This document shows positions 1 to 64,000 of a stretch of DNA of 64,000 bases, one piece after another; position 1 is the stretch's first letter; each line of letters begins with the position of its first letter. Under the pieces are notes generated by a model. It did not search any database and was not told where the DNA came from. It saw nothing but the letters and a program-made list of their open reading frames with translations. This DNA is from Candidatus Falkowbacteria bacterium (GTDB lineage Bacteria; Patescibacteriota; Patescibacteriia; Patescibacteriales; UBA12075): positions 9,989-73,988 of the forward strand of contig JAZDLN010000022.1 in NCBI GenBank assembly GCA_043801965.1. The letters are read 5' to 3'. Made by a program: the position numbers and the translations under genes.

Positions 1-65
1 CATAATTATTTATTAATCCATTACTTATTTATTTTAACAAAATTTAGGAAAATATAAAACTTTAA

Positions 66-96
66 ATAAAAAACAATCCCGAAGTTTCGGGATTGT
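66..96 (-). terminator. Intrinsic terminator downstream of pnp
   Basis: Hairpin acaatcccgaag/tttcgggattgt (73-96) followed on the minus strand by a T-run (plus-strand A-run 67-72), just 3' of the pnp stop. Confidence 0.7.
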
Positions 97-114
97 TTTA
101 TGTAAAATTATTTT

Positions 115-2391
115 TTATCTTCGAAAGCCTCCCCGTCCGCCGCTATCGCGCCTGTCGCGTCCATTCCGATTTCCGCCGAAGCCTCCTCTGTCCCTTCCGC
201 CGCCGAAGCCTCCTCCGGATTGTTCGCCTTTGCGGTTGAGCCAAAGCGGATCGTTTTCTGAAAGCCCGACCATAGTCAGATTCAAACGTCCTTGATCGTC
301 TATTTCTTCCACCTTAACGTAAACTTCGTCGCCGACCGCGAAAAAGTCAGACGGTTTTGAAACACGGTAAGGTGCAAGTTTTGAAACGTGAACCATGCCG
401 TCTCGTCCGGGAGCGATTTCCACGAATGCGCCGAAATCCAGCATACGGACAACCTTGCCTTTAAAAATTTCACCCGGCTCGAATTCACGAGTGATATCTT
501 CTACCATCTTCAGAGCCTTTTTACTGCTTTCTTCGTCGGTGGAGCAGATAAAGACCGTACCATCATCTTCAATATCTATTGAAACGCCGGTTTCGGCGAT
601 AATGCCGTTAATTACCTTGCCGCCGGCGCCAATCACGTCGCGGATCTTATCCGGATGTATATGGATAGTGATGATGCGCGGCGCGTAAGGCGATAATTCC
701 GGACGCGGAGCCTCGATCGCTCCGGCCATAATATTAAGTATTTCCTTTCGGGCGGTTCGGCCGCGATCCAGCGCTTCTTTTATTATTTCATCAGTGAGGC
801 CGTTTGTTTTTGTGTCGAGTTGAATAGCGGTAACCCCGTCCAATGTTCCAGTGATCTTAAAATCCATACCCCCTTTACCGTCTTCAAGATCCTGGATGTC
901 GGTTAATACTTCCCAGCGGCTCATGTCGTCGTTAGAGGCCAGACCAATCGCTATACCGGCCACCGCCTTCTTTATCGGCACGCCGGCGTCCATTAAAGCC
1001 AGGGACATGGCGCAGGTTGAGCCCATAGAAGATGAGCCATTAGAACCTAACGTTTCCGACACCACCCGGATCGTGTAAGGAAAATCATCTTTAGGGGGGA
1101 TAAGGGGTAAAAGCGCCTTTTCAGCCAGTGCCCCGTGGCCGATCTCTCTGCGGCCCGGTCCACGCATAGGCTTTGCTTCGCCGACGGAAAAAGGAGGGAA
1201 GTTATAATGATGCATGAATCTTTTCTCGCCCACACCCTCGATTCCTTCAAGAGATTGCGCCAACCCGGGAGCGCCCAAAGTCACGATCGACATAATCTGG
1301 GTCTCTCCCCGGGAAAAAAGACCGGCGCCATGGTTTCTGGGAAGTATCTCGACATCAGCCGAAAGGGGTCTGATTTCATCAAGTTTCCGTCCGTCCACCC
1401 GCCGCTTATTTTCGATAATTTCCCGGGTTATAGCCGCGTCTACGGCCGCTTCGACGGTTTTTTTGATGGCGTACTCGCGTTTATCGCGGCTGATATTCTG
1501 GTCGAATAAATATTCATCCAAGCCGTCCTTTATAGCCTGAACCGCTAATTTACGCTCACCTTTGGTATAATAAGTCTTATCGAAAAGAATTTTATTTATG
1601 TTACCCTCAAGCCATTTCTCGGCGGTTTTAATCAATACTTCTTTTTCTTTTTGGGATTCCGTTTCTTCGGGGCTGACCCTCTTTATTTTACCGTCGATTT
1701 TTTTTACCCCGACCTCGGAAACCATTTTTTTAATCAGGTCGATAGCGCCCAAAAGTTCTTTTTGACCGGCTATTATCGCCGCGTACATATCATCCTCTTT
1801 TATCTCATTTCCTCCAGCTTCGATCATGATAACCTTTTTTTCTGTTCCCGCCACGATCAGGTCAAGGTCGCTTTTTGTCCGTTCTTCATAGGTGGGGTTA
1901 AAGATCATGTTTCCTTCAACACGGCCGACCCTAATGCCGCCGATCGGTCCGGACCAGGCGACGCCGGAAAGAGAAAGAGCGGCCGAAGCGGCCACAAGAG
2001 AAACAATATCATAATCGTTTTCATGGTCGGTCGAGAGGACGGTAATAACCACCTGCACGTCTTTGCGGGAACCTTCGGGAAACAGGGGGCGGATCGAACG
2101 ATCGATCATCCGTCCCGTGAGAATAGCCTCATCGGTTGGTCGCCCCTCCCGCTTTATCCAGCGGGAACCTTTTATTATGCCGGCGGCGTAAAGACGTTCT
2201 TCGAAATCCACCATTAAGGGAAAAAAATCAATCCCTTCCCGCTCTTCTTTCGACTCGACGACGCTAGCTAAAACCACCGTATCCCCGTATTGTACGGTTA
2301 CGGCGGCGTTGGCCTGGCGGGCCAACCTTCCGGTTTTAAGAGTAAGTGTGCGGCCAAGCCACTCGGTTGAGAACACTTTTTCGTTGTTCAT
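115..2391 (-). CDS. pnp: Polyribonucleotide nucleotidyltransferase (PNPase) with a C-terminal RGG-rich tail
   Basis: 758-aa ORF with two RNase PH-like halves, KH and S1 regions (GEIFKGKVVRMLDFGAFVEI). The last ~40 aa are G/R/D low complexity. Confidence 0.95.
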   Translation of the reverse strand: MNNEKVFSTEWLGRTLTLKTGRLARQANAAVTVQYGDTVVLASVVESKEEREGIDFFPLMVDFEERLYAAGIIKGSRWIKREGRPTDEAILTGRMIDRSIRPLFPEGSRKDVQVVITVLSTDHENDYDIVSLVAASAALSLSGVAWSGPIGGIRVGRVEGNMIFNPTYEERTKSDLDLIVAGTEKKVIMIEAGGNEIKEDDMYAAIIAGQKELLGAIDLIKKMVSEVGVKKIDGKIKRVSPEETESQKEKEVLIKTAEKWLEGNINKILFDKTYYTKGERKLAVQAIKDGLDEYLFDQNISRDKREYAIKKTVEAAVDAAITREIIENKRRVDGRKLDEIRPLSADVEILPRNHGAGLFSRGETQIMSIVTLGAPGLAQSLEGIEGVGEKRFMHHYNFPPFSVGEAKPMRGPGRREIGHGALAEKALLPLIPPKDDFPYTIRVVSETLGSNGSSSMGSTCAMSLALMDAGVPIKKAVAGIAIGLASNDDMSRWEVLTDIQDLEDGKGGMDFKITGTLDGVTAIQLDTKTNGLTDEIIKEALDRGRTARKEILNIMAGAIEAPRPELSPYAPRIITIHIHPDKIRDVIGAGGKVINGIIAETGVSIDIEDDGTVFICSTDEESSKKALKMVEDITREFEPGEIFKGKVVRMLDFGAFVEIAPGRDGMVHVSKLAPYRVSKPSDFFAVGDEVYVKVEEIDDQGRLNLTMVGLSENDPLWLNRKGEQSGGGFGGGRDRGGFGGNRNGRDRRDSGGRGGFRR

Positions 2392-2576
2392 GTTTTTTGT
2401 CTCGCGATCTCAATAATATACGCCCGGAAACACGTTGAATCGCCGCGAACGGAATTCAAATAAGTTATGTTTCGGATAACATAGGAATATTGGATCACAA
2501 TAGACTTGGCCACCAGATTAAAGGACTGGTGAATCACCACGCAGTACTATCTATCCGATGACCAAGTTTTTATTAT

Positions 2577-3080
2577 TTAACTCGTTTTTAAAAGGAATCT
2601 TTTATCCTCGCTTAAATTCAGAAAATCATCCGACTCTTCTATTAATCGCGATGAGGCGGTTTGCTTAAAGGCGGCTATTTCCACCAGGCAGCCCATAGTA
2701 TTTTGAAGATAACTTACCAAGGGAACATAATCGCCGTCGCCGGAAACAATCACTATCACGTCTAATTTTTTTCCAAGCTTGATCGCGTCCATGGCGATGC
2801 CAACGTCCCAATCGGCCTTTTTAGCTCCGCCAGCGAAGATCTGCAGTTCTTTCATTTTTACTTCGAATCCCTGCTGGCTTAACGCCTCGAAAAATGAAGT
2901 TTCTTCCTCTGACTCGGTTTTTATGACATAAGCGGTCGCCCGGATCAGTTTTCGCCCGGCAACCACCGACCTTAAAACCTCCTTATAATTAACTCGGGAT
3001 TTATATAAATTTTTAGCCGAGTGATACATATTGGATACGTCAACCAATATACCAACTCGTTGGTCTTTGTGTTTTATCAT
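2577..3080 (-). CDS. NYN-domain (LabA-like) protein, putative ribonuclease
   Basis: 167 aa. RVGILVDVSNMYH ... IVIVSGDGDYVPLV matches the NYN/LabA acidic-residue pattern. Lies between rpsO and pnp. Confidence 0.75.
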   Translation of the reverse strand: MIKHKDQRVGILVDVSNMYHSAKNLYKSRVNYKEVLRSVVAGRKLIRATAYVIKTESEEETSFFEALSQQGFEVKMKELQIFAGGAKKADWDVGIAMDAIKLGKKLDVIVIVSGDGDYVPLVSYLQNTMGCLVEIAAFKQTASSRLIEESDDFLNLSEDKRFLLKTS

Positions 3081-3144
3081 ACTTGAATATCAGTGAACTT
3101 TGGAACGCCAAGTAAGGGGTATCCAGAATCGCACGTTAATTGGT

Positions 3145-3531
3145 TTATTCTTTTTCAGAAGCGGTTTCTTCCGCGATTTCCTCTTCTTCTACTTTAATCT
3201 CGTCTTTGGCCATTAATTCCTGCTCCAACCTTAATCTTTCATCTTCTTCTTCAATAAGTTTTTTGGCTATTTTTAATTTTAACCGTTTAGCGAGATCGGC
3301 AAATGATTTTTCATCCTCCTTTTGGAGATATTTTAAGAGTTTTCTCCTCTCGCCGACCTTTTTTAAAAGACCGCGGCGGGAAGAATGGTCGTGTTTATGT
3401 TTTTTAAGGTGTTCGGATAATTCTTTGATCTCCTCGGTAAGGATAGCGATCTGCACCTGGGTTGAACCGGTGTCGTTATCATGCACCTTGAACTTGCTGA
3501 TGATCTTTTGCTTGATTTTTTTGTCTAACAT
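3145..3531 (-). CDS. rpsO: 30S ribosomal protein S15 with a ~40-aa acidic C-terminal extension
   Basis: Start chosen at MLDKKIKQK (internal Met of the track ORF). TGSTQVQIA...HLKKHKHDHSSRRGLL is the S15 signature. Tail is AKKLIEEEDERLRLEQEL...EKE. Confidence 0.9.
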   Translation of the reverse strand: MLDKKIKQKIISKFKVHDNDTGSTQVQIAILTEEIKELSEHLKKHKHDHSSRRGLLKKVGERRKLLKYLQKEDEKSFADLAKRLKLKIAKKLIEEEDERLRLEQELMAKDEIKVEEEEIAEETASEKE

Positions 3532-3668
3532 TGGTTTTTTCCTTATCCGAGAAATGGAAAAAATCATTAATCCCAAGAACCAAGATAAGGTAAATTTAGA
3601 ATAATTTCTTAATAATATTATTTACCCTTAAGATTAGCATATAGTTAAAAAAAAAGCAAGCATAACTC

Positions 3669-3697
3669 TTTGACAAAACCGTTCATTTTTGCTAAGG
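3669..3697 (+). promoter_or_regulatory. Sigma-70-like promoter candidate
   Basis: TTGACA (3669-3674), 17-nt spacer, TAAGGT (3692-3697), ~65 nt upstream of the 3761 ATG. Confidence 0.4.
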
Positions 3698-3760
3698 TAA
3701 AGTCAGTTTAAAGAACTTTAACAACGCGCGATTAATTTAATAACAAACGGCGAGGTTAAG

Positions 3761-4984
3761 ATGGAAACCAAAAGACACTTGTTAAAAAGGGAATCTTTAA
3801 TAGTTCATGGTCCGCATTTTGGAAAACGGGAAAACGGGCCGCTGGTTCATCCGATCTACGCGAGCGCCCCTTTTCAATTTAAAACCGCCCAGGAGATATC
3901 CGATGTGATGAGCGGAAAAACTGAAAATAGCTGTGTATATACTCGTTGCGGCGGGAATCCGAATATTACCGACCTCGAAGAAAGGCTGGCACTGCTCGAA
4001 AACGGGGCGGGAGCCATTGCCGCGTCTTCAGGTATGGCGGCGATCGCGGCCACGGTCATGACGTTCCTCCGGCCAGGCGATAATTTCGTGGCCTGTGCCA
4101 CGGCTTACGGCGGAACACACGCCTTGTTTAGTAATGACCTGAAAAAATATTTCATGAACGCGAAGTTTGTCGCCAGGAAAGATTACGGCAATTCCGCGGT
4201 CATCGAAAATATGATCGACCACGAAACCAGGTTTCTTTACGCGGAAACCGTCACGAACCCGGTATTGGACGTTATTGATATTTCTTTGTGGGCTGAAATC
4301 GCCAACAAACACAAAATTCCGTTGATCACGGATAACACTTTCGCGACGCCGTATTTATTGAGGCCGCTTGATCTGGGCGCTGACATCGTGGTCCACTCGG
4401 CCACTAAGTATATAAACGGCCATGGAGACGTGACCGCCGGCGCGATCGTGTGCAAGAATATTTCCGATCTGCGAAAGATCAGGAATGAATACATGAATCA
4501 CTTTGGTCCGATGCTAAGTCCACGGGACGCCCACGAAATAGTGCGCGGACTAAAATCCCTTCATCTGCGCATGGAGTGGTTCTGTAAAAGCGCCAAAGAA
4601 ATCGCCGGGTGGCTGCAGAAACAGGAAATGGTAAACCGGGTATATTATCCCGGCCTGCCCAGCCACCCAGGTTATCACACCGCCCTTAAACAGATGGGCG
4701 GAAAATTCGGCGGTATGGTGTCTTTCGAGCTTGAAGGAGGGCGAGAAAAGGCCTGGAGATTTATAGACAACGCGACCGCTTTCATTAATTCGGTCAGCTT
4801 GGGCGACCTTGAATCCCTGATCACCCACCCCTGGTCCACCACCCACGCCTCCTATAAAGACGATGACAAACTTGAAGCGGGTATTACCCCTGGTTTTATC
4901 CGCCTGTCTGTCGGCGCCGAACATCCGGACGATCTAATCGCTAATCTGGAAGAGGCTTTGAAAAAAACCTACTTCCGTCTTTAA
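3761..4984 (+). CDS. PLP-dependent Cys/Met-metabolism enzyme (O-acetylhomoserine sulfhydrylase / methionine gamma-lyase family)
   Basis: 407 aa. [11 protein letters not shown] contains the PLP-lysine motif of the transsulfuration family. GAGG SD precedes the ATG. Confidence 0.85.
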
Positions 4985-4990
4985 AAAAAT

Positions 4991-5018
4991 ATCGCCTCCA
5001 AGTCGAGGCGATTTTATT
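4991..5018 (+). terminator. Intrinsic terminator
   Basis: atcgcctc-caagt-cgaggcgat hairpin followed by a T-run, directly after the stop. Confidence 0.7.
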
Positions 5019-5101
5019 ATTTTAGAATTCGCGGTATTTATAGACAACAAACGAAAGAATTGGTAAAATTAAGACATATTAATTATTAAGCAAAGAAGAA
5101 T

Positions 5102-6175
5102 ATGAACCTAGACGATATTAAAATCTTTAAAAAACTGGACACCGGCCGGGTCAGCGAGGCGATGGAGGCCTTACCGGATCAGATGCGGCAGGTTTTAGAC
5201 GAGGCGCGGCTCATAAAAGTGCCCGCGGAATATAGTAAAGCAACCCAGGTAGTATTAAACGGCATGGGCGGATCCAATATCGGCGCGCATATCCTGCGTT
5301 CGGCCTTTGCCGACAAGATTAAGGTGCCGATCACGATCACTCCCGGATACAGCGTACCGGCCCACGTAAACGAGAATACTCTATATATCCTGTCCTCATA
5401 TTCCGGCACCACCGAGGAACCTTTAACCGTTTACCACGAAGTGAAAAAACGCCGCGCGAAAATCATGGCGATAAGCTCGGATGATCCGAAAAGCAAGCTA
5501 GTGAAACTGATGATGAAAGACGATATTCCTGGTTATATTTTTAAGCCGCAATTCAACCCGTCTCTCCAGCCGCGTCTCGGGCTCGGATATTCTATCTTCG
5601 GGATCGCCAGCATGATCGCCAAAGCCGGACTGTTTAAAATAAACGTGCGCGAGATCGAGGATATTATCGCTTCTTTGGAAATATGGACCCGGCGCCTGCG
5701 GCCGGAAGCGCCGACCCGGGTAAACGCCGCGAAACAGATCGCGCAAAAAATATTCGGGCGCGTACCGGTTTTGGTCGCGGCCGAACACCTAACCGGCAAT
5801 ACGCACGCGATGCGCAACCAGATAAACGAGTGCTCAAAATCGTTCGCTTCTTTTTTAGAGCTCCCCGATCTTAACCATTACACCATGGAAGGCCTCGTTA
5901 ATCCGGCCAGCAACCGGAAAAACCTGGCGTTCTTGTTTTTTGATTCCGCTTTTTATCATCCGCGGACCCAGAGGCGGAGCGGGCTAACCAAGCAGGTGGT
6001 TAAAAAAAATAAGGTCGCCGTTATATCTTATGAAATGAAGGGCGATAAGAAATTATTGCAGAATTTTGAACTTCTGCAGTTGGGGGCCTGGGTAAGCTAT
6101 TATCTAGGTATCGCCTATAAGGTTAATCCGGCTACCATCCCTTATGTAGACTGGTTCAAGAAGATGCTTAAATAG
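5102..6175 (+). CDS. SIS-domain sugar isomerase, bifunctional phosphoglucose/phosphomannose isomerase-like
   Basis: 357 aa. GMGGSNIG ... SYSGTTEE pattern typical of SIS/PGI-PMI proteins. Family call is from memory. Confidence 0.6.
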   Translation: MNLDDIKIFKKLDTGRVSEAMEALPDQMRQVLDEARLIKVPAEYSKATQVVLNGMGGSNIGAHILRSAFADKIKVPITITPGYSVPAHVNENTLYILSSYSGTTEEPLTVYHEVKKRRAKIMAISSDDPKSKLVKLMMKDDIPGYIFKPQFNPSLQPRLGLGYSIFGIASMIAKAGLFKINVREIEDIIASLEIWTRRLRPEAPTRVNAAKQIAQKIFGRVPVLVAAEHLTGNTHAMRNQINECSKSFASFLELPDLNHYTMEGLVNPASNRKNLAFLFFDSAFYHPRTQRRSGLTKQVVKKNKVAVISYEMKGDKKLLQNFELLQLGAWVSYYLGIAYKVNPATIPYVDWFKKMLK

Positions 6176-6202
6176 TGAATATAAATTTCTATAATAAAAA
6201 GA

Positions 6203-6236
6203 CGGACCGGGTTTTATAACCCGGTCCGGTTTTTTA
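6203..6236 (+). terminator. Intrinsic terminator
   Basis: cggaccggg-ttttata-acccggtccg hairpin plus T6. Confidence 0.75.
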
Positions 6237-6238
6237 AA

Positions 6239-6266
6239 TTGACTTTTTTATCAACCGTGCTAAAGT
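6239..6266 (+). promoter_or_regulatory. Sigma-70-like promoter candidate
   Basis: TTGACT (6239-6244), 16-nt spacer, TAAAGT (6261-6266). Confidence 0.4.
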
Positions 6267-6327
6267 AATAGCATTGAAAAAAACATAAAATATACTTTAT
6301 TTGCACATTTAAAAATGAGGCAGCGCG

Positions 6328-6783
6328 ATGGATTATGAACCGGCTAAAAAGAAAATAATCGCCCATTTAAAAAAATTCTCCGAAATTAATTATCCTGTTT
6401 TAAGAAAGGAGCTTAAAGTCGATCCGAGAACCCTTAAATTATATATTTTACGGATGATCAAGGAAGGGATTATTCTTTGTTTTATCGGCGGCCCGGTAAT
6501 GATCTGTAGATTAAATGAAGCCCATCCGCAAAGAATGGAGGAAGAAATGGATTACGAAATCGTAAAAAAACTGATCGTCGATGAATTGACAAAAAAACTT
6601 AAAACCAAAAGCAAATTTTATTTTAATGACCTGGCTAAGATACTTCAGGAAAATAACCCGAACATAAAAATGCGTGATGCGAAAAAAATCGTCAATAAGA
6701 TGGTGGCCGAAGGCATACTGGAATACTGGTCGAGCGGATCGACCACTATGTACGGCCTGGCCGGACAAGGCAAACAACAATAA
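6328..6783 (+). CDS. Tandem winged-helix protein; the C-terminal half is DsrD-like
   Basis: 151 aa. Two halves both start MDYE. The second half carries KSKFYFNDL...ILEYWSSGSTTMYGLAGQGKQ, which matches my memory of the DsrD signature. Confidence 0.6.
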   Translation: MDYEPAKKKIIAHLKKFSEINYPVLRKELKVDPRTLKLYILRMIKEGIILCFIGGPVMICRLNEAHPQRMEEEMDYEIVKKLIVDELTKKLKTKSKFYFNDLAKILQENNPNIKMRDAKKIVNKMVAEGILEYWSSGSTTMYGLAGQGKQQ

Positions 6784-6802
6784 AAAATAAAACCCACAGG
6801 AA

Positions 6803-6831
6803 ACCGCCAAAAAATACGGCGGTTTTTTTTC
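6803..6831 (+). terminator. Intrinsic terminator
   Basis: accgcc-N9-ggcggt hairpin followed by T8. Confidence 0.7.
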
Positions 6832-6836
6832 TTTAC

Positions 6837-6878
6837 GTAGAGACGCGATTAATCGCGTCTCTACATCGCGTCTTTACG
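6837..6878. repeat. GTAGAGACGC-family perfect palindrome plus an extra partial arm
   Basis: gtagagacgcgattaatcgcgtctctac (28 nt, perfect) followed by atcgcgtctttac, a third degenerate arm. Confidence 0.85.
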
Positions 6879-6928
6879 ATAAAAAATTAAATATTTATTT
6901 AAAATTGGCTAAAAAATGATTAAAGTAC

Positions 6929-6957
6929 TTGACTTTTTTATAGAATTATGCTATATT
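6929..6957 (+). promoter_or_regulatory. Sigma-70-like promoter candidate
   Basis: TTGACT (6929-6934), 17-nt spacer, TATATT (6952-6957). Confidence 0.5.
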
Positions 6958-7018
6958 AAAACAATACGATTTTGTACAAATAAAACCCAATAACCCAAAA
7001 CATAGAAAGAGGTGGTTT

Positions 7019-7843
7019 ATGACTGAAAAAGGACGTTATCTGCGTAAGCCCAATGTTCGGCCCGCGAGAGTGAAGTTTCCATGGGAAAAAGACGTGATAG
7101 AGGAGAAAGATTTCCGCGGCACCATCGGGGAAGAGGATGACTGCGGCTGCCGGTCCGGCTGCCACTTCGGTTACTACACCGGAGTTGTTCCGGAGCACAT
7201 GGCTCTGGGTAGCGTCGACAACTGGCCGGAAGAATGCCTTGATTCCGACGGTCGTCCCTACGGCTCGCCTTCGGAATATCGGGGGCCGTGGGTTCCGTTG
7301 GAGGAGCGGGTTGGTAGTTGCGGGGACGATGATGATTGGGATGATATTTATCCCACCGCCACCGACTACACCGCCAAGGAGCTCGGGCCCGACTGTATCC
7401 GCGAGGCCGCCCGCGAGCTTCTCTTGACTATCGGGTATGATCCTAAGCGTTTCGGCGAACCGGAAAAAGCGCGGCTAATGATACTCGCCGCCAAGGTATA
7501 TGTCGAGAAGTCGCTTGACCGTCGCACCAGCGGCTTTGATGCCCTTATCGCCCTTTATCATCAGACGGCCGACGATGACGGCACTGTTTTCCTACACTCC
7601 TTTATTCCGGCGCTTTGCCGCGGAATCCGGGACTGGATGGAAAGTCAGAAAGGGAAAAAAATTCCCCCTAAGGTTTCTGTTCAGGCTGAGCGCTTTCTAC
7701 TGTACCAAGCCAAGGCCGAGGAAGTGCGCGGCGACCCAGTAGACTTGATTCTTTTGGGACGCGCGATTTACGGCGATCGGGAATTTTACGATCTCCTCCG
7801 GCGCGTAAAAACTCCGGCCAAAAAACGGCTGGTTGCCGCCTAG
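7019..7843 (+). CDS. Hypothetical protein, compositionally GC-rich orphan
   Basis: 274-aa ORF with AGAGGTGG SD. Visibly richer in GC3 codons than its neighbours. Several long shadow ORFs in other frames are typical of a GC-rich insert. No motif recognised. Confidence 0.6.
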   Translation: MTEKGRYLRKPNVRPARVKFPWEKDVIEEKDFRGTIGEEDDCGCRSGCHFGYYTGVVPEHMALGSVDNWPEECLDSDGRPYGSPSEYRGPWVPLEERVGSCGDDDDWDDIYPTATDYTAKELGPDCIREAARELLLTIGYDPKRFGEPEKARLMILAAKVYVEKSLDRRTSGFDALIALYHQTADDDGTVFLHSFIPALCRGIRDWMESQKGKKIPPKVSVQAERFLLYQAKAEEVRGDPVDLILLGRAIYGDREFYDLLRRVKTPAKKRLVAA

Positions 7844-7930
7844 CCAATATCAACAATTTTCCCCCGCTTGTGAGAAAGCACAAAAAATCGTGCTGGCTCA
7901 TGAGTGGGGTGTTTTTTTACCCTTATCCAG

Positions 7931-8009
7931 TCCGCCTATTAGCGGATCACTTAATTGCCCTCACCCGGTCCGCCGGTTGGCGGACCACCCTCTCCGATTC
8001 CGGAGAGGG
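7931..8009. repeat. Cluster of three GC-rich hairpins
   Basis: tccgc-ctatta-gcgga (7931-7946), ggtccgcc-ggtt-ggcggacc (7967-7986) and ccctctccg-attc-cggagaggg (7988-8009). None has a T-run. Confidence 0.7.
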
Positions 8010-8037
8010 GCTTGTATGATGGTAATATTTTTTAATC

Positions 8038-8066
8038 TTGACTTTTTTTTAATTTTGGTTTATAGT
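8038..8066 (+). promoter_or_regulatory. Promoter candidate for tRNA-Glu
   Basis: TTGACT (8038-8043), 17-nt spacer, TATAGT (8061-8066), 38 nt before the tRNA 5' end. Confidence 0.5.
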
Positions 8067-8104
8067 AATCTTAGTCCTGTTTTAAGGGCTTATTTTTAAA
8101 TCAC

Positions 8105-8176
8105 GGCGCCATCGTCTAGTGGTTAGGACATGAGGTTTTCATCCTCACAACCGGGGTTCTATTCCCCGTGGCGTCA
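8105..8176 (+). tRNA. tRNA-Glu (anticodon TTC)
   Basis: Hand-folded cloverleaf: acceptor ggcgcca/tggcgtc, anticodon arm tgagg-ttTTCat-cctca, T arm cgggg-ttctatt-ccccg. 72 nt, no encoded CCA. Confidence 0.9.
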
Positions 8177-8255
8177 CAATAAACAAAAAGCGGCCGTGGC
8201 CGTTTTTTGTTTCTTATTTACAAAATAACAAATGAATGCTATTTTTTTAATTACT

Positions 8256-8306
8256 ATGATTATATTAGGAATAGAGACCCCGTAGAAACGCTTCGCGTTC
8301 ACGGGG
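8256..8306 (+). other. Displaced copy of the tsaD 5' end followed by a GC hairpin
   Basis: atgattatattaggaatagagac (8256-8278) matches the tsaD start atgttaatactgggaatagagac (8362-8384) at 19/23 nt. It encodes MIILGIETP-stop versus MLILGIETSC. Hairpin ccccgt...acgggg at 8278-8306. Confidence 0.6.
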
Positions 8307-8361
8307 CGAGACTCAAATTTTTTTTGTTTAGTGTTTATATTTAAGTCTATATTTTAAGACC

Positions 8362-9402
8362 ATGTTAATACTGGGAATAGAGACAAGTTGCGATGAAACC
8401 GCCGCGGCCGTGGCCAGCGGAAAAAACGGTAAAGTGGAAATTTTATCAGACGTGGTTTCCTCGCAGATAGAAATACATAAAAAATACGGCGGCGTCGTAC
8501 CGGAGGTGGCCGCGCGCGAGCATGTCTTAAATATTTTGCCGGTCATTGATAAGGCTTTAAAAAAATCCGGAATCCCCACCCTTGCAAAAGGCGGGGGGGT
8601 TGACGCCATCGCCGTAACTATCGGACCGGGTTTGATCACGTCCCTGGTTGTGGGAATAGAAACCGCTAAAGTTTTGTCGTGCGCCTGGGGCGTGCCCGTT
8701 ATCGGGATTAACCACATAGAGGGGCATGTATACGCGAATTTCATAAATCAGAAAAAGAAGCTTGAATTTCCGGCCATGATTTTAACCGTGTCTGGCGGAC
8801 ACACCATGCTTGTCCTTATGCGCGCGCACGGCAAGTATAAAACGATCGGCGAAACGCGCGATGACGCGGCCGGAGAGGCGTTCGATAAAGCGGCGAAGCT
8901 TATGGGAATCGGCTACCCCGGCGGACCCGCTATAGCCGTTCAAGCCGTTAAATGTCAAATGTCAAAGGTCAAAGGTCAAATTAAACTGCCCAGACCAATG
9001 ATAAATTCCGGGGATTTTGATTTTTCTTTTTCCGGATTAAAAACAGCGCTCTTGTATGATTTAAAGAAGGATAAAAACTGGGAGAAGCGGATTCCGGAAT
9101 ACTGTCATGAATTCCAGCGGGCGGTAGTTGATACGCTGGTCTTTAAAACCGTTAAGGCGGCAGAAAAATATAAAGCGAAAACCGTCATGCTCGCCGGCGG
9201 GGTGGCGGCTAATACGGAATTGCGGACACAGCTTGAAAAAGCGGTCGCGGAAAAACTAAAAACAGCTTTCGTTATGCCGGATTTAAAGTACACAACGGAT
9301 AACGCGGCTATGGTCGCTTCAGCCGGATATTTCCGCGCGCTGAAAAAAGACTTTACGCCTTGGGAAAAATTGCGGGTAGATTGTAATTTAGAATTAAAGT
9401 AA
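8362..9402 (+). CDS. tsaD: tRNA N6-adenosine threonylcarbamoyltransferase TsaD (Kae1/Gcp family)
   Basis: 346 aa. LGIETSCDETAAA, GINHIEGH, GYPGGP and SFSGLKTA motifs. Confidence 0.95.
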   Translation: MLILGIETSCDETAAAVASGKNGKVEILSDVVSSQIEIHKKYGGVVPEVAAREHVLNILPVIDKALKKSGIPTLAKGGGVDAIAVTIGPGLITSLVVGIETAKVLSCAWGVPVIGINHIEGHVYANFINQKKKLEFPAMILTVSGGHTMLVLMRAHGKYKTIGETRDDAAGEAFDKAAKLMGIGYPGGPAIAVQAVKCQMSKVKGQIKLPRPMINSGDFDFSFSGLKTALLYDLKKDKNWEKRIPEYCHEFQRAVVDTLVFKTVKAAEKYKAKTVMLAGGVAANTELRTQLEKAVAEKLKTAFVMPDLKYTTDNAAMVASAGYFRALKKDFTPWEKLRVDCNLELK

Positions 9403-9454
9403 CGGCGCCAAAAGCGTTAATTTTTTAAATAAGCGGTTGTGGAAAGGAGTTAAT

Positions 9455-9652
9455 ATGGGCTTTTGGAAAAACATCCTTTACGGCATGGCTTCCGTGGGCG
9501 CCGGCATGGCGAGTTTATACGGTTATCGCCACCCGCGGCCTAAATACAAACGATTCAAACATCGTACTTATGAAGAAATCATGGCGGAAGTACGCAGATT
9601 CCCTGAAGCCGGCAAGGGGGGGGCCAGTCGCGGCCAAAAAAATAAAAAATAG
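9455..9652 (+). CDS. Small basic hypothetical protein (65 aa)
   Basis: AAGGAG SD 6 nt upstream of ATG 9455, and its own terminator downstream. One hydrophobic N-terminal segment. Confidence 0.5.
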   Translation: MGFWKNILYGMASVGAGMASLYGYRHPRPKYKRFKHRTYEEIMAEVRRFPEAGKGGASRGQKNKK

Positions 9653-9660
9653 GAATTATA

Positions 9661-9692
9661 AAAAAGGACCATAGATGGTCCTTTGTTTTTTT
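9661..9692. terminator. Bidirectional intrinsic terminator
   Basis: aggacc-atagat-ggtcct hairpin flanked by an A-run and a T-run, between convergent genes. Confidence 0.7.
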
Positions 9693-10419
9693 ATTGAATT
9701 TTTGTGATAACCAGATCATTGATTCGCCCCGCGTAAAATAACGGGTTATTTCCGGAGACGAAGATTTGCGGATCGATCGATAAGCTTTTTTTAGAACCAT
9801 CAAGAAGAAGTTCCCGGGTAAAACGGTCTAAATTAAATTTATCCAGGATCTCATACATTTTTTTTACGGTTCTGATAACTAAGTGGGGGTCGGGGAAGTT
9901 GCTGTTCTTTAATTCGTAAACGCAGACCAGCTTGTAGTTTAAATTAAAATCACCATATTTACCCCGAAGAACGGACTTGCCTTCGTATTCACTGGTATAC
10001 TCGATTACTTTGTGATTCCCAGCTTCTTTTTTGGCGCGGCGGACGGAAGCGGCAGTGATTATTAAAGATATGAAAAACGCGACCGCGACCATCTTTAAAA
10101 TCGCTACGCCATTTTCAGGAGATACCCAGTTAAATAGAAGGCCGAAACACCAAAACCACAAAAGAAGCGCCGCCGTTGTAATAAACATAGAAATACAAAA
10201 AGACGCGCGCGACAAGGAGTTTTTTCCGTATTTTTTTTCAAAACGATTTTCAAGGAACATGTATAAAAAAACATAAGCGGCTATCAGACCCATAAAAACA
10301 ATCACGGCGATTGGTGTAACACGGGTCGAGGGAAAGAGAATTATACCGGAAACCGCCAGTATTAAAAAGCCGATAAAAGAGGATGCTTTTGCGGACCACC
10401 ACTGATCGTTTTTTGGCAT
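9691..10419 (-). CDS. Hypothetical membrane protein
   Basis: 242 aa with about 5 hydrophobic helices in the N-terminal two thirds and a soluble C-terminal domain. No motif recognised. Confidence 0.6.
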   Translation of the reverse strand: MPKNDQWWSAKASSFIGFLILAVSGIILFPSTRVTPIAVIVFMGLIAAYVFLYMFLENRFEKKYGKNSLSRASFCISMFITTAALLLWFWCFGLLFNWVSPENGVAILKMVAVAFFISLIITAASVRRAKKEAGNHKVIEYTSEYEGKSVLRGKYGDFNLNYKLVCVYELKNSNFPDPHLVIRTVKKMYEILDKFNLDRFTRELLLDGSKKSLSIDPQIFVSGNNPLFYAGRINDLVITKIQ

Positions 10420-10514
10420 TTTCTACTCCTTTGTTTTTGGCGACGAGATTTAAAAGGGCGTATTTTATTATTTAAGCATACTAGCAAAGCACAATTTAAA
10501 AGTCAAGGAGCTGG

Positions 10515-11060
10515 TTATAATTTTTTAAAACAACGCCGGCAGAGCGCCCAATAGGTATAAGTACCGTCATCCGGTATGGACGGCGGGAGACCTTCAAATA
10601 TCGGAACACTGTCTTTAAGGACTTGCGTATAAACGGCATCCGGCTGGCGGCAATGGTCGCAGACCGCCCGTTTATAGTTAACCGTATTTGGACCTAACTC
10701 CAGGAGCTCTTTGATTATCTTAAACATCCGACCCTGATAGTCGGTATCAAGGCCGGAAATAACGACCCGGGTGCCCCAACGCAGAAGTTCGGACACGTAT
10801 TTCGCGTCATCCTCCGGAAACATATGAATCTCGTCGATACCAACCGCCGCGTAGCCGCCGTTCACTATTTCCTTTATGCTTTTTATTTTTTTGGCCTCCG
10901 CCACGACGTTGTTGCGCGATTGTATCGCTTCGTCCCGGATATTATTTATCGAATGGAATAAGGCGAATTTTTCGTCGGTATATTTTAAGGGGGCGAAATA
11001 GTTTATAAGCTCGAATGATTTGCCGCTTTTCATCGGCCCCAGTATTAAAGTTAATTCCAT
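10515..11060 (-). CDS. tdk: Thymidine kinase
   Basis: 181 aa. GPMKSGKS P-loop, DEIHMF, and C-terminal zinc ribbon CDHC...CRRC. Confidence 0.9.
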   Translation of the reverse strand: MELTLILGPMKSGKSFELINYFAPLKYTDEKFALFHSINNIRDEAIQSRNNVVAEAKKIKSIKEIVNGGYAAVGIDEIHMFPEDDAKYVSELLRWGTRVVISGLDTDYQGRMFKIIKELLELGPNTVNYKRAVCDHCRQPDAVYTQVLKDSVPIFEGLPPSIPDDGTYTYWALCRRCFKKL

Positions 11061-11137
11061 AGTTTAAATTTATAAATAAAAACCGCTGTTTAAGTATTAT
11101 ACAGCGGCCTTTTTGTTTTGGCAAAATTTTTTTCAAA

Positions 11138-11932
11138 TCAATTGGCGTATTGAGCTTGAAACCAAAGGGTTTTAGCTTTTTCGAACATTTCGATCTTCTG
11201 GGCTTTTTCTTTGAGATCGTAATTATAGTGCTCAAAAACAGGGGTGGGCATGGCCGTAAAAATTTCCGTGATCACGTCCCGGTTGGCGGCAAAGAATTTC
11301 GGAACAAGCTCAAAATAACCGGCCCATTTTAAGGGTTTATGGATATACACGAAAACATTGACGGAAATCCATTGTAAGTAAGAAGCCTCGGCTGGATAGT
11401 TTTTGGCTTCTTGCCAGGCTCTGATAGCGGTAGTAAGGGCGGCCAGCTCCTCAACGACGTTTTTAAAAACAGAATGCAGGAAGCTGTCGCTGAATATGAC
11501 ATCTTCCACTGAATTCATGGTCGCGTAATATTCTTTTTCCTTATAAAGCGAAAGCGTTTCCGAGGCGACTTCGCGGAAGGCGATTAGTTCCTTTTTTTCC
11601 TGTTCGCCGGTTTTAAGGTCGGTAATAATATCGCCGACTACGGCCTCGCCCCAGTCGTGGGTAACGGCGGAAAGCAGTAAAATAGATTTTGTTTTTTCAG
11701 AAAACATTCCTTCCGCAGTTTCGACGAATTCTTTCGTGAACATCAGAATGTTCAGTAGGTGTCTGAGATTATTAACGTCAATTCCCAAAACCTCTTCCCA
11801 TTTTTCATTGGACCAGTGTTCCGGTTTATAGCGGCCGTAGCGGATGTTTTTTACCAAAGACTGGCCGTATTTGGTTTGCGCGAAAAAATTATGAAGTTCG
11901 ATGAGATCAGCGGTTTGTTTATCCAGATTCAT
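11138..11932 (-). CDS. HD-domain hydrolase-like protein (possible 5'-nucleotidase)
   Basis: 264 aa. AVTHDWGEAVVGD resembles the HD motif of YfbR-type hydrolases. Sits between tdk and cdd. Confidence 0.5.
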   Translation of the reverse strand: MNLDKQTADLIELHNFFAQTKYGQSLVKNIRYGRYKPEHWSNEKWEEVLGIDVNNLRHLLNILMFTKEFVETAEGMFSEKTKSILLLSAVTHDWGEAVVGDIITDLKTGEQEKKELIAFREVASETLSLYKEKEYYATMNSVEDVIFSDSFLHSVFKNVVEELAALTTAIRAWQEAKNYPAEASYLQWISVNVFVYIHKPLKWAGYFELVPKFFAANRDVITEIFTAMPTPVFEHYNYDLKEKAQKIEMFEKAKTLWFQAQYAN

Positions 11933-11955
11933 TTCTTCCCCCCTATTTCTGTTTA

Positions 11956-12612
11956 TTATTGATTGTGTCTGTCATATTCAAGCGGGCTTAAGCCTAAATT
12001 CGCCGGTCCGAAGCTTAAGGGCAATAGAAACTCCAATAAGGTTATAAATACCCCGCCGACATCGTTAGGAAGAATAACGGAACAACAGTCGTTGTTGAAT
12101 TCATTGGTAACCTGTCGGCAGGGACCGCAGGGCGCTACGTATTCTTTTTGGGCAATTTGCCGCAGTTTTTCCGGAACCGAACAATCAAAGCCGCCGACTA
12201 CGGCGTAAGAAAAGAATTTTCTATATCCTTCGCTGACCGCCTTTAAAGCGGCAACCCGTTCGGCGCAAACCGTTGAACCGTAAGCGGAATTTTCCACATT
12301 ACAACCATTAAATATTTTTCTTTTTCCTAATCTATTTTGAGACAAAATCGCCGCTCCGACATTGAAATGCGAATACGGCGCGTAAGAATATTCCCGGCTT
12401 TTTCTGGCTTTTTTTATCAAATTCATAACCTGGCGACAGGGCATCTGTAGAAAATCAGTTTTTAGGATTTCGTTCGATTTAGCCTCTAAACAGGATTCCT
12501 CGAGTATTATAGCCTTGCCGGAATTAAGCAGTAATTCGAAACCGTTTTTACAGCCGATAATGTCGGCTATGACCGAATTGGGGCCCTGTTGGTGCCTTAA
12601 GCTAAAATCCAT
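11956..12612 (-). CDS. cdd: Cytidine deaminase (possible N-terminal extension or a later start)
   Basis: YAPYSHFNVGAA, CAERVA and PCGPCRQ zinc-ligand motifs. The canonical domain starts near MNLIKKAR, so the true start may be internal. Confidence 0.85.
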   Translation of the reverse strand: MDFSLRHQQGPNSVIADIIGCKNGFELLLNSGKAIILEESCLEAKSNEILKTDFLQMPCRQVMNLIKKARKSREYSYAPYSHFNVGAAILSQNRLGKRKIFNGCNVENSAYGSTVCAERVAALKAVSEGYRKFFSYAVVGGFDCSVPEKLRQIAQKEYVAPCGPCRQVTNEFNNDCCSVILPNDVGGVFITLLEFLLPLSFGPANLGLSPLEYDRHNQ

Positions 12613-12760
12613 GGCGTTTCCCCTGTTATTTAGTTTTTAATGAGCCTGTTTTGTTTCTTATATTAAGTTATACACATCTAAAAAAGTCTTTCTGTCATTC
12701 TAACGCATTATTAATATATCGGCAACGCGGCTGTCAAAGGGCCTAAAAACGCGCAAACGC

Positions 12761-12789
12761 GTAGAGACGCCCCGACGGGGCGTCTCTAC
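12761..12789. repeat. GTAGAGACGC-family palindrome
   Basis: gtagagacgccccg-a-cggggcgtctctac. Flanked by a 12-bp direct repeat ATTAATATATCG at 12710-12721 and 12796-12807. Confidence 0.85.
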
Positions 12790-12812
12790 GGTGGAATTAA
12801 TATATCGCTGAA

Positions 12813-15197
12813 TTATTTTTTCTTCTTCATGGATTCCTCTTGTTTTAAAACCGCTAAAGTGGTTTTTACGACCGTGTCCGGGATAAGGGAGATAGAGTCT
12901 ATGCCGCACTCCACGAGCCAGGCGGCGAAATCGGGAAAATCCGAAGGCGCCTGGCCGCAGATGCCGACCTTGGTTTTAGTTTCCTTGCCGACCTGGATTA
13001 AATATTTAATCAAAGTCCTAACGGCCTCATTTTTTTCATTTGATACTCCCGCTACTTCCAGCGTGCCGCCGGCATCGCGATCAATGCCTAAGGTTAATTG
13101 CGTTAAATCATTTGAGCCAATAGAGAAGCCGTCGAATTCTTTGGCGAATTCATGCGCCAGGATGATATTGGAAGGAATTTCCGCCATTACGTAAATGTCA
13201 AGGCCGTTTTTACCGCGGACCAGACCATGTTTAGCCATAATTTCTTTCACGCGTTTGCCCTCTTCTACGGTACGGCAGAACGGGACCATGACTTTCAAGT
13301 TCGTCAGTCCCATGTCGTCGCGCACTTTTTTAAAGGCTTGGCATTCCAGTTCAAAGGCGGGCAGGAAGGCCGGACTATAATAACGGCTCGCTCCGCGCCA
13401 GCCGATCATCGGGTTGGATTCCGTCGGCTCATACTCGGTTCCGCCGATCAGGTTCGCGTATTCGTTCGATTTAAAATCGGACAGACGAATGATCACGTCC
13501 TTCGGATAAAACGCGGCCGCGATCATGGCCACGCCCTCGGCCATCTTATCTATAAAGAATTTCTTTTTGTCGCTATAACCGAAGGTGATTTTATCAATTT
13601 TGTTTTTTACGGTTTTGTCTTTTAATTTACCGTAATTAAGAAGCGCCAGGGGGTGGATCTTGATGGCGTTGTTGATTATGAATTCCAGACGGGCCAGACC
13701 GACGCCGTCATTCGGAATAAAAGAGTCCAGGAAGGCCTGATCCGGTTCGCCGACATTCATCATAATTTTCGTCCGCGGTTTTTTCAGATTTTTTATGTCG
13801 GTTTTATTGACCTTGAACGGCAGTACCCCCTCATAAACGAAACCCTCTTCGCCCTCGGCGCAGCTGACGGTAACGGCGCGGCCCGATTTTATTTTCCGGC
13901 TGCCGTTTTCCGTACCGACTACACAGGGAATCCCCATTTCCCGGGAGATAATGGCGGCGTGGCAGGTGCGGCCGCCCTTATCGGTAATGATAGCGGAGGC
14001 GATTTTCATGATCGGTTCCCAGTCCGGGTCGGTCATGTCGGTAACAAGCACCTCGCCCGGTTTGAATTTTTTAAGGTCTTTTATGCCCATGATCCGGTTA
14101 GCCTTACCGGCGCCGATCTTATTGCCCACGCTTTGTCCGCTGACCAAGAGTTTACCCTTTTTTTCTAGGCGGTAAGCTTCCAGCACATTGACGTTTCTTT
14201 GGCTCTGGACCGTTTCCGGGCGAGCCTGGATAATATATAATTTTCCGTCTTTACCGTCCAGGGCCCACTCCATGTCCATGGGGCGATTATAGTGCTTTTC
14301 TATGATCATGGCCCACTCGGCGAGTTTTTTTACCTGCTCATCCGAAATTGATTGTTTTTGCTGGTCCGCCGCCGACACTAAGACATCTTTGACCGGCTTA
14401 CCAGGTTTATTGTTATAGATCATCCGCAGGGCCTTGCGTCCGATCGAGCGGGAGATGATCGCTCCGGTCGGCTTAAAGACGTAGAATTCATCCGGATTTA
14501 CCTTGCCTTGCACGATATTTTCCCCTAAGCCGTAAATAGAGTTGATGATTACCGCGTTGGCAAAACCGGATTCGGTGTCAATCGAAAACATAACGCCGGA
14601 AGCGGCCAGATCGCTCCTGACCATTTTCTGGACACCGACCGACAGGGCGATTTTAAAATGATCAAAACCCTTATCCGTGCGGTAGGAAATAGCCCGATTA
14701 GTAAAGAGAGAGGCAATGCATTTGTGCACCGCCTGAATAAGGTTGTCGGTTCCGCGGATATTTAAAAAAGTTTCCTGCTGGCCGGCGAAAGAGGCGTCGG
14801 GAAGGTCTTCGGCCGTGGCAGACGACCGCACCGCTACGTCAATATTGGCGGTTTTACTTTCCTGGGATAGTTTTTTGTAAGCTATTATCACTTCTTTTTC
14901 CAATTCTTCCGGAAATTTAGCGGCCATTATGGTTTTGCGCACCTGGGCGCCTCTTTTTATGAGATCCGTGACATTGCGCGTATCCAGTCCTTTAAGAATT
15001 TTTTGCAATTCTTTTTTAAGCCCGGCTCTTTCCATAAAAAAATTATAAGCCGCTGATGTGGTGGCGAATCCGTTCGGCACGCGCACGCCATTTTTTGTTA
15101 ATTTACGGTACATCTCGCCCAGGGAAGCGTTTTTTCCGCCGACCAGAGGTACGTCTTTGATTCCGAGTTCATCGAAAAATTTAATGAAATTAGACAT
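12813..15197 (-). CDS. ppsA: Phosphoenolpyruvate synthase (pyruvate, water dikinase)
   Basis: 794 aa. N-terminal VGGKNASLGEM, phosphohistidine region GGRTCHAAIISRE, and a C-terminal PEP-utilising TIM barrel. Confidence 0.95.
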   Translation of the reverse strand: MSNFIKFFDELGIKDVPLVGGKNASLGEMYRKLTKNGVRVPNGFATTSAAYNFFMERAGLKKELQKILKGLDTRNVTDLIKRGAQVRKTIMAAKFPEELEKEVIIAYKKLSQESKTANIDVAVRSSATAEDLPDASFAGQQETFLNIRGTDNLIQAVHKCIASLFTNRAISYRTDKGFDHFKIALSVGVQKMVRSDLAASGVMFSIDTESGFANAVIINSIYGLGENIVQGKVNPDEFYVFKPTGAIISRSIGRKALRMIYNNKPGKPVKDVLVSAADQQKQSISDEQVKKLAEWAMIIEKHYNRPMDMEWALDGKDGKLYIIQARPETVQSQRNVNVLEAYRLEKKGKLLVSGQSVGNKIGAGKANRIMGIKDLKKFKPGEVLVTDMTDPDWEPIMKIASAIITDKGGRTCHAAIISREMGIPCVVGTENGSRKIKSGRAVTVSCAEGEEGFVYEGVLPFKVNKTDIKNLKKPRTKIMMNVGEPDQAFLDSFIPNDGVGLARLEFIINNAIKIHPLALLNYGKLKDKTVKNKIDKITFGYSDKKKFFIDKMAEGVAMIAAAFYPKDVIIRLSDFKSNEYANLIGGTEYEPTESNPMIGWRGASRYYSPAFLPAFELECQAFKKVRDDMGLTNLKVMVPFCRTVEEGKRVKEIMAKHGLVRGKNGLDIYVMAEIPSNIILAHEFAKEFDGFSIGSNDLTQLTLGIDRDAGGTLEVAGVSNEKNEAVRTLIKYLIQVGKETKTKVGICGQAPSDFPDFAAWLVECGIDSISLIPDTVVKTTLAVLKQEESMKKKK

Positions 15198-15234
15198 GGT
15201 ATTAAGATATTAGTTATTTGTATATTTTAATGCC

Positions 15235-15320
15235 CACAAATCTACAAATCTATTACAAATTTACAAATATTAAATTACGCGGTTGTGTGGAGTTTGTAAA
15301 CTTATATCAGATTTGTAAAT
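15235..15320. promoter_or_regulatory. ACAAAT / ATTTGT repeat array upstream of ppsA
   Basis: ACAAAT at 15236, 15244, 15255 and 15263. Inverted (G/A)TTTGT at 15292 and 15311. Paired aaattacgcgg / aaattcgcggg. Confidence 0.35.
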
Positions 15321-15348
15321 TCGCGGGTTAAATTGGATGAGATATGAT

Positions 15349-15678
15349 TTAGAGATTGAATTTTTTACTCCAATCGTAGATGTAGGGCATTTTCCACCAC
15401 TCGCCATTTAAGGTTTTTATAATTCCCATAACGGAAACCACCACCAGGGCGAGCATAAGAAGTTGCCCGAAGAACGGAAACCACATAAAAAGACCGGCCG
15501 CAAGCTCAATAATAAAAAGGACCAACCCTTGTTTGGCGTGGAATTGCGCGAATTTTGAATGGCGCTTGCTAAGTAGCGGAACCAAAAACAGTATCCAGGC
15601 GTAAGAAAGAGCGGCGACGGTTTTGTTTTTTTCGATATCATTGTCCGTCGGCGAGGAGGATTTTATTTCTTCTGACAT
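15349..15678 (-). CDS. Small membrane protein (DUF4870-like)
   Basis: 109 aa. AALSYAWILFLVPLL ... AKQGLVLFI pattern and 3 TM segments. Family call is from memory. Confidence 0.6.
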   Translation of the reverse strand: MSEEIKSSSPTDNDIEKNKTVAALSYAWILFLVPLLSKRHSKFAQFHAKQGLVLFIIELAAGLFMWFPFFGQLLMLALVVVSVMGIIKTLNGEWWKMPYIYDWSKKFNL

Positions 15679-15764
15679 AATTTTTTTTCTTAATTAATTA
15701 TTATGATTTTATTATACCATAAAACTTGTTATAATTGAATTATTATGATATTTTTAAGCTGACG

Positions 15765-15793
15765 TTGACTTTTTATCTGAAATATGGTAATGG
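15765..15793 (+). promoter_or_regulatory. Promoter candidate for tRNA-Leu(TAG)
   Basis: TTGACT (15765-15770), 17-nt spacer, TAATGG (weak -10). Confidence 0.35.
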
Positions 15794-15821
15794 TTATAAG
15801 AAATAGAATTTAAATTAAATC

Positions 15822-15903
15822 GCGGACGTGGTGAAACTGGTAGACACGCTAGCCTTAGGAGCTAGTGGAGAAATCCGTGTGGGTTCAAGTCCCTCCGTCC
15901 GCA
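15822..15903 (+). tRNA. tRNA-Leu (anticodon TAG)
   Basis: Class II cloverleaf: acceptor gcggacg/cgtccgc, anticodon arm ctagc-ctTAGga-gctag, long variable arm, T loop ttcaagt. Confidence 0.9.
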
Positions 15904-15925
15904 CTATTTTTTAAGTTGTGGGCTT

Positions 15926-15998
15926 CCGCTCAGCCCCGAGAATTCGGGATGAGCGGATCCGCTCGCGAAGCCGAGCGGACAAGTCCCTCCGTCCGCAC
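15926..15998 (+). repeat. Two GC hairpins followed by a 19-nt duplicate of the tRNA-Leu(TAG) 3' end
   Basis: ccgctca...tgagcgg (15926-15956), tccgctcg-cgaagc-cgagcgga (15958-15979), then caagtccctccgtccgcac (15980-15998), identical to 15886-15904. Confidence 0.8.
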
Positions 15999-16083
15999 AA
16001 ACAAGCTAAAAGTAAACATAAACCGCGCGTACCGCCGTATACGCGGGAATAAAGGCGATAACCGCGAAACCCTGGGGGGATGA

Positions 16084-16293
16084 ATGCCAATTTATGAATA
16101 TCAATGCGAGAAATGCGGCACCACCAAAGAGGTGATGCAAAAAACGGATGATCTGCCGCTAAAGACGTGTGAGGGGTGCGGCGGAAATTTTAAAAAAATT
16201 GTTTCCTTGAACAGTTTCCGCCTTAAGGGCGGAGGATGGTATACTGAGGGATATCAAAAAGGTAAAGAAAAAAAAGATAAACCGGCCGAATAG
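16084..16293 (+). CDS. FmdB-family zinc-ribbon protein
   Basis: MPIYEYQCEKCG ... CEGCGG, the classic CxxC-CxxC FmdB N-terminus. GGGGGGA SD. Confidence 0.8.
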   Translation: MPIYEYQCEKCGTTKEVMQKTDDLPLKTCEGCGGNFKKIVSLNSFRLKGGGWYTEGYQKGKEKKDKPAE

Positions 16294-16305
16294 CCGGTTT
16301 TTTTA
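16280..16305 (+). terminator. Intrinsic terminator
   Basis: accggc-cgaata-gccggt hairpin overlapping the stop codon, followed by T7. Confidence 0.6.
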
Positions 16306-16439
16306 GTTATAGTACATGTTTAAATTATTTTTGTGATTATTTATTATTAAAAAACGCTCGACTGTTTTTAATAATTAATTTTTTCTTAATCGTAAAATGA
16401 TATTTTTTAGAATATAACAGTGATTATGAATTAACACTT

Positions 16440-17324
16440 ATGAATACTCGGGCCGGTTTAAGTAATTTAAGCAAGATTTATTGGCCGGAAGAGGGTTATA
16501 CGAAGGGGGACGTAATAGACTACTATGATCGGATCGCGGATTATATCCTGCCGTATTTGCGTTGCCGTCCGCAGAACCTTAGCCGCCACCCTAACGGAAT
16601 AAAGAAAAAAAGTTTTTTTCAAAAAGATGTCGGAAATTTACCTCCGGACTGGGTAGAGATCGCTAAAATTTATTCAGTATCAAATGAAAAATATATAAAT
16701 TATATGGTCTGCCGGGATAGGCCCACCCTGCTTTATATGGTCAATCTCGGCTGTATTGAATTCCACCCCTGGAATGCCAGACAGGATAACATCGAAAAAC
16801 CGGACTATGCGGTTATAGATCTTGATCCGGAAAAAATTAATTTCAAAGAAACCGTAAAAACAGCACTGGTCGTTAAGGATCTGCTTGACAGCATAAAAAT
16901 CAAATCTTTCTGCAAGACTTCCGGCGGAAGGGGTTTACACATCTTTATTCCTCTCGGCGCGAAATATCACTATAAGAGCGTCACGCAGTTTACGAAGCTT
17001 GTCGGTCACATTACCCGCAACTTACTTCCGGATATCGTCAGTCTGGAGAGGGTACATGGGCAGGGGCGGATATATTTTGATTATCAGCAGAATAACAAGG
17101 GACAAACAGTCGTCTCCGCCTACTCGCTTCGTCCTAAGCCGGGAGCCACTGTTTCCACTCCTTTGGATTGGTCGGAGGTTAAGACAGGCCTTGATCCAAA
17201 AAAATTTAACATAAAAACCATCTTTAGCCGCCTTGATCACCGAGGCGACCCCTGGCAGGGGATATTTGATCATTATACCGATATAGAAGGCGCTTTTTAT
17301 AGACTAAGAGAAAAATATCTTTAA
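16440..17324 (+). CDS. Stand-alone LigD-type primase-polymerase domain (NHEJ PolDom)
   Basis: 294 aa. LSNLSKIYWPEEGYTKGD, IEFHPW, IDLDP and KTSGGRGLHIFIPL motifs of LigD PolDom. Confidence 0.85.
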   Translation: MNTRAGLSNLSKIYWPEEGYTKGDVIDYYDRIADYILPYLRCRPQNLSRHPNGIKKKSFFQKDVGNLPPDWVEIAKIYSVSNEKYINYMVCRDRPTLLYMVNLGCIEFHPWNARQDNIEKPDYAVIDLDPEKINFKETVKTALVVKDLLDSIKIKSFCKTSGGRGLHIFIPLGAKYHYKSVTQFTKLVGHITRNLLPDIVSLERVHGQGRIYFDYQQNNKGQTVVSAYSLRPKPGATVSTPLDWSEVKTGLDPKKFNIKTIFSRLDHRGDPWQGIFDHYTDIEGAFYRLREKYL

Positions 17325-17353
17325 ACCTACTTGAGAAAATTCACGATAAAAAT

Positions 17354-17381
17354 TCCCCGAATTGGTCGGGGAGTTTTTTTA
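17354..17381. terminator. Intrinsic terminator between convergent genes
   Basis: tccccga-attgg-tcgggga hairpin followed by T7, preceded by an A-run. Confidence 0.7.
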
Positions 17382-17421
17382 AATGAACGGTTGTTGGGAT
17401 AAAGATCGATGTATGAAGTGA

Positions 17422-17904
17422 TTACCTGTTTTGGTAATATTTTTGATCGTTATTATTGTCTTGGCCGCGTCCATCGTTATTCCGGCCGTAATTGCCATTT
17501 CGCATCTGCCAGTCCTGCCGTTGCTCGCGCCAGGTTTGGCGCTGCTCTTTCCAGTCTTGTCGTAGTTCACGCCAGTTTTGACGTTGGTTTTGCCAGTCCT
17601 GCCGTTGCTTGTGCTGGTTTTTATCTTGCTTATGCCAGCCATCTCCTCTGTAATCATTTTGATTGCGATTATTTTGGCGACCCTGATCACCGCCTTGCTG
17701 ATTACCGCGTTGATTGCGCCAATCACCAGGAGTATTTTGGTGATAATATCTGGGCCTGTTTTCCGTGTAAGAGTAATTCGTTTTTTCGCCATAACCGCTT
17801 TGATCGCGCCAATCATAATCTTGGCTATAATTGTCGGCAATAACCGGCGAGCTCATAACGACCGCGAACATCACTACAAACAGAAATGTAAATAATCTAT
17901 TCAT
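17422..17904 (-). CDS. Secreted low-complexity Q/R/N/D/W-rich protein with RQxW heptad repeats
   Basis: GGAGG SD. Signal peptide MNRLFTFLFVVMFAVVMSSPVIA. The mature part lacks aliphatic residues. RQDWQNQ RQNWREL RQDWKEQ RQTWREQ RQDWQMR. Confidence 0.6.
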   Translation of the reverse strand: MNRLFTFLFVVMFAVVMSSPVIADNYSQDYDWRDQSGYGEKTNYSYTENRPRYYHQNTPGDWRNQRGNQQGGDQGRQNNRNQNDYRGDGWHKQDKNQHKQRQDWQNQRQNWRELRQDWKEQRQTWREQRQDWQMRNGNYGRNNDGRGQDNNNDQKYYQNR

Positions 17905-18159
17905 GATAAGACCTCCGATATGTTTATTTTTCCGACTTATATAAGCCGGTTTCCCGGCTTAAGTAAAGCCGGAACTTCGCGAACTCTGAAAAAATTTTTT
18001 TGATCTTTGAAAAATAATATAACATCAGATAGTTATAATAAGATTAGCCGGCTGTTAAAAATCGAACAGTCGTTTAATTTTATTTTTAATTAAAACTGAT
18101 CGCGCTTTGCGTTTCTGTTTTAAAAATGATAAAGTAATAGCATAAACATAAAAATTTGT

Positions 18160-18864
18160 ATGGGAAAAAAAATTTACGTATTGTCTTTGGGGGGTTCATT
18201 AATTGTTCCGTCCGCGGGAATTGACTGGAAATTCTTAAGAAAATTCAGGGGACTTATTTTAAAGGAAATAAAAAAAGGAAACCGTTTTGTAATAATAACC
18301 GGCGGAGGCTCGACTGCCAGATCATACCAAAAAGCGGCTAACCGGGTCGTAAAATTTACGCGAGACGACAGTGATTGGCTAGGTATTCACGCCACTCGCC
18401 TTAACGCGCATTTGATTAAAACTATTTTCAGAAACGTGGCGCACCCGCGCGTAAATAAAAATCCCCGCACTAAGGAGGATTTAACTAAGCATTTTAAAAA
18501 CGATGAAAGCGTTTTAGTGGCGGCCGGATGGCGGCCGGGCTGGTCGACGGATTATGTCGCGGTCATTTTAGCTGAGCGCTTTTCCTCTAAAACGATAATA
18601 AACCTTTCTAATATTGATATGGCCTATGATAAAGATCCGGATAAACATAAAGACGCGGCGCCCATAAAAGAAATTTCCTGGCCGGCATTCCGGCGCATTG
18701 TCGGAGATAAATGGGATCCCGGCCTATCGGCTCCGTTTGATCCCGTAGCCTCGAAACAAGCCGAGAGATCAGGCTTAAAAGTTATTATATTAAACGGACG
18801 GAAAATAGATAATCTGAAAAAATGCCTTGATGGAAAAAGATTCCTCGGGACGACAATAAATTAA
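18160..18864 (+). CDS. pyrH: UMP kinase, archaeal-type
   Basis: 234 aa. LSLGGSLIVP, ITGGGSTARSY and GWRPGWSTDYVA are amino-acid-kinase fold motifs of the short archaeal PyrH type. Confidence 0.85.
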   Translation: MGKKIYVLSLGGSLIVPSAGIDWKFLRKFRGLILKEIKKGNRFVIITGGGSTARSYQKAANRVVKFTRDDSDWLGIHATRLNAHLIKTIFRNVAHPRVNKNPRTKEDLTKHFKNDESVLVAAGWRPGWSTDYVAVILAERFSSKTIINLSNIDMAYDKDPDKHKDAAPIKEISWPAFRRIVGDKWDPGLSAPFDPVASKQAERSGLKVIILNGRKIDNLKKCLDGKRFLGTTIN

Positions 18865-19136
18865 AACTTTTAATCAGTCAGCTTTTTCAAAATACTTTTT
18901 TCTTCATCAAAAATTTCCCGCCATTTTTAAATATCCATTCGTAATTTCGACAAAGCGTCTCCACCCATTCCGGATAAACGATCAAAAAATCGCGCAATTC
19001 ATCCAGTTCATCTTCTGGCAAACCAGCGAGTAAAAGCAAGGGTCGGCTAAAGGTGATTTTAGTTTATTTTTAAAATTTCAACCAATTTATTATAGTAATA
19101 AGATAGCCGTTTTGACAAACTTATCCAGAAAAAAAT

Positions 19137-20969
19137 ATGAAAAAATTACAGGATAATTTCGGCATAAAACCGGCTTATGCCGGATTATGGGCGAAGAAGA
19201 ACAAAATTTATATTAATTTTGAGATCGCTGGAGAATATCAAAAAGATATTATTATTAATTTAGATAATAATAAACCGAATACCCGGGCAGAAAAATGGCT
19301 CCGCGCTTTTTCCGCCGAAAAAAGGCTTAAATTTATAGCCGTGGGGCTGGAAGGTTTCGGGAACGCACAAGAGATCGGCGAAAGATTGTGGCTAAACCAG
19401 GATATCGTCCCCTTCGCCCATAAGACCATAGGGTGTTTAGGCGCGTCTGCCGCCAGGAGCCTTTGCCGATATGCCCGCCGCCAATTCAGCCCCGAACATC
19501 GCGCTAAAATAGCGATAACGGCAAATCGGGAGGTAAAAACAACCCCTCTGACAGGCTTGAATGTTTATAAAAAATTTGCGTCCAAAAGGGATTTTAACAT
19601 CCTTTTAGACTTGGCTGACCGTTGCCGAAAACAAAAACTTCGGATCGTGTTCGTTAACGCCACGGCAGCCGGCGGTGGAGTCGCCATTATGCGCCATGCT
19701 CTCATAAGATTTTACCGGCTTTTAGGCGTAGACGCTCATTGGTTGGTTTTAAAGCCGGACGCTGATGTTTTTAACGTAACTAAGAAAAAAATCCACAACA
19801 TACTTCAGGCGGTTTGTCCCGCCGATACGAGGTTGACGGCCGTTGACCGGCGATTGTATAATGAATGGTCGCGACTTAACGCGGCATTTTTTAAAAATAA
19901 TTTTAAAAAAACGGACGCGGTAATTATCGATGATCCGCAGCCAGCCGGCCTGATACCGTATATCAAGGAATATAACCGGTTTTCCAGGATCATATATCGG
20001 TCGCACATACAGATCGTGGCCGACCTGATCGATCGTTGCCGAATACAGCAACACGCGGTCTGGAAATTTATATGGAAGCGTATCCGGCAGGCCGATTTTT
20101 TCGTGGCGCATCCGATACCGGGTTTCGTTCCCCGGGAAGTGGACCGCAGCCGGCTGGTTTATATCCCAGCCAATACCGACCCCCTCGACGGCCTTAACAA
20201 AAAACTGACTCAGGAACAGAAGGCATATTATTGGCAGATTTTTTCAGAGCACCTGCGCCAGGAAGGCCAGGCGCCTCTTGATCCGGATCGGCCATACCTT
20301 ATTCAGGTTGCCCGTTTCGATCCCTCCAAGGGCATACCCGATGTTCTTGAGGCTTATCGCGTGCTACGGGAGAAGCTGGCGGTTCTTGGTTTTACCGGCC
20401 GGAGAATCCCGCAGCTGTTGATCGTCGGCAACGGTTCGATCGATGATCCGGAAGGAGCCCCTATTTACGAGGAGACGCGGCGTATGCTTAGCCTTAATGC
20501 TTACGCGCATTTAGCTCCGGACGTAAAGCTCGCCCGTTTGCCGCACAACGATCAGTTGCTTAACACGCTATTATCCGATTCTTATCTCGCTTTTCAGCTT
20601 TCTCACAAGGAGGGTTTTGAGATAAAAGTTACCGAATGCCTGATGAAAGGCAAGCCGGTCATCGCTTACCGGGCGGGCGGTATTCCCTTGCAGATAAGAC
20701 ACGGCAAAACCGGCTTCCTCGCGGCTATCAATAATACGGATGAAGTGGCGGATAAGGCGTTAAAATTGCTGCTAGACAGAAAGCTTTACCGGAAAATAAG
20801 CAATCTCGCCCGGACTACTATCGACACCCGTTATTTAACTCCGGCAAATGCCGCTCAATGGCTGTCTTTGGCCTTGGGGCAGGTTTCTCATAATCAGATA
20901 TTAAAATATAATATCAGGGATATGAAAGCCCGTATTATTTCGGAAAGGGTTTTAAATAGCTCGAAGTAA
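19137..20969 (+). CDS. GT-B glycosyltransferase (GT4, trehalose-synthase-like) with a ~170-aa N-terminal extension
   Basis: 610 aa. VNATAAGGGVAIM nucleotide-sugar-binding N-lobe and C-terminal E(G/x)F(E/G) ...ECLMKGKPVIA motif. The specific TreT-like call is from memory. Confidence 0.65.
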   Translation: MKKLQDNFGIKPAYAGLWAKKNKIYINFEIAGEYQKDIIINLDNNKPNTRAEKWLRAFSAEKRLKFIAVGLEGFGNAQEIGERLWLNQDIVPFAHKTIGCLGASAARSLCRYARRQFSPEHRAKIAITANREVKTTPLTGLNVYKKFASKRDFNILLDLADRCRKQKLRIVFVNATAAGGGVAIMRHALIRFYRLLGVDAHWLVLKPDADVFNVTKKKIHNILQAVCPADTRLTAVDRRLYNEWSRLNAAFFKNNFKKTDAVIIDDPQPAGLIPYIKEYNRFSRIIYRSHIQIVADLIDRCRIQQHAVWKFIWKRIRQADFFVAHPIPGFVPREVDRSRLVYIPANTDPLDGLNKKLTQEQKAYYWQIFSEHLRQEGQAPLDPDRPYLIQVARFDPSKGIPDVLEAYRVLREKLAVLGFTGRRIPQLLIVGNGSIDDPEGAPIYEETRRMLSLNAYAHLAPDVKLARLPHNDQLLNTLLSDSYLAFQLSHKEGFEIKVTECLMKGKPVIAYRAGGIPLQIRHGKTGFLAAINNTDEVADKALKLLLDRKLYRKISNLARTTIDTRYLTPANAAQWLSLALGQVSHNQILKYNIRDMKARIISERVLNSSK

Positions 20970-21031
20970 AAGAGATTAAAAGATCAAACAACGGGGACGG
21001 ATCGTAATGACCCGTTTTTTAAATTTTAAAA

Positions 21032-21436
21032 CTAACTTATAGCGTTCGTCGCGTTATATAGCGAGTTCAGGATGAATTGGGCGATCGCGAAAGCGGCGAG
21101 AATAAGAAGAATTCCTAAAATACCGGAAACAATCATTCGCCGGGATTCGTCGGCCCGTTCCGAGTCGCCTCCAGAGAGCATCCACCTAAAACCGCCCAGG
21201 ATAATGATCAGGACGGCGATTATCCCCAGGAAACCTAAAAGAATATTTATAACGCGAGCCACGATCTCCCGAGGATCTTCGTTTCCTAGCCCGGTAGTTT
21301 CCTGTACATTGGATTCAAATCCGCCCCAGAGAAGATTATCGGCATCGCTTTGCGCGAAAGCCGCCGCCCCGAAAAATAAGCCGGCCGTGTTTAGAATTAT
21401 AATAAATAAAAGCAGTATGATTTTTTTTATTTTCAT
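21032..21436 (-). CDS. VirB2/TrbC-like pilin paralogue (same subfamily as the first four array genes)
   Basis: 134 aa. Signal peptide, AQSDADNLLWGGFESNVQETTGLGNEDPRE, GGFRWM core, C-terminus LYNATNAIS. Confidence 0.75.
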   Translation of the reverse strand: MKIKKIILLLFIIILNTAGLFFGAAAFAQSDADNLLWGGFESNVQETTGLGNEDPREIVARVINILLGFLGIIAVLIIILGGFRWMLSGGDSERADESRRMIVSGILGILLILAAFAIAQFILNSLYNATNAIS

Positions 21437-21544
21437 ATATGGGTATTCATAATATGTTCATCTTGCTTTAATCATACAGCGGTAATTTTAATTTTATGTT
21501 ATAATATCATTAATTCTCTCCATATTTTAAATAAGGAATAGATT

Positions 21545-22993
21545 ATGAAGATCGTCAAAATATTACTATTAGCGATTATCTGGTTTACCGGCGTCGGATT
21601 ATTTCAGGCATTAAAAGATCTGCCTGCCGGCTTGGCGCATAAAGGCGAAGAAAGAAGCGTGCCGGTCGAAAGCATAGATTTTCTTTTTGACCTTACTTAT
21701 GAAGATCTTAACGGCGAGATTATACATGAACAGGAAATATTCGATTCGATCTTTAACTTGATCGATGGCGCGAAGCGATATATACTGATTGACGCGTTTC
21801 TCTTTAATTCCTATCTGACCGGCACCGAACCCGCCCATCGGCGGCTTTCTACGGAACTGGCGGATAAGCTCATTGAAAAGAAGCGATCCTTGCCGGACAT
21901 AAAGATCGACTTCCTTACGGACCCGATTAACACTGTTTACGGCGGCACCAGAAGCGAAGACATTGAAGAGTTGAAAAAAATCGGCGTAAACGTCATTGTA
22001 ACGGACTTAAAACCCTTGCGTGACAGCAATCCGTTTTATTCCCCGTTTTGGCGGACGTTCTTCCGCTGGTTCGGTAATTCTGAACGAGGCCTGCTTCCGC
22101 ACCCCTTCGCGCGTTCCGGCGACAAGGTGACCGTGAGAAGCTATCTCGAGATGTTTAATTTTAAAGCCAATCACCGGAAAGTATTCGCGGCCGATTCAGG
22201 CGAAGAAACGGCCGTGATCGTCGCTTCGGCCAATCCCCACGACGGCAGTTCCGCTCACTCGAACGTGGCCATAGCCATAAAAGACGGCATCTGGACGGAC
22301 GTATTCGCGACTGAAGCGGCCGTCGCGGATCTCTCGGGCGGAAAATTGTCCATCGACAAGCCGGAGGCGGAAGCCCGGACCGCGGACGGCGAAGAACGGG
22401 CCAAGGCGCTTTATTTAACTGAAAAAGCCATAAAGGAAGAGCTCCTTTGGCGCTTAAATGACGCCAGTGAAGGCGATCGGATTATGGCGGCCCAATTCTA
22501 TTTGGCGGACCGTAAGGTAGTTAAAGCTCTTATATCCGCGGCGAAAAGAAACGCCGATGTCCGCGTTATCCTGGATCACAACAAGGACGCTTTCGGATAT
22601 GAGAAGATCGGAGTTCCCAACCAGCCGGTAGCGGCCGAACTTATAAAAAAATCCGGTGGACTTATAAAAGTCCGTTGGTACGATACGCACGACGAACAAT
22701 TCCACGCGAAGATGACCCTGATCGAAAAAGCGAACGGACCTACAACCGTGATTCTGGGGTCGGCTAACCTTACGAGAAGAAATCTTGATAATTATAATCT
22801 GGAAGCGGATATTGAGGTAACGGCGAAAACAGATACCGAGCTTATGCGCGAAATAAAAGGTTATTTCGAAAAGATCTGGAATAACGACAACGGACTTTAC
22901 TATACGGTCGGTTATGACGCTTATAAAGACGAAAGCGGTTTAAAAAAAGCGGTTTATTTTATCCAGGAATATACGGGATTGGGAAGTTTCTAG
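21545..22993 (+). CDS. Phospholipase D / cardiolipin-synthase-family protein, membrane anchored
   Basis: 482 aa. N-terminal TM. Two HKD-type motifs (NHRKVFAAD and FHAKMTLIE...GSANLTRRN). Confidence 0.85.
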   Translation: MKIVKILLLAIIWFTGVGLFQALKDLPAGLAHKGEERSVPVESIDFLFDLTYEDLNGEIIHEQEIFDSIFNLIDGAKRYILIDAFLFNSYLTGTEPAHRRLSTELADKLIEKKRSLPDIKIDFLTDPINTVYGGTRSEDIEELKKIGVNVIVTDLKPLRDSNPFYSPFWRTFFRWFGNSERGLLPHPFARSGDKVTVRSYLEMFNFKANHRKVFAADSGEETAVIVASANPHDGSSAHSNVAIAIKDGIWTDVFATEAAVADLSGGKLSIDKPEAEARTADGEERAKALYLTEKAIKEELLWRLNDASEGDRIMAAQFYLADRKVVKALISAAKRNADVRVILDHNKDAFGYEKIGVPNQPVAAELIKKSGGLIKVRWYDTHDEQFHAKMTLIEKANGPTTVILGSANLTRRNLDNYNLEADIEVTAKTDTELMREIKGYFEKIWNNDNGLYYTVGYDAYKDESGLKKAVYFIQEYTGLGSF

Positions 22994-23080
22994 TAAAAGA
23001 CGAAAAGGCGTAAATTTACGCGAATTTCGCGAATCACTTAATATTTTTTATTTAAAATAAGCCCAAAGTGTCAAGTCTAC

Positions 23081-23109
23081 TTGACATTTTTTTATTTTTG
23101 TGCTATATT
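23081..23109 (+). promoter_or_regulatory. Sigma-70-like promoter candidate
   Basis: TTGACA (23081-23086), 17-nt spacer, TATATT (23104-23109). Leaves a ~110-nt leader. Confidence 0.5.
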
Positions 23110-23221
23110 ATTATGATGCCCGAATTGTAGAAACGCTTATAATATACGACCATGTGCTACGGCAATTGTTGGCACATTGAAAATATAATACACGAAACCA
23201 GCCATTATATAAGGGGGTAAT

Positions 23222-23902
23222 ATGAGGATTTTTGGATTAGACGTTCAGCAGTTCGTCCTTGGTGAAATCCTGGAAACAATCATGGAGACTGCCGGGGGGG
23301 TGGTCAAGGAAAAAACCCGCGAGAAAATCTCTAAAACCCTGGAAGCAAAATTTGGAGGTTTCGGACCCACTGATGAAATATTGTCATTGTCGGCGTGTCA
23401 AATCGCTCAAGCGCAATTTAACGTATCGACGGCCGACATAATCCGAATCGCAAATATCTTTAAGAATTTATCCAGGGAAGAGCGCAACAAGATCACGAGC
23501 ATCATCGGTCGTGATGAGCAGACCATCGACATCACAAGCTCGATGTATAAAAGGGGGGCCAATAAAAAAGAGGAGCAGGAAATTGCCCTGAAGATGAATC
23601 TACGGGGGGCATCTCTTATTAATGACATGTCCAAGATGACCGATGAGGAAATACTTATTTTTTTGGGCGGATTCGGCGCTCTTGACACGACATCCAAAAA
23701 CATCCTCGAGATGATTAGGGTTGTTTACGAACTTTGGAATGAATTTGACCTGGGAGATAAAATCCTGAAACCCCTGGATCAGTGGGCCGGTTCGAAGGAC
23801 GGCGGAAATCTTAAAGAAGTTTTGGCCGAAAGAAGGGCGAATAGAGACAAAACAAAAACCGGCGGGTTGTTCCGCTGGCTCAAGAATAAGGGGGTGCTGT
23901 AA
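23222..23902 (+). CDS. Hypothetical soluble protein
   Basis: 226 aa with GGGGG SD. The stop overlaps the next start (TAATG). No motif recognised. Confidence 0.6.
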   Translation: MRIFGLDVQQFVLGEILETIMETAGGVVKEKTREKISKTLEAKFGGFGPTDEILSLSACQIAQAQFNVSTADIIRIANIFKNLSREERNKITSIIGRDEQTIDITSSMYKRGANKKEEQEIALKMNLRGASLINDMSKMTDEEILIFLGGFGALDTTSKNILEMIRVVYELWNEFDLGDKILKPLDQWAGSKDGGNLKEVLAERRANRDKTKTGGLFRWLKNKGVL

Positions 23903-25050
23903 TGAGAAATATCTGGAATTTGATCGTATACTCGTTTTCCCCGAAAGGACTTTTCTCGGATATTCTGGAAGAGGCGGAATTCATCCACTTTAAAATCGCT
24001 CTGGCCCTACTCGCCTTCTTGCCGATACTGCTGGTAGAATTCTTTTTGAATGTCTTTAATTGCGGTCTTTGGATAGTTTTTTTAGCGGCGGCGGTAAGTT
24101 TTATCGTAGCATTTGCCGCTACCCGTCCTAAGATCCTGGCTGAAATAGCGGCAATCGGCGCGGCTTTACCGGAGGGCAAAAAAGCCACCCAGGGCATTAA
24201 GGATATTAGCGCCTTATACTTTAGCCTGGTGGTAAAGATACTGCTGTGGTTCAATCTAATCTCTGTTTTTATGGCCACAATACCCGTCCGATCATTTCCG
24301 ATGGGTTTTCCTCTGGTAATTTTCTCCCTCTTTATCATTGGGCTCATGACGATCTCTTGGGATCTCGAGATCAAGTACGCCAAAAAGATCGCTTACGCCT
24401 ACGTGGTCGGAACTATTATCGTGGGAATCACGCTTTGCGTCCCCCGGGCGACGTATCTTAACTGGATTGAATTCTATCCTTTCGAGCACATGATAACCTC
24501 GGAAACAGCAAAAGTTCTGTCTGACATCGACGAGGCTCTTGCCAAGAAAGCGGACGAGGACAATGCCGATGCGCTGGAAAAAATCGAAGATAAAATTAAA
24601 GATGGGAAGCCTCTGAATTCCAGCGATCAGGGGTTACTGGAAAAGTTAAGAAAAGAGCGGAGCGAGGGCACGATTCCCCACAAGGTAGCCGGTAGTATTG
24701 GAGGGGTAATAGACGGTGTAAAAGAAACCTTCAAGGGAACACCGCCCCCGCCGCAGCCTACACCCGAAGAACAATTGAGGGCGACTCTGAAAAATTCAAT
24801 AGCGAAATTGGGTCAGCCGCAGAAGGTTGAACCAGTGGAGGGATGGAAAATTATACTTCGGAGTCCGCGGGCGGGCCAAAAGGTAAGTTATCTATCCTTG
24901 TCTTCGGTAATGGTAAAGGACGACGGTGGAGAAGCGACTTGGCGCCCCGCCATAGACAAACCCTTCGGGTATACCTTTATGAACAAGGATGTTAATGGGC
25001 CGCTCAAGGTCAGGGCCCAGTCCACGGTTTACGTTTGGATAATCGGATAA
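23902..25050 (+). CDS. Hypothetical polytopic membrane protein with a coiled and beta-rich C-terminal domain
   Basis: 382 aa. About 5-6 TM helices, then a charged helical segment, a PPPPQP linker and a C-terminal domain. Translationally coupled to 23222. Confidence 0.65.
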   Translation: MRNIWNLIVYSFSPKGLFSDILEEAEFIHFKIALALLAFLPILLVEFFLNVFNCGLWIVFLAAAVSFIVAFAATRPKILAEIAAIGAALPEGKKATQGIKDISALYFSLVVKILLWFNLISVFMATIPVRSFPMGFPLVIFSLFIIGLMTISWDLEIKYAKKIAYAYVVGTIIVGITLCVPRATYLNWIEFYPFEHMITSETAKVLSDIDEALAKKADEDNADALEKIEDKIKDGKPLNSSDQGLLEKLRKERSEGTIPHKVAGSIGGVIDGVKETFKGTPPPPQPTPEEQLRATLKNSIAKLGQPQKVEPVEGWKIILRSPRAGQKVSYLSLSSVMVKDDGGEATWRPAIDKPFGYTFMNKDVNGPLKVRAQSTVYVWIIG

Positions 25051-25078
25051 TCAGATAGCGTTCTTTATAAATTTTAAC

Positions 25079-25108
25079 GGGCGGTGTAATTTTACACCGC
25101 CTTTTTTG
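25079..25108 (+). terminator. Intrinsic terminator
   Basis: ggcggtgta-atttt-acaccgcc hairpin plus T6. Confidence 0.75.
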
Positions 25109-25175
25109 TCTGTTTTAATTAAATAATTTATGCTATAATAAAATTAAATATATATTTGCTATAAAATTGTATATT

Positions 25176-25532
25176 ATGAATAAAATTATATTTATTGTTT
25201 TATTAGTAGTATTTTCTTTTTTATCCAGCTTTAATGTTTATGCTTTACCGACTTGCGCAGATGGTGATGTCTGCCTTGAATCCCCTATTGACGCTGAAAA
25301 TCCGCAGGAGTTGATCGGTATAGCCATAAGGGGTCTTTTGGGTATAGTCGGATCCCTCGCCCTGATCATGTTCATTTACGGCGGTTTTACCTGGATGCTG
25401 GCGGCCGGAAGCGCGGAAAAAGTCCAGAAAGGCAAGAATATTCTAATCTGGGCTACGATCGGATTGGTCGTGATATTTTCCGCCTACGCTTTAGTCAGGT
25501 TCGTTTTTGAGGGATTGGGGATCACGCAGTAA
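25176..25532 (+). CDS. VirB2/TrbC-like pilin paralogue (divergent, Cys-containing N-terminus)
   Basis: ATG 25176 (MNKIIF...) preferred over TTG 25167. GGFTWMLAAGSAEKVQKGK core between two TM helices. Confidence 0.7.
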   Translation: MNKIIFIVLLVVFSFLSSFNVYALPTCADGDVCLESPIDAENPQELIGIAIRGLLGIVGSLALIMFIYGGFTWMLAAGSAEKVQKGKNILIWATIGLVVIFSAYALVRFVFEGLGITQ

Positions 25533-25561
25533 TATTCGTTGGATATTCATTTCAATAACAA

Positions 25562-25591
25562 AAACCGTTCCAATATCCGAACGGTTTTTTA
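25562..25591 (+). terminator. Intrinsic terminator
   Basis: aaccgttc-caatatcc-gaacggtt hairpin plus T-run. Confidence 0.75.
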
Positions 25592-25622
25592 TTATAAAAG
25601 TGATAAAATTTTTTAGCTGTTA

Positions 25623-25671
25623 ATGCGTTATGCGTTATGCGTTATGCGTTATGCGTTATGCGTTATGCGTT
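25623..25671. repeat. Perfect heptanucleotide tandem repeat (ATGCGTT) x7
   Basis: Counted directly. Overlaps the last codons and stop of the ROK gene and extends into its 3' flank. Confidence 0.95.
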
Positions 25672-26522
25672 GTTAACAGGGCGGCGCCGATCGCGCCGGC
25701 CATCGGGCCTAATTTTGACTTCACAATTTTTATTTTTTTTCTGGCCTCGGCCGAATCAATATATTTCTGCATGGATTTTTTCGTGGCGGAGAGAAAAAGA
25801 TCGCTCGATTCGACGACGCCGCCGCCGATGATTATGACTTCCGGGTCGATCAGGTTGACGATATTGGCGAAAGCGATCCCTAAAAAGCTGCCCACTTCCG
25901 CGAACGTTTTTTCCGCCAGAATATCTCCCCGGTAAGCTTCCTCGGCTAATTGCGCCGGATTATTCTGGGTTAGTTTATGGTAAGCCTCTTCCAGCCTGAC
26001 GCCGTCGCCAAAATCGATGACCGTTTCGCCCGGTTCGCCGCCGCCGCCATGGGCCCCGTTATAAACGCCATTATTAAACCACCAGCCGCCGCCGATGCCG
26101 GTGCCGATGATTATGCCGTAAATATTCTTGAATTTTTTTCCCGCCCCCAAGGTCGCTTCGGCCCGAACGAAACAGCTCGAGTCATTATCCATGACAACCG
26201 GCAATTCCAGGATGCTTTCGAGCCGGGAAACGAGATCGACCCCGTCGATGATCGGGATATTAGGTGAGTGGAGGATTTTTTTTCTTGCCGAATCAGGCAC
26301 GCCGGCCGCGCCCAGCCCGATACTTTCGACTTTTACCTTGATTTCGCGGGCTTTATCCAGTAAAGGATCGACCAGGGCCTTTAACATGATCAGGAAGTGA
26401 TCGATGTTATCCTTGGGTGTGGCCAGGATGCTATCCGCGACGATTTTTTCGCCGTCGAAAAGTATGGCTGCCATTTTAGTGCCGCCGATATCGACGCCTA
26501 TGGAATATTTTTTGTTTGGCAT
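25656..26522 (-). CDS. ROK-family sugar kinase (glucokinase-like)
   Basis: 288 aa. IGVDIGGTKMAA ATP-binding start, GIIIGTGIGGG motif. Confidence 0.9.
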   Translation of the reverse strand: MPNKKYSIGVDIGGTKMAAILFDGEKIVADSILATPKDNIDHFLIMLKALVDPLLDKAREIKVKVESIGLGAAGVPDSARKKILHSPNIPIIDGVDLVSRLESILELPVVMDNDSSCFVRAEATLGAGKKFKNIYGIIIGTGIGGGWWFNNGVYNGAHGGGGEPGETVIDFGDGVRLEEAYHKLTQNNPAQLAEEAYRGDILAEKTFAEVGSFLGIAFANIVNLIDPEVIIIGGGVVESSDLFLSATKKSMQKYIDSAEARKKIKIVKSKLGPMAGAIGAALLTTHNA

Positions 26523-26552
26523 ACAGCGTTTATAAGCAGGATTAATAAATTA

Positions 26553-27551
26553 TCAACGCGATTTAAAAAGTCCGCGGGCCTCATTCCACAACCCCTCGTT
26601 ATTGTTAACAGCCTTCTCCCAATACCACCACTCCACGCCCCAAAGATAAAATTCCCTAAAACCGGCCTGGCGCGAGAATTCTAAGATTTCCCGGAATTTT
26701 TGCAAATTCATGGTCCGATCGCGCTCTTCTTGCGTAGCTAGATGGTACGGAACCGGCGTCCAGGGTTCGGCCTGTAATTCTATCACGATCCATTTTTTTG
26801 GATGGGCGAACAGGCTGGCCAGGTTTTTCTTCAGACGAAAGAAGCCCGGCGATATCGGATAATGGATATATCTTTTGAGGTGCTCCGAATAAGTATCGCG
26901 GTACATAGTGGTGCCGAAAATATCGGCCCGCCTCGCCGCCGGTATCCAGACGGATAATTCGCCTGAATCGCTTACGACTATCGGCCGGTCGTCATATTTT
27001 TTGACGAGCGTTAACTCTCTATCCAAAAAGGATTTGTCGAGTTTCGGACAGTCCCCGAAATGCGACAAGAAGGGTTCGTTTTCCACCTGCCAGGCGACGA
27101 TGATTTCGCGGTCAAGATACCGCAAGATGGTTTTTTCCAGGTAAGAAAGTATCCGCGCCTCGCGTTCGGTTTTCGGCAGGATTTTCGCCCAGGCGGGAAA
27201 ATGACACTCCGGCCACCGCGGTAACCGTCCTCCGACGGCCAAAATCACTTCGGCCCCGGCTTTTTCCGCTTCGTCTATTTGCCAGTCAAGATCGGACCAG
27301 TCATATTGCCCGTCTAAGTTTTCGATTTCGTCCCAATAAGCCGGCAGGCGCAGACGCCGCACTCCCAGATCTCCCAAGATATCACTATATAGTTTTCGCC
27401 AATCTAAACTTAAAGTTAGCGCCTGTTTTTTGGAAAAAGTCACCCCGTATTCTAATTCCGTCCGACCGTAAACGCGGCCCCGGCTTAAAATAAACACGAT
27501 GAACAAAAAAACGACAAGAAAGATAAACATTTTTTTCAATATTCTTAACAT
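26553..27551 (-). CDS. Membrane-anchored clan GH-A (TIM-barrel) glycoside hydrolase-like protein
   Basis: 332 aa. N-terminal TM. WQVENEP (acid/base NEP motif) and IELQAEPW (candidate nucleophile Glu). Confidence 0.55.
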   Translation of the reverse strand: MLRILKKMFIFLVVFLFIVFILSRGRVYGRTELEYGVTFSKKQALTLSLDWRKLYSDILGDLGVRRLRLPAYWDEIENLDGQYDWSDLDWQIDEAEKAGAEVILAVGGRLPRWPECHFPAWAKILPKTEREARILSYLEKTILRYLDREIIVAWQVENEPFLSHFGDCPKLDKSFLDRELTLVKKYDDRPIVVSDSGELSVWIPAARRADIFGTTMYRDTYSEHLKRYIHYPISPGFFRLKKNLASLFAHPKKWIVIELQAEPWTPVPYHLATQEERDRTMNLQKFREILEFSRQAGFREFYLWGVEWWYWEKAVNNNEGLWNEARGLFKSR

Positions 27552-27561
27552 GTTATTTTAT

Positions 27562-28005
27562 CTAAAAGACGCACATCCAGCTGCCTGAAGATCCGTTGCC
27601 GGTCGAGATATCAAAAAAGCATCTGGACACGAAAGAAGCGATCGCGTAAGACATAAGGATTATTATTAATCCGATAACGGCCGCGCCCATTTGTGACTTG
27701 GCTTCGTTGATAGTGCTTTCATTGCCCCGGGAACCCATCCACTTAAAACCGGCCCACAGCATCAAGCCGAAGAATATTATTCCTAAAAACCCAAGAAAGA
27801 CCTTTACGATCAGCGCGACCGTTGTCCAGATGTCGGTGGGAGTGCCGCTGGTTTGTCCGAAAGCGGCCCCGATTTCATCGGAAGTCGCCCCCATTCCCTG
27901 TTGGCTATCCCATAACGATCCGGCCATCGTTCCGGTGGCCGCCATGAAGCCGAGGAAAGATGATATTAAAACGAAAACCAGGATTTTTTTGTTAGCAATT
28001 TTCAT
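27562..28005 (-). CDS. VirB2/TrbC-like pilin paralogue (divergent, Cys-rich C-tail)
   Basis: 147 aa. Signal peptide, AGFKWMGSRGNESTINEAK core between two TM helices. Extended C-terminus ...SRCFFDISTGNGSSGSWMCVF. Confidence 0.65.
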   Translation of the reverse strand: MKIANKKILVFVLISSFLGFMAATGTMAGSLWDSQQGMGATSDEIGAAFGQTSGTPTDIWTTVALIVKVFLGFLGIIFFGLMLWAGFKWMGSRGNESTINEAKSQMGAAVIGLIIILMSYAIASFVSRCFFDISTGNGSSGSWMCVF

Positions 28006-28087
28006 AAAGGATATGTTATAATTGAATTATGAAAAAATACCGCTGATAATATTATTATACCAGAAATTATCCCCAGATTACAATTTT

Positions 28088-29533
28088 ATGCATTTAGCCA
28101 GAAAAATAGCCTACAATACCGTTATCCAGGCCGCCGGTAAAATCGCGGGCACTGTTTTGGGTTTGGTGGCGATCGCCATGATTACCCGTTATCTGGGTCA
28201 GTTCGGTTTCGGCCAATATACCACCATTATAACCCTTCTGTCTTTTTTCGCGATTCTGGCCGATTTGGGACTGACGCTCGTTACCGTGCAGATGATCAGC
28301 CGGCCCGGCATAGACGAGGGCAGGATGCTCGGCAATCTTTTATCCCTGCGGCTGGTATCGGCGGTCGTTCTTCTCGGTTTGGCGCCTCTAAGCGTATTCT
28401 TTTTTCCCTATGATCCGGGAATTAAGGCGGGAGTAGCCGTTACCTCTTTGTCTTTTTTGTTTATCGCCTTGAATCAGGTATTGGTCGGATTATTCCAAAA
28501 ACATCTGCGCATGGATAAAGTATCCATAGCCGAAGTGGCCAGCAGGATTGTTTTGCTTTTTGGAGTGATATTGGTCATACGGCACGATGGCGGGCTTTTC
28601 GGCATTATGCTGGTTACGGTGTTTTCAAGTTTCGTGAATTTCGGCCTGCACTACGTTTTTTCCCGTTCACTGGCCAGAATAAAGCTGGTTTTCGATTTTA
28701 CCGTCTGGAAAGATATAATTGTCCGGTCATGGCCCCTGGCGTTAACCATAGTATTTAACCTTATTTATCTTAAGGCCGATACTTTGCTTCTGTCGCTTAT
28801 TAAAAGGCCGTCTGAAATCGGCATTATCGCTGAAGTCGGTCTTTATGGCGCCGCTTATAAAGTTATCGATGTTCTTATAACATTTCCGTTCATGTTCGCC
28901 GGAATCGTTCTTCCTTTAATGACCGCCCGATGGATGGAAAAGAATTACGACGGATTTGCCGTTATCATGCAGAAATCTTTCGATTTGTTATCCGCTTTGA
29001 CCATCCCGTTCGTGGTTGGGGCGCAATTTTTAGCCCAGGACATAATGGTGTTCGTGGCCGGAAATGATTTCGCTCCTTCCGGCCCGATACTAAAAATACT
29101 TATCGGGGCGGCCGGTTTCATATTTTTAGGAAATATCTTCGCTCATGCCGTCATCGCCATAGACAAGCAAAAAAAAATAATCGGCGCTTACGCCTTTACG
29201 GCTGTTACGGCATTGGCGGGTTATTACCTCTTTATACCGCGTTTTTCTTATTTTGGCGCGGCCTGGATGACTATCTATTCGGAGGCCGCGATAGCCCTTG
29301 CTTCTTTGTACTTGGTACGAAAATATACTGGTTTTTTTCCGGCCTTAGGAAGAACGTTAAAGGCGATGATGGCCGCCGGAATCATGGCGCTTGTCTTGTT
29401 TGTTTTGCGCGTATCAGGATATGATAATTTATTTTTAGCCTTAAGCTTGTCGGTAGTGGTTTATTTCGGATCACTATATGTTTTTAAAGGAATTACCAGA
29501 GAGGAAATATCGGAGCTTTTACGTAAGCAATAA
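28088..29533 (+). CDS. Polysaccharide/oligosaccharide flippase (Wzx/MOP superfamily)
   Basis: About 14 TM helices. N-terminus ARKIAYNTVIQAAGKIAG is typical of Wzx-like flippases. ATG 28088 preferred over TTG 28022. Confidence 0.8.
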   Translation: MHLARKIAYNTVIQAAGKIAGTVLGLVAIAMITRYLGQFGFGQYTTIITLLSFFAILADLGLTLVTVQMISRPGIDEGRMLGNLLSLRLVSAVVLLGLAPLSVFFFPYDPGIKAGVAVTSLSFLFIALNQVLVGLFQKHLRMDKVSIAEVASRIVLLFGVILVIRHDGGLFGIMLVTVFSSFVNFGLHYVFSRSLARIKLVFDFTVWKDIIVRSWPLALTIVFNLIYLKADTLLLSLIKRPSEIGIIAEVGLYGAAYKVIDVLITFPFMFAGIVLPLMTARWMEKNYDGFAVIMQKSFDLLSALTIPFVVGAQFLAQDIMVFVAGNDFAPSGPILKILIGAAGFIFLGNIFAHAVIAIDKQKKIIGAYAFTAVTALAGYYLFIPRFSYFGAAWMTIYSEAAIALASLYLVRKYTGFFPALGRTLKAMMAAGIMALVLFVLRVSGYDNLFLALSLSVVVYFGSLYVFKGITREEISELLRKQ

Positions 29534-29555
29534 AGCATCACCTATTCAAAAGATT

Positions 29556-30698
29556 ATGACAACAAAGAATATCTTAATAATAAATTCCACCCCAGGCTTT
29601 CCGGAGCCGATGGATCTATTCAAAGAACTGGCGAGCGATAATTACGCTTTTAATTTTATGACCGGCAGCCGGCGATTCCTGCGGGCGGCAGGCGAAGAAG
29701 CCCGGATGAAGAAAAAATCCGTTATTTTTCCGCGCGCGGCCAATGGTTTTTTTTCATCCGTGGCGTTTTTGTTTTTTTGGCCATTTTATTTTTTTATTTT
29801 CCTGTTTTTTCTTTTTTTTCTCAAAAGACGAAATAATATACGGGCGGTCGCCTGCTACGGCTGGCCGGAAAAGATCATTGTAACTCCGGCAGCCGCGTTA
29901 TTGCGCCTGAAAATTTTTTGGATAGAACTTCCCGGGGAGTTGAATCTTAAGAGCCGGTTTTCGCGCTGGCTTTTCCGCGCTTGTTCCCGCTTTGCCCGCT
30001 TGGTAGTTTTTTCTGGTTTTACCAAAAACGAATTGGCAGCCGCCGGCGTTAAAGAATCATTGATTTTTTCCGTCGCGCCTGGCCTAAAGATAGAGGGCAC
30101 CGGGGAACAAGACAATATTTTCGACCAACTGGCGGAAACGGAACACAAAAAGACCAAGCGGAAGTTTTTTACGGTCGGCACCGTTTTGGATCTTAACGAA
30201 AAAAAACGACTGGAAACGCTTCTCCAGGCGGCCAGGAGATGCCTGACCGTTATCCCTAACCTGCAGCTTATCGTGATCGGAGACGGAAAAGAACGTAAGG
30301 CCTCCGGTTGGCTTGCTAAAAAAATGGGAATCGACGGTTTGGTCTGGTTCGTGGGGGAACAGAAGCGCTTGCAGAAATGGTTCGATAATTTCGATGTTTT
30401 CGTGAGCGCCAGCGATTATTTGAAATTTTCCGATATCAGGACGGTTCTTAAGGCTTCCGCCGCCGGTCTGCCGGTTATCGGACCATCAGGTATCGGCCTG
30501 GAGGATTTTATCGATTATCACTCCGGCACGTTGTTTAATGAAACCGATGACAGCGAACCGTTGGCGCAAGTCATAATCAGGCTTTATAAAGACAAGTCTC
30601 TGCGTTCTTGTCTAGGGCAGGCCGGACGGGAAAGGGTGATTAAAGATTTTTCCCTGAAAGCGATGGCGAAAAGTTTTGAAGAAGCGATAAATAAATAA
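29556..30698 (+). CDS. GT-B glycosyltransferase (group 1 / GT4)
   Basis: ATG 29556 (MTTKNILIINS) avoids overlap with the flippase. C-terminal lobe has the E..G.P motif region. Confidence 0.8.
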   Translation: MTTKNILIINSTPGFPEPMDLFKELASDNYAFNFMTGSRRFLRAAGEEARMKKKSVIFPRAANGFFSSVAFLFFWPFYFFIFLFFLFFLKRRNNIRAVACYGWPEKIIVTPAAALLRLKIFWIELPGELNLKSRFSRWLFRACSRFARLVVFSGFTKNELAAAGVKESLIFSVAPGLKIEGTGEQDNIFDQLAETEHKKTKRKFFTVGTVLDLNEKKRLETLLQAARRCLTVIPNLQLIVIGDGKERKASGWLAKKMGIDGLVWFVGEQKRLQKWFDNFDVFVSASDYLKFSDIRTVLKASAAGLPVIGPSGIGLEDFIDYHSGTLFNETDDSEPLAQVIIRLYKDKSLRSCLGQAGRERVIKDFSLKAMAKSFEEAINK

Positions 30699-30730
30699 TT
30701 TCCGGCCGAGGCCGGCACAAATTTAATCCT

Positions 30731-31450
30731 ATGTTGAAATATGAATTAATCGACGAAACCGAAGACTATATCGTGGTCAATAAGCCCGCCGGGCTCTTGG
30801 TTCATGGCGCGCCGCATCTTAAGGGGCCGACCCTGGCGGATCAGCTTCTCGCTCTCCGGCCCGAGTTAAAGGAAGTCGGCGAAGACCCGACGCGGCCGGG
30901 AATAATGCATCGTTTGGACAGGTCGGTATCGGGACTATTGGTCGTAGCCCGGACGCAGGAAAGTTTTGCGGATCTGAAAAAACAATTTCAGGAAAGAAGC
31001 GTCAGGAAATATTATACCGCGCTTGTCCATGGGCGCATCGAGAAAGACGGAGACGAGATAAATTTTCCCATAGAAAGAAGCGTCCGCGGACATAAGATGG
31101 CCGCCAAGCCAACCACGGTCAAGGGGGAGAAGAATTCAGCGGGGCGCGAAGCGATTACGGTATTTAAGGTAGTGAAGCCTTATATAAACTATACCCTTCT
31201 TGAGGTCCGGATAAAAACCGGCCGTACTCACCAGATCCGGGCGCATCTGGCGGCTTATGGGCATCCTCTGGTTGGCGACGATCTATACGGAACCAGAAAA
31301 ACCAAGACCAAAAACGCGAAGCTTTCGCTGGACCGGATATTTTTAGTCGCCCATCAGCTTGAATTCACCGACTTGCGCGGAGAGAAAAAATCTTATAAAA
31401 TCGATATACCGGAGGATTTAAAAAATTTCCTCAAAAAGGAGGTAAAATAA
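30731..31450 (+). CDS. RluA-family pseudouridine synthase
   Basis: 239 aa. HRLDRSVSGLLVVA catalytic-Asp motif, GRTHQIRAHL. Confidence 0.9.
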   Translation: MLKYELIDETEDYIVVNKPAGLLVHGAPHLKGPTLADQLLALRPELKEVGEDPTRPGIMHRLDRSVSGLLVVARTQESFADLKKQFQERSVRKYYTALVHGRIEKDGDEINFPIERSVRGHKMAAKPTTVKGEKNSAGREAITVFKVVKPYINYTLLEVRIKTGRTHQIRAHLAAYGHPLVGDDLYGTRKTKTKNAKLSLDRIFLVAHQLEFTDLRGEKKSYKIDIPEDLKNFLKKEVK

Positions 31451-31454
31451 AAAC

Positions 31455-32015
31455 ATGATTATTTCCATTAACGGCCCGGAAGGTTCCGGAAAATCCACTT
31501 TGGCTAAAAAGATAGCGGAAACCTTGGGCTGGCCAAGGTATTATATGGGCGGATTAAGGCGGACGATGGCCAAAGAACGCGGTCTTACCCTGGAAGAATA
31601 CAATAAACTCGGCGAAACCGATCCGACCACTGATAAAGAAGTTGACGATTATCAAAAAGAATTAGGAGAAACGGAAGATAATTTCATTATCGAGGGTCGG
31701 ACTTCCTGGTTTTTTATTCCGAGCTCCCTTAAGCTATATGTCGATGTCAAAGACTCGATCGCGGCCGCCAGAATCTGGAAAGATCTTAAAAAGAACGCTG
31801 ACAAAAGGAATGAGGGTAAAAATCTTAATTCGGTCGCGGACGTTTTAAAAAGCATACGCCGCAGGCAAAAAAGCGACATAGTCCGTTATAAAAAATATTA
31901 CGGAATCGACGTACACGACAAGTCTCATTATGATTTCATAATCGACACCAGTAAATTGAGCGTCGACGAGGCTTTCGCGGAAATATTAAGCTTTATTAAA
32001 AAGACAGAGTATTAA
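31455..32015 (+). CDS. cmk: Cytidylate kinase, short archaeal-type
   Basis: 186 aa. INGPEGSGKST P-loop, EGR, YGID. Its length and layout match the archaeal Cmk type. Confidence 0.8.
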   Translation: MIISINGPEGSGKSTLAKKIAETLGWPRYYMGGLRRTMAKERGLTLEEYNKLGETDPTTDKEVDDYQKELGETEDNFIIEGRTSWFFIPSSLKLYVDVKDSIAAARIWKDLKKNADKRNEGKNLNSVADVLKSIRRRQKSDIVRYKKYYGIDVHDKSHYDFIIDTSKLSVDEAFAEILSFIKKTEY

Positions 32016-32023
32016 AAAAGCAC

Positions 32024-32049
32024 ACAGGATAAATCTATCCTGTTTTTTG
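32024..32049 (+). terminator. Intrinsic terminator
   Basis: acaggat-aaatct-atcctgt hairpin plus T6. Confidence 0.7.
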
Positions 32050-32083
32050 TATAAAAAAAACGGTCCCTGACGGACGCATTGGT

Positions 32084-32251
32084 TTAATTCGGACTGCCCG
32101 ATTTTTTAAAGAAATACGGGCATGTTTTTTTAAATTCATTTATATTTTTAAACATCTCAAAACATCTGTGACAATAAAAATAACCATTGCCCTTCTTAAG
32201 AAAAACACAATAAAAGCAGATTTTTTCTTCCTGATCGTTTTCTTTTCCCAT
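32084..32251 (-). CDS. Candidate small Cys-rich (zinc-ribbon-like) protein, 55 aa, below the ORF-track cutoff
   Basis: Hand translation: MGKENDQEEKICFYCVFLKKGNGYFYCHRCFEMFKNINEFKKTCPYFFKKSGSPN. CxxC...CxxC spacing. No clear SD. Confidence 0.3.
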   Translation of the reverse strand: MGKENDQEEKICFYCVFLKKGNGYFYCHRCFEMFKNINEFKKTCPYFFKKSGSPN

Positions 32252-32334
32252 ACATAAGCTTATCAGGATATAATTAGATTGAGATAAGAAAACGATAAAA
32301 TAAATATAAAAAAAATATAGAGAATCGGTTAATT

Positions 32335-33018
32335 TTAATCGATTTTATGTAATTCGACCTGATCGCCGGTAATTGTTATGTAGGCCGAAGGTTTTTCCAC
32401 CCATGATCCGGTGTTATAGTATTTTATGCCCCGCCTTTCCTCTGAATGTATCTTGTGGGTGTGGCCGCAAAAAACATAATCGGCCATAAGCAGGCGCCCC
32501 AGACGCAGGGCGCCTTTCGCCACCTCTAAAGAACCTCTTTCCCAAACCGTGCTCCTGTTCCTGATAAGGTTAGCCAGAATGCCGTTATAATCGATATTCT
32601 TTATAAAATTATAAAAAACATAAGCGATCTGGCTCGCTATGTAGTTATTATTAAGATAACGGTCGTATTGGTGCCCGTGGATAGCCAGGAATCTTTTGTG
32701 TCCGCATTTCCAAACGTAACGGTTGCGCACCCTCAAACCCAGAAGCCTGGATAAGATATAGTTACTGGCGTCGTGGTTGCCGTGTATCCAGACAACCTCG
32801 CACTTCTTTGATAATCTTTTCAGTTTGGAAAAAATCCCCCAATGCTCCGGCGTCCACCGTTCCAGACGCAAACCGTCCACGATATCACCGTTTAGTATCA
32901 GCTTGCCGTATTCATATTTTCTGAGAACCTCTAATATTTCCCGGCAACGAGCGGTATTGTCCCCCAGGTGAATATCGGAAATGATCAGGCAATCAATTTT
33001 TATTTTAGCTGTATCCAT
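32335..33018 (-). CDS. Calcineurin-like metallophosphoesterase (LpxH-like fold)
   Basis: 227 aa. ISDIHLG, NGDIVD, GNHD and GHTH metal-ligand motifs. Confidence 0.8.
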   Translation of the reverse strand: MDTAKIKIDCLIISDIHLGDNTARCREILEVLRKYEYGKLILNGDIVDGLRLERWTPEHWGIFSKLKRLSKKCEVVWIHGNHDASNYILSRLLGLRVRNRYVWKCGHKRFLAIHGHQYDRYLNNNYIASQIAYVFYNFIKNIDYNGILANLIRNRSTVWERGSLEVAKGALRLGRLLMADYVFCGHTHKIHSEERRGIKYYNTGSWVEKPSAYITITGDQVELHKID

Positions 33019-33019
33019 A

Positions 33020-33700
33020 TTATTTCCACCCTAAAAGCCCGAGATTGCTCTTAAGGATCTTTTTGTTGTTTCTGGCTTCGTGTTCCAGGCGACTGGCACG
33101 CCTATGGGCGGCTAGGTACTTGAGTCCTTCCACCATTAAAGAGCGTTCGTAAAGCTCATGAAGGATTATCGGCAGCCGCTCTTCGCTATAAATATCATTA
33201 TCTATCCAAACCTCGTTTTTTGGAACGAAGCCGTAAACCAGATCGTGGCCGCCTTCGCTGAACTCGATGTTTATGGCATTTCTTACGAGCCTCCCCCTAA
33301 CCACCCACACAGATACGTTATTAGCGGTCTTTTGGAGCAGGCGGACGTGGATCTTTTCAACCGCGGGCTGGCCGTTTTTTTTCAGGGCCGCGGCGTAATC
33401 TTTGGCCTTTCTTCTTTCCGCCGCCTCTTTCTTCTCCGCGATCACTCCCGCGTTCCAATGATTATAGCCCTTTTTCATAAGCTCCCAGTCCGCCAGCAGA
33501 TGGGTAATATAGAATTCTTCTTCATTGAAGTCGGCCTCCCGGTCAAGCCAAAATTCATATTTTGGAATATATGGATAACGGTAGTGGTGGCCGAAGTTAG
33601 TAAATTCGATGTCGATCTTATCCCGGATAGCCGAACCGTCGACCTGCCAAACCGTGATCGAACCGCGAGTGTCAAGTTTTTTCAAATAGAATTTTTTCAT
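33020..33700 (-). CDS. Hypothetical protein with an internal domain duplication
   Basis: Start at MKKFYLKK. Two ~65-aa repeats (ITVWQVDGSAIRDKIDIEFTNFGHH... and VSVWVVRGRLVRNAINIEFSEGGHD...). The second ends in ILHELYER. Confidence 0.6.
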   Translation of the reverse strand: MKKFYLKKLDTRGSITVWQVDGSAIRDKIDIEFTNFGHHYRYPYIPKYEFWLDREADFNEEEFYITHLLADWELMKKGYNHWNAGVIAEKKEAAERRKAKDYAAALKKNGQPAVEKIHVRLLQKTANNVSVWVVRGRLVRNAINIEFSEGGHDLVYGFVPKNEVWIDNDIYSEERLPIILHELYERSLMVEGLKYLAAHRRASRLEHEARNNKKILKSNLGLLGWK

Positions 33701-33778
33701 AATAATATATACACAATATAAATTATATCGCAAAAATAAAAAAATAAAAAGAAGCCATAGGCTTCTTAGCGGTTGTTA

Positions 33779-34084
33779 TTAAGATATGATCTCCTTGACC
33801 ACGAAATATTCAATATCGCTTAAAGCGACAAAGGCGTGTTCGGTGCGTTTGGGGATATGGATCGTAAAAATATGCGACCCGGCGTCGAGGTCGTATTCCG
33901 TGTTTCCGATCATGACCGAGCATGTGCCCCTGTCGATTATTATCCATTCGTCGGCGTCGTGCCTATCGACGGGGACCTCCTCGCCTCTTTTCAGAAAATG
34001 GGCGACGATCACGCGGTTATGTTCTTTTCCCGTGGCGGCTTTAAGTGCGTTTCGGAATTTCCGGTGCCTGGAAAACATAATCAT
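33779..34084 (-). CDS. Cupin-domain protein
   Basis: 101 aa. H..DEW.I...G and H....E.AF beta-barrel pattern. Confidence 0.6.
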   Translation of the reverse strand: MIMFSRHRKFRNALKAATGKEHNRVIVAHFLKRGEEVPVDRHDADEWIIIDRGTCSVMIGNTEYDLDAGSHIFTIHIPKRTEHAFVALSDIEYFVVKEIIS

Positions 34085-34122
34085 CCTCCTTCACGATTCG
34101 AGGGTTGGTTCGGTTTTTTATT

Positions 34123-34740
34123 TTATTTTGAAATTATCTTATCTATGATACCGTATTTTTGCGCCTCTTCCGGGGTCATAAAACGATCACGATCAGTGTC
34201 TTTTTCGATTTGGGATATTTTTTGGCCGGTGTGCTTGGCCAGTAACTTATTCAGACGGTCTTTGACCTGAAGGATGTGCTCGGCGCGGATCTTTATGTCG
34301 GTCGCCTGACCCTCGGCTCCGCCCATTACCTGATGGATCATGACCTCTGAGTTCGGCAAAGCGAATCTTTTTCCTTTGGCGCCGGATGCAAGCAAAGTCG
34401 CTCCCATCGAAGCGGCCATGCCGACGCAGATGGTTGAAACGTCGCTTTTAACGTACTGCATCGTATCATAAATAGCCATCCCGGCCGTAACCGATCCGCC
34501 CGGGCTGTTTATGTAAAATTTTATGTCTTTTTCCTTGTTTTCCGCGTCCAAAAAGAGGAATTGGGCTATAATTATGTTGGCGACATGATCCGATATCTGT
34601 TCGCCTAAAAAAATTATCCGGTCTTTTAAAAGACGAGAGTAGATGTCATACGCCCGTTCGATCTGGCCGGATTTTTCGATGACTGTAGGTATTAAAGGCA
34701 TTTGGTTTAAGTGATCGGATGTTGGGGGCCGTATAAGCAT
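34123..34740 (-). CDS. clpP: ATP-dependent Clp protease proteolytic subunit
   Basis: IPTVIE...[17 protein letters not shown] and GMAASMGA (catalytic Ser). Start is ambiguous between GTG 34755, ATG 34740 and ATG 34701. Confidence 0.9.
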
Positions 34741-34816
34741 ACTTTCCCCAAACACCGATCGGCTAGATGATTAATTTTTTATATAGTATTAAATAAAAGT
34801 TAAAAAGGCATTAATT

Positions 34817-35779
34817 TTAAACCACCCGCCACCCCTGTCCGGCGTTTTCTATCCGACCCTCCATTACGAAGCCGGAGGCTTTGGCGTGTCCGCCACCGCC
34901 TAAGATTTTAGCTAATTTTGAAATATCTACCGTCGGATGGGTGGTGCGCAAACTACCCTTGATCCGTCCGTCCGCCTCTTCCCGTAGCACCAAGAGTCCG
35001 TTCACGCCGCATAAGTTGCTTAAAAAACCGGCAATGCCGTCAAACTCTTCTTCGGTGGCGCCGGATCGCGCGATGTCCTCGTGGGTAAGTACCGTATAAG
35101 CGAAATTGTATTTTTTGTTGACGCTAAGGTTGTCGATCGCCTTGCCCCAGAATTTCATGCCGGGCAGATTCTTGTTGCGCCAGGTATTTTCGATAATGGT
35201 CGGAAGCCGGGCGCCGGCAGAAAGCATGGCCGCGCCGATCTTTACCGTTTTGTCCGAGGTCGAGGGATAGAGGAAATTGCCGGTATCGATCAGAATTCCG
35301 GCCAGAAGGCAGTTAGCCACGTTCTTGTTCGGTTTTATGCCGTTTGTTTTTAAAAAATCATGCAGTACTTCCGCGGTTGATGAACTTTTCGGCAGCCGGA
35401 TCTCGAGATCGGCGTAATCGTCCATTTTCGGGTGATGGTCGAATTCGATCACGTATTGTCCGCTCCGGCGGTTAAGTATCTCTTTTTCCAGTCCGGTCCG
35501 ACTGATTCCGCCGCAATCCAAGACGACAATAAGGTTGTAAGAGAAAAAATCCAGAGAATTCCTGTCCGACCGGATCTTTTCAATATGGGGAAGAAAATCA
35601 AATTGCGCTGAAGGGGCATCGCCGCAAAAAGCGTCATAATTTTTTTTCGATTCCAGTATTTCGCTCAGGGCGCAAATCGAACCAAGCGCGTCCCCGTCCG
35701 GTTTTTTGTGGGTTACCAGGAGTATTTTATTCGCCGCTTGTATTTTATTCCAGGCGAGCTTAAATTTTTCTTCCGGCAT
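34817..35779 (-). CDS. DHH/DHHA1 phosphoesterase (NrnA-like oligoribonuclease / pAp phosphatase)
   Basis: 320 aa. HKKPDGDALGS, DHH (EFDHHP) and GGGHAKASG (DHHA1) motifs. Confidence 0.85.
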   Translation of the reverse strand: MPEEKFKLAWNKIQAANKILLVTHKKPDGDALGSICALSEILESKKNYDAFCGDAPSAQFDFLPHIEKIRSDRNSLDFFSYNLIVVLDCGGISRTGLEKEILNRRSGQYVIEFDHHPKMDDYADLEIRLPKSSSTAEVLHDFLKTNGIKPNKNVANCLLAGILIDTGNFLYPSTSDKTVKIGAAMLSAGARLPTIIENTWRNKNLPGMKFWGKAIDNLSVNKKYNFAYTVLTHEDIARSGATEEEFDGIAGFLSNLCGVNGLLVLREEADGRIKGSLRTTHPTVDISKLAKILGGGGHAKASGFVMEGRIENAGQGWRVV

Positions 35780-35788
35780 AAATAATCA

Positions 35789-36124
35789 TTAGGCGTTTTT
35801 CATTTCGTCTATGGCCCGGTTTATTTCGGCCGCGTACCGTTCGTTAGCGTCGATCACCCAGTCGAATTTAGGGATCAGTTTAAGGTTAAGCTTCTTTTTC
35901 AGCACGCGGCTGAAGAGGGAATTATTTTTTCTGACCGCTTGGAGGGCCGTGCCGGTCAGATGTTCCGGCAACACGGAAACGCTGACGCGGGCGTGCCGGA
36001 GATCAGGCGAGGTTTTAACGGAAATTACCGTTACAAGACAGCCGTCAACCTCAAGGTTGCCGGCGATAAGGTTCGCGAGCTCGCTCCTTAATATCTCATT
36101 GACTTGTTCTATTCGTCTGGACAT
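35789..36124 (-). CDS. rbfA: Ribosome-binding factor A
   Basis: 111 aa. RIEQVNEILRSELANLI ... VTVISVKTSPDLRHARVSVS pattern. Confidence 0.9.
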   Translation of the reverse strand: MSRRIEQVNEILRSELANLIAGNLEVDGCLVTVISVKTSPDLRHARVSVSVLPEHLTGTALQAVRKNNSLFSRVLKKKLNLKLIPKFDWVIDANERYAAEINRAIDEMKNA

Positions 36125-36152
36125 ATTATCGCGTTACTTTTCGTGTTCGCGG

Positions 36153-38147
36153 TTATAATTTTCCGGTCGTTTCTTGCGTTTTATAAAAACGCAGAATATC
36201 GCCGACCTCTATGATCGGACTACCCTCGTATTCGATACCGCATTCCTGCCCCGTTTCACAGTCGGTAACGTCTTCTTTCGCGGATTGCAATTTTTTAAGT
36301 ATGCCCAAGGTTAAAAACTCCTTATTCCGCCAAACCTCGATCATCGATCCTTTTTCCACCCGTCCTTCTTCGACCCGGCCGCCGACAATCTGGCTCGTTT
36401 TTTCATTTTTAAAAACCGCCATGACCTTGAGTCTGCCCAGATCCTTTCTTTCGGTAACCGGACCAAGCGCGGACAGCATCATGGCTCTGACATCGTTTAT
36501 CAGGTTGTAGATGATGTTGTAAAGCTCTATTTCGATATTTTTTTCCCGGGCCATGTTTTCGATAACCGCCGGTATTTTTACGTTAAAACCGATAACCAGG
36601 CCGTTAGCGGCCTCGGCTCTTTTAAGATCGCCTTCCGTAATATTTCCTAGGCCGCGGCTTATTACCCTTACCCTTACTTTGTCGGTATTGATCTTCTCGA
36701 GCGATTCCTCGATCGCTTCGCCCGAGCCAAGCACGTCGCTTTTGATTATAATATTTATCTTTTTCGCCCTATCGTCTTCCCGGATCGCATTTTCCGGCAT
36801 TTGCGAACCGGCCGACCGGACGATGGTTTTGGTTTTTTTCGATTTCATTTTTTCTCCAAATCCCACTCCGATAATATCGCCGACCCGAGGCAAGGCTTTT
36901 AAGCCCAGGATCTGGATCGGGGTGGCCGGAAGGGCGGATTCTATTTTCTCCCCCTGATAATTATTAAGTCCCCTTACCCGGCCGATATCGATTCCGTCGA
37001 AAACGAGATGATCGCCTACTTTAAGCGTGCCGTTCTGTATAAGGATCGTCGCCACCGGACCGGCGCCTTTATCGACGTGCGATTCTATGATAGTGCCGAG
37101 CGCCGACGCCGCCGGATTAGCCTTTAAGCTTTTCGCCTCCATTTCGGCGGCCAACAGTACCATATCCAGAAGCTCGGTAATACCCCGGCCCTCTTTAGCT
37201 GATACGGGGGCGCAAATCGTCTTGCCGCCCCAGTCTTCCGGGATTATATTAAGCTGCGAGGATAACTCCTGTTTCGTTTTATCAAGATTAGCGCCAGGTT
37301 TGTCTATCTTATTTATCGCCACCACGAAAGGGATCTTCGCTTTTTCAATAATGCGGAAAGCCTCGATCGTCTGCGGTTTGACGCCGTCGTCAGCGGCGAC
37401 CACCAAAATCGCGATATCCGCGATGCGCGCGCCGCGGCTGCGCATGGCGGTAAAAGCCTCATGCCCCGGCGTATCGATAAAAGTGATGAGTTTATGGCGG
37501 CGCATTACCTGATAAGCGCCGATATGCTGGGTTATGCCGCCGGCCTCCCCGTCTACGACGTGAGTCCGTCGGATAGCGTCTAAAAGCTTCGTTTTTCCGT
37601 GATCGACATGGCCCATAACGACAATTACCGGCGGACGCGGTAAAAGATCCTTTTCCTCTTCTTTCGCGAAGGCGCTCTTTATCTTATCTTCCTCTTCCTC
37701 TTCCCTGTTTTCATCCTCTTTTTTCGTTTCAGCCGGTTTTATCTCAAGTCCCAGTTCAGTGCCCACGAGCCAGGCGGTATCGAAATCTATTTTTTCGTTC
37801 AAAGAGGCGAATATTCCGTTTTTCATAAGCTCCGCCAGAATTTTATTAAGCGGCGCGCCGGATAAAGCGGCTAATTCCCTGACTGTGACCAGTCGCGGAA
37901 TACTGATCGTTTTTTTCTCAGCGGCTGTTTCTTTTTCCGGAATATTTATTTTTTCTTTTTGTAATTCAAGCTCTTTTTGTCTGGCTATTTTGCGTCTGAT
38001 ATCCGGCCATTCTTTCATGATTTTGTTCGCGACGTGGCCGTCGATTTTGATGGCTTTTTGGCCAATATCAAAACCGTATTGCGGCAAATAGTCGCGCAAT
38101 TCCTGCGGATTAACTCTTAAAATTCTGGCTAATTCGGTTACATTCAT
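36153..38147 (-). CDS. infB: Translation initiation factor IF-2
   Basis: 664 aa. GHVDHGKT, DTPGH and NKID GTPase motifs plus C-terminal IF2 domains. Confidence 0.95.
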   Translation of the reverse strand: MNVTELARILRVNPQELRDYLPQYGFDIGQKAIKIDGHVANKIMKEWPDIRRKIARQKELELQKEKINIPEKETAAEKKTISIPRLVTVRELAALSGAPLNKILAELMKNGIFASLNEKIDFDTAWLVGTELGLEIKPAETKKEDENREEEEEDKIKSAFAKEEEKDLLPRPPVIVVMGHVDHGKTKLLDAIRRTHVVDGEAGGITQHIGAYQVMRRHKLITFIDTPGHEAFTAMRSRGARIADIAILVVAADDGVKPQTIEAFRIIEKAKIPFVVAINKIDKPGANLDKTKQELSSQLNIIPEDWGGKTICAPVSAKEGRGITELLDMVLLAAEMEAKSLKANPAASALGTIIESHVDKGAGPVATILIQNGTLKVGDHLVFDGIDIGRVRGLNNYQGEKIESALPATPIQILGLKALPRVGDIIGVGFGEKMKSKKTKTIVRSAGSQMPENAIREDDRAKKINIIIKSDVLGSGEAIEESLEKINTDKVRVRVISRGLGNITEGDLKRAEAANGLVIGFNVKIPAVIENMAREKNIEIELYNIIYNLINDVRAMMLSALGPVTERKDLGRLKVMAVFKNEKTSQIVGGRVEEGRVEKGSMIEVWRNKEFLTLGILKKLQSAKEDVTDCETGQECGIEYEGSPIIEVGDILRFYKTQETTGKL

Positions 38148-38302
38148 GGATTATTTTTTTAATATTAGTAAATTTAAAATTCAAGGGCAATCTACCCTGA
38201 ATTTTATTTAATTTTACAATATTTTTTTGTAAAAGTCAACCAAAGATTTGGATTTTTCAATAAAACCGTGTTATGGTATAAACATGTTAGTTTTATCGTC
38301 TT

Positions 38303-38989
38303 ATGGAAGATAAAAGCGGATTTTTAATAATAAATAAACCGGCAGGGCCGACTTCGCACGATATGATCGATAAATTGCGCCGGCTTACCGGAATAAAGAA
38401 GATCGGCCACGCCGGCACGCTCGATCCGTTCGCCCGGGGTGTTTTGATCGTGGCCGTAGGCCGGAGGGCAACAAGAGAAATAAGCCGGTTCGTAAAATCA
38501 GACAAAGAGTATATCGCCACGCTGCGCCTGGGCGCGACCACGGACACTTATGATCTCACGGGCCGCGTGGAAGTGGCGCCGGAGCCGATCTCCGGACACC
38601 CGGAGTCCGGCTCCGTGGCGGCGGTTTTGCGGAAATTCACGGGCCGGCAGAAGCAGATTCCTCCGATGTACAGCGCGAAAAAGATCAACGGCCAAAAATT
38701 ATATAATCTGGCCCGCAAAGGAATCGAGATTGAACGCGCGCCAACGGAAATAAATATTTACGAGATCGAATTATTGTCATATGAATGGCCGTTTTTAAAA
38801 GTTAAAATAAGGTGCTCTTCCGGCACCTATATCCGTTCGCTCGCGCACGACATCGGAGCGGCTCTCGGCTGCGGCGCCTATCTCGAAGAACTTACCCGCT
38901 CGGCCGTGGGCGATTTCCGAATCGCGGAAGCGAAGACGCTTGAAGAATTAGAAATAGAGGGATGGGAGGAATGTCTTTTGCGGGCATGA
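38303..38989 (+). CDS. truB: tRNA pseudouridine(55) synthase
   Basis: 228 aa. GFLIINKPAGPTSHD and GHAGTLDPFARG catalytic-Asp motif. Confidence 0.95.
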   Translation: MEDKSGFLIINKPAGPTSHDMIDKLRRLTGIKKIGHAGTLDPFARGVLIVAVGRRATREISRFVKSDKEYIATLRLGATTDTYDLTGRVEVAPEPISGHPESGSVAAVLRKFTGRQKQIPPMYSAKKINGQKLYNLARKGIEIERAPTEINIYEIELLSYEWPFLKVKIRCSSGTYIRSLAHDIGAALGCGAYLEELTRSAVGDFRIAEAKTLEELEIEGWEECLLRA

Positions 38990-39020
38990 TGTTCCTCATG
39001 AATCTCTTTCCTTGCCAGCA

Positions 39021-39228
39021 TCGCCCCGGGGTAAACCCCTGGGCTATTTTAATATTTTTAAGCCCGCTCAAGCGGGCTAACGATTTAAATGTTTTAACAA
39101 AAATCCAGCTTTAGTTGTGTCTATTGTGACCGTAAATATATCAAAAATATTCTCTAAATATTTTTAACTCTTAGCGCCATTTATGGCGCTTTTAAATTGT
39201 TAGCCCTGGGGGTTTACCCCCGGGGCGA
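39021..39228. repeat. 208-bp cassette bounded by 26/28-bp imperfect inverted repeats
   Basis: tcgccccggggtaaacccctgggcta (39021-39046) versus the reverse complement of tagccctgggggtttacccccggggcga (39201-39228); differences are two 1-nt indels and one substitution. Two internal hairpins (agcccgct-caa-gcgggct and agcgcc-attt-atggcgct). Confidence 0.75.
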
Positions 39229-39349
39229 TAAAGAACTGAGCGTGCCGATTCACTTCCGAGACGGCCGGAAAACAATAACACGCAAAAATAATTTTTTAAC
39301 AACTTTAAAAGCCTTATCTTCCGATAAGGCTTTGTTGAATATCTTTGGG

Positions 39350-40204
39350 TTAGACTTCGTCCTCCGTGGCCGCTCGTTCCAGGCGGCGACGGATCAGCTC
39401 AAGTTTATCGCTGAAACGGCTTTTTCGCCAGAAAGGAGGCTTTTCCGCTTCTCCGGCAACCCGGCGAATATCCCCGAGAATAGCCCTGTAGACATTCAAA
39501 TCGCTCATTAATTCTTCGTTAGTTGCCAGCATGTTACGGAGCGCGAAAGCGCTAGATTTTAATTCGGCTTCCTGGGTTCTTATGATTTCCGGGAAATTTT
39601 CAATTAAAGTCTGAAAATGTTTAACCATTTTATGGGCCTCTTCCCGAGACCTTCTGAGGCTCTTATTATCCCGCCGCAATTGTTCAAGCTCTTTTTTATC
39701 AGCGCCGCGGGCAATCATGCCGAGATCGGCCAAAGTGATCCTGCCGAGAATATGCTTGATTATGGCTTCGGCCGGAACATAGCGAAATTTGCGCGCCCTG
39801 GATATAGCCTCGTTAGAGCAGAAAAATGAATTTCTGACCCGCAGATATATATCGCCCTCAATGATCGAATACATTATTTTTTTACCTGGCCTTATGTCTT
39901 TCGGCGGATCAATAAAAGCGAACGGTATCATCTCGTACTCAGTCGCATTTTTGGCGTCTTCATCCGGCCATCTTTGTATCCACTCAAGTATAATTATTTG
40001 AGCGTCTTCGCAATCCCCCCGAACAAACACAAACTCCCGTTTGGATTTGCGCGGCAAATCTATCAAAATTTCTTTTATCGGTAATATTCCCGGTGGGACG
40101 TTGGTTCCGCTAAACGAGGCCGCGAGCAAATAAAAACTATTACCATTTTTTGTCAGCCTTATGAGCCCCACCTCCTCCGTCACTTCCGCTTTAAACTTTG
40201 ACAT
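39350..40204 (-). CDS. Hypothetical protein with a coiled-coil C-terminal half
   Basis: Start at MSKFKAEV with a strong AAGGAGG SD. No motif recognised. Confidence 0.6.
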   Translation of the reverse strand: MSKFKAEVTEEVGLIRLTKNGNSFYLLAASFSGTNVPPGILPIKEILIDLPRKSKREFVFVRGDCEDAQIIILEWIQRWPDEDAKNATEYEMIPFAFIDPPKDIRPGKKIMYSIIEGDIYLRVRNSFFCSNEAISRARKFRYVPAEAIIKHILGRITLADLGMIARGADKKELEQLRRDNKSLRRSREEAHKMVKHFQTLIENFPEIIRTQEAELKSSAFALRNMLATNEELMSDLNVYRAILGDIRRVAGEAEKPPFWRKSRFSDKLELIRRRLERAATEDEV

Positions 40205-40444
40205 AAAATCCTCCTTTTTCCAGCCGGATATCACCGGCTAAAGAGTCGGCGCGGATATCACCGCGCCTGGGGCGAATTTTTCCCCGCCCGTAGGGGGAAT
40301 GTAAAGAACGTGGAGCTTGAACATAAATTAGCATATTCATAATAATCTGTCAAGAGGAATTTATTTATTTTTAGCTGTTTTTAGCCTTTTAACTGTAATA
40401 TTTTTCCTTTTTTAACGTATTATTAATATAGTGAGACGAATTTT

Positions 40445-40600
40445 ATGAATTTACTTTTAAACCATAACTTAAGCCAAATCATGAAAACTAGGGCGGATCT
40501 CGCCGGAGCGGCTTTTGCCTATGTTCCGGAATATTGCCTTCTTGGTCTGGCTTCAGGCGGTTTAATTATAAATTCCATCGTATTGCCGAATAAAAATTAA
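40445..40600 (+). CDS. Candidate small hydrophobic protein, 51 aa, below the ORF-track cutoff
   Basis: Hand translation: MNLLLNHNLSQIMKTRADLAGAAFAYVPEYCLLGLASGGLIINSIVLPNKN. Followed by its own terminator. No clear SD. Confidence 0.3.
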   Translation: MNLLLNHNLSQIMKTRADLAGAAFAYVPEYCLLGLASGGLIINSIVLPNKN

Positions 40601-40628
40601 ATCGCTTCGTATATATTAAATCCCCTAA

Positions 40629-40655
40629 AGCCAGGCCGAGACGCCTGGCTTTTTA
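40629..40655 (+). terminator. Intrinsic terminator
   Basis: agccaggc-cgagac-gcctggct hairpin plus T-run. Confidence 0.7.
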
Positions 40656-40688
40656 TTATCGCTCTTTAAAATCAGAAAGGGGGAGGAC

Positions 40689-41879
40689 ATGACCAAAAAG
40701 AAAATCTTATCGCTTTATTACGGCCTGGAATTCCTGATTAATCTTGGGACGTCGTTTTTTTTCGCCACCTACGCGATCTTTCTTCTTTCAAAGGGGCTTA
40801 ACCTGTGGCAGATAAACCTGATTAACGCCTGCTTTATGCTCGCCGGCGCCCTTTTTGAAATACCGACCGGATCAGTCGCGGATAATTACGGCCGAAAGCT
40901 TTCGTTCGTGCTTTCCTGCTTTATCACGGGAGCGTCTATGCTCGTCTATTATTTTTCCTCGACTTTCACGTGGTTCGTCGTGGCGGAAATAATCGCGGCC
41001 TTGGGCGTTACCTTCGCTTCGGGCGCGTTTGACGCCTGGGCGGTTGACTCCCTTGATTTCTCGGGCGAAGCCTTCTGTCTAAACAAAATCATGGGCGGCA
41101 AGGCGAAAAGCGCGAACATCGGTCGCGTTATCGGCTCAGTCGCTGGCGCCTACGCCGGCGCGGTAGATATCGCTCTGCCCTGGCTCGTGGCCGGAACCGT
41201 GCTTATATTATCCGGCGTGTTGGCCGCCTTTCTTATGGACGAGCCATATTTCCGGGACCGGAAAAAAACCGGGACAGAGCGGACGGGGATGAAAAAAATC
41301 ATCGCGGACAGTTGCCGCTTCGGGATAAAAAACCGGTCGGTCTTCTTCCTTTGCCTTACGGCTATGTCTTTCTGTTTCGCCTGCATGCCGTTAAATATGT
41401 TCTGGCAGCCGTTTTTTCGCGACGGCTTAGGCGTGCCGGTCGTGGCCTTAGGCTGGATCTACGGCGGTATCGTCTTAATGGCCTACCTCGGAAACGAACT
41501 TTTCGGGCGCCTGGGGCATAAATTCAAAAAGGAAAAATACGCCCTGCTTCTGAGCCTGGCCGTATTCGCCATCGCCGCGATATTCGCCGCCTTAAGCCCA
41601 GTCTTATTTCTGGCCCTCGCCGGTTTTTACGCCCACGAGCTCGCGCGCGGCTTCTACTCTCCGGCGCAAGGCGTTTATCTTAACCGCCGCATCCCGGGCC
41701 GGATGCGCGCCACGATTCAATCCTTCGTTTCGGCCTTAGACGGCCTCGGCGCTTTCGCCGGCCTTTTAGCAAGCGGCTGGATCGCCCAAAAATACGGCGT
41801 CAACGCCGCCTGGATAAGCGCCGGCTCCTTCCTGATCTGCGCGACCCTGGCTTTAAGCCTAATGAAAAACGGAGAGTAA
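40689..41879 (+). CDS. MFS transporter
   Basis: 396 aa, about 12 TM. GSVADNYGRK loop 2-3 motif. GGGGGA SD. Confidence 0.85.
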   Translation: MTKKKILSLYYGLEFLINLGTSFFFATYAIFLLSKGLNLWQINLINACFMLAGALFEIPTGSVADNYGRKLSFVLSCFITGASMLVYYFSSTFTWFVVAEIIAALGVTFASGAFDAWAVDSLDFSGEAFCLNKIMGGKAKSANIGRVIGSVAGAYAGAVDIALPWLVAGTVLILSGVLAAFLMDEPYFRDRKKTGTERTGMKKIIADSCRFGIKNRSVFFLCLTAMSFCFACMPLNMFWQPFFRDGLGVPVVALGWIYGGIVLMAYLGNELFGRLGHKFKKEKYALLLSLAVFAIAAIFAALSPVLFLALAGFYAHELARGFYSPAQGVYLNRRIPGRMRATIQSFVSALDGLGAFAGLLASGWIAQKYGVNAAWISAGSFLICATLALSLMKNGE

Positions 41880-41887
41880 AAAGCCAA

Positions 41888-41915
41888 ACGGCTTCGAATA
41901 TTCGAAGCCGTTTTA
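41888..41915 (+). terminator. Intrinsic terminator
   Basis: Perfect palindrome cggcttcgaatattcgaagccg plus T-run. Confidence 0.8.
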
Positions 41916-42007
41916 TTATTCTTGCGCGAATAATATTTTTAAGACCACCATTTTTGTGTTATTATTAAAATATCACTAATTTTAAAAGTAATTATTATTA
42001 ATAATTT

Positions 42008-43405
42008 ATGAAATATAAAATTTTATTTATTTTGGTTTTTGGTTTTATTCTTTCTTTTCAAGCAAGCGCCGATTCCGCTCCCAGCGTAAAACCCGGGGCG
42101 GATATAAAATCTTTAAAAGACAGCAATATACAAATGAAAGAAGAGATGGTTACTATTGATATAAAGGAAAACAAAGAACTTGAAAAGAATAATGGTTCTT
42201 TGAACAGATATTACGCGCACGTTAAAGCAGAATTTATTTTTATTAATGAAGGGGATAAAAAAACAATAGATGTCGGGTTTCCATTGGACGATTTAGATAC
42301 TTTACACTTGGGAGACTTAATGTCACCCGACAATTTCAGAGTTTATATTGATGGTCAGGAGGCCACAACAACTGCCGTCAAACTGAACGAAAACAGCCAC
42401 GGAGATGACTGGATAGCTTGGAAAAACCCATTTAACAAGGGAGAAAATAAAACCATTGTTGAGTACGATATTGAAGCCCATTATCCGGGCGGGTACACAG
42501 GGTCGACTTACGATCATGCGCTTTTTTACGTACTTGAAACCGGTGCGGGCTGGAATGGATTGATAGAAAAGGCCGATATAACAATAAATTTTCCCGATGA
42601 TTTTAATTTGGAGAAATATGCCGAATACGGTTTTTTCCCCTCCGAACAACCTGCTTACGCAATAATTGATATTTTTCCCAGGAATTATAAAATTGTCAGT
42701 AAAAACCAAATAAAAATATCATTTAATGATTTTGATCCTGTGCATAACGATAATATAAGAATATATTTTAGTGGCGCTGAAAAATACAATAATCTGATTT
42801 CCGCCCTGGATGATTACAATAAAAATTATAACCAATTAGATTCTGATCAATATATTAATTTGGGCAAGGCTTACCTGGCGTTTTCATCTTGCAAGATGAA
42901 GGGTGGCAACGAGTATGCTGGACAGTTTAGTGAAATCGCCTTCAATTATTTAAGTAGATTTTATGGTATAAGTGATTTTGAAAAAAAGATAAATACGGGA
43001 CTGGAGATTATTTCTCTTATGACGAACAAAGGGAATTGTATTGATGAAGATAGGGCAGTAAATTATTTAAAATATATACTTAATAACAAATTAGACGATT
43101 TGCCGGAGGAAACGAAAATAAAAATTGATGAACTGAGAAAAAAATATTTAATAGAAGAAATCGACAATGAGGAATTTACCGCAAATAGTATCACGGAAGA
43201 GATTGGCGTTGGAACGAATAATTCGAAAGACGCAACGGCTTCTGAAAATTCGCTTTTTCCAAATGAAGCGGGGCGTGATAATCAATGTGCTAAAACTAAA
43301 ATTTCAGTCTTTGCGGGTTTTAGTTATTTATTAAATGGTTTATTAATAATCATATTTACGGTATTTTTGCTGAGGAGCAAGAAAAAAATTAAAACAACTC
43401 TTTGA
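42008..43405 (+). CDS. Hypothetical secreted protein with a C-terminal membrane anchor (AT-rich island)
   Basis: 465 aa. Signal peptide ...SFQASA/DS. C-terminal hydrophobic helix plus a basic tail (LLRSKKKIKTTL). N/K/I/Y-rich. Confidence 0.65.
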   Translation: MKYKILFILVFGFILSFQASADSAPSVKPGADIKSLKDSNIQMKEEMVTIDIKENKELEKNNGSLNRYYAHVKAEFIFINEGDKKTIDVGFPLDDLDTLHLGDLMSPDNFRVYIDGQEATTTAVKLNENSHGDDWIAWKNPFNKGENKTIVEYDIEAHYPGGYTGSTYDHALFYVLETGAGWNGLIEKADITINFPDDFNLEKYAEYGFFPSEQPAYAIIDIFPRNYKIVSKNQIKISFNDFDPVHNDNIRIYFSGAEKYNNLISALDDYNKNYNQLDSDQYINLGKAYLAFSSCKMKGGNEYAGQFSEIAFNYLSRFYGISDFEKKINTGLEIISLMTNKGNCIDEDRAVNYLKYILNNKLDDLPEETKIKIDELRKKYLIEEIDNEEFTANSITEEIGVGTNNSKDATASENSLFPNEAGRDNQCAKTKISVFAGFSYLLNGLLIIIFTVFLLRSKKKIKTTL

Positions 43406-43453
43406 TTTTGTGAAATTTTTAACGATTAATATAGGTCATTTTTTAAAAACTCT

Positions 43454-45475
43454 ATGGTAAAAAATTTAAAAATCATTTTTATCATCACGTTTGCGGTTTT
43501 TTTAATATTCATTTCCGCTATAGGTTTGTTATCTAGCCCAAAGGAAGAACTCGTAAGACCCGCGTCGGTTGAAACTTTTGACGATAAATACAAAGGGATT
43601 ATATACCGAAGATATACCAATGATTATTTTAAAATCCAGTTTGATTTTTATGACGAAAAAAACGCTTTAAAATTTTACGAGTCAGAATTCGGCATAAGCA
43701 TTTGGAATAAATCCTCTCTCGCTTACCCATTGGCAACAAAGCCCGAAGCTGAAATAAAATTTTATGATTATCCTAAAAAAAAGTCATTATACGAATTCAT
43801 ACATTCAAAATATGGTCATCCCGATCAGACTGCGAAACTAATAGATATCAACGATGAGTTGCGTGATGACATGCCGACGTTCAAGGTGTGGTACCAAGAA
43901 GGAGGGAGAGCGGACAGGCTCGCTTTTTATGTTGATTTAGATTGGTCTGACACCAAGGTTAACAGGCAAATTATGGAAATCTATTGTAATAATAACGAAT
44001 TTTGCCACGAATTAGTAGTATCGTTGAAATATTTAAATATCAATTCAAGCGCCGCCAATTACCTTCAGGTCAACCAAAAGGTGGAAAGCGCGAAAGAGTG
44101 CGATGAAAAATATTTAAAAATAACCAGTGATACTATTAATAATATAGCTTCAGGCAGTAAGAACGTGATGACGGAAGGAGTGTTTAAAGATTATTTATCC
44201 TGTTTTTATGGAAATTTGCCGACCCGGACCGAGGTAAAAGATTTTAACAACGATGGACAGAAAGAAATAATCGTTTTTTTCGGAAGCGACAAAAGAGGCG
44301 TGTATCTTATGTCCGCGCTATCTTACTATAATGATTATTTTCGCCCTGTAAAATTTATCGATATACAAAACAAAAAAGGGGCATCAAAGGAAATATTGCC
44401 GGTGCCTTCATCAATCGTGGCGAAAGAGGTTGTTTATGATTTCGATGATGACGGTATTTTTGAGGTCATCGGGGCAGGAGGCAATGTCTATTCGTTCCAG
44501 GATAATGAGTTTATCCGGTTCAATAACATTGATTTTTCACCCGTAAATAGCAGAGAGGGCAAAAAATACGGATGGTACTGGGATAATAGTTCCCACGCTT
44601 CGTCCCCGGACAAAAAGCATGTTGCCTGGACGGTGCATGATGACGGCAATGGCGGCGGACCGGCTATAATCATATACACCGTTGAAACGGGAAAATTCCA
44701 AAGCCTCTATCCCGGAATCATGGAGTTAAAAGATTCTGGGCTGGAATCATATTTAATCGATTTTTTAAGATGGATAGACAACGACAGTTTTATTTTTATA
44801 AAAAAAGCATGCGGTCACCCAGGATGCGATTATGAAATACGCAAACTTTCCGTATCGAGCGGCGATGTTGAAAATTTAAGAATGGTTTACGACGGTTCCT
44901 TTGAGAATAATGACGATACTGACGATGATATTATCAGGTATTCGGCTGATTGTATCGTATCAGAGGAAATCAGAAGGATGAAAAAGGAATGCCCGGAGTA
45001 CGGCGATACGGATTGCTGGAAAATTTACAGGGACGAGGCATATGGTTTTTACGGAAAAAAATTTGGGATCGAAATTAAATATCCGCCGGACTGGAAAATA
45101 AATGCCGATTACGAAACATCTTTTTTTCCGCCGAAAGAAAAAAATAATACCTATGACGCAGCCATCGTCAACCCGGGTTTCACCTTGTATCAACTGCCGA
45201 TCGATACGTCGCTGGCTGATTATTTTCTTAAGCAAAAACAAGTTGTTAATTTTAATCATGTGAATATCAGGGATTACGAAGTATATGAATCTTTTGAGAA
45301 TGGGAGCTCTGGGCAGGCGTATGTTTTGACCTTCGGTAAAAATGAAAATATTATCAGGCTTGCTTTCAGGGGGAAAACCAAATTCGACGATCTTAGCCCG
45401 GTGGAGAAAAAAATCGTTGATAGTTTTGATTTTATTGAAATGGGTCAGGAAAGAGTCTGTGATGAAAAATTTTAG
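43454..45475 (+). CDS. Hypothetical large N-terminally anchored protein with FG-GAP-like DxDxDG segments (AT-rich island)
   Basis: 673 aa. N-terminal TM. DFNNDGQKEIIVF and YDFDDDGIFEVIG resemble FG-GAP/VCBS calcium-binding repeats. Confidence 0.65.
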   Translation: MVKNLKIIFIITFAVFLIFISAIGLLSSPKEELVRPASVETFDDKYKGIIYRRYTNDYFKIQFDFYDEKNALKFYESEFGISIWNKSSLAYPLATKPEAEIKFYDYPKKKSLYEFIHSKYGHPDQTAKLIDINDELRDDMPTFKVWYQEGGRADRLAFYVDLDWSDTKVNRQIMEIYCNNNEFCHELVVSLKYLNINSSAANYLQVNQKVESAKECDEKYLKITSDTINNIASGSKNVMTEGVFKDYLSCFYGNLPTRTEVKDFNNDGQKEIIVFFGSDKRGVYLMSALSYYNDYFRPVKFIDIQNKKGASKEILPVPSSIVAKEVVYDFDDDGIFEVIGAGGNVYSFQDNEFIRFNNIDFSPVNSREGKKYGWYWDNSSHASSPDKKHVAWTVHDDGNGGGPAIIIYTVETGKFQSLYPGIMELKDSGLESYLIDFLRWIDNDSFIFIKKACGHPGCDYEIRKLSVSSGDVENLRMVYDGSFENNDDTDDDIIRYSADCIVSEEIRRMKKECPEYGDTDCWKIYRDEAYGFYGKKFGIEIKYPPDWKINADYETSFFPPKEKNNTYDAAIVNPGFTLYQLPIDTSLADYFLKQKQVVNFNHVNIRDYEVYESFENGSSGQAYVLTFGKNENIIRLAFRGKTKFDDLSPVEKKIVDSFDFIEMGQERVCDEKF

Positions 45476-45517
45476 AGCCAGCACGGGTAAAAGCCAGATT
45501 ATTCCTAAAACAAAAAA

Positions 45518-45550
45518 GCCCGCAATCGTTCGGCGATTGGGGGCTTTTTC
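45518..45550 (+). terminator. Intrinsic terminator
   Basis: gcccgcaatcg-ttcgg-cgattgggggc hairpin plus T-run. Confidence 0.7.
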
Positions 45551-45689
45551 GCGTTCTTCGTGTCCGCTAATTACGGCGAAAACCTGATTTTTTTTCAGTT
45601 TTTCCGCGAATGGGCGGACACTTCAGAAACAGGCGCGGGCAAGAGCCGGCGCGTTTTAAAGGATCAATAATTATATATATTTTTTTGAA

Positions 45690-45935
45690 AAACAAAAAAT
45701 GGGGGGTACCCATTTCATAATATTTATTCCTTAAATTATCCGCAGTTTTTTTAAAGGAAAACCCGCCGACTGTTTTAACGAACAAATGGGATTACCGCCC
45801 TGGTATTTTATATTTTTAAAAAAACAAAAAGAATGGGACCGGCCCATTCTACTTTACTCATTAATTTATCCGCGGGTTTTCATAAAACCCCGCCGACCGA
45901 TCAAGGAGTAAATGGGCGTTCCAAATTATATTTTT
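45690..45935. repeat. Two diverged ~125-bp direct repeats in an ORF-free spacer
   Basis: Each unit has an A-rich lead, an ATGGG/CCCAT hairpin (atggg-gggta-cccat; gaatggg-accgg-cccattc), ttatccgc.g.tttt...aaaacccgccgac, and aaatggg...tatattttt. Confidence 0.5.
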
Positions 45936-46000
45936 ACAAATATTTTTTTTAATATTATAATTATACACTTTTAAAAAAATTACTCAAGTGGATAAATAAA

Positions 46001-46027
46001 AACCCGCCGATTTTTGGCGGGGCTTGG
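46001..46027 (-). terminator. Intrinsic terminator for 46044 gene
   Basis: On the minus strand, a cccgcc-aaaaatc-ggcggg hairpin followed by T5. Confidence 0.7.
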
Positions 46028-46043
46028 TGTTTCATAAGTGTCT

Positions 46044-46544
46044 TCAGTTTTTCATGGAAAATGACAAATCGTGGTATTTTTTGGCGAGAGCGATGGCAAG
46101 GTCGCCTATTCCTTTAAGACTATTCCGGAGGATAAAAAATATTCCGTCAACCACTTCCTCGGGATTATCGCTGTTCACTTTAAAATAACGATCAACGCCA
46201 CTATTGACTACGAGATGATCATAGTCACAACGAACAAACCCGCTACCCCTGTAGAAAAAAATCGAACAACTGTATTCATCCGCTTTTACGGACAATACCT
46301 TATTGCCCTTCAAAATAATTTTAAATGACATACAGGGCAATATTTCCTCAGAGTATCTTTCGGATATAAAATACTCTATGCGGATTACTTCTATATTGGC
46401 GGCTATGCCGGTATTGTTGTGTAGCCTTTTTTTCAACGAACTAACGATTCGCGCGTCCTTTTCTTCGGTGTCTAAATATACTCCGACACCACTACCCTGT
46501 TTACGTAATCTGTGGTCAAAGACAATCTTGGGAAACTCGTACAT
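46044..46544 (-). CDS. Hypothetical protein
   Basis: 166-aa ORF with GGAGGG SD. No motif recognised. Confidence 0.55.
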   Translation of the reverse strand: MYEFPKIVFDHRLRKQGSGVGVYLDTEEKDARIVSSLKKRLHNNTGIAANIEVIRIEYFISERYSEEILPCMSFKIILKGNKVLSVKADEYSCSIFFYRGSGFVRCDYDHLVVNSGVDRYFKVNSDNPEEVVDGIFFILRNSLKGIGDLAIALAKKYHDLSFSMKN

Positions 46545-46735
46545 AAACCCTCCTTGTGTTTAGCGGTCGCGCCGCTTTTCCTTACCGACGCCTGCCCGGC
46601 ATTCGGTTAGCTCGACCTTAGCGCAAAAAATGGTTTTTGTCAATCCGGCTATATTTTTAAAAATAAAAAAGCAGGGTTCAGGCCTGCATGTGTTAATTCA
46701 GGAATTTTTTATTTTTTGTTCTTTGGCGGCATCTC

Positions 46736-46987
46736 TCAGATAGGATATTTTTGGCCGCTATATCTCGGAACCTTTACGGCCTGGCTAGCCGATTTAATGA
46801 TCGCGTTGAAATCTTCTTCTTGCATGCCTATGGATTTTGCCATGCCTTGCAGGGCAGCGCTGCCGGCGGCGGCAATCGATACCAGCTGTTCCATCGTGCG
46901 GATAGCGTATAGCTTATTTAGCTTTTCCGCCGCTTCATCCGTAAAGTAATCCTTAGTTGGCGTTGTCGCGATCAGCCGCTTTGTCAT
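46736..46987 (-). CDS. Hypothetical small protein (83 aa)
   Basis: Start at MTKRLIATT with GGGGAGGA SD. No motif recognised. Confidence 0.55.
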   Translation of the reverse strand: MTKRLIATTPTKDYFTDEAAEKLNKLYAIRTMEQLVSIAAAGSAALQGMAKSIGMQEEDFNAIIKSASQAVKVPRYSGQKYPI

Positions 46988-47099
46988 TATTATCCTCCCC
47001 GGATTTTTTGTATTCAACCACTAATTAAGCTTCTTCCTAAATTAATTTATATAAATCTAGCATAAATATCAAATAAAAACAAGGCCGGAGAAGAAAAAT

Positions 47100-47867
47100 T
47101 CAATATTTAACGCAAGTTTTTTTATCGTTTATGTTAAGGCTGTTTTTTAAACCGGTCAGGCGGAACCTAAGCTTGATAAGATTAAAAAGCGCGTTTAAGC
47201 TGTCGGTAGTCAGATTTACTTTGCTTTTTCTTTTATCATACCGGTTTTCCGACCAGATAACCGGAATTTCCGCGATCCGGTAGTTGAACAGCTTGGCGAG
47301 AAGTATGGCCTCGGTGTCGAACCACCAGCCCTTGTTCGCGATATAGGGAGCAAGCGCCGCGAAGGCGGTCCGCCTGACCGCTTTAAAGCCGCACTGCAGA
47401 TCGGAAAAATTATGCCGATGGATCAGGCGCGAAATTATAAGATGGCTCTGGGAAACGAGTTCGCGGATAAAAGATCTTTCGATGCTCGCGTTAGATAAGA
47501 GGCGGGAGCCGATGACTAAATCGGCCCGGTCAACCAGGATCGGCTCCACCAGATCATTTATATTCTTAAGATCGACCGCCAGATCGACATCCATGTAAGA
47601 AACTATATCCGCCCGGCTTTTGAGCCAGGAACTCCTGATCGCTCCGCCCCGGCCGGCCGCCGGATAATATTCCGCCCTGATCCTCTCCGGATACCGGGCC
47701 GCCAGGCGTTCGCTTATGACCCGGGAGCCGTCGGTGGAACCGTTCACGACGATAGCGATCGTCCAGTCGAAACCGAAATTTTTCCGGCAATAATCGTGGA
47801 GGAAGGTAATATTTTTTTCGAGGATCCTTTCCTCGTTATATACCGGAATGTGGAATTCGATGTTCAT
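47100..47867 (-). CDS. GT2 glycosyltransferase, polyprenyl-phosphate sugar synthase-like (Dpm1/GtrB-type)
   Basis: 255 aa. IPVYNEE, VNGSTDGS and DVDLAVD (DxD) motifs. 4-nt overlap with the upstream methyltransferase. Confidence 0.85.
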   Translation of the reverse strand: MNIEFHIPVYNEERILEKNITFLHDYCRKNFGFDWTIAIVVNGSTDGSRVISERLAARYPERIRAEYYPAAGRGGAIRSSWLKSRADIVSYMDVDLAVDLKNINDLVEPILVDRADLVIGSRLLSNASIERSFIRELVSQSHLIISRLIHRHNFSDLQCGFKAVRRTAFAALAPYIANKGWWFDTEAILLAKLFNYRIAEIPVIWSENRYDKRKSKVNLTTDSLNALFNLIKLRFRLTGLKNSLNINDKKTCVKY

Positions 47868-48589
47868 ATTTTTTTTCTGGCCGCCCCGTAAATACTTAAT
47901 CCGAAAGGGATATTTCGGCCGATAAAATTATTCTCTAAATTCAAAACAAAGAATAATAAGCGGTTAAGCGTCCGGGGCAGGGGCCGCGCGTCCGTTTTCG
48001 GAGCGAAGCCGGAGGCCTTTTTCGCCAACCGGTAAACTATGACCGGCGGCAGAAGCAGGGAGTTCCAATAACTTATGAGCGGTATTTCAAAACCGGCCTC
48101 ACTAAGCATTTTTTTTACCCCGCCTCGGGCGTATCTTCTTTTGTGTCCGGTAACAAGGTCGTGTCCGCTCCATAAAAAGCCGTAAGCCGGGACTGTAAAA
48201 AATAAATAGCCGCCGGGCGGCAAGGCGCGATAAATTTTTTTCAGGGCGGCGCGGTCATCGCGCAAATGCTCTAGGATATCGAAACAGCAGACGTAGTCGT
48301 AAATATTTTTTTCCGGTTCGATCTCTTCTATGTCGCCGAGCACGGTTCTTATTCCCGATCGACCCGAAAGAGCGACCGTTTCCGGGTCTTTGTCCAGGGC
48401 GGTTAACCGTCCGTATTTTTTTAAAATTACGGCTTCAGTGCCAAGTCCCGCCCCGATATTTAGTATTTCGCGCCCGCCACCCTCTTTAAGGTAAAGCCCT
48501 AAAAGCCGATCGATCATGATCTTTCTGGCTTGATACCAAAAGTGCTGCTCGTCGGAATTTTTAAGCGAATTATAATCTGATATATTCAT
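47864..48589 (-). CDS. Class I SAM-dependent methyltransferase
   Basis: 241 aa. ILNIGAGLG motif I, DYVCCFDILEH, PGGYLFF. Confidence 0.85.
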   Translation of the reverse strand: MNISDYNSLKNSDEQHFWYQARKIMIDRLLGLYLKEGGGREILNIGAGLGTEAVILKKYGRLTALDKDPETVALSGRSGIRTVLGDIEEIEPEKNIYDYVCCFDILEHLRDDRAALKKIYRALPPGGYLFFTVPAYGFLWSGHDLVTGHKRRYARGGVKKMLSEAGFEIPLISYWNSLLLPPVIVYRLAKKASGFAPKTDARPLPRTLNRLLFFVLNLENNFIGRNIPFGLSIYGAARKKI

Positions 48590-48604
48590 AAAAACAATGG
48601 ATTT

Positions 48605-50224
48605 TTATTTTTCCGCGAATACCTCGCTGACGTTATCGCGGTAAACCAATTCCCAGTTGGCCGAGCCTCTAAGGTATTCGCGCAGATATCTTTTTTGGTT
48701 GTTGATCTCGTCCTCGTCCAACCCCAGGAATTTTTTTTCGAACCAGTTGAGATCGATATCGGGATAGAGTTTGAGCAAGACCAGGCTTATGTCGTGCTTA
48801 TCAAGTTCGTCCTTGGCTTTTCCCGCGAGGAAAAAATCCGTGTATTCCTCAAGAAGACTGTGCCCGTCGAACTCGTAAAAAGGCAATCGTCCATCTATGA
48901 AAAGTTTTTTTCCGGGCCAGGTCCAGATCATGTACCCGCCCCAGCCGTAATCGTTTAAGATCTTCCTGTCTCTAAGATCAGGATTGTTTTTCATGTACTG
49001 CACCGCTTTGCAAGGATAGTAGCGGCAGAAATAAGGGGAGAAAAAGGGGTCGGGGGCGTATTGGGCCCTGGTCAGGAAATTCGCGGCGGCGAGAAGAAAA
49101 ATCGGCAGAACGAATATTTTTAAGACCGTATTTTCCGAAATATATTTCGCGAAATTCTCCGGCAGACGCAGGTCGCGGACCAGGGAAAAAATAAGCCAGG
49201 GGAAAGAAACCGTGAAAAACAACGGAAAGTGGCGCTTTGATTGCGCGGCCATAAACAAAAGGACGAGAATCATGCCCAGGTGCCAGCCGTCAACGGTTGC
49301 AACTTCTTTTTTTCTTAAACTCCGCGCCAGATCGGCCGTAAACACGGTTAACATGGCCACGACCAGGGCCGCGTAAATTAATTGTTTATACTGGATCGGC
49401 ATGGAGTATGAGGGCAGCCATTCCGCGATTACCCGCAGATAGTAATTGTTGGAATAATCCAAAAGGAAGGAATATAGTTTTAATCCATACGGATTTATGA
49501 GGGTGGCCCCGATCGCTCCCAGGGCAAAGAGCAGGAATTTAGCTAATTCCCCGCTTTTCCGCTCGTTTACGAAGTTTATCCGGGCAAAAGCCCGGAATTT
49601 TTTAAGAATAATTTCCAGCGATTTTATCCCCAGCCACAGGGCTAGCATAAAAATACCGATTAAAAATCCGGCATGAACGTTTGCCCAAAAACAGAAAAGC
49701 GGCCATAACCAGAAAAGAACCCTGGTGTTTTTAGTTATTTCATAATTCCGAATTATAAAAAGCAAAAGCGATAAATTAAGCAAAGTTACGGTCTGCATCC
49801 TAACCCCCAGGTGCGGCGCCATGGCTAAAACTCCGAAAAATTGTATAGTTCCTATTAAAATCTGACCGCCGGGTCCGCGGATAAAATATTTTCTGGTATA
49901 AATGTTAAGGATTATCAGAGCTAAAACCACGATCAGGGCAAAAAATATATTTACGCTAAAATAACCATAATTATCATATAGCCAATAAGTTACGACGTTA
50001 AGCAGCCATTCATGATCAACCCAGGTCCTATCCGCGAGTGTGTAATCATAAAGTTCCTCAACGGGGACGGATCTTTCTTCTAATACGCGTTTTCCCACGT
50101 CCAGGTGCCAGCCCAGATCAGCGTCAAGATAATTATAGGAATTAAATATCAAATAGGAAAAAATAACCAGATAAAACAATAACCAAAGCAGGTGGGAGTA
50201 ATTTATTTTTTTTATGGTAAGCAT
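48605..50224 (-). CDS. Large polytopic membrane protein, GT-C-like glycosyltransferase candidate
   Basis: 539 aa, at least 12 TM. Acidic DAD motif (YLDADLGWH) in the first predicted external loop and a C-terminal soluble domain. Fold assignment is an inference. Confidence 0.45.
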   Translation of the reverse strand: MLTIKKINYSHLLWLLFYLVIFSYLIFNSYNYLDADLGWHLDVGKRVLEERSVPVEELYDYTLADRTWVDHEWLLNVVTYWLYDNYGYFSVNIFFALIVVLALIILNIYTRKYFIRGPGGQILIGTIQFFGVLAMAPHLGVRMQTVTLLNLSLLLFIIRNYEITKNTRVLFWLWPLFCFWANVHAGFLIGIFMLALWLGIKSLEIILKKFRAFARINFVNERKSGELAKFLLFALGAIGATLINPYGLKLYSFLLDYSNNYYLRVIAEWLPSYSMPIQYKQLIYAALVVAMLTVFTADLARSLRKKEVATVDGWHLGMILVLLFMAAQSKRHFPLFFTVSFPWLIFSLVRDLRLPENFAKYISENTVLKIFVLPIFLLAAANFLTRAQYAPDPFFSPYFCRYYPCKAVQYMKNNPDLRDRKILNDYGWGGYMIWTWPGKKLFIDGRLPFYEFDGHSLLEEYTDFFLAGKAKDELDKHDISLVLLKLYPDIDLNWFEKKFLGLDEDEINNQKRYLREYLRGSANWELVYRDNVSEVFAEK

Positions 50225-50312
50225 TAAAATATTGTTATAGTGGGTTTATATTTACAATTTTAGCATAATTTATAAAAATTTTCCTTATTTATTTATATTA
50301 TTAAATAATAAG

Positions 50313-50342
50313 TTGCAAAAGCATGATAAAATATGTTAAAAT
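50313..50342 (+). promoter_or_regulatory. Promoter candidate for the pilin array
   Basis: TTGCAA (50313-50318), 18-nt spacer, TAAAAT (50337-50342). A perfect TATAAT also occurs at 50355-50360. Confidence 0.3.
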
Positions 50343-50391
50343 AAAGTTAAGGTTTATAATATATTTTTAAAGGAAAGGGGGTGGGAAATAT

Positions 50392-50793
50392 ATGAAAAAA
50401 ATATTATTCGTCTTAATTCCGATGATATTGGTTTTGTTGCCGGTTTTTTCTTTTGTCTTGACCGCCCACGCTCAATCCGAGGCTGACGTTATGCTTTGGG
50501 GCGGATTAGAGGGAGACGTCCAGGCCACTACCGGTTTAGGCAATACCGATCCGCGGGAAATGGCGGCCCGGGTGGTCAATATCATGTTGGGCTTTATCGG
50601 CATTATCGCCGTTATTATTATTTTATTGGGCGGATTCAAATGGATGACGGCCGCCGGCAACGAGGAGAAGGTGGATGAGGCTAAAAAACTCATCGGCTCC
50701 GGGGTGATCGGTTTGATAATATTATTGGCCGCTTTTGCGCTGGCCCAATTTATCCTGAACGCTCTTTACGGAGCTACCGGAGCTATCGGATAA
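50392..50793 (+). CDS. VirB2/TrbC-like pilin paralogue 1 (major-type)
   Basis: 133 aa. Signal peptide ...LTAHA/QS, GLGNTDPRE, GGFKWMTAAGNEEKVDEAKK between two TM helices. GGGGGTG SD. Confidence 0.8.
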   Translation: MKKILFVLIPMILVLLPVFSFVLTAHAQSEADVMLWGGLEGDVQATTGLGNTDPREMAARVVNIMLGFIGIIAVIIILLGGFKWMTAAGNEEKVDEAKKLIGSGVIGLIILLAAFALAQFILNALYGATGAIG

Positions 50794-50885
50794 TTTTAAA
50801 AGTGATATATATTTGACGAGGGAAAACCGGAAAAAAGCACCAGAAATCGGATATTTTTCCCAAGTCCATAGAAAGGGGGTGAAAT

Positions 50886-51287
50886 ATGAAAAAAATAATG
50901 TTCGTTTTAGCGATTTTTACTTTAACGGTATTACCGATCTTTTCTTTTTGTTTGACCGCTCACGCCCAGTCGGACGCCGACAATATGCTTTGGGGCAATT
51001 ATGAAACCAACGTCCAGGCAGCGACCGGATTAGGAAACACCGACCCCCGGCAGATGGCCGCTCAAGTCGTTAATATCATGTTGGGATTTTTGGGCATAAT
51101 AGCCGTAGTGATCATATTGTTGGGCGGATTCAAATGGATGACGGCCGCCGGAGACGAGGCGAAAGTTGATGAAGCCAAGAAATTGATCGGTGCCGGCGTT
51201 ATCGGCTTGGTCGTGATCTTAGCCGCGTTCGGAGTCGCCCAATTTGTTATCAACGCCTTATACGGAGCCACTGGCGCTACCGGTTAG
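50886..51287 (+). CDS. VirB2/TrbC-like pilin paralogue 2 (major-type)
   Basis: 133 aa, near-identical architecture to paralogue 1. GGGGGTG SD. Confidence 0.8.
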   Translation: MKKIMFVLAIFTLTVLPIFSFCLTAHAQSDADNMLWGNYETNVQAATGLGNTDPRQMAAQVVNIMLGFLGIIAVVIILLGGFKWMTAAGDEAKVDEAKKLIGAGVIGLVVILAAFGVAQFVINALYGATGATG

Positions 51288-51330
51288 TATTATATAATTA
51301 CCTGCTACAGCCTTTGATAAATCAGCGGAT

Positions 51331-51395
51331 GTCCGATTTAAAAAGCGGACTCCGCCGCCATAAACACGAAAGATGCATCGCGTTTATGGCGGCGG
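51331..51395 (+). promoter_or_regulatory. Conserved double RNA hairpin between pilin genes 2 and 3
   Basis: gtccg...cggac (51331-51350) and ccgccgccataaacacg-N10-cgcgtttatggcggcgg (51352-51395). No T-run. Confidence 0.55.
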
Positions 51396-51481
51396 AAACA
51401 AAAAGGAATTAGCGGTTTCTGTTTAAGGTTATAGTTAGCATTGATTTTATTTTTTATTATTCAATAGATTGGGGGTGAAAT

Positions 51482-51883
51482 ATGAAAAAAACTTTTTTCG
51501 TTTTAGCTTTATCCGTTTTGGTGATTTTGCCGGTTTTCGCTTTCGGTCTGACCGCTCACGCGCAAACAGCCGCCGACAACATGCTTTGGGGGGGCTTTGA
51601 GGGTAACGTACAGACCGCTACCGGTTTGGGTAATACCGACCCCAGAGAGATGGCTGGACAGGTGGTCAATATACTCTTAGGATTTTTAGGTATTATAGCG
51701 GTTGTGATCATACTTTTAGGCGGATTCAAGTGGATGACCGCGGCGGGAGACGAGGGCAAGGTTGATGAGGCCAAGAAGCTTATCGGCGCCGGTATTATCG
51801 GCCTGGTCGTTATTTTAGCGGCCTTCGCTATCGCCCAGTTCGTGATCAGCGCTTTGTACAACGCCACGAACGCCACCGGTTAA
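51482..51883 (+). CDS. VirB2/TrbC-like pilin paralogue 3 (major-type)
   Basis: 133 aa. C-terminus ALYNATNATG. GGGGGTG SD. Confidence 0.8.
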   Translation: MKKTFFVLALSVLVILPVFAFGLTAHAQTAADNMLWGGFEGNVQTATGLGNTDPREMAGQVVNILLGFLGIIAVVIILLGGFKWMTAAGDEGKVDEAKKLIGAGIIGLVVILAAFAIAQFVISALYNATNATG

Positions 51884-51909
51884 ATATTTATGTTATTCGA
51901 TCAGCGGGC

Positions 51910-51968
51910 GTCCGCTTTAAAGCGGACTCCGCCGCCATGAACACGATAATTCGCGTTTATGGCCGCAG
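51910..51968 (+). promoter_or_regulatory. Conserved double RNA hairpin between pilin genes 3 and 4
   Basis: Perfect palindrome gtccgctttaaagcggac (51910-51927) and ccgccgccatgaacacg...cgcgtttatggccgcag (51929-51968). Confidence 0.55.
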
Positions 51969-52031
51969 AAAGACCGTTAATCGGAGAGGTTAGTTTCTAA
52001 TTAATTGTTAATAAATAGATAGGGGGTGAAT

Positions 52032-52433
52032 ATGAAAAAAACATTTTTCGTTTTAGCGCTTTCAGCTCTGGTTATATTGCCGGTTTTCGCTTTCGGTCTG
52101 ACCGCTAACGCGCAATCAGCCGCCGACAACATGCTTTGGGGCGGTTTTGAATCTAACGTTCAGACGGCAACGGGTTTGGGGAATACCGACCCTAGGGAAA
52201 TGGCCGGTTCGGTAATTAATATATTTTTGGGATTCTTGGGTATCATTGCCGTATTATTGATCCTGTTCGGCGGTTTTAAATGGATGACGGCCGCCGGAGA
52301 CGAGGGCAAGGTTGACGAGGCTAAAAAGCTGATTGCCGCCGGTATTATCGGTTTGGTCGTTATTTTAGCGGCCTTCGCTATCGCCCAGTTCGTGATCAAC
52401 GCTTTGTACAACGCTACGAACGCCACGGGTTAA
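52032..52433 (+). CDS. VirB2/TrbC-like pilin paralogue 4 (major-type)
   Basis: ATG 52032 (MKKTFF) chosen by analogy with the paralogues and the GGGGGTG SD. Shares a 44-nt identical 3' stretch with paralogue 3. Confidence 0.8.
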   Translation: MKKTFFVLALSALVILPVFAFGLTANAQSAADNMLWGGFESNVQTATGLGNTDPREMAGSVINIFLGFLGIIAVLLILFGGFKWMTAAGDEGKVDEAKKLIAAGIIGLVVILAAFAIAQFVINALYNATNATG

Positions 52434-52475
52434 TCGTCTTTAGCAAAGATCTTTTACGTTTTTTTATACGTGGAT

Positions 52476-52545
52476 ACCCGGTTTTTCTAATCGGGTTCCA
52501 CTGTTATGGGCGTGAAGCAGATTCGCGTTCATGCCCGTAACAGTG
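52476..52545 (+). promoter_or_regulatory. Conserved double RNA hairpin between pilin genes 4 and 5
   Basis: acccg...cgggt (52476-52496) and cactgttatgggcgtgaa...ttcgcgttcatgcccgtaacagtg (52499-52545). The two imperfect positions are G-U wobbles only on the plus-strand RNA. Confidence 0.55.
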
Positions 52546-52566
52546 TTCTAATCATATAGATAATTT

Positions 52567-52953
52567 ATGTTTTCCGTTAAATCCCATTTTGTCGTATTTA
52601 TACTCTTAAGCCTGGTTTTCCTGGCGTTTATCCAGACGGTTTCCGCGGACGGAGGGAAAGAAGCCTTGGATGGCCTTAATATAACCGCCAAAGAAGGCTA
52701 CGGCACAGTACCGCGCGGTACGGTTTCGGCTACCATAGGCAAAATCGTCGGTTCGATACTTGCATTTACCGGTATTATCTTTTTTCTTTTAGTGATTTAC
52801 GGCGGTTTTACCTGGATGATGGCCAGGGGCAACGAGCAGGAAGTCGCAAAAGCGAAGAGTCTGATCGAACAGGCGGCCATTGGTCTTATTATAGTTTTAG
52901 CGGCTTACGCGCTTACCGCTTTTATAGGCCGGGCGCTAACCTCCCCGACCTAA
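52567..52953 (+). CDS. VirB2/TrbC-like pilin paralogue 5 (divergent)
   Basis: 128 aa. GGFTWMMARGNEQEVAKAK core. Unrelated mature N-terminus. No SD. Confidence 0.7.
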   Translation: MFSVKSHFVVFILLSLVFLAFIQTVSADGGKEALDGLNITAKEGYGTVPRGTVSATIGKIVGSILAFTGIIFFLLVIYGGFTWMMARGNEQEVAKAKSLIEQAAIGLIIVLAAYALTAFIGRALTSPT

Positions 52954-52987
52954 AAACGATCCGGATTTTGTCCGGCGGCAGTTTATT

Positions 52988-53392
52988 ATGAAATACGGCC
53001 AAATATTTTTTACAATATTTTTTTTCTTGTGGCTGCTGTCAGCGATTCCGGCGGTTAACGATTGTTCGGCGTATAGTTTTATGGATGAGAGCGGCATCAA
53101 GGAAACCGGACAGGCTACCGGCCATGCTTCCATAAGTCTGACCCAAAGATCCCCGGCACAGATGGTCGGAATGATAATCAAGGTTCTCTTGTCCTTTCTT
53201 GGGGTCGTTTTCCTTATAATAATGATCTACGCCGGTTATTCCTGGATGATAGCCCGGGGCAACGAGCAGGTCGCGGAAAAAGCTAAGGGCACGATCGTTA
53301 ACGCCACGATCGGCCTTATAATAATAATGCTCGCCTATGCCATAACCGTTTTTATCGGCGGGCAATTAGCCGGAAGCACCGCGGTCGGTTAG
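52988..53392 (+). CDS. VirB2/TrbC-like pilin paralogue 6 (divergent)
   Basis: 134 aa. AGYSWMIARGNEQVAEKAK core. No SD. Confidence 0.7.
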   Translation: MKYGQIFFTIFFFLWLLSAIPAVNDCSAYSFMDESGIKETGQATGHASISLTQRSPAQMVGMIIKVLLSFLGVVFLIIMIYAGYSWMIARGNEQVAEKAKGTIVNATIGLIIIMLAYAITVFIGGQLAGSTAVG

Positions 53393-53437
53393 TGATTTTT
53401 TAAAAAACCGGATATATAAAAAGCGAACGAATCACGT

Positions 53438-53845
53438 ATGATTAATCTTTTGAATATCAATAAGTTCATGATTACCGCGGTAATTTTGCTGGCGGTTTTT
53501 ATAGTTCCGTCCGCCGAAGCCGCAAATTTAGGCGATGCGTTTAAGCAACCCTTAAACGACGTGGCCGGATCAACGGGCGCCGGCTACAGAAGCGACGCGG
53601 ATCCGGCCGTACTTATAGGAAAGGTGGTCCAAGCCGCCTTATCTTTCGTGGGCGTAGTATTCCTAATATTGATGATCTATGCCGGATATACGTGGATGCT
53701 CGCCCGGGGCAACGAGCAGCAGGTGGATAAAGCCAAGAATCTGATCACGGCCGCTGTTATCGGCTTGATCATTGTCCTGGCCGCATACGCCATAAGTTAT
53801 TTCGTGTTAAGCCAGATCGGCGCGGAAACCATGCAGGAGGTTTGA
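53438..53845 (+). CDS. VirB2/TrbC-like pilin paralogue 7 (divergent)
   Basis: 135 aa. AGYTWMLARGNEQQVDKAK core. No SD. Confidence 0.7.
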   Translation: MINLLNINKFMITAVILLAVFIVPSAEAANLGDAFKQPLNDVAGSTGAGYRSDADPAVLIGKVVQAALSFVGVVFLILMIYAGYTWMLARGNEQQVDKAKNLITAAVIGLIIVLAAYAISYFVLSQIGAETMQEV

Positions 53846-53873
53846 TGTCCGAATAATATTTATACTTTGATCT

Positions 53874-54275
53874 ATGATGAATAAAATAAAAAAATATCGT
53901 CATTTGTTTTTTCTTTTTTTCTTATTGGCGGTATTGATCGTCCCCTATTTTGTTTTCGCCGCTACGCCGTTGGATAATCTTGAAAAAGTAGGAACCGAAG
54001 GCGCCGGTTACGCCCCCTATGAGGATGGAGAATATAATAATACCTTCATAACCGTGGTGGGCGTTATAATTAAGGCCTTTTTGGGCTTATTGGGCGTAAT
54101 ATTCATCGTATTGATCTTGTACGGCGGTTATAACTGGATGACCGCCGCCGGCGAAGAACAAAAAGTAACGAAAGCGAAAGACACTATCAGCCGGGCCCTT
54201 ATCGGCCTTTTGATAGTAGTCGGTTCATTCGCCATCTGGCAATTCATTTCCAACGCTATCATTTTAGAAATATGA
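53874..54275 (+). CDS. VirB2/TrbC-like pilin paralogue 8 (divergent)
   Basis: 133 aa. GGYNWMTAAGEEQKVTKAK core. No SD. Confidence 0.7.
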   Translation: MMNKIKKYRHLFFLFFLLAVLIVPYFVFAATPLDNLEKVGTEGAGYAPYEDGEYNNTFITVVGVIIKAFLGLLGVIFIVLILYGGYNWMTAAGEEQKVTKAKDTISRALIGLLIVVGSFAIWQFISNAIILEI

Positions 54276-54682
54276 TAATTAAGACCATAAAAAAAATATT
54301 CAGGTATGGATTAGGCGCCCTTTTCCTAATCCCCTTTTTCGGAGCTAGGGCCGCGCTGCTTACAGGAGATACCGCGGACAGGATAATAGGTGCCGGCGAT
54401 AGTCTGGGTACGGCGGCCGGTTTCGCTTCCGGCCAGAACCCGGGGAGCATTGTGGCCACGATAATTACAGGTTTTTTAAGCCTACTAGGCATTATATTTA
54501 TCGTGCTTATAATATACGGCGGCTATAGCTGGATGACGGCCGCCGGTGAGGAGCAAAAAGTAGAAAAAGCCAAAGACACGATCAAGCGCGCCGTAATAGG
54601 CCTGATCATAATAGTGGCCGCTTATTCGATCACTTACTTTGTTTTTACCGCCCTGGACGCCGCGATGAGCGGAAATCCCTAG
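54272..54682 (+). CDS. VirB2/TrbC-like pilin paralogue 9 (divergent)
   Basis: 136 aa. GGYSWMTAAGEEQKVEKAK core. 4-nt ATGA overlap with paralogue 8. Confidence 0.7.
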   Translation: MIIKTIKKIFRYGLGALFLIPFFGARAALLTGDTADRIIGAGDSLGTAAGFASGQNPGSIVATIITGFLSLLGIIFIVLIIYGGYSWMTAAGEEQKVEKAKDTIKRAVIGLIIIVAAYSITYFVFTALDAAMSGNP

Positions 54683-54760
54683 CGCCTTCAGCAGTTAATA
54701 TAAATAGTTTAGAAATTAATGAAAATTTCGCTAATATATAATATAGTTTTGAATTTGACC

Positions 54761-54789
54761 TTGACTTAATCTTTCCGGTATGATAAGAT
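54761..54789 (+). promoter_or_regulatory. Promoter candidate upstream of the 3D-domain gene
   Basis: TTGACT (54761-54766), 17-nt spacer, TAAGAT (54784-54789). Confidence 0.4.
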
Positions 54790-54808
54790 TAAATTAGATG
54801 AAGAAAAT

Positions 54809-54846
54809 CCCTATCTTTATACGTTTACGTATGATAGGGTTTTTTA
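54809..54846 (+). terminator. Strong hairpin plus T-run, either ending the pilin array or acting as a leader attenuator for the 3D gene
   Basis: ccctatc-ttt-atacgt-tt-acgtat-gataggg followed by tttttt, only 15 nt before ATG 54861. Confidence 0.6.
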
Positions 54847-54860
54847 TTTGACCACCACAC

Positions 54861-55391
54861 ATGAAACAGCTACTAAAAGAAAAAAATATTCCTTTAAAGC
54901 TAGCTAAAAAGATAATTTTTTCTTTAATTATTATCATAGTTTTTGATTTTTTCCTTTTTCCTGCCCCTGTTTTAGCTATCGAGCTAAATAGTATTGACGA
55001 GGAAATGATCGAACCAGTGGTTGAAGAGCCGGTAATAGTTAAAGAATTTATAAATAATTTACCCCTAAACGAAAACAGAAAAGCTTTAAAAGTAACATAC
55101 CGCACGATTACGGCTTATAATTCCGAAAAAAACCAATGCGATGATTCCCCCTGCGTAACAGCTAACGGCTTTAATGTTTGCGAACATGGGACCGAAGACA
55201 CAATTGCCGCTAATTGGTTAAAATTCGGTACGCAGGTGCGAATTCCTGATTTATTCGGAGATCGTATCTTTACTGTCAGGGACCGCATGAACGAGCGTTA
55301 TGATGATCGGGTGGATATTTGGATGGTCGACAAAACCGACGCGAAAAAATTTGGCGTCAGGCACGCCAAGATAGAAATATTGGAGCCCTAG
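54861..55391 (+). CDS. 3D-domain (MltA/YuiC-like) cell-wall lytic protein, N-terminally anchored
   Basis: 176 aa. TM anchor. ITAYNSEKNQCDDSPCVTANG ... DRMNERYDDRVDIWM carries the three conserved Asp of the 3D domain. Confidence 0.85.
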   Translation: MKQLLKEKNIPLKLAKKIIFSLIIIIVFDFFLFPAPVLAIELNSIDEEMIEPVVEEPVIVKEFINNLPLNENRKALKVTYRTITAYNSEKNQCDDSPCVTANGFNVCEHGTEDTIAANWLKFGTQVRIPDLFGDRIFTVRDRMNERYDDRVDIWMVDKTDAKKFGVRHAKIEILEP

Positions 55392-55535
55392 AAAACAAAG
55401 CGATTTCTTTAACATAAGCTTATTTATCCCCGGATGGGGATTTTTGTTTACTTGTGTTATTCGATATTTTTTGATATATTACATTTATATTGATATAAAA
55501 AACCCACAAACAACTAAGGCTAGTATTGTCGAATC

Positions 55536-55701
55536 GGCCTGGTAGCCAAGCGGTAAGGCAATCCCGACGCTTCGGGACAAAACTGCCGCATATATAAGCT
55601 GATTTTAAGCACAATCATGGCCTGGTAGCCAAGCGGTAAGGCAATCCCGACGCTTCGGGACAAAACTGCCGCATATATAAGCTGATTTTAAGCACAATCA
55701 T
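55536..55701 (+). repeat. Two perfect 83-bp tandem units, each holding a tRNA-Cys 5' fragment, a 16-nt palindrome and an AT-rich spacer
   Basis: Units 55536-55618 and 55619-55701 are identical. Each has 26 nt matching the tRNA-Cys 5' end, TCCCGACGCTTCGGGA replacing cagtttg, then caaaactg matching the tRNA, then 33 nt of unrelated sequence. Confidence 0.95.
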
Positions 55702-55773
55702 GGCCTGGTAGCCAAGCGGTAAGGCAACAGTTTGCAAAACTGTCATGCACCGGTTCAAATCCGGTCCAGGCCT
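55702..55773 (+). tRNA. tRNA-Cys (anticodon GCA)
   Basis: Acceptor ggcctgg/ccaggcc, anticodon arm acagt-ttGCAaa-actgt, T arm accgg-ttcaaat-ccggt. 72 nt. Confidence 0.9.
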
Positions 55774-55784
55774 CAAATTAAATT

Positions 55785-55806
55785 CCACCTCTTAGGGTGG
55801 TTTTTG
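55785..55806 (+). terminator. Intrinsic terminator after tRNA-Cys
   Basis: ccacc-tcttag-ggtgg hairpin plus T5. Confidence 0.7.
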
Positions 55807-56001
55807 TTTTAAGTAATTTGAGCTGGTACTCGAATATGTCGGGTATGCAAAATAAAAAAGGGCAGTATAAGGGTATGTATAATGAACCCTTAAGACTAAA
55901 GATGATTTACTGTAGAGTCCAAGTATACATAGACAAACAGTAAACAGTCATAGGTTATGATTTTATGGTAAGTCTATAGATATTTGGACTAAAAAAAGGA
56001 G

Positions 56002-56033
56002 TTATCCACATGATTTTCCACAACTGTGCATAA
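56002..56033. promoter_or_regulatory. Cluster of three DnaA-box-like 9-mers
   Basis: TTATCCACA (56002-56010, perfect consensus), TTTTCCACA (56014-56022) and the reverse TTATGCACA (56025-56033). Flanked by TAAGTCTA-N7-TTGGACT units at 55969-55991 and 56044-56068. Confidence 0.45.
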
Positions 56034-56697
56034 ATATCTTTCTTTAAGTCTAAATGCTTTTGGACTTAAATGTGGATTGTCAATAACGATGTGTATGCCT
56101 CTAATATTTTATCTAATAATAAATGATAAATATTCTAAGACCTAGGATTGACTGAAGCTGTTTTGTGTGTTATATTAATAATAGGTTAATAAACAAAAAA
56201 GTTATTTACAATTTAAGAAAAATTTACCTAAATATCTGCTTTAAAAGTACGGGCGGATAAAATTGGTTAAATTTTCCTGTTTTCTACTTATCATTTCGGC
56301 CAGATCCGACATGGTCAGACAAAAACAAAAACAAAAAAAAGGTAGTGCTGATTATAATATTATAAATAATCGGTATTTACCGCTTGATTGGTAGAAAACA
56401 TGCTTTTAAGTCGGAAAAAAGCTCCAAAAACTCCGTGATCAGGGATTTTCTTGCTCATATCTCGTATATGGACAATTAATAAGATCCGGGGCTTGTGGCT
56501 CAACATTAGTGACCTCATCTATTTACATAAGAAGGGGGCCCAGTTGGGCCACTTTTTAATTTGTATTTATACTTCAGATGATAAATTTTACGGATAGCAT
56601 ACATTTATCGAAAGCTTGCCAAAATTGTCGCGGCATTATATAATAATAATAGATTTTCCTGTGAATAAGGAATTTTTTTAACAGCTAATAATTGTTT

Positions 56698-57066
56698 ATG
56701 ACAACAGAAGACAATAAATTAGATTCAGAATCTTTAGAAAAAATAAAAAAGGAGTTAACGGAGAAAAGGGAGCAAATACTCAAAGACCTGGAAGAGGTTT
56801 CGACCGGAGACAGGGTAAAATTTCCGGATTATGGCGATAAGCTTGATGAAAACGCCCAGGAAATCGATGAATATACGACCAATCTGGCCACCGACAAGGT
56901 GCTGGAAGAGTCTCTTCGTGACATAGAGAACGCCCTGGATCGGATAGAAAAGGGTGTTTACGGAGTATGCAAATACTGCCATCAGCCGATCGGAAAAAAG
57001 CGCCTCCTGGCCAGACCGGTCGCTTCAGCCTGCGTGCCCTGCAAAACGAAATTGCAGAATGGTTAA
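56698..57066 (+). CDS. DksA/TraR-family C4 zinc-finger protein
   Basis: CKYCHQPIGKKRLLARPVASACVPC four-Cys finger preceded by a coiled-coil region. ATG 56698 preferred over TTG 56692. Confidence 0.8.
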   Translation: MTTEDNKLDSESLEKIKKELTEKREQILKDLEEVSTGDRVKFPDYGDKLDENAQEIDEYTTNLATDKVLEESLRDIENALDRIEKGVYGVCKYCHQPIGKKRLLARPVASACVPCKTKLQNG

Positions 57067-57084
57067 AGTACGAATTTTTCCGCT

Positions 57085-57534
57085 ATGTTTTTATCGAATT
57101 TACATAAAATAGACCGGTATTTTTTACCGGCTGTTTTTTTTGCCGCTCTGGACAGGTTTTTAAAGAGTGTGGCCGTAAGACAGACAGAATTCAGCCTGAT
57201 CGGTGATTTTTTTAAGTTCAGTTTCGCGGAAAATCGTTATATCGCTTTTTCCTTACCCCTGTACGGAAATTTTCTGAATATATTAATTCTGGCGATACTT
57301 TTAGGTTTAGCGTACTATTTCTTAAATTTAATAAGAAAAGACCAGCCTCGGGAGGCCGGTCTGATCCTTATTTTAATCTTCGGTGCCGCCAGTAATTTAT
57401 TTGATCGTCTGAAATTCGGTTTTGTCGTTGATTATTTAGATCTCCGTTATTTTACGGTTTTTAATATAGCCGATATCATGATAGTGGCCAGTGTCGGGTT
57501 ATTGATTTATTACAGTTTCAAAAAGGACGTTTAA
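57085..57534 (+). CDS. lspA: Lipoprotein signal peptidase (signal peptidase II)
   Basis: 149 aa, 4 TM. GAASNLFDR and FNIADIMI catalytic-Asp motifs. Confidence 0.85.
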   Translation: MFLSNLHKIDRYFLPAVFFAALDRFLKSVAVRQTEFSLIGDFFKFSFAENRYIAFSLPLYGNFLNILILAILLGLAYYFLNLIRKDQPREAGLILILIFGAASNLFDRLKFGFVVDYLDLRYFTVFNIADIMIVASVGLLIYYSFKKDV

Positions 57535-58169
57535 GCGGCCTTTTTCTCTAGGTCTCCAGCGCTAACTTTTTTTATCTGAAAAATTTTAGGGTAATACGGT
57601 TTTCCAGGCTCCTTGCCGTGTAATCGCAGGGCGACCGCCTTGATATCGCCCATATTTATATCTCCGTTAACTACTCTGTAATATTGAGCGTCATTAGTAT
57701 ATCCGTCTTTGGGGTTTACTATATTAATATTATCTTTCCAAAATCCAATAGCCATATTAAACGGCAACGCCGAAACCATATTTTTCGTATCGCCAGCGTA
57801 TGCGATTGACGTCTCCCAACGAGTGGCCACATTCGGTTTCTTTGATTCAATTTTCAAAATATTATTTTTGTCTGCCAACAAAGATAATAATTCAACCGGA
57901 TTGCTACCACGCCACAGTAGCCCATCTGTGCCGACTTCAACCTCTTCCAAGCGATAATCAACAGGCAATAATTCATTTATTGCTTTTTTTATTTCCAGGT
58001 AACATTCGTCAATTTCCTCCTGATCATCGCTTCCCTCGATCTCCTGATAGCTTTTATTTTTTATTTCGTTGATTCTGTTTAATAAATTATTTATTTTTCG
58101 CTGGCCACGTTTAGTCTCGTCCAGGGACGCGCCAGAAAAAAGGTCGGTAAATTTTTCTTTTTTATTCAT
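57531..58169 (-). CDS. Hypothetical protein
   Basis: 212-aa ORF. No motif recognised. Confidence 0.55.
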   Translation of the reverse strand: MNKKEKFTDLFSGASLDETKRGQRKINNLLNRINEIKNKSYQEIEGSDDQEEIDECYLEIKKAINELLPVDYRLEEVEVGTDGLLWRGSNPVELLSLLADKNNILKIESKKPNVATRWETSIAYAGDTKNMVSALPFNMAIGFWKDNINIVNPKDGYTNDAQYYRVVNGDINMGDIKAVALRLHGKEPGKPYYPKIFQIKKVSAGDLEKKAA

Positions 58170-58172
58170 ATA

Positions 58173-58598
58173 TTAATATTTTATTATTCTTTGATTGTTT
58201 TTATCGTGCTTTATTTTTATGAATTTGGTTTTTTTCGGCAGAACCTTTTTTATTTTATCGGCCCATTCGATAACAGTAAGCGTGTCCGGGCGATTTATGT
58301 ACTCGTCCGCTCCGATATCGGAAATTTCCCGGGTGCTTTTTATACGATAAGCATCGATATGCGCGATATTCCTGATCGTTTCGGTATTACGTGTCTTATA
58401 GATCTTCATCAGAACGAAAGTCGGGCTGTTGACCGTGCGTTTTACGCCAAGCGTTTTTCCCAGCACTCCGGTAAAAAAGGTTTTCCCCGCGCCCAGGTCT
58501 CCGATAAGCCCCAGGACATCCCCGCCCCGTAAATCCCGGGCGTATTTTCGGGCGAAAGCCGACATCTCTTTTTCTGATTTTATGATAATTTCCGGCAT
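58173..58598 (-). CDS. tsaE: tRNA t6A biosynthesis ATPase TsaE
   Basis: 141 aa. GDLGAGKTFFTG P-loop, SPTF, HIDAYR. Confidence 0.9.
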   Translation of the reverse strand: MPEIIIKSEKEMSAFARKYARDLRGGDVLGLIGDLGAGKTFFTGVLGKTLGVKRTVNSPTFVLMKIYKTRNTETIRNIAHIDAYRIKSTREISDIGADEYINRPDTLTVIEWADKIKKVLPKKTKFIKIKHDKNNQRIIKY

Positions 58599-58805
58599 AT
58601 TGCTATTCTAGCTTATTTTTTCGGAAAAATAAAGAGAAATTAAAAACCCTACCAAAAATAAAAAAGAGGCTAAAGCATTAACCTCTTGCTAAGTTCCTTA
58701 TAACGCTGTTTCCATGGATAGAAGTTTACACGGTGAGCTGTTTTTTTCGTAAGTTATCCAGCCTCGCTTTCTAAGCGGATCGCATAGCAATATGGGGGAA
58801 AATAA

Positions 58806-59558
58806 CTATTTGTTTTGCGGTAAAGATGCCCACATTAGTTCAAAAAATTCCCGGAACATTTTTATGATATGTTTGTTCTCAATGGTAAGGGCCATGATGG
58901 GCGTGCCGACCAAGTGTATGAAAATTCGATCGGGTACGATACGGAGAACGGTCGAAAGCTGGGTGGTGGCCGGCAGAATTTTTATGTTCATACCCATGGC
59001 GCTTTGAATTTGTTTGTACTTTCCTGCTTCTTCACTTTGGGTGAGCAAAAGTCTTTTTTTAACACCCATCTTAGCTTCTCGTTCAAAAATCTTGGTAAAA
59101 AATACTTCATCAAGGTCCAAAGTTTTTTTAGTATCACCCACAACCAGGATTTCGTCGCGCAGGCTCATTTTTTGTGAAAATTCGGTATAGATATTTTTGA
59201 TCGCTTCCAGACCTTCGTAATAGCGGATCACGCTGTCTTTGGCATCTTCGCGGAAAAGCGACATAAAATCAGGCAGGGTTTCTTTGAAACGCTGTCTTTT
59301 TCGTTCCAAGATTTTGTCCAATTGTTCCGGGCTCTCGGCCACGTACTGTTTTTTCCAGCCTTTCATATCAATACGCATCAACCCCAGGTTTTTCAGGGGA
59401 TCAATCAGGGAGTGTACAGTAGTTCGTTTCATATTGGCTTCGCCGGCAATCTTGGTTATTGAGCTGGGGCCCAAAGATAAAGCGCTCAGGTACACCTGAG
59501 CCTCATTTTCAGACAAACCCAAATCTATCAAAACCTTTTTTAAGTCCTTATTTTTCAT
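58806..59558 (-). CDS. TrmB-family transcriptional regulator
   Basis: 250 aa. N-terminal LGLSENEAQVYLALSLGPSSITKIA winged-helix motif typical of TrmB. Confidence 0.8.
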   Translation of the reverse strand: MKNKDLKKVLIDLGLSENEAQVYLSALSLGPSSITKIAGEANMKRTTVHSLIDPLKNLGLMRIDMKGWKKQYVAESPEQLDKILERKRQRFKETLPDFMSLFREDAKDSVIRYYEGLEAIKNIYTEFSQKMSLRDEILVVGDTKKTLDLDEVFFTKIFEREAKMGVKKRLLLTQSEEAGKYKQIQSAMGMNIKILPATTQLSTVLRIVPDRIFIHLVGTPIMALTIENKHIIKMFREFFELMWASLPQNK

Positions 59559-59786
59559 AATAATTGAAAAAATTTACAATTTTGACGAAATTTTTGTCGA
59601 CATAATTTATTCTAACATAAAACAAAAAATAATACAAATATATAGTATTGCCGACAAATATGACAAATATTCAGTATTATGACATAATGTAGTTATAAAG
59701 TCAAAAGAACATTGAAAACTAAAACCACCTTAATAAAATCCATCGGGGATTTTGGATGGGCGGTTACATTTAAAAGGAGAATAGTC

Positions 59787-60326
59787 ATGAATAACAGAGA
59801 GGAAGCAAAAAAATTCTTAGAGGAAGTTCTTGAAGTGATTAGGAAAAAGGATCGAGGAATTTTTTTCGAAAACAACGAAGTCAACCCAGAAAAAAGCATA
59901 TATCTTTTGGATAATGGTGAAGTTTGTGGGATGATTTATGGCCTTTCCGTCAGAAAGGGAGAGGAATGGATGGATTGGGGGTATGAAAAGCGGCCCCTAA
60001 ACCACATGCTGGTTCTGAACGCTATTGCGATAGTTCTTAAAAAGCGTGGAGTGAAAGTGTTCAAAGACGGGAGCAAGATAGTAATAGTACAAAAACATGA
60101 TACCGAGACAAAGCACCCAAACATTCACATGCTGTATGCCAGGTCGGGTTTTATGGGGGGAGTGCATGGAAGCCGGGCTTCCATATTCGCAGACGCGCTT
60201 GCCAATGAATACAGATATGATAGTGAGGCAGATACTTTGATTTGCCGCCCGAGGGTTTGGCCAGGTGACCCGAAAGAACCGGAATATATTGTTCCTTTCT
60301 TCTCTTTAACGGAAGAAGAAATTTAA
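59787..60326 (+). CDS. Hypothetical protein
   Basis: Start at MNNREEAKK with AAGGAG SD. No motif recognised. Confidence 0.55.
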   Translation: MNNREEAKKFLEEVLEVIRKKDRGIFFENNEVNPEKSIYLLDNGEVCGMIYGLSVRKGEEWMDWGYEKRPLNHMLVLNAIAIVLKKRGVKVFKDGSKIVIVQKHDTETKHPNIHMLYARSGFMGGVHGSRASIFADALANEYRYDSEADTLICRPRVWPGDPKEPEYIVPFFSLTEEEI

Positions 60327-60333
60327 TTTCATA

Positions 60334-60367
60334 GAGTCAAGCGCTGTACAACGCTTGGCTCTTTTTC
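60334..60367 (+). terminator. Intrinsic terminator
   Basis: gagtcaagcg-N8-cgcttggctc hairpin plus T5. Confidence 0.7.
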
Positions 60368-60380
60368 TTTTATGTGAAGT

Positions 60381-60412
60381 AAAACAAAAGACTGTTCTTT
60401 CTGGAAACAGTC
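60381..60412 (-). terminator. Intrinsic terminator closing the rplS-tRNA-GIY-YIG transcription unit
   Basis: On the minus strand, a gactgtt-tccagaaag-aacagtc hairpin followed by ttttgtttt. Confidence 0.65.
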
Positions 60413-60420
60413 CCCGTATG

Positions 60421-60499
60421 TGGACGCGCAATCCCGAAGCGTCGGGAGAACCTAGGACCCCCTCGGTGTAAATCCCGAAGCGTCGGGACTCTAACCAGC
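60421..60499 (-). pseudogene. Partial tRNA-Val copy (3' ~60 nt) with two 16-nt palindromes substituted
   Basis: Sense strand: gctggttagag[TCCCGACGCTTCGGGA]tttacaccgagggggtcctaggttc[TCCCGACGCTTCGGGA]ttgcgcgtcca. The palindromes replace cacctcg and gaatcc of the intact tRNA. Confidence 0.85.
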
Positions 60500-60751
60500 C
60501 GCTTTTGATCCGCACAATTTTTTATAAAATTTTTTGCTTTTCTGATTTTTTAAAAATTTTTCCTGAATCATGGCCTCTGACCTGGTGTCATATTTTTCTT
60601 GATAAACAAGATGCCATCCGCCGTTATATTTAGAAGTATAAACAGAAAGCCGGTTTTGGTGTTCAAAAATTCTTCTTCTTAAATTATCGGTTTGTCCAAT
60701 ATAAAATTTATCGTATTTTTTGTTGTACAAAATATAAACAAAAAATTTCAT
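60491..60751 (-). CDS. Small GIY-YIG nuclease-family protein (YhbQ/UPF0213-like)
   Basis: 86 aa. FVYILYN...KFYIGQTDNLRRRIFEH ... E (GIY-YIG, Arg, Glu pattern). The ATG lies 2 nt after the tRNA-Val 3' end. The last codons and stop lie inside the tRNA-Val remnant. Confidence 0.85.
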   Translation of the reverse strand: MKFFVYILYNKKYDKFYIGQTDNLRRRIFEHQNRLSVYTSKYNGGWHLVYQEKYDTRSEAMIQEKFLKNQKSKKFYKKLCGSKAAG

Positions 60752-60752
60752 G

Positions 60753-60826
60753 TGGACGCGCAAGGATTCGAACCTAGGACCCCCTCGGTGTAAACGAGGT
60801 GCTCTAACCAGCTGAGCTACGCGTCC
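60753..60826 (-). tRNA. tRNA-Val (anticodon TAC)
   Basis: Sense strand: ggacgcg ta gctc agctggtta gagc a cctcg ttTACac cgagg gggtc ctagg ttcgaat ccttg cgcgtcc a. One U-U mismatch in the T stem. Confidence 0.9.
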
Positions 60827-60859
60827 CCCAACAACTAATATATAACATTAGTTGTTGCA

Positions 60860-60946
<87 letters not shown>

Positions 60947-60992
60947 TTTGTTTGTGATCAATGTTTATAATTAGTTTGGATATTCTCTCCCC

Positions 60993-61098
60993 GGACTTGC
61001 CCCGTCATCCGACGGGGTCCGCCTCGGGCGGAAACCTTCACGAGGTTGCCCCATCCCGCCCTCCGGCGGGACGTGTTCAATTATTCCACCACGTCCGC
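60993..61098 (-). pseudogene. Degenerate tRNA-Leu(GAG) copy with GC hairpins replacing the anticodon arm and inserted in the T arm
   Basis: Sense strand: gcggacgtggtggaa..gaacacg [tcccgcc-ggag-ggcggga] tggggcaacctcgtgaaggtt [tccgcc-cga-ggcgga][ccccgtc-ggat-gacgggg] caagtcc. The 3' acceptor strand is missing. Confidence 0.75.
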
Positions 61099-61108
61099 TT
61101 TGTTTCGC

Positions 61109-61492
61109 TTAGGCAATCTTTTTTTCTTTCAACCGTTTTTTGTAATCTCCCCGGAGGAAGGTAAGTTTAGCCCGCCGTACCCGCGCCTGCTTTTTGATCT
61201 CTATCTTCTCGATCGTCGGCAAAGCCAGAGGATATATTTTTTCCACGCCTACGCCGTCGGAAACCTTGCGGACCGTTATGGTCGCGCCGTTTTCCCGGCC
61301 GTGTTTGCGGGCGATGATCATGCCCTCGAAATACTGCACCCTTTCCTTTTCCTCTCCTTTCGCGTTCAATTCCTTGATCTTCTGGTAAATACGCACGGTC
61401 ATGCCGGGCTTTAGGTCCTGGGTCGCTTTGACGGCCCCTTCTTTTTTATCGGTTGCCGCCGGGGATTTTTCCTCTTTTTTATCGTTGGTCAT
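61109..61492 (-). CDS. rplS: 50S ribosomal protein L19 with a ~25-aa charged N-terminal extension
   Basis: 127 aa. PGMTVRIYQKIKE...ERVQYFEGMIIARKH...TITVRK ... IEKIEI pattern of L19. Confidence 0.9.
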   Translation of the reverse strand: MTNDKKEEKSPAATDKKEGAVKATQDLKPGMTVRIYQKIKELNAKGEEKERVQYFEGMIIARKHGRENGATITVRKVSDGVGVEKIYPLALPTIEKIEIKKQARVRRAKLTFLRGDYKKRLKEKKIA

Positions 61493-61561
61493 ATAAAGTA
61501 ATATAAAAATAGAACAATCGGGTTCTATTAGACGATGTTTTTATTTAATTATTCTTCTCTA

Positions 61562-61590
61562 ATACTATGATAAAAACCGTTAATTGTCAA
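61562..61590 (-). promoter_or_regulatory. Promoter candidate for rplS
   Basis: On the minus strand, TTGACA (61590-61585), 17-nt spacer, TAGTAT (61567-61562). Confidence 0.5.
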
Positions 61591-61615
61591 GAGTTTGCCG
61601 CCAAGTTCCTTTTAA

Positions 61616-61642
61616 TCGTAAAAACAGCCGTTTTCAACGGTT
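61616..61642 (-). terminator. Intrinsic terminator for the small ORF at 61668
   Basis: On the minus strand, an accgtt-gaaa-acggct-like hairpin followed by gttttt. Confidence 0.5.
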
Positions 61643-61667
61643 TAAACTCTTTTTTCGGGAAATCTTT

Positions 61668-61835
61668 TTAATCAACCGATTGGAAAAAATCACAATGAGC
61701 CGTTTTCGGCACCCTCTGCCCGAGTTCCCGGCAAAAAATTTCTTCACCTTGGATATCACAGCTGCTGCAACGCGGACACTGTTTTTCGTCGTTCCAATAA
61801 TCCTCGGTATAGTTTGATTCGATATCGTGAGACAT
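61668..61835 (-). CDS. Candidate small Cys-rich protein (55 aa from MSHDIES)
   Basis: CPRCSSC...C...C pattern and its own terminator. The start is uncertain (the track ORF extends to 61874). Confidence 0.35.
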   Translation of the reverse strand: MSHDIESNYTEDYWNDEKQCPRCSSCDIQGEEIFCRELGQRVPKTAHCDFFQSVD

Positions 61836-61934
61836 AGAAAATATTATGATTCCAATATAACATATTTCAGGCAATACTCAAAGACGGGATTCGCCATCCC
61901 GTCTTTATGCCGGATTTTTTGAGCGCGCGGGAAA

Positions 61935-62312
61935 TCAGCCGTCAACGAGAACCTTGAATCCTCCGTAAACCATGCGCTTCACGTCGAAGGGCATCGGTTT
62001 GTCTTTGTATTCCGCGTCGTTCATGAACGGATCCTTCATTACCAGAGCGTTAACGCGATCGCGATGCGCGCGCGAACGATATGTTACATAAGAAAAAACC
62101 ACGAGCTCATTATTTTTTAGCCTGACCAGTTTCGGGAACGGGACGCCCCACTCCGTCTTCAGGTCATCGCCGACGCACTCCTTATAATCCAGGGCGCCGT
62201 ATTTGCGCCATATCTTTCCCGCTTTTTGCGCCATTTTTTTGTAGGCGGGCAGATTTTTTTTCGGCACCACCAATACGAATCCGTCGACGTACGCGCTTTT
62301 TTGTTTTGCCAT
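61935..62312 (-). CDS. DUF1428 (YbaA-like) protein
   Basis: 125 aa. AYVDGFVLVVPKKNLPAYKKMA...WRKYGALDYKEC matches my memory of the DUF1428 family. Confidence 0.7.
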   Translation of the reverse strand: MAKQKSAYVDGFVLVVPKKNLPAYKKMAQKAGKIWRKYGALDYKECVGDDLKTEWGVPFPKLVRLKNNELVVFSYVTYRSRAHRDRVNALVMKDPFMNDAEYKDKPMPFDVKRMVYGGFKVLVDG

Positions 62313-62328
62313 AAATTTGATTTAATAG

Positions 62329-62733
62329 TTATTTTGCGTTTTTATCCGGCGCGTGCACGCCGAAAGTATTGCCTTCGGTGTCTATAAAATATCCTTGCCA
62401 GGCCATCCCGGGAAGGGCGAATTTAGGCATCGCTTCCCGGCCGCCGGCTTTTTTTATCTTTTCGGCGGTTATGTCGAAATTTTCCACCACTACGCTGCAG
62501 ACATACGCGTTAGTGCCGCATTCCGGCGGCGGCGTTCCGGCGGGGCGTTTAAGGAGGCCGCCGTTAATACCCGGTTCCCGGCTATCCTCCTCGGCGGTCA
62601 TGACCATCCAGTATTCAAAACCGAGATCTCCTCCTTTGTATTTTTCGATATTCCAGCCGAATACCTGGCGGTAAAATTCCGCGGCCTGTTCGGGATTGTC
62701 CGCCTGTATTTCGAAATGTATTATTCTGTTCAT
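62329..62733 (-). CDS. VOC-family (glyoxalase/bleomycin-resistance fold) protein
   Basis: 134 aa. IIHFEIQADNPEQAAEFYRQVFGW ... GYFIDTEGNTFGVH. Confidence 0.85.
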   Translation of the reverse strand: MNRIIHFEIQADNPEQAAEFYRQVFGWNIEKYKGGDLGFEYWMVMTAEEDSREPGINGGLLKRPAGTPPPECGTNAYVCSVVVENFDITAEKIKKAGGREAMPKFALPGMAWQGYFIDTEGNTFGVHAPDKNAK

Positions 62734-62794
62734 ATTATTAATTTATAGATTTAATTATATTGAAATTTTATATTAATATGATTAACGGATAATT

Positions 62795-62822
62795 AAAAAA
62801 GCGGGGCAATTCCCCGCTTTTA
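62795..62822. terminator. Bidirectional hairpin terminator
   Basis: gcgggg-caatt-ccccgc flanked by an A-run and a T-run. Confidence 0.7.
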
Positions 62823-62863
62823 AAATTTTATTTAAGATTTTCTGTACCAAATTTTTATTAAAA

Positions 62864-63262
62864 TTATTCGGTGGTTCGTCCGTCGAATTCCGCTTCGTTA
62901 GCGAGCGCTTCTTTTTTCGTGGCGCGCACGATACCGTCCTCGTGATGCGCCGGAGAATAGATCGTATAAAGCTTCAAATCTTCGGAATCGGACGCGTTTA
63001 TGACGTTGTGTTCCGCGCCGGCGGGCACGACTATGGCCGTGCCGTCGACGACCTCGTATTCATTCCCGTCAATAACGCACTTCCCTTTGCCCTTTTCGAA
63101 GCGGAAGAACTGATCATTGTCAAAGTGGGTTTCAGAGCCGATCTCTTCGCCCGGCTTAAGGCTCATAAGCACCAGCTGGCTATTTTTTCCGGTGTAAAGG
63201 ACTTTCCGGAAGTTTTCGTTTTCCAGGGTGTCTTTTTCGATGTTGGAATTAAATCCCTTCAT
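62864..63262 (-). CDS. Cupin-domain protein
   Basis: 132 aa. G.E.G.E.H and VPAGAEHNV cupin motifs. Confidence 0.75.
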   Translation of the reverse strand: MKGFNSNIEKDTLENENFRKVLYTGKNSQLVLMSLKPGEEIGSETHFDNDQFFRFEKGKGKCVIDGNEYEVVDGTAIVVPAGAEHNVINASDSEDLKLYTIYSPAHHEDGIVRATKKEALANEAEFDGRTTE

Positions 63263-63332
63263 AAATTTGGATTCAATTAATTATTTATTAATATAATTTA
63301 AAAATATCATTAATACATTAAAAATAAATTAA

Positions 63333-63353
63333 AAGACTCCTTTTTTGGAGTCT
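63333..63353 (-). terminator. Hairpin terminator
   Basis: agactcc-tttttt-ggagtct. On the minus strand it is followed by a T-run. Confidence 0.6.
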
Positions 63354-63383
63354 CTGTTGATAAAAACCGCCGGAAGCTAGGAT

Positions 63384-63767
63384 TTATTCGGATATTATCC
63401 GGCAATCGTTTTCAGTTTTTTGGATATATTTGTGATAATGAGGGCAGTCTGCGGCTAATTTTTCCATCCATTCTTCGAGGGTAATATTTACGTCCATCGC
63501 GTAACCTTTTTGATAAAAAAGGTAGCGGGTTTTAATTGAAGGATCGTTGGCCGTCGTGATAACCCGGTATATATTGCCTGAACCGGCCCTGATCATGAAC
63601 GTTATTCCGTTTTCATCGATTATCCGGATTATATCCGTATTTCCTCCGTCGCATTCTATCTTGGCGACAAGAGCGGATTTTTTTTCTTCTGAAATTCCGT
63701 CAGAGGCGATTATGCCGACGGCGGCGACAGCGATTGCTAAAGAAACGAATAATTTGCCTCTTTTCAT
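63384..63767 (-). CDS. Hypothetical secreted protein
   Basis: 127 aa. Signal/anchor MKRGKLFVSLAIAVAAVGIIA. No motif recognised. Confidence 0.55.
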   Translation of the reverse strand: MKRGKLFVSLAIAVAAVGIIASDGISEEKKSALVAKIECDGGNTDIIRIIDENGITFMIRAGSGNIYRVITTANDPSIKTRYLFYQKGYAMDVNITLEEWMEKLAADCPHYHKYIQKTENDCRIISE

Positions 63768-63867
63768 TTACATACCCCCGTTTTCCGCGTTAGAAATTTT
63801 TTTAAAAAGCTAAGTTCCAATATAGTCTATATTCGCACAGTATCGGCTATTTGTCCAATCCCCGGGG

Positions 63868-64000
63868 TCAATCGGTGTCGGTCCGGTGTATTTCCTTTAA
63901 GGCGTCGGAGAGCATGGCGGCCGCGCTCCAAGCCTGCTGGCGGCAGGCGGTTTGTCCCTGGCGGGACACGTATTCCTGGCGGAGGTCGTTATCGAAAGCG
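63868..64000 (-). CDS. 3' end of a GC-rich ORF truncated by the window edge
   Basis: Hand translation ends ...LRQEYVSRQGQTACRQQAWSAAAMLSDALKEIHRTDTD-stop (tga at 63868-63870). Not identifiable. Confidence 0.3.
   Translation of the reverse strand, partial: AFDNDLRQEYVSRQGQTACRQQAWSAAAMLSDALKEIHRTDTD

Follow-up and report, generated by a model that had tools for sequence, protein, structure and literature searches.

A minimal GIY-YIG gene between an intact tRNA-Val gene and its hairpin-broken partial copy in a Falkowbacteria genome: a possible selfish cassette of tRNA genes

Organization of the tRNA-Val locus

The locus described here belongs to a Candidatus Falkowbacteria bacterium, from which a contiguous stretch of 64,000 nucleotides (the window) was analysed. 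Its elements are encoded on the minus strand, beginning with rplS (61109-61492), which encodes ribosomal protein L19, is the lead gene of the presumed transcription unit and served as the synteny anchor; the L19 proteins of Falkowbacteria MAGs are 100% and 95% identical to it, and the ortholog matches Pfam Ribosomal_L19. A sigma-70-like promoter (TTGACA-17-TAGTAT, 61562-61590) is predicted 5' of rplS by a consensus scan alone, with 10 of 12 matches. The gene is followed by a partial copy of tRNA-Leu(GAG) carrying hairpins (60993-61098; tRNA positions 1 to about 66; Smith-Waterman score 59 against a shuffled maximum of 26), by the intact tRNA-Leu(GAG) gene (60860-60946, called by ARAGORN and Rfam) and by an intact tRNA-Val(TAC) gene (60752-60826), which ARAGORN places at 60826-60752 and the Rfam tRNA model at 60826-60753 (68.2 bits, E 3.8e-14). 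Then come an 86-aa GIY-YIG ORF (60491-60751), a partial copy of tRNA-Val (60421-60499) and an intrinsic terminator with an 11-bp stem and a T-run (60387-60415), which closes the unit. The order tRNA-Val, GIY-YIG ORF, partial copy, terminator had been proposed in the initial annotation of this DNA, and every one of these elements was recovered in its place.

The tRNA-Val gene does not encode its CCA end; the sequence reads GTCCA, C, ATG, so that the start codon lies 1 nt past the discriminator A. The ORF had been said to start two nucleotides after the tRNA: that it follows directly is correct, and the spacing differs by one base, a trivial matter of how the tRNA end is defined. The stop codon TAG falls in GGTTAGAG of the partial copy, and the insert between the two tRNA-Val copies is only 261 bp long, all of it coding, with ATG and stop abutting the copies. 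The partial copy had been located correctly, while its extent, given before as about 17-76, is 15-76 in the alignment. It retains three blocks of 11, 25 and 14 nt, each identical to the intact gene, the third extending 3 nt beyond the tRNA-Val end, to 60418. Between these blocks the same 16-mer, TCCCGACGCTTCGGGA, occurs twice on the minus strand, as had been noticed from the start: at 60488-60473 it stands in place of CACCTCG (tRNA positions 25-31, the 5' strand of the anticodon stem), and at 60447-60432 in place of GAATCC (T loop and stem). This 16-mer gave 10 matches at two mismatches or fewer, where 0.02 would be expected. Neither ARAGORN nor Rfam calls a tRNA in the partial copy (Smith-Waterman score of tRNA-Val against the downstream flank 54, shuffled maximum 23), and its folding as RNA is unexceptional (z = -1.46). 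The terminator that follows it is the ortholog of one lying directly 3' of tRNA-Val in a relative (L094).

Hairpin-bearing tRNA copies elsewhere in the window

The 16-mer is also present at tRNA-Cys, where two identical tandem units of 83 bp (55536-55701, plus strand) stand 5' of the intact gene (55702-55774). Each unit comprises tRNA-Cys positions 1-26, the 16-mer hairpin replacing CAGTTTG, CAAAACTG and a 33-nt leader; the hairpins, at 55562-55577 and 55645-55660, are of the same variant (loop CGCT) as at tRNA-Val, and the units carry no nuclease gene. In the partial tRNA-Leu(GAG) copy, which likewise has no nuclease gene attached, TCCCGCCGGAGGGCGGGA (61071-61054) replaces the anticodon arm and two more GC hairpins occupy the T arm; this copy is kept in relatives L088-L096, the number of units differing between L089 and L088. 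A partial 3' copy of tRNA-Leu(TAG) with GC hairpins in the T loop (15918-15998, plus strand; Smith-Waterman score 38, shuffled maximum 30) lies directly 3' of the intact gene (15822-15904), again without a nuclease gene. A putative partial copy beside tRNA-Glu was not significant, though GC hairpins are found upstream.

A stand-alone protein of the Slx1/UPF0213 type

The 86-aa ORF encodes a minimal GIY-YIG domain of the Slx1/UPF0213 type and is a predicted nuclease. It matches Pfam GIY-YIG PF01541 with 51.5 bits (cutoff 22.6; E 1.3e-13), and among 21 homologs residues Y6, Y17, G19, H31 and E64 are invariant and R27 is nearly so; Y6, Y17, R27, H31 and E64 are taken here to be the positions that are catalytic in I-TevI (Y6/Y17/R27/E75). 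An AF2 model (pLDDT 89) has the beta-beta-alpha-beta-alpha-alpha topology, and Foldseek matched it to 1zg2, SLX1 (rmsd 2.1-2.6 A over 71-75 residues) and I-TevI, so that domain match, catalytic residues and fold all place the protein in the GIY-YIG superfamily. Within it the closest relatives are of the minimal stand-alone Slx1-like/UPF0213 branch: a profile search retrieved BH0048 (E 3.6e-11) and EF2693 (5e-11), with SLX1 next. The domain fills all 86 residues, the C-terminal helix is basic, and the protein contains no auxiliary or separate DNA-binding domain. To our knowledge, all characterised GIY-YIG homing endonucleases possess a separate DNA-binding module; for a catalytic domain alone with a basic helix, the protein was filed as homing-cassette-like and not as a member of the I-TevI/Seg family. 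The ORF is under purifying selection, judging from codon comparisons: dN/dS was 0.07-0.33 in 12 of 13 scorable pairs and 0.85 in the remaining one, while two further pairs gave no informative ratio. The motif FYIGQT defines the present subfamily. Exact-sequence look-up of the protein, with its 86-aa and 90-aa starts, and of L19 gave no match, and the relatives discussed below were reached through homolog searches.

Recurrence of the arrangement across phyla

The survey comprised 84 loci encoding relatives with 38-68% identity, from Patescibacteria, Bacteroidota, Ignavibacteria, Planctomycetota and Acidobacteriota. By an automated rule the ORF lies between two copies of one tRNA at 69 of the 84 loci, and on inspection at nearly all; one copy is intact and the other, either 5' or 3' of the ORF, is broken by GC hairpins. 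An intact tRNA on the same strand within 130 nt upstream of the ORF was found at 48 loci, 42 of which have a significant partial copy downstream, with a hairpin in 38. The mirror order accounts for 26 further loci (partial copy in 24, of which 23 with a hairpin), and the 15 loci left unclassified are mostly contig ends or tandem arrays. The layout occurs on at least 13 tRNA types in about 80 relatives. It is the same as at the tRNA-Val of the window in L001 (Val-TAC), L004 (Val-CAC) and L005 (Ala-TGC), the first of which also shares the rplS/tRNA-Leu/tRNA-Val synteny. When the hairpin pattern of the partial tRNA-Val copy was searched for without the protein, all eight metagenomic matches adjoined a nuclease gene, and in an independent sample of family representatives the upstream tRNA gene was found translated in 20 of 43 N-terminal extensions.

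Tandem arrays of two to four gene copies are present at 14 of the 84 loci. In L001 and L004 the flanking tRNA fragments pair with each other and differ in allele from the whole intact tRNA, which suggests that an incoming allele split the resident tRNA gene and took its place. In a neighbour-joining tree the proteins group by tRNA type and several clades cross phyla, on about 80 residues, with no support values and some doubtful MAG labels. In each genome the nuclease gene is attached to one or a few of many tRNA genes, and to different ones across lineages. At E <=1e-10 the family comprises 4,668 cluster representatives. Among 2.9 million viral contigs only two relatives were found, both partial, and the palindrome TCCCGAGTACTCGGGA, discussed below, occurs there 15 times, close to a chance estimate for which the collection size was assumed, and never next to a tRNA; a phage vector was rejected on these grounds.

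Loss and decay among close relatives

The closest relatives, whose L19 is 95% and 78% identical, have an identical tRNA-Val followed by 13-25 nt of the ORF start or by nothing recognisable: the stump measures 25 nt in L088-L092 and about 13 nt in L094, and is no longer recognisable in L095. At the orthologous site the cassette is thus sporadic, present in some genomes and absent or degenerate in others. Comparison with relatives lacking the gene had been proposed as a way to define filled and empty sites; it did reveal cassette loss and stumps beside an identical tRNA-Val, and among the relatives examined ORF-start stumps were recovered in place of a clean empty site. These relatives resemble products of deletion from an ancestral cassette, and what they show is loss, not gain. 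Because the working tRNA-Val is identical in cassette-free relatives, a nuclease directed at the tRNA would also see its own neighbour, and self-cutting of the adjacent tRNA-Val must be tolerated, inefficient or prevented.

Conservation and form of the hairpins

The commonest hairpin form across the loci is TCCCGA-N4-6-TCGGGA. In each of the two main hairpin families the modal variant is a perfect palindrome of 16 bp, TCCCGAGTACTCGGGA (21 of 89) and TCCGCCAGCTGGCGGA, and the hairpin of L025, an 18-mer, is perfect too. Across phyla, at 38-50% protein identity and with dS saturated, the stem keeps its sequence, the window and L121 sharing an identical 16-mer at 59% protein identity, and the hairpin family tracks the protein clade. 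Within 150 nt of the ORF ends there are 2.28 hairpins per kb, against 0.12 per kb in the remainder of the loci; the palindromes occur in tRNA copies alone, where hairpins take the place of inverted repeats native to the tRNA. The partial copies have gathered unrelated GC hairpins as well, and compensatory stem changes are seen (CCCCGAG..CTCGGGG, TCCCGAT..ATCGGGA).

It had been suggested that the hairpins serve to destroy any recognition site in the displaced copy. A purely site-destroying role does not predict conservation of the hairpin sequence, and as mere filler of that kind the hairpins do not account for a stem conserved across phyla at saturated synonymous sites, nor for the variant at the nuclease-less tRNA-Cys. 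A role as simple homology breakers is weakened as well, since identity tracts run uninterrupted up to 40-45 nt in some loci (L121, L025) and perfect tandem units of 367 bp persist. Stem conservation, the palindromic modal form and the nuclease-less tRNA-Cys copy together make a specific function likely, and the cross-phylum conservation in particular suggests that the hairpin may be a specific cis element.

Probable expression from the tRNA operon

The unit running from rplS through both tRNA-Leu copies, tRNA-Val and the GIY-YIG gene to the partial tRNA-Val copy has one promoter-like site, upstream of rplS, and one terminator, after the copy; the cassette's sole gene itself lacks a promoter, a Shine-Dalgarno sequence, a stop codon and a terminator. 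In 13 of 80 surveyed loci, and likewise in L001, L004 and L005, the ATG begins 0-4 nt after the tRNA 3' end; most of these loci are from CPR. In Bacteroidota the tRNA's own terminator stands between the tRNA and the ATG, so that the gene depends on read-through. Co-transcription with the tRNAs and a near-leaderless mRNA, both anticipated in the initial annotation, receive indirect support from the position of the ATG and from the single promoter-like site at rplS. The GIY-YIG gene would be transcribed by read-through of the rplS/tRNA-Leu/tRNA-Val unit, and endonucleolytic 3' maturation of the CCA-less tRNA-Val, of the RNase Z type, would leave an mRNA starting 1 nt before the AUG. This would be a compact expression strategy, in which start context, stop codon, promoter and terminator are all borrowed from the tRNA operon.

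A proposed selfish cassette of the homing type and its alternatives

The best explanation of the locus, to which a probability of about 0.55 is assigned, is that of a compact, selfish cassette which works like a free-standing homing endonuclease gene and has specialised on tRNA genes. As in other elements of this kind, the nuclease gene lies outside any intron or intein and next to a conserved host gene. The nuclease would break the cognate tRNA gene in cassette-free DNA, and repair from the cassette-bearing copy, with the tRNA sequence providing the homology arms, would copy the ORF and create or renew the tRNA duplication; repeated cutting with unequal repair may have produced the tandem arrays. 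Later decay deletes the ORF, as seen in the relatives, and the hairpin-bearing fragments at tRNA-Cys and at both tRNA-Leu genes are probably leftovers of such decay. The hairpins would at least strip from the spare copy the tRNA-like sequence and structure, and with them a likely nuclease substrate, and would mean that excision by recombination mostly leaves a dead tRNA. That they are conserved suggests that they may have a further specific role, such as nuclease binding. As tRNA sequence is conserved everywhere, it is suggested that an element of this type could cross phyla. The earlier proposal of an insertion into a tRNA gene is borne out as regards a mobile or selfish footprint, considering the roughly 80 relatives, the 13 or more tRNA types, loss and decay, the arrays and the cross-phylum clades. 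A simple integrase-like replacement of the tRNA 3' end is not, in view of the missing integrase, the partial copy lying on either side and the alleles of L001 and L004.

A more far-reaching version is rather improbable. The nuclease and the 16-bp GC palindrome would be the two parts of a mobile system by which copies of tRNA genes are edited in trans, an arm being swapped for the hairpin, with the hairpin as the propagating unit and the ORF travelling only occasionally. The arm swapped would be the D loop, the anticodon arm or the T loop, and disabled decoys and tandem units would result at Val, Cys and perhaps both Leu genes. According to a related reading, which is also rather improbable, the hairpin (TCCCGAG-TAC-TCGGGA) would be the binding or cleavage site of a minimal, probably dimeric or structure-specific Slx1-like enzyme, and nicks or breaks made there would drive tRNA-repeat recombination, unit duplication and hairpin spread into other tRNA copies. 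Nuclease and hairpin would be a mobile pair comparable to RAYT and REP, in contrast to a classical homing endonuclease that cuts naive tRNA genes. It draws on the conserved stem, on the palindromic modal variants and the agreement of hairpin family with protein clade, on the concentration of hairpins near ORF ends, on the nearest solved folds being SLX1 structure-specific nucleases, and on the shared variant at tRNA-Cys, which suggests action in trans. A precedent exists in GIY-YIG restriction enzymes, which recognise palindromes as oligomers (PMC2241918). However, repair of such a break with the intact tRNA as template would erase the hairpin, so spread is not explained by that alone, and the unrelated GC hairpins and compensatory stem changes favour structure over a fixed protein-binding sequence. 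In addition, a stem of 6 bp does not suffice to extrude a cruciform from duplex DNA.

A domesticated host function is unlikely. A housekeeping nuclease would be co-expressed with tRNAs, for example to process transcripts of the tRNA operon or to resolve DNA structures that transcription causes at heavily transcribed tRNA genes, the hairpin fragments being RNA stability or processing elements; purifying selection and the presumably obligate co-transcription with tRNAs agree with this, as do the position of the hairpin, never more than about 40 nt from an ORF end, where an mRNA-protecting stem-loop would be expected, and the fusion of a bacterial Slx1-like domain to a TrmH-type tRNA methyltransferase (PMC1564403). 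Yet the gene is lost in the closest relatives with the tRNA unchanged, it is attached to one or a few tRNA genes that differ by lineage, and it forms tandem arrays. The imperfect stems show no strand bias that would speak for selection at the RNA level (G.U, or G.T, 13 against A.C 12, in a noisy sample), and disabled duplicates of gene pieces are usual in mobile DNA, not in the design of operons.

It is very improbable that the locus is the scar of a tyrosine-integrase island, with attL/attR repeats of the tRNA 3' part and the GIY-YIG gene as leftover cargo. A direct repeat of the tRNA 3' part downstream of an intact gene is the classic attR signature, and the hairpins lie at the anticodon and T-loop regions, which Williams reportedly described in 2002 as preferred integrase crossover sublocations; but the insert is a mere 261 bp abutted by both tRNA copies, and a compact layout kept in about 80 genomes, mirror-image 5' partial copies included, is not an att-repeat pattern. 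The island was rejected, no recombinase being found in the ORF list or in Pfam scans of the neighbours (TsaE, TrmB and one unknown protein). That the ORF belongs to a group I intron, or that tRNA-Val is split or permuted and its halves are united as RNA, is extremely improbable and was rejected: GIY-YIG enzymes are the classic intron-encoded endonucleases, a weak NCBIfam group I intron endonuclease match was obtained (24.6 bits against a cutoff of 56) and group I introns are frequent in Patescibacteria tRNA genes (PMC13011429), but the upstream tRNA-Val is complete, scoring 68 bits alone, the fully coding insert leaves no room for a ribozyme, the downstream copy has no 5' acceptor strand, and Rfam gave no group I or II intron match in 59500-62000 at E <=1.

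Comparison with known systems

The closest analogue of the proposed cassette is SegB of phages T4 and T6, a GIY-YIG homing endonuclease that cuts inside tRNA genes, at a target (RAWTSGAAC) complementary to the conserved T-loop sequence GTTCSAWTY, and that favours transmission of the tRNA region and amplifies tRNA and segB in tandem (PMC13096335). Cutting of the donor itself is tolerated (PMC13096335, citing Brok-Volchanskaya 2008). Both systems have a GIY-YIG gene among tRNA genes and tandem units of tRNA and nuclease, but segB lies between different tRNAs and has neither a disabled tRNA duplicate nor a conserved hairpin. SegB is phage-borne, of about 220 aa and of the I-TevI/UvrC lineage, with a C-terminal DNA-binding domain, whereas the cassette protein has 86 aa, belongs to the Slx1/UPF0213 lineage, is chromosomal and is almost absent from viral contigs. 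A mobile GIY-YIG ORF in the Allomyces mitochondrial atp6 gene was reportedly described by Paquin, Laforest and Lang in 1994. That ORF and similar organellar genes resemble the cassette in being inserted at the end of an essential gene, with a substitute segment that preserves its function and a displaced pseudogene fragment downstream; they differ in the protein-coding host gene, the in-frame fusion, the much larger size and the lack of hairpins or mirror arrangements.

Islands that target tRNA genes share with the cassette an intact tRNA whose 3' part is repeated directly downstream of it, tRNA function being kept; the cassette has no integrase, its cargo is 261 bp, its repeats may be of the 5' part and they are broken by hairpins. 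REP/RAYT systems also combine short, multiplying GC-rich palindromes, with conserved stems and variable loops, and a single small nuclease gene that these flank. RAYT is, however, an HUH/Y1 enzyme and REPs are scattered over many intergenic regions, while the hairpins described here occur only in tRNA copies and the enzyme is a hydrolytic GIY-YIG nuclease, so that the cassette is not of the REP/RAYT class. The group I introns of Patescibacteria tRNA genes have the same host phylum, tRNA targets and endonucleases that are often GIY-YIG, but the cassette has no ribozyme, the tRNA is uninterrupted and the ORF lies outside the gene. With respect to the protein, UPF0213 (COG2827) members BH0048 (1zg2) and EF2693 (1ywl) share the minimal domain and the length class and are the best fold matches. 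The stand-alone Slx1-like/UPF0213 proteins are regarded as a minimal, possibly ancestral GIY-YIG form, and the C-terminal Asn of motif E is absent in the Slx1 family (PMC1564403); linkage of UPF0213/COG2827 proteins to tRNA genes is not described there or in the other literature searched. No description of the cassette itself was found in the literature searched, where coverage of subscription journals is thin.

Significance for tRNA genes and for the GIY-YIG family

The cassette accounts for oddities of CPR and Bacteroidota genomes such as fragments resembling tRNAs, partial tRNAs in tandem and ORFs mis-called with an N-terminal extension. The conserved 16-bp palindrome is a candidate recognition element for an 86-aa nuclease and may be of practical interest, and carriers exist among cultured strains (Eudoraea adriatica DSM 19308, Salegentibacter echinorum DSM 24579, Algoriphagus ornithinivorans DSM 15282 and Flavobacterium chungangensis). 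Structures of stand-alone minimal GIY-YIG proteins (UPF0213, Slx1-like) have been available for about 20 years (1zg2 and 1ywl, released in 2005), and we know of no function for them. If the two-part system of nuclease and hairpin were true, it would represent a new kind of DNA mobility, in which one hairpin replaces another within tRNA genes, and would provide the first biological role for this ancient stand-alone Slx1-like domain. For the FYIGQT subfamily, the near-invariant context, between a tRNA gene and its hairpin-disabled duplicate, offers a lead, through the hypothesis of a selfish nuclease living on tRNA genes, to the function of an orphan family.

Organization of the tRNA-Val locus

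The locus was read from the minus strand, 61100-60200. It begins with a modified copy of tRNA-Leu(GAG) (~61098-60993, placed by sequence reading and local alignment), followed by the intact tRNA-Leu(GAG) (60946-60860), a 33-nt spacer and the intact tRNA-Val(TAC) (60826-60752; ARAGORN, Rfam 68.2 bits). One base (C) after tRNA-Val, the ATG at 60751 opens an 86-aa ORF that ends with the TAG at 60493-60491 and corresponds to a GIY-YIG domain (Pfam, E 1.3e-13). It is followed by psi-Val, a disabled copy of tRNA-Val reading GCTGGTTAGAG / TCCCGACGCTTCGGGA / TTTACACCGAGGGGGTCCTAGGTTC / TCCCGACGCTTCGGGA / TTGCGCGTCCACAT, and the layout closes with a terminator with an 11-bp stem (60415-60387). Outside the hairpins, psi-Val matches tRNA-Val exactly in three blocks of 11, 25 and 14 nt, which cover positions 15-24, 32-56 and 63-76 together with a few adjoining bases, while CACCTCG (positions 25-31) and GAATCC (T loop) are each exchanged for the same 16-mer GC hairpin. 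This arrangement lies far outside chance expectation by 16-mer count and alignment scores, and the initial annotation had described it accurately, as re-reading of the tRNA, ORF, block and hairpin coordinates confirmed.

Y6, Y17, G19, H31 and E64 are invariant in the homolog alignment and R27 is nearly so. The AlphaFold model (pLDDT 89) has a beta-beta-alpha-beta-alpha-alpha topology; by sequence profile and fold the nearest solved proteins are UPF0213 BH0048 and EF2693, then the SLX1 nuclease domain (rmsd 2.1-2.6 Å to the model), with I-TevI further away, and the window nuclease has no separate DNA-binding domain. Bacterial stand-alone proteins of this kind form a minimal Slx1-like branch, for which no linkage to tRNA genes was mentioned (Dunin-Horkawicz et al. 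2006, PMC1564403).

Recurrence of the cassette

The first relatives, encoding homologs 59-68% identical to the window ORF, were located on their contigs and read. Locus L001 carries tRNA-Val(TAC) with a CCATG overlap, the ORF, and a copy in which the hairpins TCCCGAGTCCTCGGGA and TCCCGAATACTCGGGA occupy the two tRNA positions also modified in the window psi-Val; in addition, the intact tRNA-Val is preceded by a 5' half-copy bearing the first hairpin. The cassette tRNA is tRNA-Val(CAC) in L004 and tRNA-Ala(TGC) in L005. In both L001 and L004, the acceptor strand of the upstream fragment pairs with that of the downstream fragment, both differ from the intact tRNA, and the T stems of fragments and intact tRNA differ by compensatory changes, so that the flanking fragments look like the remains of one resident tRNA gene and the intact tRNA like another allele.

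Scanning one genome per species yielded 250 relatives; the best 80 were retrieved, and 84 loci in all were examined by means of ARAGORN, a hairpin finder and local alignment. An intact same-strand tRNA lies at most 130 nt upstream of the ORF at 48 of the 84 loci; a significant partial copy follows the ORF in 42 of these 48, with a GC hairpin in 38 of the 42 copies. The mirror order, a hairpin-modified 5' copy, the ORF and then the intact tRNA, was found at 26 of 84 loci, with a significant partial copy in 24 and a hairpin in 23 of those 24. Five loci belong to both classes, and 69 of 84 were classified in all; the linkage of GIY-YIG genes with tRNA genes, for which the initial annotation had proposed a survey, is thus recurrent. 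The 15 unclassified loci are mostly contig ends, N-masked stretches, or arrays with the tRNA one unit further off. Cassette tRNAs include Val, Ala, Asp, Asn, Leu, Ser, Pro, Gln, His, Gly, Phe, Thr and Arg, and hosts include Patescibacteria (CPR), Bacteroidota (among them the cultured Eudoraea, Salegentibacter, Algoriphagus and Flavobacterium), Ignavibacteria, Planctomycetota (a complete 4.2-Mb chromosome) and Acidobacteriota.

Two further searches agree independently with this survey. When metagenomes were scanned for the hairpin pattern of psi-Val without reference to the protein, eight loci emerged, all with an adjacent nuclease gene. N-terminal extensions were present in 43 of the top family representatives in a library of 1.8 billion proteins, and 20 of the 43 contain translations of tRNA genes (e.g. 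AQLVRA, GFES); by their sequence, these 20 are gene calls running through the upstream tRNA. At another locus (L121 668-874, also in L114) a second, divergent GIY-YIG ORF, 36% identical to that of the window, directly follows tRNA-Leu(GAG) and lies just upstream of a tRNA-Val cassette with the window's CGCT-loop hairpin, which places two cassettes in one tRNA operon.

Protein clades, arrays and loss

In a neighbour-joining tree of about 80 nuclease cores, built from a short alignment and carrying no resampling support, the proteins group by tRNA identity. Some groups cross phyla, Phe joining Bacteroidota and Ignavibacteria, and Asn joining Planctomycetota, Acidobacteriota, Bacteroidota and CPR; tRNA-first and mirror arrangements are intermixed inside the Val clade. 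The taxonomic labels of some MAGs in the tree are doubtful. Tandem arrays of 2-4 nuclease genes, with a disabled copy after each, occur at 14 of 84 loci (period 367 bp in L025). The ORF is under purifying selection, with dN/dS of 0.07-0.33 in 12 of 13 scorable pairs and 0.85 in the remaining one (15 pairs were compared, two giving no informative ratio).

NCBI proteins 100% identical to the window's nuclease and to its L19 carry the name Candidatus Falkowbacteria, in line with a MAG of that group as the source of the window. The closest relatives (L088-L096) were fetched with the ribosomal protein L19 (rplS) as anchor. Falkowbacteria RIFOXYB2_FULL_47_14 and related contigs (L19 95% identical) share the order psi-Leu (the disabled tRNA-Leu copy), tRNA-Leu, tRNA-Val, with a tRNA-Val identical to that of the window, after which all that remains of the ORF is its initial 25 nt, CGATGAAATTTTTTGTTTACATTTT, followed by unrelated sequence. 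In L094 (L19 78% identical) CGATGAATTTTTTT is followed by the orthologous terminator, and L095 has CCACATAAAATTGG at the site after tRNA-Val. With ORF stumps beside an unchanged tRNA-Val, the nuclease gene has been repeatedly deleted in close relatives while the tRNA was kept. In these relatives, a comparison of the kind proposed in the initial annotation to define empty-site junctions, the gene is missing at the orthologous site, ORF-start stumps persist in L088-L092 and L094, and no clean empty site was found. Compared with L088, L089 contains an additional psi-Leu unit of 153 bp, a copy-number polymorphism inside one species, which shows that arrays grow and shrink within a population. Between the terminator and tsaE (window 58600-60380) lie a 204-aa ORF (plus strand, no Pfam match) and a TrmB-family regulator gene (minus strand); both are missing from L088-L094, where tsaE lies 0.1-0.5 kb after tRNA-Val, which marks the stretch downstream of tRNA-Val as a rearrangement hot spot.

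We favour, at a probability of roughly 0.55, reading the cassette as a homing-type selfish nuclease gene for which tRNA genes serve as both target and homology arms.

The hairpins

Perfect TCCCGA-N2-8-TCGGGA hairpins number 89 in ~0.3 Mb of loci, against an estimated ~0.3 by chance, with a further 18 of TCCGCC..GGCGGA, 15 of CCCCGA..TCGGGG and 20 of CCCGCC/TCCCGC type. Up to 150 nt from the ORF ends hairpins reach 2.28 per kb, compared with 0.12 per kb in the rest of the loci, distant ones lying mostly within arrays or neighbouring partial tRNA copies. The site occupied differs between clades: the 5' strand of the anticodon stem in Val, Ala and Asp, the D loop (with TCCGCCAGCTGGCGGA) in Asn, Thr and His of CPR, the whole anticodon arm in Leu, Gln and Ala-GGC, the 3' strand through the T stem in Phe, and the T loop in Pro and for the second hairpin of Val and Asn. 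The most frequent loop, GTAC (21/89), gives a perfect 16-bp palindrome, and most others are one change off; TCCGCCAGCTGGCGGA and the 18-mer TCCCGATGTACATCGGGA are also perfect palindromes. Pairing survives double changes (CCCCGAG..CTCGGGG, TCCCGAT..ATCGGGA), and the stem sequence is kept between cassettes with 40-60% identical proteins and saturated synonymous sites. Imperfect stems gave no excess of G.T over A.C (13 vs 12), hence no signal of selection on an RNA form in this weak test. Stem conservation, palindromes and compensatory changes together indicate that the hairpin is a conserved cis element. In the main rival explanation the hairpin would be the element that the enzyme itself recognises and the unit that really propagates, a reading we regard as clearly less probable than a selfish nuclease gene that homes on tRNA genes. 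In L016 (a Gillisia MAG, 1822-1837) the TCCCGAGTCCTCGGGA hairpin stands outside partial copies, right after the 3' end of an intact tRNA-Asp.

Hairpin-laden partial copies adjoin four of the five window tRNA genes, and the nuclease gene is found at tRNA-Val only. Directly upstream of the intact tRNA-Cys (55702-55774) lie two tandem, 100% identical 83-bp units (55536-55701, plus strand) containing no nuclease gene, each made of tRNA-Cys 1-26, the exact 16-mer in place of CAGTTTG (at 55562 and 55645), CAAAACTG and a 33-nt leader; the rare loop CGCT common to the tRNA-Val and tRNA-Cys hairpins would imply recent hairpin copying between tRNA loci in this lineage. The tRNA-Leu(GAG) copy preceding its intact gene (61098-60993) has the anticodon arm exchanged for TCCCGCCGGAGGGCGGGA and two further GC hairpins inserted in the T arm, and this three-hairpin form is kept in all close relatives L088-L096, with hairpin variants such as CCCCGCCCTGGGCGGGG. 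A tRNA-Leu(TAG) 3' fragment (15918-15998, plus strand) directly follows its intact gene and carries nested GC hairpins in the T arm (T loop), between GGGCTT and CAAGTCC.

Other repeats were seen in the window. Upstream of tRNA-Glu (8105-8177), a GC-hairpin cluster (7940-8010, plus strand) includes TCCGCCGGTTGGCGGA, which belongs to one family with the hairpin in the D loop of tRNA-Asn cassettes from CPR; a tRNA-Glu fragment reaching statistical significance was not found near this cluster. At 75-94 (plus strand) AATCCCGAAGTTTCGGGATT followed by GTTTT resembles an ordinary terminator on a TCCCGA/TCGGGA stem, with no tRNA beside it in the visible sequence, as the window begins there. About nine paralogous small ORFs stand in tandem at 50380-54680 (plus strand), with another copy at 25374; they have in common a conserved block of 64 nt that encodes ...YGG(F/Y)xWMTAAG..., and their products resemble small membrane or pilin-like proteins. 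The 7-nt unit ATGCGTT is repeated in tandem (~7 copies) at 25623-25671 and a 21-nt periodic repeat (at least 5 units) at 17507-17645.

Expression of the nuclease gene

Only one promoter-like site, upstream of rplS, and only one terminator, after psi-Val, were found. The window tRNA-Val gene has no encoded CCA. In the 3' maturation of CCA-less tRNAs, RNase Z cuts after the discriminator base, which here would leave a downstream RNA beginning CAUG.... A spacing of 0-4 nt between tRNA end and ATG is conserved in 13 of 80 surveyed loci and also in L001, L004 and L005, with several tRNA types. In Bacteroidota loci the tRNA's own terminator stands between tRNA and ATG, so that expression would depend on read-through. 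ORFs in the mirror order take their stop from the tRNA, either the TAG at positions 8-10 or one in the D loop (L012, L015-L016, L018, L024 and others). This stop is part of the mature tRNA, so that processing by RNase P would cut it off and yield a non-stop mRNA, which may keep nuclease expression in check from within. Homing endonuclease genes are usually expressed at a very low, self-limited level, and both layouts predict the same here.

Comparison with known systems

The best analogue of the cassette is SegB, a free-standing GIY-YIG homing endonuclease in the tRNA cluster of phages T4/T6. Its cleavage motif inside tRNA genes, RAWTSGAAC, is complementary to the T-loop consensus GTTCSAWTY; SegB causes units of tRNA plus segB to amplify in tandem, and self-cutting is tolerated (PMC13096335). 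One hairpin of the cassette replaces exactly this T-loop segment. The Allomyces atp6 mobile ORF reportedly follows a replacement-of-gene-end logic that the cassette resembles. Unlike both, the cassette encodes a minimal Slx1-type enzyme without a binding domain; its ORF relies on the tRNA unit for start context, stop codon, promoter and terminator; it has a systematically hairpin-disabled duplicate, on either side, and a conserved palindromic hairpin; and it is widely chromosomal and nearly absent from phages. An integrase island, a group I intron and a REP/RAYT system were rejected, there being no recombinase in the ORF list or among the neighbours, no Rfam intron match in 59500-62000 at E up to 1 and an intact tRNA-Val, and palindromes confined to tRNA copies, respectively. 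No published description of such a cassette was found in the literature searched, and a 2026 study of tRNA introns in Patescibacteria (PMC13011429) does not mention it; the window locus is apparently one member of a widespread, undescribed cassette family.
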